The notes under the pieces: generated by a model
Database searches by the model: none
What the model saw: the letters and a program-made list of their open reading frames with translations, nothing else
What the model was told of the DNA's origin: nothing
NCBI GenBank assembly: GCA_048939995.1
Contig: JBHLOY010000032.1
Span: 1 to 12,353, forward strand
Direction: 5' to 3'
Length of the DNA stretch: 12,353 nucleotides
Source of the DNA: Promethearchaeota archaeon
GTDB lineage: Archaea; Asgardarchaeota; Lokiarchaeia; Sigyniarchaeales; SOKP01
Translations under genes and position numbers: made by a program
In this document: positions 1 to 12,353 of the stretch, piece by piece
How the letters are laid out: each line of letters starts with the position of its first letter
Position numbering within the stretch: the first letter of the stretch is position 1

Positions 1-581
1 TCAGTACCAATCCATTCTGTAAATTCTGGTAATATTGATGTCCCACCTAGTTCAATAATTTTATCAGAAATAAGACCAACAACAGGATTAGCAGATATTC
101 CAGATATTGAATCTGATGCACCACATTCCAATCCTAATATCAGATTAGAGAAATCAAACGGTTCTCGCTTTAATTCTCTTGCTTCCCTCGACATTCTTTT
201 TCCAATATCTACCCCTTTTTCTATAGCTGCTTTTGAACCCCCGTTTACCTCTTGTAGATTAAAAAATTCTACTGGTTTATTTTCCTTTTTAATACCTTTG
301 GCTATTAACTTATTACTCATGTTTTCGCATCCTAACCCTATGACAATACCTCCATAAATATTAGGATTACTGCCCAATCCAATTAATGTACGTTGAGTAA
401 ATGTAAAGTCTGGACCAAATTGACCACAACCAAGGGGATGAGTTATTGCAACAGCATTTTCCACCCGGTTAGCAATTTGACGAGTAACATTATTAACACA
501 CACAACTGAAGAAATAACAGCAACTTTATTTCTAATACCAACTTTTCCATTTGCTCTCTCATAGCCTAAGAATTCTTCCAT
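1..581 (-). CDS. UxaA-family dehydratase large subunit (altronate/galactarate dehydratase or SuyB-like), truncated at the window edge
   Basis: Not in the ORF track. ATG at 581-579 overlaps the upstream TAA (TAATG), with a GAGGTGA RBS at 595-589. Manual translation gives MEEFLGYERANGKVGIRNKVAVISSVVCVNNV...HPLGCGQ...IGLGCE...LGLECGASDSISGISANPVVG...EFTEWIGT. These match the UxaA motifs GxRN, HxxGC, LGCE and CGxSDxxSGxxANP. The frame is open to the window edge. Confidence 0.92.
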   Translation of the reverse strand, partial: MEEFLGYERANGKVGIRNKVAVISSVVCVNNVTRQIANRVENAVAITHPLGCGQFGPDFTFTQRTLIGLGSNPNIYGGIVIGLGCENMSNKLIAKGIKKENKPVEFFNLQEVNGGSKAAIEKGVDIGKRMSREARELKREPFDFSNLILGLECGASDSISGISANPVVGLISDKIIELGGTSILPEFTEWIGT

Positions 582-859
582 TATTTTATCACCTCATTCA
601 AATAATGGCTCTTAAGGTTATGTGTATGTACCCAGTCTCCGCTCTTAATGTCTTTAATGGCTACACCGATTACCTCACCATATTTCAACACAAATTCACC
701 AGTTTTGATATCAACTAAAGCAAATTTGTGAGCGTTTGGGATTTTCTGGTTCATAATAATAATTCGATCTTTAACTATAATTTTGGTATCTTCCAGAATT
801 TCCGTTAATGCCGTAGCACAGTTATCATTAGGATGCATTACAATGAATTTATTCTGCAA
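581..859 (-). CDS. SAF-domain small subunit of a split UxaA-family dehydratase (SuyA-like)
   Basis: Contains HPNDNCATAL, IPNAHKFALVDIKTGEFVLKYGEVIGVAIKDIKSGDWVHTHNL, typical of the UxaA N-terminal SAF domain. TTG start with GGTGA at 868-864. Confidence 0.92.
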   Translation of the reverse strand: MQNKFIVMHPNDNCATALTEILEDTKIIVKDRIIIMNQKIPNAHKFALVDIKTGEFVLKYGEVIGVAIKDIKSGDWVHTHNLKSHYLNEVIK

Positions 860-892
860 TTAATCACCATATAAGAAATAAAAAAAATTGAT

Positions 893-1270
893 TTATATTA
901 CAGCTATTGCGCTTATCTCTATTAACATTGTTGTTAAAGGAAGATTTGACACTTCTACAGTCACTCTAGCTGGATAACATTCAGTAACTTCATTATCATG
1001 GAAGAACGCTTTGTAGGTTTTATTCATGATAGAAAAATCATTCATATTTTTTAAGTAAACGTTTATACTTACAATTTTAGAGATGCTTCCACCACCAGCT
1101 TCGACAATTTTTTTGATATTCTGCAATGTTGTGTAAGTTTGTTCCTTAATATTAGTTGCTCCTTGCGCTGGACCTTGTCCTGAGATGAAAATTAAATTTC
1201 CGGCCTTTATACCGGGATTATAAGGTCCTACAACAGGTAATCCCGGATTGATAATTTCAATATTTACCAT
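893..1270 (-). CDS. ridA: RidA/YjgF/UK114 family enamine/imine deaminase
   Basis: Contains GPY, IFISGQ, VYLKNMNDFSIMN, PAR (catalytic Arg retained) and IEISAIA. Confidence 0.9.
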   Translation of the reverse strand: MVNIEIINPGLPVVGPYNPGIKAGNLIFISGQGPAQGATNIKEQTYTTLQNIKKIVEAGGGSISKIVSINVYLKNMNDFSIMNKTYKAFFHDNEVTECYPARVTVEVSNLPLTTMLIEISAIAVI

Positions 1271-1291
1271 AAATATTGTTTTCCCCCATAT

Positions 1292-2371
1292 TTAATAATT
1301 TTTTCCCCTAGCTAAAATCTCCCATGTTGCAATTATCTCATCATCTTCTATAACCGTAAAGAAATCATAAAGATTGACAGTTGTACAAATATGAGAAGGA
1401 AATAATTCTAATTTCTGCCCAATTTCGAAGCGATCACTAGGTCCTGCTCTTATAATTGAATGCTCTTCAGTCATCACTCTAAGTTTACTGTTAGGATAAT
1501 TTTTAAAAACAGCATAACCACTATCATTGGAAATAGCCTTTAGCCCAGCATCTATTGTATAAAATCTTTTTGCTGTAGTGTTAGTCACTGTCCCTAAAAC
1601 CGTTGCTGCTATATTGAATTCGGAAGATGTTTGATAATAATGCCAATCATTAAAAATATAAGTACCAGGTTGAATTTCAGTAATTCCTTTTATTTTTCCT
1701 GAAAATTTATAAGTAACAGTGTTTCCAACTGTTAAATACCCGATATTATATCCATTTCGATTTATAAGGTCTCTGGTTTCAACTAATAACTCCATACATT
1801 CTTCAGCTTGCTTTTTTCTTAATTCAGGATCCTTAACTGATACCAAATGACCCTCGTACCCTTGAAGCCCCATTAAACGCAAATTAGATTGATTTTTAAT
1901 TATATTTGCAAGATCAAGAGCTTCATTCCCGGGCTTTACACCATTTCTACCTGATCCCATATCTATTTCAATCAGAATTTCTAATGTAACCTTGTTTTTC
2001 GAAGCAATATTATTTAAATCCAAAATATTTTTCTTTGAGTCAACACACACTCGTACTAATGATTTTTTATTTAATTCAACCAATCTTTTAATTTGACCTA
2101 AATCAATTACTTCATTAGCAATTAATATATCATTAAACCCGTTTTTGGCGAATATTTCTGCTTCACCAACTCGCGCAACACAAATCCCATTAGCTCCTGC
2201 CTCCAACTGCATCTTTCCGATAGCTGGGCATTTATGAGTTTTAACATGAGGACGTAGATTAATATTGTTGTCTTTCGCAAATTTTGCCATAGTGTCAACA
2301 TTTTCTTTCATAATATCGTAATCAATTAAAAGAGCAGGAGTTGATATCGTATCTTTCCAGTTTCTTTCCAA
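1292..2371 (-). CDS. DSD1 / D-threonine-aldolase family PLP-dependent enzyme (alanine-racemase fold type III)
   Basis: Contains TPALLID, LRPHVKTHK (PLP lysine), GLQGYEGH, EIQPGTYIFND, DAGLK, EEH and HICTTVN (His/Cys metal site). TTG start with GGGAGGGA at 2388-2381. The substrate cannot be determined from sequence. Confidence 0.9.
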   Translation of the reverse strand: MERNWKDTISTPALLIDYDIMKENVDTMAKFAKDNNINLRPHVKTHKCPAIGKMQLEAGANGICVARVGEAEIFAKNGFNDILIANEVIDLGQIKRLVELNKKSLVRVCVDSKKNILDLNNIASKNKVTLEILIEIDMGSGRNGVKPGNEALDLANIIKNQSNLRLMGLQGYEGHLVSVKDPELRKKQAEECMELLVETRDLINRNGYNIGYLTVGNTVTYKFSGKIKGITEIQPGTYIFNDWHYYQTSSEFNIAATVLGTVTNTTAKRFYTIDAGLKAISNDSGYAVFKNYPNSKLRVMTEEHSIIRAGPSDRFEIGQKLELFPSHICTTVNLYDFFTVIEDDEIIATWEILARGKNY

Positions 2372-2480
2372 GGTATATAATCCCTCCCAAATTTTATAAT
2401 CTCCAAAATAGAAAATAATATTTGTAACAATTCTTTTTTTTATTTAATCTAATCTTTTCAGAATTTTTTTGTGATAAAAT

Positions 2481-3827
2481 ATGCCTAAATTTTCAAAAGA
2501 ACCATTACGAGGTATGGACGATTTATATCCTGAAGATTTACGTGAAGTTAATTGGATAATTGATACCCTAAGAGATGTTGCTGAACGTTATGGGTTTGAA
2601 GAATATGAGACTCCTCAGCTAGAACCAATTGAAATTTTTGCTGCAAAGTCTTCAGATGAACTTGTTTATGAGCAATCTTTTATTGTCGAAAGAAAAGAAG
2701 GAGAAAAATTAATTTTGATTCCTGAACTCACTCCTTCACTAGCTAGAATTGTCGCGAAAAAGAGCCAAGAGTTAAAGAAACCAATTAGATGGTATTCCAT
2801 GCCAACATGTTTTAGATATGAAAGACCTCAGAAAGGACGTCGTCGAGAATTCAAACAATTTAATGCTGATATCCTCGGTGAAGATGGTCTTTATGCTGAT
2901 CTGGAGATATTTAATCTAATAGTAGACATTTTTGAAGAATTTGGAGCCACTTCTAATCAATTTCAAATCTATTACAATAGTCGCCGCTTTATGGATGCGA
3001 TCTGTACTATTGTTCTAGAATTAGACAATCAGAAGTTACCTTTCATTTATAAAGTATTGGATAAATCTGATAAGATGGAAGCAGATGAATTCGAAAAGTT
3101 AGTTACAGATTCATTTCAAGATAAGAATATAATTCAAGGAGTTCTAAAATTAAAAGAGTCTAAAGCTGTAAATGATTTATTAAAAAAATTTAATAATATA
3201 CCTGATGAATTCTATAATTCCCAAGGATATCAAGAATTGATAACTTTTGAGAAATATTTAAAAGAAATTGGGATTTCAGATTACTGCTCTTTTTCATCAA
3301 GTGTTGTTCGCGGACTTGATTATTACACAGGAATTGTTTATGAAGTATTTGATACTGGCAAAGAAAACATAAGAAGTATCTTTGGGGGAGGGCGTTATGA
3401 TGACTTATTATCTTTATTCTCCGATGAGAAAATCTCAGGCACTGGTTTTGGTATGGGTGTCTTAATGTTAAGTCTATTTTTAGAAACCTACCAATTAATT
3501 CCTAAAGAAGTTAGGGAAAAGGATTTTACTGACACAATCTATATTGCATCTGTTGATGAGAGTGTCTCACTGTATAGTTTTAAAATAGCTCAAATAGTTC
3601 GAAAAGAAGAATTTCCGTGCTTAATCGATTTTAGGTTCAAAAGTTTGAAAAGTCAACTAAGTAAAGCGAATGATTTGGGAATTTTAATTACTTTAATCGT
3701 TGGAACCAAAGAAATGGAGGAAAATAAAGTAACGTTAAGAAATATGAAAACTGAAGAACAAAAAACAATTAACATCAAAAATATGATCGAACAAATCTAT
3801 GAAATTTTAGATGAATTTGGAGAATAA
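2481..3827 (+). CDS. hisS: Histidine--tRNA ligase
   Basis: Contains RGMDD, PELTPSLAR, FRYERPQKGRRREFKQ, VRGLDYYTG and GGGRYD, plus a C-terminal anticodon-binding domain (KSLKSQLSKAN...VGTKE). Confidence 0.96.
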   Translation: MPKFSKEPLRGMDDLYPEDLREVNWIIDTLRDVAERYGFEEYETPQLEPIEIFAAKSSDELVYEQSFIVERKEGEKLILIPELTPSLARIVAKKSQELKKPIRWYSMPTCFRYERPQKGRRREFKQFNADILGEDGLYADLEIFNLIVDIFEEFGATSNQFQIYYNSRRFMDAICTIVLELDNQKLPFIYKVLDKSDKMEADEFEKLVTDSFQDKNIIQGVLKLKESKAVNDLLKKFNNIPDEFYNSQGYQELITFEKYLKEIGISDYCSFSSSVVRGLDYYTGIVYEVFDTGKENIRSIFGGGRYDDLLSLFSDEKISGTGFGMGVLMLSLFLETYQLIPKEVREKDFTDTIYIASVDESVSLYSFKIAQIVRKEEFPCLIDFRFKSLKSQLSKANDLGILITLIVGTKEMEENKVTLRNMKTEEQKTINIKNMIEQIYEILDEFGE

Positions 3828-3885
3828 AAGAAATAATTTTTTTATACGCATTTGTTATTATATTTAAATAAAGCTCTGATATATT

Positions 3886-4809
3886 ATGCATTTTATTGAA
3901 CGCTTAATTGAACTAATCCACGATAAACACAGTGTTGTCTGTATGGGGCTTGATCCCAGAATGGAAAAAGAAGGAGAAATCCCTAATTATTTAATCAAAC
4001 AGTACGAAAACCCAAATACAATTATTTTAGAGTTTAATAAAACATTAATAGAAGCAAATCACGATTTAATTCCTTTAATTAAGCCTCAAATGGCTTTTTA
4101 TGAAAAATATGAAGCATTAAATGCTTTAAAGGAGACCATTAATTTTGCCCATAAAAATGATTTATTAGTTATTTTGGATTCAAAGCGAAACGACATTGGA
4201 ACTACTTCTAAGGCATATGCTGATGCTACTTTTCATGCATATAATGCTGATGCTTGTACTTTGAACGCATATCTGGGTTTTGATAGTATAAAACCTTATT
4301 TGGAATTTTACGATGAAAAAGGATTATTTTTACTAGTAAAAACTTCTAACCCTAGTAGCCATGAATTTCAGGATTTATTTAGTATTAAATTAGATAACAT
4401 TAACAATGATGAAATTGAAGTAGAAAAAGATAAAGTTAAGTTGCAGAGGAATTACGTTCAAATGGCTAAACTTGTAAAAGAGTGGGGCAAAAATTTACAA
4501 AACTTTAATCAATATAATAACTTAGGCGTTGTAGTTGGAGCAACATTTCCTCAAGAATTAAAATCAATAAGAGAAATTGTTAATAATTCCTTTATATTAA
4601 TACCTGGTTATGGTGCTCAAGGAGCCCAATTAAAAGATATTAAGTATGGATTTCACCCGAATGGGATGGGGGGAATAGTTAACTCTTCGCGTGCTATTAT
4701 TTATGCCTATAATAAAAAAACTAAGTATCCTCCCGAAAAATATGAAAAAGCAGCAAGAGATGAAATTATTGATATGAATAATCTTATAAATAAGATAATA
4801 GGATTATAA
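3886..4809 (+). CDS. pyrF: Orotidine-5'-phosphate decarboxylase (subfamily 2 type)
   Basis: Contains CMGLDP, KPQMAFYE, ILDSKRNDIGTT (DxKxxDI), KTSNP, GVVVGAT, LIPGYGAQG and VNSSRAI. Confidence 0.96.
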   Translation: MHFIERLIELIHDKHSVVCMGLDPRMEKEGEIPNYLIKQYENPNTIILEFNKTLIEANHDLIPLIKPQMAFYEKYEALNALKETINFAHKNDLLVILDSKRNDIGTTSKAYADATFHAYNADACTLNAYLGFDSIKPYLEFYDEKGLFLLVKTSNPSSHEFQDLFSIKLDNINNDEIEVEKDKVKLQRNYVQMAKLVKEWGKNLQNFNQYNNLGVVVGATFPQELKSIREIVNNSFILIPGYGAQGAQLKDIKYGFHPNGMGGIVNSSRAIIYAYNKKTKYPPEKYEKAARDEIIDMNNLINKIIGL

Positions 4810-5214
4810 CTTTCCTATAAAATTTCCAAGAAAATACATACTAAATATAAGCGGTACGATTACTAAAGCTATAACTGCTAATGAGCGTTTAAGGCCAACT
4901 TGGTGAATAACATTAACAGCTTGTAAATCAATGAAAAATGCAATAATGGCTACTGGAATTATTGCTACAGGATCTCCCTGAAAAGCACCTGCAAAACCAA
5001 GGAGTATTAAAGGAGAACCAATTGCAAGAGTTAAGCCAACCAGAATTAAAAAACTATAACCAACCCATTTTAGATTGGCTCTTTTTTCAGCTTTTACAAT
5101 TATTAAACCTAGCTTTAATAATATGAAAACTACGGCAAAAAGAGCCCCCGCAATGAATAACTCTTTATAATCTCCAATTGAACCCATTCCAGTTTGAAAA
5201 AGATTGAACAGCAT
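4804..5214 (-). CDS. Hypothetical membrane protein, about 4 TM helices
   Basis: 136-aa ORF with four long hydrophobic segments that fills the space between pyrF and the hdrA upstream region. No family recognised. Confidence 0.8.
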   Translation of the reverse strand: MLFNLFQTGMGSIGDYKELFIAGALFAVVFILLKLGLIIVKAEKRANLKWVGYSFLILVGLTLAIGSPLILLGFAGAFQGDPVAIIPVAIIAFFIDLQAVNVIHQVGLKRSLAVIALVIVPLIFSMYFLGNFIGKL

Positions 5215-5347
5215 TTCTTAACCTATTTATGAAGATTCATCTTATTAATAGAATATTTTTTAGTTCCGAAACTTATGAAAGATATATAAAAGATTTTTGA
5301 TTTAAAGTTAATTTTTTAATATAATAATTGAATTAAATTGAAATATT

Positions 5348-5360
5348 AAGGTTTATAATT
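5348..5360 (+). promoter_or_regulatory. Candidate archaeal TATA box for hdrA-mvhD
   Basis: TTTATAA at 5352-5358 in the divergent intergenic region 5215-5421. The region is very AT-rich and has alternatives (for example GATATATAAA at 5281-5290), so specificity is low. Confidence 0.3.
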
Positions 5361-5421
5361 ATATTTATCAGAATTAGTCGGAGGATATAATTAAAAAAAA
5401 GATAGAAAGGATTGATATGCA

Positions 5422-7398
5422 ATGGTAGAAACGCAGATTGAAGAGAAAAAATCTATTGATGAGATTAGAATATTTGTTGCAATTTGTCAATGAGGTATTA
5501 ATGTTGCTGAAATCATTGACACAAAAGCCTTAGCAGAATATTCAATGAAGTTACCTAATGTAGTTGAGGCATTAGATTATATATCATTATGTACCGAACC
5601 TGGAGCAGAATTTATAAAAGAAAAAATGCTGGAAGCTAACGCTAATCGACTTGTTGTAGCCTCTTGTACCCCTAAGACACACGAACCAGTATTCAAAAGT
5701 GTATTAGAATCGATGGGATTGGATTCATCATATTTAGAATTTGTGAATATCCGTGAACATGCAAGCTTTGTTCATCGAAACGATAAGCAAGGTGCCCAAA
5801 AAACTGCTGAAGATGCAATTAGATCTGGAGTGGCTAGAGCAGAAGTATTAGAAAAGATTTTAGTAAAAGAAGTAGATATTACAAAAAAGACTCTAATAAT
5901 TGGGGGCGGAGTAGCTGGATTAAGTGCTGGTATAGATCTTGCAGAAGAGGGATTTGAAGTTTTTCTTGTAGAAAAAAGCCCAACTATTGGGGGAAAAATG
6001 GCAATGCTTGATCGAACATTCCCAACAGATGATTGCAGCATATGAATACTGGGCCCAGTAATGTTACTATCTTCGAGAACTCCTGGTATGAATTTATATA
6101 CATATAGTGAAATCGAAGATATTACTGGATTTGTAGGGAATTTTAAGGTTAAAATTCGAAAAAAGGCGAGATATGTAAATAATGATTGTAACGGATGTGG
6201 TTCGTGCTTTGAAGTATGTCCAGCATACGGATACGATGAATTTAATGAGGGAATGAACCCTCGAAAAGCAATTTATTCATCGTTTGCTCAAGCTGTTCCC
6301 TCAATAGCTCAGATTGATATGACAAAATGCATCAAATGTGGGTTATGCCAAAATGTATGTGAATTAGAAGCGATTGACTTTGACCAAGAAGATGAGATAA
6401 TTGAAATTGATGTAGGTTCAATAATAGTTGCAACTGGTTGGGATGAATATGAACCTGAAACTGGCTATTTAGGCTATAATGTTTATCCCAATGTTATAAC
6501 TCAACTAAAACTTGAAAGGATGTTGGCCCCAAATGGTCCAACCATTGGTCATCTTGTACGACCATCCGATGGTAAAAAACCGAGAAATGTTCTTGTTATC
6601 CAATGTGTTGGATCTAGAGATTTAACCAAACAAACTTATTGTAGTGCTGGAGTATGCTGTATGATTTCTATTAAAAATACTAAACTCATAAAGCAACATG
6701 ATCCAGAAATAGATATAACTGTCGCATACATGGATATTCGAGCAGCTGGAAAAGACTATGAAGAGTACTTTACCGCTTCAAGAAAAGAAGGAATAAGATA
6801 CGTAAGAACTAACATTTCAAAGATTTACGAAGATCCAGAGACTCATAACCTTAAAGTAATTCTCCAGAATACTCTAGGCAATGCCAAATTAAAAGAGTTT
6901 GAATATGATATGGTTATATTATCGTGCGCAATGATTCCACCAAAAGGTATTGAAAAACTTCAAAAAGTATTGAAACTTGAGACAAGCCAGGATGGATTTT
7001 TTAAGGAATTTCATTCGAGATTAAATCCAATTGACACTAAAATACCTGGGATCGTTCTTGCTGGTGTAAGTCAAGGACCTAAATCTATTGCGGAATCTAT
7101 TGCCCAAGGAAGAGCTGCTGCATCATCTTTAGCACGACTTATGAGTAAAGATAAATATCGAATTCTATTAATTAGAGCAAACGTAGAAAAAGAAAAATGT
7201 GCAAAGTGTGGACTATGTGAGCTTAATTGTCCATATGAAGCAATCAAAATTGAATCTGATGGCGCTGAAGTAAATGAGATATTATGTAGAGGATGTGGTT
7301 CATGTTTAGCCAATTGCCCTTCTGAAGCGATTACTTTACGATATTATCGAGAGCCTCAATATGAAAAACAAATAGATGCAATATTAGAAGAGATATAG
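5422..7398 (+). CDS. hdrA: Heterodisulfide reductase subunit A-like flavoprotein, selenoprotein with 2 Sec (U24 at 5491-5493, U208 at 6043-6045), 658 aa
   Basis: ATG 5422, the ORF at 5545 and the ORF at 6061 share one frame, interrupted only by two TGAs. The contexts are RIFVAICQ-U-GINV (canonical HdrA RIGVxVCxCGxNI) and DRTFPTDDCSI-U-ILGPVM (canonical DKTFPTxDCSxCILxP). Also present are SCTPKTHE, VNIREH, the FAD motif IIGGGVAG, inserted and C-terminal ferredoxin CxxCxxCxxxC(P) motifs, and QCVGSRD...CSAGVCCM. Ends in TAG. Confidence 0.95.
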
Positions 7399-7400
7399 AA

Positions 7401-7406
7401 AGGTGA
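7401..7406 (+). promoter_or_regulatory. Archaeal-type Shine-Dalgarno (AGGTGA) of mvhD
   Basis: AGGTGA lies 5 nt before ATG 7412. The same (G)GTGA core precedes the starts at 581, 859, 2481, 8112 and 8923. Confidence 0.75.
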
Positions 7407-7411
7407 GATAA

Positions 7412-7870
7412 ATGGCTACTAAAAATGATGTTAAAATTCTGGCTTTTATGTGTTGGAAATGAGGTTATGGAGCGGGGGATATGGCAGGTACTATTCGAGC
7501 ACAATATCCTGCGACGATAAGACCAATTAGAATAAATTGTACTGGTAGAGTCACCCCCAGTCTTATAATGAGAGCAATAGGAAAAGGGGCCGATGGGGTT
7601 ATTGTTGCAGGATGATATGAAGGAGAATGCGATTATGAGACAGGAAACTTAGTTGCTGCTAAAAACGTTAAATATACTCAAGAAGTGTTAAAAACAGCAG
7701 GAATTTCCCCAGATAGAATTCAAATGTTTCATTGTAGTGCGGCTGAAGGTCAAAAGTTCCAAGAAGAAGTTACGAGAATATCTGAAATAATAGAAAGACT
7801 TGGTAAAAATCCAATAAATGAATCTCTCAATAAAGTAAAAGAAGAAAAAGGAAAAAAGCCGAAAGAATGA
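7412..7870 (+). CDS. mvhD: MvhD/VhuD/FlpD hydrogenase iron-sulfur subunit, selenoprotein with 2 Sec (U17 at 7460-7462, U68 at 7613-7615), 152 aa
   Basis: Manual translation: MATKNDVKILAFMCWK-U-GYGAGDMAGTIRAQYPATIRPIRINCTGRVTPSLIMRAIGKGADGVIVAG-U-YEGECDYETGN...RIQMFHCSAAEGQKFQEEV...LGKNP...KPKE. This matches the MvhD motifs CxxC, RxxCxGR, GADGVxxxGCxxGxC and SAAE, with TGA at two Cys positions. It is in frame with the ORF-track fragment 7685..7870. Confidence 0.95.
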
Positions 7871-7927
7871 ATCTTACGAGAAAAAAAATTAGTCGTGAGA
7901 TGACACACCATAAAGCAATGGTTTCGG
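7859..7927 (+). promoter_or_regulatory. Eukaryote-like (Lokiarchaeal-type) SECIS element
   Basis: Elements in order: ATGA (7867-7870), ATCTTACGA (7871-7879), loop GAAAAAAAATTAG (7880-7892), TCGTGAGAT (7893-7901; 9 bp, one G-U) and GA (7902-7903). A lower helix CCGAAA (7859-7864)/TTTCGG (7922-7927) closes it. It sits at the 3' end of an operon with four Cys-position TGAs. Folded by hand. Confidence 0.8.
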
Positions 7928-7931
7928 ATTT

Positions 7932-7960
7932 AACTATTTTTTAAAAAAATTTTTATAGTT
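7932..7960 (+). terminator. Candidate oligo-T terminator of the hdrA-mvhD transcript
   Basis: T6 at 7937-7942 and T5 at 7950-7954 lie just 3' of the SECIS, flanked by AACTAT/ATAGTT. Archaeal terminators are typically U-tracts. Confidence 0.4.
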
Positions 7961-8111
7961 TAATTATTCTAATTCAAATTTAAAATCCTATTAATAATAT
8001 AATAAAGAATTGGTAAAGTTTTTTAAACTTGTGATTCTAGTTTAATCTCAATTTTAATTTCTTATGAAATTAAAAGCAATTTTTAATAAAAATATAAAAA
8101 TGTGATAAAAA

Positions 8112-8786
8112 ATGGCGGAAGCTCCTAAAGAAGAAATGTCTGCATCAAAAGTGCTTGCTTTTATTGGGATGTTATTCACGTTATCCCTCGGAATTGCATA
8201 TTTCTATGCGGCACTCGTTGCTCCATTAAATATTCTCTGGGGTATAATCTGTTTAGTTATTGTATTCTTGATATTCGTTTCATTGGGATTAATAAGTTTT
8301 GGCAAATTTAAAATTCCTTATACATGGTGGATGTTACTTATCTATGGTGCTGTTATAGTGATAATCGTAATGTTCTTTGGTGTAACTATTTACCCAGGGC
8401 CCTACTTCCCAGCAGTTTTACTTTTAATGGCATTTCTTATAGAATTGTTAAGTGCGAAGAAAGCTTATAAAGTCTCTAAAATGGTAGCACTTTTAGGTTG
8501 TGCGTTTGGTGCATATGATTGTGTACTACTGATGTTAAATGTTACCCCTCTTACCGCTTATTTAGTTGTTAATGCTATCTTCGGTTTAGCTATCATCGTT
8601 ATTTTTTTACTGGTGATTTTCGATTTAGTAAACTTTAAAATCTTTGATTATTCATGGTGGTTCGTTCTATTAGTTGGTTTTGTTATCTTTACATGGATAT
8701 CAACATTTGCTGGTGGATATCCCGTAGCTGGATTTGGAGGAATAACGATATTAATAGCATTTATACTTATGTTAATGGCATATTAA
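8112..8786 (+). CDS. Hypothetical polytopic membrane protein (about 8 TM, two tandem 4-TM repeats)
   Basis: 224 aa and almost entirely hydrophobic, with a GTGA RBS. The internal repeat includes FKIPYTWWMLLIYG vs FKIFDYSWWFVLLVG. Confidence 0.85.
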   Translation: MAEAPKEEMSASKVLAFIGMLFTLSLGIAYFYAALVAPLNILWGIICLVIVFLIFVSLGLISFGKFKIPYTWWMLLIYGAVIVIIVMFFGVTIYPGPYFPAVLLLMAFLIELLSAKKAYKVSKMVALLGCAFGAYDCVLLMLNVTPLTAYLVVNAIFGLAIIVIFLLVIFDLVNFKIFDYSWWFVLLVGFVIFTWISTFAGGYPVAGFGGITILIAFILMLMAY

Positions 8787-8812
8787 ATAGCTTTTTAACC
8801 AAAAATTATCAA

Positions 8813-8827
8813 TTTTTTTTCTTTTTT
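8813..8827 (+). terminator. Candidate oligo-T terminator
   Basis: TTTTTTTTCTTTTTT starts 26 nt after the stop at 8786. Confidence 0.5.
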
Positions 8828-8922
8828 AATTTGTAGTCAAATGAAAATCAATATTAATTCGCTTAATTTTAATTCTAAAATTAATTTATAGAAATATTAA
8901 TTTAGATTAAAGTGAACTATAA

Positions 8923-10230
8923 ATGGGCAAAAATTTACTTTTAAATGCTGAAAACCAATTTTTAAAAGCAGAACAATTATCTCAAGCTAGACAATTTAAA
9001 AAAGCAGCTAAGAAGTACAATTCAGCTGGCCATACGTACCTCAAATTGGAAAATTATGAGAACGCTAAATATAGCTTTATTAATGGAGCAAATGCATTTT
9101 TAGAATTAGAAAAAATACAATCTAGTCTAGAATTACTTAGACTGGCGGGCGATTCGTCTATATTCTATGAACGCTATAAAGAAGCGGAAGAAATATTTAG
9201 AAAAGCTGTAGATTTTATTCCAAAATTAAAAAATATAGCAGATCGCAACGTTCAATATGTGCTTTTCTCTGTATTATCCTATTTGTGTTTATTCACTAAT
9301 GCAAGGCAAGAAGATGGTTTAAAATTTATTAAAAAAATACAAAATAAAATTGAGAGTACGTATTTTAAAGAAAGTTCATTAATAATCTTAGTTACGGATT
9401 TAACAATCGCAATACGTGATAAAAATCCTGCTTATTTAGAAAAAGTCAAGAATAATCTTCATAATTATAAACTGAGTGATGCCGAATTACTATTACTTAA
9501 AAAGATTCTATTTATGGCAAATATTCAGTTATCTTTGGAATCTGAAATGAATTTAGACAAAGACCTTTATACTACAAACGAAATAATTAATCTAAAAGTA
9601 AATATTAACACAACATCATTAGTGTCAGTGATTCAAAACCAATTTTATAATTTTATCACTGAGAAATTTAGCATAACAAAGCTTAATCTAACACTATCTG
9701 ATAATCTCAGTTCTAGTAAAAAACCAGCTATCCCGATTGATTTGGAAATTGGAAAAAGTTATGAGTTAGATTTTGTAATTAAGCCTCATTTTCAACTTGA
9801 CAATCCATTTATTGGGCCATTATCTCTTACATTTGAATTGAATGGCCTTTTAACTTTCATCTATGAAACAATTAAAATAATCCCTAATCTAATTCCACCT
9901 CCTCCATCATTGGAAGTATCTACAAAAAATTTGAGAACTCCGCTTATTGATCAGACATTCCCATTAGAAATACTGGTGCAAAATCAAAGTGAAGGTGAGG
10001 CTTTGGATGTAAATATTGATACAGAGTTTCCTGAACAGCTTAAAATTATGAGGGGAACAACTAATAAACAAATATATTCACTAAGACCAAATGAGGACCT
10101 TAAATGGGAAATAAATCTAAAACCAATTGAGGCAGGAGATTATATTATAAAGGTATTAGTTAAATTTAAAGATCCGGATCAAAATCTAATTGAAGAAGTT
10201 AAAGAATTTCCACTTTCGATAAAACTCTAA
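8923..10230 (+). CDS. Hypothetical soluble protein: N-terminal TPR/alpha-SNAP-like helical repeats plus two predicted Ig-like beta-sandwich domains
   Basis: The N-terminal Ala/aromatic helical periodicity is seen in FKKAAKKYNSAGHTYLKLENYENAKYSFINGANAFLEL. From about aa 205 the pattern is beta-rich, and a PPPP linker at about aa 325 precedes a BatD/DUF11/TRAP-beta-like domain. No signal peptide or TM is seen. Confidence 0.75.
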   Translation: MGKNLLLNAENQFLKAEQLSQARQFKKAAKKYNSAGHTYLKLENYENAKYSFINGANAFLELEKIQSSLELLRLAGDSSIFYERYKEAEEIFRKAVDFIPKLKNIADRNVQYVLFSVLSYLCLFTNARQEDGLKFIKKIQNKIESTYFKESSLIILVTDLTIAIRDKNPAYLEKVKNNLHNYKLSDAELLLLKKILFMANIQLSLESEMNLDKDLYTTNEIINLKVNINTTSLVSVIQNQFYNFITEKFSITKLNLTLSDNLSSSKKPAIPIDLEIGKSYELDFVIKPHFQLDNPFIGPLSLTFELNGLLTFIYETIKIIPNLIPPPPSLEVSTKNLRTPLIDQTFPLEILVQNQSEGEALDVNIDTEFPEQLKIMRGTTNKQIYSLRPNEDLKWEINLKPIEAGDYIIKVLVKFKDPDQNLIEEVKEFPLSIKL

Positions 10231-10234
10231 TTGG

Positions 10235-11374
10235 TTAAATTAATATTGGATCTTTTGAATTATATGTCACTAGTTCGCCTTTTTTCTTTCCAACAATTAT
10301 ATCATCTTCTAACCTAATACCCCACTTTTCTTTCCAATATAGACCTGGTTCACTTGTATATACCATATTTTCTTTTAAGATAAATGTTTCTGGAGTCTTC
10401 CAGGATATTCTCGCTCCAACATCATGAGCTTCAAACCCTAAGGAATGTCCAAATCCATGGAAAAACAATTTTTCATGATCATAACCTTTTTCTGATAAAA
10501 ATTCTCGACATTTTATGGCTGGAAGGCAATTTGGATTTCCATCTATCAAATATTCATTAGCCACTTTCTTAGATTCATAAAGAACTTCATATGCATCAAG
10601 AAAATCTTTCCCTGGATTATTACCTACCCAAAACGTCCAAGTAATATCAGAGCATATTTCATCGATTTGCAATCCAGTATCAATCAACAAAACTCCTGTT
10701 TCAATCTTTTTATTAGAACTATTATGATGAGGATCTGCAGAATGAGATCCTGAACTGACTATCGTCTCAAAAGAAGGACGTCCTAACTTCATATACTCAT
10801 ATTCTATTTTTGCTTTAAGCTCTCTCTCAGTCATGCCTATTTCGGCAAAATCTGGTACTTTTTCCAATATTTCTATCGTAGCTTTGCATACGTTTCTTAG
10901 ATCTTCTAATTCAGTTGGTGATTTAACACTCCTAAGTTCATATACTATAGGAGCCGCAGATATAAATTCTGTTTCTGGTGATAATTCGTTTAAAGAAAAA
11001 TAATCACCCATTCGTAAGTAATCGGCATAAGAAGTACCATTCTCCTTTAAAATATTTTCTCCAAAATTAAGAGCTATTCGAGGTTTATTAATAATTGAAG
11101 TTAACAAATCTATTAATTCTTCTGATGATCTATAATAATTAACTTCACAACTTACATTTTTTTTTTTAAGCGATCGTTCAATCATTGCTGCTTCCATTTC
11201 AACTGAAATAACTTTATGATTTCCATCAGTAGCAACATAAATATAATGTCGAGCATGCGATCCAACACCTAATAAGAATCTCGAATGGATATCACTTTCT
11301 TCATTACAGATAATTAACCATCCATCAGCATTAAGTTCCTTAAGCACTTTCTGAGCTTTTTCAAACTTATTCAT
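10235..11374 (-). CDS. M24B family Xaa-Pro (amino/di)peptidase
   Basis: Contains LRSVKSPTE, ADPHH, LLIDTG...SDIT, HGFGHSLGFEAHD, TSEPGLY and GIRLEDD (metal ligands D, D, H, E, E), plus an N-terminal creatinase-like domain. Confidence 0.93.
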   Translation of the reverse strand: MNKFEKAQKVLKELNADGWLIICNEESDIHSRFLLGVGSHARHYIYVATDGNHKVISVEMEAAMIERSLKKKNVSCEVNYYRSSEELIDLLTSIINKPRIALNFGENILKENGTSYADYLRMGDYFSLNELSPETEFISAAPIVYELRSVKSPTELEDLRNVCKATIEILEKVPDFAEIGMTERELKAKIEYEYMKLGRPSFETIVSSGSHSADPHHNSSNKKIETGVLLIDTGLQIDEICSDITWTFWVGNNPGKDFLDAYEVLYESKKVANEYLIDGNPNCLPAIKCREFLSEKGYDHEKLFFHGFGHSLGFEAHDVGARISWKTPETFILKENMVYTSEPGLYWKEKWGIRLEDDIIVGKKKGELVTYNSKDPILI

Positions 11375-11493
11375 AAATCAAATCATTAACGCTTTTTAAT
11401 TAAGTTTATTAATTTAAGAGATAAGCTATTTATAACAATAAACATATAAACTTTAACGATCTTATATCTCTATAGTAAAAGGTTTATTTAATT

Positions 11494-12353
11494 ATGAAGC
11501 TTAAGGTTAAAAGAATAAATTTTGAAACTGGAAATACTAAAGATATAGTATTAAATATCAAAGATGCGCAAGAGCTTGGCCAAAAAGCCGGAGAACGAGT
11601 TTATATCAGAAATAAAGAATTAAAATCAATTGATAGCGAATTTTGGGTCGCTATAGTTCAAATCGATTATTCAAGCTCTATTGTGGAACCAGGAGAAATA
11701 GGTATTTTTCTAGATATCTTAAAGGAGAAAAAAGATCTTAAAGATGGTATTTCGATATCCGTAAAACCAGCAGATCCACCCGATTCTTTTAAATTTATTC
11801 AAAAAAAGATAAGGGGAAATAAACTATCTAATGAAGAAATAAACAATATTATTTCAGATGCGGTCTCAGGATCTTTATCTCGAATTGATCTAGCTGCGTT
11901 TATAACGGGTGTTCAAATAAATGGTATGGATAATGAGGAGATGACAGCTTTAACCTTAGCAGAAGTTAGAAGTGGAGAAATATTTTATTTTGGGATGGAA
12001 GTTTATGACAAGCACTCGACTGGTGGAGTTCCAGGAAATAAGGTATCTCTTATTATAGTTCCAATTATAGCCGCCACGGGGTTGACAATTCCAAAATCAT
12101 CGACTAGAGCCATCACCTCGCCATCAGGAACTGCTGACACAATGGAAGTGTTAGCACCCGTTGCATTTGATTCAGAAGAATTAAAAGATATTGTTGCTAA
12201 AGAGAATGGGTGTATAATATGGGGAGGAGCCTTGAACACATCACCTGCTGATAATATTCTCATTGAAATTGAACGCCCTCTTCACATGGACCCTATTGGT
12301 CTGATGATTCCTTCAATACTTACGAAAAAATTATCTCTTGGAGTTAAAAACTT
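11494..12353 (+). CDS. AMP phosphorylase (archaeal thymidine phosphorylase/DeoA family), truncated at the window edge
   Basis: Not in the ORF track. From ATG 11494 it reads MKLKVKRINFETGNTKDIVLNIKDAQELG...IQKKIRGNKLSNEEI...DKHSTGGVPGNKVSLIIVPIIAATGLTIPKSSTRAITSPSGTADTMEVLAPV...GCIIWGGALNTSPAD...SILTKKL. The N-terminal extension and the GGVPGN and AITSPxGTAD motifs are typical of the AMP phosphorylase clade. Confidence 0.93.
   Translation, partial: MKLKVKRINFETGNTKDIVLNIKDAQELGQKAGERVYIRNKELKSIDSEFWVAIVQIDYSSSIVEPGEIGIFLDILKEKKDLKDGISISVKPADPPDSFKFIQKKIRGNKLSNEEINNIISDAVSGSLSRIDLAAFITGVQINGMDNEEMTALTLAEVRSGEIFYFGMEVYDKHSTGGVPGNKVSLIIVPIIAATGLTIPKSSTRAITSPSGTADTMEVLAPVAFDSEELKDIVAKENGCIIWGGALNTSPADNILIEIERPLHMDPIGLMIPSILTKKLSLGVKN

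Follow-up and report, generated by a model that had tools for sequence, protein, structure and literature searches.

The closest described counterpart of the locus studied here is the HdrA-VhuD tandem of Lokiarchaeota, in which both genes share one lokiSECIS (Mariotti et al. 2016, PMC4989117), the survey of which was later extended to 227 selenocysteine (Sec)-using Asgard genomes (ISME J 2024, PMC11227280). Orthologous proteins are known from Methanococcales and Methanopyrus, and the decoding signal invites comparison with the type I SECIS of eukaryotes. The hdrA-vhuD operon identified herein, in a window of 12,353 nt (the whole stretch of DNA analysed) from a Promethearchaeota genome of 3.75 Mb and 30.5% GC, belongs to the same lineage as the Lokiarchaeota tandem and resembles it in many respects. 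Specifically, the two genes share a strand, with hdrA preceding vhuD by a very short spacer, HdrA carries several Sec residues, among them the canonical one near residue 200, VhuD is about 150 aa long with two Sec about 50 codons apart, and the hdrA stop is UAA or UAG. Further, a single element composed of AUGA, a 9-bp stem, an A-rich loop, and GA follows vhuD, the SECIS core can provide the UGA stop (as in VhuU.1), and an intron-bearing tRNA-Sec lies near EFsec. The locus deviates from the published tandem in that its apical loop has 13 rather than 11 nt, its tRNA-Sec is interrupted twice (by introns in the D arm and the T loop) instead of once, and its SECIS sits within a conserved lower helix accompanied by a third hairpin. 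Hence, although the original prediction presented this operon as hidden or new, the selenocysteine at its four UGAs is almost certainly real but belongs to an arrangement that had been published in 2016 (PMC4989117) and 2024 (PMC11227280). Judging from sequence, hdrA-vhuD is very probably a bicistronic selenoprotein operon of a Lokiarchaeia-type Asgard archaeon, with its four UGAs served by one shared lokiSECIS.

Translated with TGA as Sec (U), hdrA, which encodes a heterodisulfide-reductase subunit A homologue, extends from 5422 to 7398 on the forward strand, as do all features of the operon described here (658 aa, two Sec, stop TAG), and vhuD/mvhD, of the FlpD family, extends from 7412 to 7870 (152 aa, two Sec, stop TGA). 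The 13-nt spacer between them, which is matched by orthologue gaps of mostly 13 or 19 nt, holds a Shine-Dalgarno-like GGTGA at 7402-7406, 5 nt 5' of the vhuD start. Two oligo-T tracts (T6 and T5, at 7937-7954), 3' of the SECIS structure, are likely to represent the archaeal transcription terminator of the bicistronic mRNA. All four in-frame TGAs listed in the original prediction were seen on the TGA=U translation, and each occupies, as had been claimed, a conserved Cys position, as judged from solved HdrA and MvhD structures and from Cys-type paralogues in the same genome. In HdrA, Sec24 (5491-5493) is the second residue of a CxU motif in the N-terminal domain and stands opposite Cys13 of 5odc_A, while Sec208 (6043-6045), the canonical HdrA Sec site within a DCSIU motif, stands opposite Cys197 of the same chain. 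The VhuD sites, Sec17 (7460-7462) and Sec68 (7613-7615), are 51 codons apart and stand opposite the first and second 'X' of 9sfi_K, respectively, both of which we infer to be selenocysteine, as well as opposite Cys16 and Cys67 of M. marburgensis MvhD (9sw2_D).

Apart from these four codons, both genes form uninterrupted full-length frames. HdrA residues 13-655 align to 5odc_A (E 1e-199), and Pfam places FAD/NAD-binding and 4Fe-4S ferredoxin domains in the protein, whereas VhuD covers positions 1-123 of the 123 in the Pfam FlpD profile (PF02662, E 2e-43) and also matches the PDB chains 9sfi_K, 9sw2_D, and 5odc_D. Neither the TGA=U translations nor the full-length alignments revealed an internal TAA, TAG, or frameshift in either gene, as originally stated; by our own arithmetic, 658 codons free of TAA and TAG would arise by chance with a probability of ~1e-18, given that TAA and TAG make up ~6% of random codons at 30.5% GC. 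Likewise, an in-frame TGA was absent from all ten other ORFs checked in the window; nine of these are complete and stop at TAA without exception, and the tenth is cut off by the window end. Standard ORF calling (table 11) did split both genes, as foreseen, into pieces such as 5545-6045, 6061-7398, and 7685-7870.

The four sites proved to be conserved far beyond this genome. Across a set of ~80 hdrA-vhuD loci drawn from independent Promethearchaeota MAGs, they are TGA in 72-79 of ~80 orthologues: HdrA position 24 has 72 U and four C, HdrA position 208 has 79 U and no C, and VhuD positions 17 and 68 are U in 75/76 and 76/76, respectively. For both genes, identity over the full length is 76-96% for most orthologues and ~59% for the most distant. 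The same genome also encodes at least eight Cys-type hdrA-mvhD pairs, with Cys at the Sec columns, and three further Sec-type pairs with TGA at those columns. These patterns bear on the reading that the genes are decaying pseudogenes, or that the TGAs stem from errors in assembly or sequencing, for which the fragmentation by standard ORF calling would speak. That reading is effectively refuted by the recurrence of the same four TGAs in dozens of independently assembled MAGs and in three paralogous pairs of the same genome, by the lack of frameshifts, TAA, and TAG, and by alignments that remain full-length even at the greatest distances.

The Sec machinery, for which the original prediction had advised a search, is present in the genome, comprising SepSecS (482 bits), PSTK (161 bits), EFsec (236 bits), a SelD gene that itself carries one in-frame TGA (a Sec-containing SelD), and tRNA-Sec. 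Although neither PSTK nor EFsec reaches its NCBIfam cut-off, each is far above the next match, and EFsec adjoins SepSecS and is separated by 4.3 kb from tRNA-Sec, which is encoded on the other strand. The tRNA-Sec has a UCA anticodon and, once its two introns are spliced out, folds into a 9/4 cloverleaf (-42.2 kcal/mol), with an exon model that agrees with the intronless genes of congeners. An alternative intron in the acceptor stem (GGCCCU...CGA) was replaced by one in the D arm, given the sequence GGCCCUUGACGGUCGGAGUGGUC in the intronless genes of congeners and the fact that the resulting molecule forms the 9/4 cloverleaf; a whole-genome scan with a degenerate form of the acceptor 5' strand was too loose to be informative. 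ARAGORN reported no tRNA-Sec in the genome, and the Rfam tRNA-Sec model, run on the whole genome, returned only an ordinary tRNA-Arg (33.5 bits), the true gene, seen beside SepSecS, falling below threshold at 26.7 bits (E 0.25). We attribute both results to the two introns. Given that ORF callers fragment the genes and that tRNA-Sec is missed or sub-threshold, Sec use in such MAGs may be under-called.

Nor has UGA been reassigned to an amino acid across the genome, a reading for which the in-frame TGAs themselves, and nothing more, would argue. TGA terminates 293 of 1816 long ORFs (at least 250 aa; 16%), which refutes reassignment; further, genome completeness is 98% under the standard code, and the other window ORFs are free of in-frame TGA. 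Together with the machinery, the covarying SECIS described below, and the Cys paralogues, this stop usage upholds the original argument against both pseudogenes and genome-wide reassignment. One could also suppose that the UGAs are read through without selenium, either by a near-cognate tRNA that inserts Cys or Trp, or with UGA acting as a regulatory brake that permits little full-length protein. Sediments vary in their selenium supply, and the many Cys-type hdrA-mvhD pairs of this genome could substitute for the Sec-type proteins. However, such selenium-free read-through seems highly improbable, given that a complete and specific Sec machinery is maintained along with the SECIS, that the TGAs are confined to Cys columns, and that the canonical site of M. 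maripaludis HdrA, Sec197, was built as Sec (PMC13518236), with the VhuD sites of 9sfi_K, given as 'X', presumably being Sec as well.

A pattern scan placed the lokiSECIS at 7867-7903. It consists of an AUGA at 7867-7870, the UGA of which is the vhuD stop, a 9-bp stem (7871-7879 with 7893-7901), an A-rich apical loop of 13 nt whose last base is G (7880-7892), and a GA at 7902-7903. The element folds at -10 kcal/mol (z = -4.2), with 8/8 predicted pairs covarying, and, across 68 orthologues, 9/9 stem pairs vary on both sides. Shuffles give 81.2% paired stem cells and slid controls 29-50%, whereas the observed value is 93.8%, a percentage that is inflated by the preselection of these orthologues with a pattern that demands pairing, which leaves the diversity of pair types unaffected. 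The strict pattern occurs in 56/75 orthologues, and a relaxed one, allowing 7/9 pairs or GUGA, in 71/72 of those with downstream sequence. Moreover, our covariance model, R1, gave one match in the window and one per orthologous locus, always 3' of vhuD. The 13-nt loop (canonically 11) is shared only with the closest relative, L013. An Rfam scan of the window with E up to 1 yielded no SECIS family match and one chance match to CAESAR; to our knowledge, Rfam has no lokiSECIS model. The Methanococcales type of SECIS, with two GC-rich stems and a GAA_A bulge, was not found 3' of vhuD, where the 9-bp stem is AU-rich and flanked by AUGA and GA. This decoding signal had been overlooked in the original prediction. 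The scan gave two more matches, one at the end of pyrF (4774, AUGA...AA) and one that starts with the Sec208 codon (6042), and we rejected them as chance or terminator hairpins; both are without the A-rich loop ending in G, R1 is silent on both, and, by our own estimate, about one chance pattern match is expected per window.

How could one such element act on the whole operon? We propose that a single mRNA spans both cistrons, with the GGTGA serving as the ribosome-binding motif of vhuD, and that one eukaryote-like 3' SECIS, set in a small three-way junction, would act across the two. SerRS, PSTK, and SepSecS would make Sec-tRNA(Sec), with selenophosphate supplied by the Sec-containing SelD, and EFsec would bring it to the four UGAs, which lie 2376, 1824, 407, and 254 nt upstream of the SECIS. 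Recoding would then yield full-length HdrA (U24, U208) and full-length VhuD (U17, U68). The fifth UGA, the vhuD stop inside the AUGA core, would terminate translation because it is too near the SECIS for recoding, and the TAG of hdrA would place its stop outside the reach of SECIS recoding. The hdrA stop is TAA in 39, TAG in 37, and TGA in none of 76 orthologues, against a background of 16%, consistent with a SECIS by which a TGA there would be recoded. In vhuD, TGA is the stop of 15/56 orthologues, and in 11 of these 15, it is the UGA of the AUGA core.

In the literature, we found no experimental demonstration, in any archaeon, of a 3' SECIS acting on UGAs of an upstream cistron 1.8-2.4 kb away, and no archaeal SECIS-binding protein is known (PMC4989117). 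It might be argued that the hdrA UGAs rely on local hairpins inside hdrA, SRE-like or bacterial-type, or on a second unrecognised signal, rather than on the distal SECIS, from which 1.8-2.4 kb and a cistron boundary separate them, the more so since a hairpin-capable stretch (6042; 8/9 pairs, 26-nt loop) begins at the Sec208 UGA. We regard local decoding as improbable. The match at 6042 has no A-rich loop, and about one such match per window would be expected by chance (our own estimate), while R1 gives one element per locus and never one within hdrA. The avoidance of TGA as the hdrA stop (0/76, against 16%) fits a distal signal as well, and RNAz, when applied to coding sequences, gave no other conserved structure (Mariotti 2016, PMC4989117). 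The favoured explanation is therefore still the shared lokiSECIS, by which one kink-turn element apparently serves four UGAs in two cistrons while its own AUGA provides the stop of the second.

The SECIS is also embedded in a larger structure. The minimum free energy (MFE) fold of 7845-7945 forms a conserved three-way junction around it (7859-7927), which includes a lower helix (helix 1, CCGAA/UUCGG; 7859-7863 with 7923-7927) and a third hairpin (7907-7911 with 7918-7922). R1 matches full-length in 68 loci, among which 3/5 pairs of the third hairpin change on both sides and helix 1 is invariant; compensatory changes in helix 1 appear in the alignment rows of the distant loci L087 and L089 (CGAUGG with CCAUCG/CCAUUG). 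RNAalifold, when run on a wider MAFFT alignment, predicted the SECIS stem alone because the 5' flank is off by one base in half of the rows, and the covariance model was therefore built from the subset in register. The 2024 lokiSECIS model permits a lower stem (PMC11227280), and we found no description of a third hairpin in the literature on Asgard SECIS. The conserved lower helix and third hairpin are possibly what this locus adds to published knowledge, and the only such addition. Tentatively, and with the odds somewhat against it, the lokiSECIS could be the central arm of a conserved three-way junction whose extra structure enables action over 2.4 kb and across a cistron boundary. The conserved junction could bear on how an archaeal SECIS communicates with distant UGAs. 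In the three-way-junction reading, the lower helix closes the kink-turn loop, like eukaryotic helix I.

Likenesses to eukaryotes extend to the AUGA...GA kink-turn core of type I SECIS, the 3' location, and the adenines opening the apical loop. Further, as in eukaryotic multi-Sec mRNAs (SelP), the element would act at a distance on several UGAs while a nearby UGA would still terminate (a minimal distance). In contrast to the eukaryotic elements, the upper stem here is shorter, the mRNA is probably polycistronic, and no SBP2 is known; the Rfam eukaryotic SECIS model was silent in the window (E up to 1). The operon offers a clean and fully documented case of the Asgard Sec system, regarded as a link between archaeal and eukaryotic Sec decoding.

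The Methanococcales and Methanopyrus proteins, HdrA(u) and VhuD, are orthologous to those encoded here (E 5e-195 to 9sfi_A and 1e-35 to 9sfi_K), and they share the canonical HdrA Sec site (Sec197) and the hdrA-vhuD synteny (PMC13518236; PDB 9sfi), as well as VhuD Sec positions that appear identical, if 'X' in 9sfi_K is taken as Sec. They differ in that methanogen HdrA has a single Sec, whereas U24 is a second one here, and in that methanogens use GAA_A-bulge SECIS, one per gene, whereas one kink-turn-type SECIS is shared here. HdrA contains FAD-binding and ferredoxin domains along with the N-terminal Cys motifs of HdrABC-MvhADG-type complexes; it would be the FAD-containing electron-bifurcating subunit, with VhuD as its putative [2Fe-2S] electron-input adaptor.

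These structural counterparts bear on the proposal, made in the original prediction, that the selenium ligates Fe-S clusters. U208, to which Sec197 of M. maripaludis HdrA (built as Sec, PMC13518236) corresponds, is the second residue of a CxxC pair. In cryo-EM work from 2026, the two residues count as additional cysteines, which hold an unknown ligand or are joined in a selenylsulfide (PMC13580544, PMC13518236), while in a Cys-type crystal structure, the pair does ligate the N-terminal cluster of the partner (PMC9012536). MvhD Cys16, the counterpart of VhuD U17, is likewise described as an additional, non-ligand cysteine (PMC13580544). Three of the four Sec are at cysteines outside the fixed cluster ligands of the structural papers, namely the CxxC/U pair near the FAD, MvhD Cys16, and the HdrA N-terminal counterpart of the latter; a BLASTP alignment of the HdrA N-terminal domain with VhuD, not significant alone (E 0.35), served only for the register of the Cys/Sec columns. 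By elimination, U68 alone remains as a likely [2Fe-2S] ligand. The proposal of Se-ligated clusters is only partly right and does not apply to all four sites, as U208 and VhuD U17 align to cysteines described as additional and non-ligand. Given their positions outside the fixed ligands, those three Sec are less likely to be static Se-Fe ligands than dynamic ones or members of a selenol/thiol relay, a chemical role that we infer. The mapping of Sec onto the "additional" Hdr-Mvh cysteines could bear on the route that electrons take from MvhD to the bifurcating FAD. As for potential partner subunits, hdrBC and mvhAG are absent from the 12-kb contig, and the genome encodes elsewhere ~20 CCG-domain genes and two [NiFe] hydrogenase large subunits.

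Once TGA is read as selenocysteine (Sec, U), two neighbouring open frames extend along the + strand: hdrA (5422-7398; 658 aa, stop TAG), with in-frame TGAs at 5491-5493 (U24) and 6043-6045 (U208), and vhuD/mvhD (7412-7870; 152 aa, stop TGA), with in-frame TGAs at 7460-7462 (U17) and 7613-7615 (U68). These are the four sites named in the original prediction, which also held that standard ORF calling fragments the operon, that both genes are otherwise intact, and that the window's other genes lack in-frame TGAs. Each point was borne out: translation table 11 splits both genes into pieces, neither contains a frameshift or an internal TAA or TAG, and the other ORFs checked carry no in-frame TGA, with all nine complete ones stopping at TAA. 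HdrA residues 13-655 align to 5odc_A, the HdrA chain of the crystallised Mvh-Hdr complex (E 1e-199), and are also alignable to cryo-EM chains from M. maripaludis and M. marburgensis; VhuD spans the entire Pfam FlpD profile (E 2e-43) and matches PDB chains 9sfi_K, 9sw2_D, and 5odc_D. The nearest loci outside the genome come only from Promethearchaeota (Lokiarchaeia-type Asgard) MAGs, at identities of at most 96%. Housekeeping genes flank the operon, identified by Pfam as hisS, pyrF, an M24 peptidase, and a family-3 glycosyl/phosphoribosyl transferase, and hdrBC and mvhAG are absent from the 12.4-kb window, which is one entire contig of a 3.75-Mb genome (38 contigs, 30.5% GC, estimated completeness 98%). 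The flanking ORFs at 4804-5214 (- strand, 136 aa) and 8112-8786 (+ strand, 224 aa) are without a Pfam match, and the sole match for a 435-aa ORF (8923-10230) is to TPR, below threshold.

That the TGAs fall at conserved Cys positions, as originally proposed, is upheld by structure alignments and by Cys-type paralogues. Cys197 and Cys13 of 5odc_A occupy the columns of U208 and U24, respectively, and the columns of VhuD U17 and U68 are occupied by Cys16 and Cys67 in M. marburgensis MvhD (9sw2_D) and by the two unassigned 'X' residues in 9sfi_K, which we infer to be Sec. The same genome encodes at least eight Cys-type hdrA-mvhD pairs (contigs C7, C13, C17, C19, C26, C33, and C38), with Cys at exactly the Sec columns, and three further Sec-type pairs with TGA at those columns, each with a lokiSECIS downstream (C17:76271-73906, - strand; C21:21494-23937 and C26:42516-44868, both + strand). 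The C26 pair has a third HdrA Sec, at column 82. Across 80 orthologous loci from independent assemblies, HdrA position 24 is U in 72 and C in 4, position 208 is U in 79 and C in none, VhuD position 17 is U in 75, C in none, and another residue in one, and position 68 is U in 76 and C in none. Extra HdrA Sec residues in relatives, at positions 57 (26 loci), 82 (one), and 603 (one), appear to belong to the five possible positions in Mariotti et al. 2016 (PMC4989117). Genome-wide UGA reassignment, which the original prediction had argued against, is countered by TGA still terminating 293 of 1816 ORFs of at least 250 aa (16%).

Pattern scanning and folding located a lokiSECIS, the AUGA/9-bp stem/A-rich loop/GA element of Lokiarchaeota, starting at 7867 on the + strand. 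Its AUGA (7867-7870) supplies the UGA that doubles as the vhuD stop codon, followed by a 9-bp stem (7871-7879 with 7893-7901), the apical loop GAAAAAAAAUUAG, and GA at 7902-7903; the fold has z = -4.2 relative to shuffles. This decoding signal had been overlooked in the original prediction. A strict pattern finds the element 3' of vhuD in 56 of 75 orthologues, and a relaxed one (7/9 pairs or GUGA permitted) in 71 of the 72 with downstream sequence. There is no variation in the AUGA, the loop AAA, the last loop G, or the GA, and the stem covaries: when 68 loci are aligned to a covariance model, all nine pairs are altered on both sides. Stem cells were paired in 93.8% of cases, against 81.2% in shuffles and 29-50% with the partner column slid. 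As the seed set had been picked by pairing pattern, the paired percentage is inflated, but the range of pair types is not. The covariance model gives a single match per locus, always 3' of vhuD and in no locus inside hdrA or between the two genes. Two literature-derived corollaries for the stop codons hold here: the hdrA stop in 76 orthologues is TAA in 39, TAG in 37, and never TGA, against a genomic background of 16%, and vhuD ends in TGA in 15 of 56, the AUGA core providing this codon in 11 of the 15, as it does in the window. A perfect 9-bp hairpin at 4774-4812, with AUGA before and AA after, lies at the pyrF stop between convergent genes; it was rejected as a SECIS, given a loop without SECIS features and a pyrF without an in-frame TGA, and probably represents chance or a hairpin resembling a terminator. 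A further hairpin-capable stretch at 6042-6092 (AUGA, 8/9 pairs, a 26-nt loop, and GA), which contains the palindrome ACUGGGCCCAGU, begins exactly at the Sec208 UGA and was judged to reflect chance or coding constraint.

The Sec machinery by which the original prediction could be checked is all present in the genome. SepSecS (C23:113710-115011, 482 bits), EFsec (C23:108323-109213, 236 bits), and PSTK (C37, 161 bits; runner-up 34) were recovered, as was SelD/SPS (C11:4162-5025, - strand), which carries one in-frame TGA and so is, on its sequence, itself a selenoprotein. The tRNA-Sec gene (C23:113475-113631; L101:17476-17632) lies immediately 5' of SepSecS, with EFsec 4.3 kb away; it was not detected by ARAGORN and scored below the Rfam threshold (26.7 bits) because it has two introns, one of ~34 nt within the D arm and another of ~30 nt within the T loop. 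After splicing, the MFE structure (-42.2 kcal/mol) is the cloverleaf of archaeal tRNA-Sec: the acceptor, D, and T stems have 9, 7, and 4 bp, the D loop has 4 nt, the anticodon is UCA, the variable arm is long, and the discriminator is a G, followed by CCA. Five same-genus genomes have an intronless tRNA-Sec resembling the spliced model, and two others have the two-intron form. On the whole genome, estimated at 98% completeness, ARAGORN found only ~20 tRNA genes, and introns at non-canonical sites interrupt many of these; evidently, standard tools detect tRNAs poorly in this lineage.

A single mRNA would run from a promoter in the AT-rich spacer (5215-5421) to oligo-T tracts at ~7937-7954. On it, EFsec with Sec-tRNA(Sec), directed by the lone 3' SECIS, would recode four UGAs across two cistrons (2376, 1824, 407, and 254 nt upstream of the SECIS), and the UGA within the SECIS core would terminate. 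The parts and their conservation are demonstrated, whereas we infer that the SECIS acts at long range and across cistrons; no experiment on such action was found in the literature examined. The core Sec-recoding interpretation is supported by conservation, the SECIS, and the Sec machinery, and the hdrA-vhuD Sec operon with a shared SECIS is an already known system. All the features that define the HdrA-VhuD tandem and its single shared lokiSECIS, as drawn from Mariotti et al. 2016 (PMC4989117), were found here. Among 227 Sec-using Asgard genomes, selenoprotein hdrA occurs in 58% and frhD/vhuD in 57%, always adjacent and with one common eSECIS-like element (ISME J 2024, PMC11227280). The differences are minor: the apical loop is 13 nt, as also in the closest relative (L013), and the tRNA-Sec has two introns, whereas the literature examined reports only a single T-arm intron for Lokiarchaeota.

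The proposal that the Sec residues give Se-ligated Fe-S clusters is too simple and is not supported as it stands. It probably stands for VhuD U68 (Cys67), a cluster ligand by elimination among five conserved Cys/Sec residues, but equivalents of U208, the second residue of the DCSIC/U pair, have been reported variously. In a Cys-type crystal structure, Cys197 is a ligand to the partner protomer's N-terminal [4Fe-4S] cluster (PMC9012536); in the M. maripaludis cryo-EM structure, Sec197 lies between cluster A3 and FAD, where it is seen linked to a cysteine in a selenylsulfide-like manner (PMC13518236); and in M. marburgensis, an unknown ligand is bound by the Cys202/Cys205 pair, which is termed "additional" (PMC13580544). 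VhuD U17 aligns to MvhD Cys16, likewise described as an additional cysteine and not as a ligand (PMC13580544). The HdrA N-terminal domain aligns only weakly with VhuD (E 0.35), and this alignment, of use for register only, sets C22, U24, C57, and C82 opposite C14, U17, C43, and U68, so that U24 would be the counterpart of Cys16.

The SECIS hairpin is nested in a bigger fold, with a lower helix (7859-7863 with 7923-7927) and a third hairpin (7907-7911 with 7918-7922). Together they make a three-way junction, whose covariance model matches at full length in 68 loci. Across these, three of the five third-hairpin pairs are altered on both sides, while the lower helix does not vary and hence is uninformative. 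In L087 and L089, which are the two loci at the greatest distance, the alignment rows show CGAUGG with CCAUCG/CCAUUG in its place. A lower stem is permitted by the 2024 SECIS model (PMC11227280), no description of the third hairpin was found in the literature examined, and the conserved junction is a possible addition to the known system. The model has eight matches in the genome itself, paralogous vhuD 3' ends among them; full-length matches away from any vhuD (C17:215774-215843, C36:9823-9891, C16:9809-9882, C11:426268-426340 on the - strand, and C17:97616-97687) presumably lie at the 3' ends of genes for other selenoproteins. Separately, a C terminus resembling that of VhuU (DCULSCAAH) occurs at C17:+421779, together with an AUGA...AA element.

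Follow-up and report, generated by a model that had tools for sequence, protein, structure and literature searches.

A lokiSECIS-like element at the end of mvhD in a Lokiarchaeial genome and the shifting register of its stop codon

The hdrA-mvhD locus and its 3′ element

The window, the whole stretch of DNA analysed here (12,353 nt), is an entire contig (JBHLOY010000032.1) of the 3.75-Mb Promethearchaeota archaeon assembly GCA_048939995.1. It carries hdrA and, beginning 13 nt past its end, mvhD (also named vhuD). Reading frames were followed through TGA, and four in-frame UGA codons fall within the two genes. The nearest orthologous loci belong to Promethearchaeota/Promethearchaeia (Lokiarchaeia) assemblies, with protein identities of up to 89%, and the MvhD match contains two TGA codons in nearly all close orthologues.

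5422–7398, plus strand: hdrA, 658 aa, with FAD and Fe-S domains, in-frame UGA (Sec) at codons 24 and 208, and a TAG stop
7412–7870, plus strand: mvhD/vhuD, 152 aa, with a FlpD domain (PF02662) over residues 9–131 and a variable Lys/Glu tail
7460–7462, plus strand: UGA codon 17 of mvhD, in the context C-W-K-U, 408 nt upstream of the core UGA
7613–7615, plus strand: UGA codon 68 of mvhD, in the context A-G-U-Y, 255 nt upstream of the core UGA

Of the Sec machinery, the genome has SepSecS and a UGA-containing (Sec) SelD, both above the family cut-offs, together with full-length PSTK-like and SelB/EFSec-like genes whose matches lie below them. L7Ae-family matches number only two. A tRNA-Sec was not found with ARAGORN, RF01852 or a pattern search, which is no evidence of absence in an assembly where just nine tRNAs were called. 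Elsewhere in the window, positions 1–2371 of the minus strand hold a gene cluster with a probable alanine-racemase-like PLP enzyme, a RidA-like protein and split UxaA/altronate-dehydratase-like genes, all named by eye from the sequence. Positions 8923–10230 of the plus strand encode a 435-aa protein with a weak TPR match at the N-terminus, a likely beta-sandwich at the C-terminus and no confident family.

Pattern scans of the contig gave a single SECIS-like match, located after mvhD. The gene ends in CCG (7859–7861), AAA, GAA and TGA (7868–7870); this TGA, judged to be the true stop, lies about 20 residues past the FlpD domain, inside the Lys/Glu tail. The initial annotation had recognised it as the UGA of a SECIS core, and all the parts that it described are in place, including the 9-bp stem, the A8 loop and the GA at 7902–7903.

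7859–7863, plus strand: 5′ arm of the closing (lower, C) helix, CCGAA, doubling as the mvhD codons for P-K
7867–7870, plus strand: AUGA core of the SECIS, of which 7868–7870 are the mvhD stop codon
7871–7879, plus strand: 5′ arm of the main stem, ATCTTACGA, 9 bp with one G-U
7880–7892, plus strand: apical loop of 13 nt, G-A8-UUAG, with a conserved (A)G at its end
7893–7901, plus strand: 3′ arm of the main stem, TCGTGAGAT, pairing with 7871–7879
7902–7904, plus strand: GA(C), the 3′ half of the tandem G-A core
7907–7922, plus strand: third-arm hairpin, ACCAU / AAAGCA / AUGGU, on the non-bulged strand of a predicted three-way junction
7923–7927, plus strand: 3′ arm of the closing helix, UUCGG

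The lower helix had been given as CCGAAA/TTTCGG. It is present, as CCGAA paired with TTCGG, and its 3′ arm lies outside the coordinates first assigned to the element. A 19-nt insert separates the 3′ GA from the closing helix, and it contains a hairpin (7907–7911 with 7918–7922) that the initial annotation had omitted.

The sequence features of a lokiSECIS are found here: an AUGA abutting the stem, nine of nine stem pairs, an A8 loop with a terminal AG and, after the stem, a GA, for which AA may stand elsewhere. The folding z-score is -4.5 for 7867–7904 and -3.8 for 7855–7935. Among 67 distinct orthologous elements, 91.9% of the cells of the main stem are paired and eight of its nine pairs have changed on both sides; for the entire structure 91.3% of cells are paired, compared with at most 51% in slid controls. 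Invariant positions in this set are the TGA of the core, three adenines and the final G of the loop, and the GAC; the A of AUGA is present in at least 90% of it. RNAalifold on a MAFFT alignment recovered the main stem alone with the flanking helices out of register, and alignment-free tests were therefore used for the latter. The AUGA/GA core and the covarying stem support the eukaryote-like character proposed at the outset. An Rfam scan with E-values up to 5 matched no SECIS family, an outcome expected of a lokiSECIS. On this evidence the mvhD 3′ element is taken to be a real, covarying lokiSECIS. A search for a SECIS belonging to hdrA itself found none, and hdrA presumably shares the element after mvhD, in line with the single SECIS common to hdrA and vhuD described in PMC4989117.

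The loop measures 13 nt both here and in the nearest relative (locus L063), and 11 nt is the usual length among orthologues. In these two loci only, the U-GA at 7901–7903, within the 3′ half of the core, forms a second in-frame UGA. This codon arises solely through the 13-nt loop; a designed backup stop was considered for it and rejected.

Register of the mvhD stop among orthologues

The initial annotation had interpreted the fusion of stop and core as the way in which mvhD resolves the ambiguity between stop and Sec, and had proposed a conserved stop-in-core register. The register is not conserved. A TGA stop at the core (offset 0) is found in 15 of 67 orthologues, and a TGA 4 nt upstream in three. 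The remaining genes end in TAG at 5 nt (25 genes) or in TAA at 6 nt (one), 13 nt (13), 14 nt (four), 16 nt (three) or 17, 19 and 30 nt (one each). These counts include related genes and are not independent; the mvhD of the present genome itself belongs to a seven-gene clade in which every member has the core stop. Thus 52 of the 67 orthologues do without the fusion, and 49 use UAG or UAA 5–30 nt upstream of the core, avoiding the ambiguity altogether. The reading frame runs into the core in 17 of the 67, no more than the one-in-three expectation of chance, and translation past an in-frame core yields unrelated tails of 2–39 aa, often just Ile-Leu followed by TAA. What is kept is the location of the SECIS, which adjoins the end of mvhD throughout, 0–30 nt from the stop. 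The closing helix overlaps the coding sequence in many of these genes.

The frequency of change was estimated on a maximum-likelihood tree of HdrA C-terminal and MvhD core sequences from 61 loci, which excludes the MvhD tail and six loci short of upstream sequence. The core-stop state requires at least seven changes, all forced by well-supported branches, on this unrooted tree, where gains and losses are not distinguished; the stop-to-core offset changes 19 times. The state is clustered, with seven changes against a mean of 12.8 in shuffles. A single-base shift in an A-run separates the members of three sister pairs (L009/L011, L028/L026 and L020/L025). With the shift, Ile-Lys-Pro-Lys-Glu and the core TGA take the place of a TAA 13 nt upstream of the core, and Sec lies 273 nt from the core instead of 274 nt. 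As judged from these sequences, the conserved feature in mvhD is a SECIS abutting the gene end and not a stop that coincides with the core, and the survey indicates that the overlap is no special device in this gene.

Some of the loci carry unexpected labels. L036, labelled Kosmotogaceae bacterium, has a Loki-type hdrA-vhuD-SECIS nearly identical to the archaeal locus L047 and is probably mis-binned, and several records labelled Hodarchaeota, Odinarchaeota or Thorarchaeota are placed within the Loki tree.

Spacing of UGA codons and readings of the overlap

In the vhuU family (L110:1831–1983 (+), contig C17, and L115–L144) the stop is the core UGA at all 30 loci, 18 from a strict scan and 12 by eye. 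The Sec codon lies 84 nt before the core, and the last codons encode part of the closing helix. The stem or the loop is longer at several of these loci, and at L144 the AUGA is replaced by UUGA. Within the present genome the stop lies at the core in four of ten SECIS-bearing genes. A second vhuD paralogue (L112 near 2038; contig C21:23937) likewise ends at its core UGA, and two further vhuD paralogues have stops 5 and 22 nt upstream of the core.

The same genome contains short genes of other families. At L107:1546–2004 (+), contig C16, a protein of ~153 aa with no Pfam match contains a tandem UGA-UGA (H-A-D-U-U / G-C-U-U); a lokiSECIS lies ~125 nt downstream, and a paralogue is found on the minus strand of contig C11 (L106). 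Of 121 genomes of the order, 102 have homologues, which with few exceptions contain two TGA codons, and a SECIS is present at 30 of 30 loci examined. This protein is a candidate for an undescribed selenoprotein family, absent from the seven Asgard families of PMC11227280. A 66-aa single-helix membrane protein with a G-G-G-U-x-C motif (L114:1837–2037 (+), contig C36) has its SECIS 57–61 nt past the UGA. Its family is known from 10 genomes of one genus and ends in the core UGA in four cases, in a UGA 7 nt upstream in five and in TAA in one. A 37-aa zinc-ribbon protein (L109:1838–1951 (+), contig C17) ends in K-UGA-UAA, and 21 of 25 homologues are UGA-ended and four end in Cys. It is a candidate C-terminal-Sec micro-selenoprotein.

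The distances of UGA codons from the core fall into two groups. In four families the distance between a UGA stop and the core is always 0, 4, 7, 10 or 13 nt, and the presumed Sec UGAs lie at least 39 nt away. Sec insertion at 39 nt, the shortest distance seen, is suggested by the zinc-ribbon family, because its UGA lies 39–56 nt before the core and the four Cys-ending homologues lack a SECIS. Genes upstream of a SECIS avoid UGA as a stop: hdrA ends in TAA 32 times, in TAG 32 times and in TGA in none of 64 loci (a count that omits three loci where no long frame lies upstream), with 10 switches between TAA and TAG on the tree. The gene preceding vhuU has a TGA stop in none of 26 cases, compared with 12 of 114 downstream control frames. 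Given the general geometry of the ribosome, a boundary somewhere from 13 to 39 nt would be in keeping with a ribosome that covers and unwinds the element. The initial annotation had argued that a UGA near the SECIS escapes recoding. As a steric rule that appears general this holds for a zone, and the exact register is unnecessary. A spacing rule with stops at 0–13 nt and Sec at 39 nt or more may help the annotation of Asgard genes and the design of reporters.

These patterns suggest how the mvhD overlap could arise. Most likely, the lokiSECIS of the hdrA-vhuD pair directs Sec insertion at the four upstream UGAs, 255–2377 nt away. A UGA within ~13 nt of the core would not be recoded and would act as a stop, since the SECIS would be covered and unwound by any ribosome with that codon in its A site. 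The A-rich Lys/Glu tail of MvhD appears unconstrained, so one-base slips could shift its frame, after which the first stop of the new frame would be used: UAA at ~13 nt, UAG at 5 nt, UGA at 4 nt or the core UGA itself. The invariant core UGA would then be a backstop for one frame in three, which the present genome happens to use. Very probably, therefore, the overlap in mvhD is incidental, a matter of frame that is tolerated and not required. The closeness of the SECIS to the stop, never more than 30 nt, may itself be selected, and the fixed register of vhuU possibly reflects selection in that family.

An adaptive fusion, in which the register is selected and every termination event melts the SECIS and so damps Sec insertion upstream, would be in keeping with the recurrence of core stops in the genome, their fixation in vhuU and the overlap of the closing helix with coding sequence in many orthologues. 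It is nevertheless unlikely for mvhD, where the core stop is confined to 22% of orthologues, in-frame cores are not in excess, and single-base slips have repeatedly removed or created it. The register of vhuU is equally well explained by the closing helix lying in the last codons (V-G-L-G). The feedback that the initial annotation had attached to the fusion finds no support here: any such effect would be independent of a core stop, because termination 4–16 nt upstream would unwind the element too, and the exact register adds nothing to stops at 4, 5 or 13 nt. Changing the TGA to TAA, the experiment suggested there, would destroy the core G-A pair, so it cannot separate fusion from coincidence. 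The stop codons of the contig (nine TAA, one TAG and one TGA in 11 complete genes), counted correctly in the initial annotation, were also rejected as a sign of a special mvhD stop; TGA ends 15.9% of long frames genome-wide, and one TGA or fewer in 11 is the chance expectation (P = 0.46), which makes the tally uninformative.

Two readings dispense with a stop inside a SECIS. The case for a chance fold or a transcription terminator could rest on the several look-alikes given by a pattern scan of this AT-rich genome, on the lack of an Rfam SECIS match and on the failure of a Loki vhuU SECIS to function in Methanococcus maripaludis (PMC11881835). Compensatory changes, the invariance of the unpaired AUGA and GAC, and the presence of the element after every UGA-containing orthologue and its lack behind the Cys-type homologues in a different family make a chance fold very unlikely, and lokiSECIS elements are known to escape standard SECIS tools. 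The terminator was rejected, given the covarying stem and the absence of any terminator-like match at the element. Decoding of the core UGA as Sec, or read-through to a longer MvhD, is compatible with a frame that stays open for 10 codons to the second TGA and then runs to a TAA ending at 7933. It is the least probable of the readings and was also rejected: the tails past the core are not conserved, the core lies beyond the FlpD domain, most orthologues stop earlier, and the second UGA depends on the unusual loop.

A third arm and the relation to known SECIS elements

The hairpin in the 19-nt insert recurs among the mvhD orthologues, where 89.9% of its cells are paired and two of four counted pairs have changed on both sides. 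Its mean folding energy is -3.2 kcal/mol, compared with -0.8 kcal/mol in shuffles. Across six locus sets the position is occupied in 142 of 180 elements against 20 expected from shuffles, and hairpin and closing helix occur together in 81 of 180 against three expected, with none of 39 in the tandem-UU family. The sequences of the arm differ between families, and its loop is rich in GCA/GUG.

Kink-turns that carry an extra helix in their non-bulged strand are known as k-junctions (PMC4005666, PMC10573300). At the level of sequence, the invariant GA and GA of the Asgard element would supply the tandem G-A and A-G pairs with which the NC helix of such a junction starts. The element resembles the k-junctions of the TPP riboswitch and DUF-3268 (PMC4005666, PMC10573300) in its tandem G-A/A-G, in a canonical helix that precedes the loop on the 5′ side and in an additional helix inserted into the strand opposite the bulge. 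Unlike them, it has a 5′ loop of 4–7 nt and a 3-nt linker past the GA, and the likeness is one of sequence pairing. No link between k-junctions and SECIS was met in the literature searched, in which PMC11227280 is the sole paper with both terms, at one occurrence. The arm does not appear in the main text of PMC4989117, whose supplementary figures S4 could show it, or in the text and text supplements of PMC11227280, where the model is two-stemmed.

The pairing data lean towards a working Asgard SECIS larger than the published model. It would be a three-way, k-junction-like RNA with a functional third arm, perhaps serving a stand-in for SBP2. The footprint of this RNA would set a sharp boundary somewhere between 13 and 39 nt, with UGA as a stop inside it and as Sec beyond. 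In eukaryotes the minimum spacing between UGA and SECIS is ~50 nt, and the Asgard boundary would, if real, lie below it. A third arm could also explain why short SECIS models miss these elements and short constructs fail, and it bears on the origin of the eukaryotic SECIS before SBP2, a protein reported to be absent from Asgard archaea.

The overlap of stop and AUGA, whose possible novelty had been raised, is already published, and mvhD is one more instance of it. Mariotti 2016 (PMC4989117) describes VhuU.1, in which the AUGA motif doubles as the stop codon, and notes that many Loki selenoprotein genes are UGA-ended, where the closeness of the SECIS would preclude recoding, the same reason of proximity. 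Huang, Xiao and Zhang 2024 (PMC11227280) state that UGA stops of Lokiarchaeia selenoproteins often overlap the AUGA motif. The mvhD element resembles the lokiSECIS of PMC4989117 in its AUGA, 9-bp stem, A-rich loop ending in (A)G, GA and position as one element after vhuD. Shared with that account are also an AUGA used as a stop, UGA stops tolerated through proximity, an HdrA stop that is always UAA or UAG in Loki, and an element that standard SECIS tools miss. It differs in the gene (vhuD here, vhuU as the named example there) and in the loop (13 nt here, 11 nt there), and the lability of the vhuD register is quantified here and was not there.

With the Asgard type I eSECIS-like elements of PMC11227280 the mvhD element shares an AUGA_GA core, an upper stem, unpaired adenines, a lower stem and use by both hdrA and frhD; the model there consists of two stems and an internal loop, with an apical loop of variable length, and the mvhD element has a third arm. 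The eukaryotic type I SECIS, with a kink-turn core bound by SBP2, differs in having a longer upper stem and in matching Rfam, and it neither overlaps a stop nor serves a polycistronic pair, as the mvhD element does. The two have in common the AUGA/GA core, the apical adenines and action at a distance from the 3′ side.
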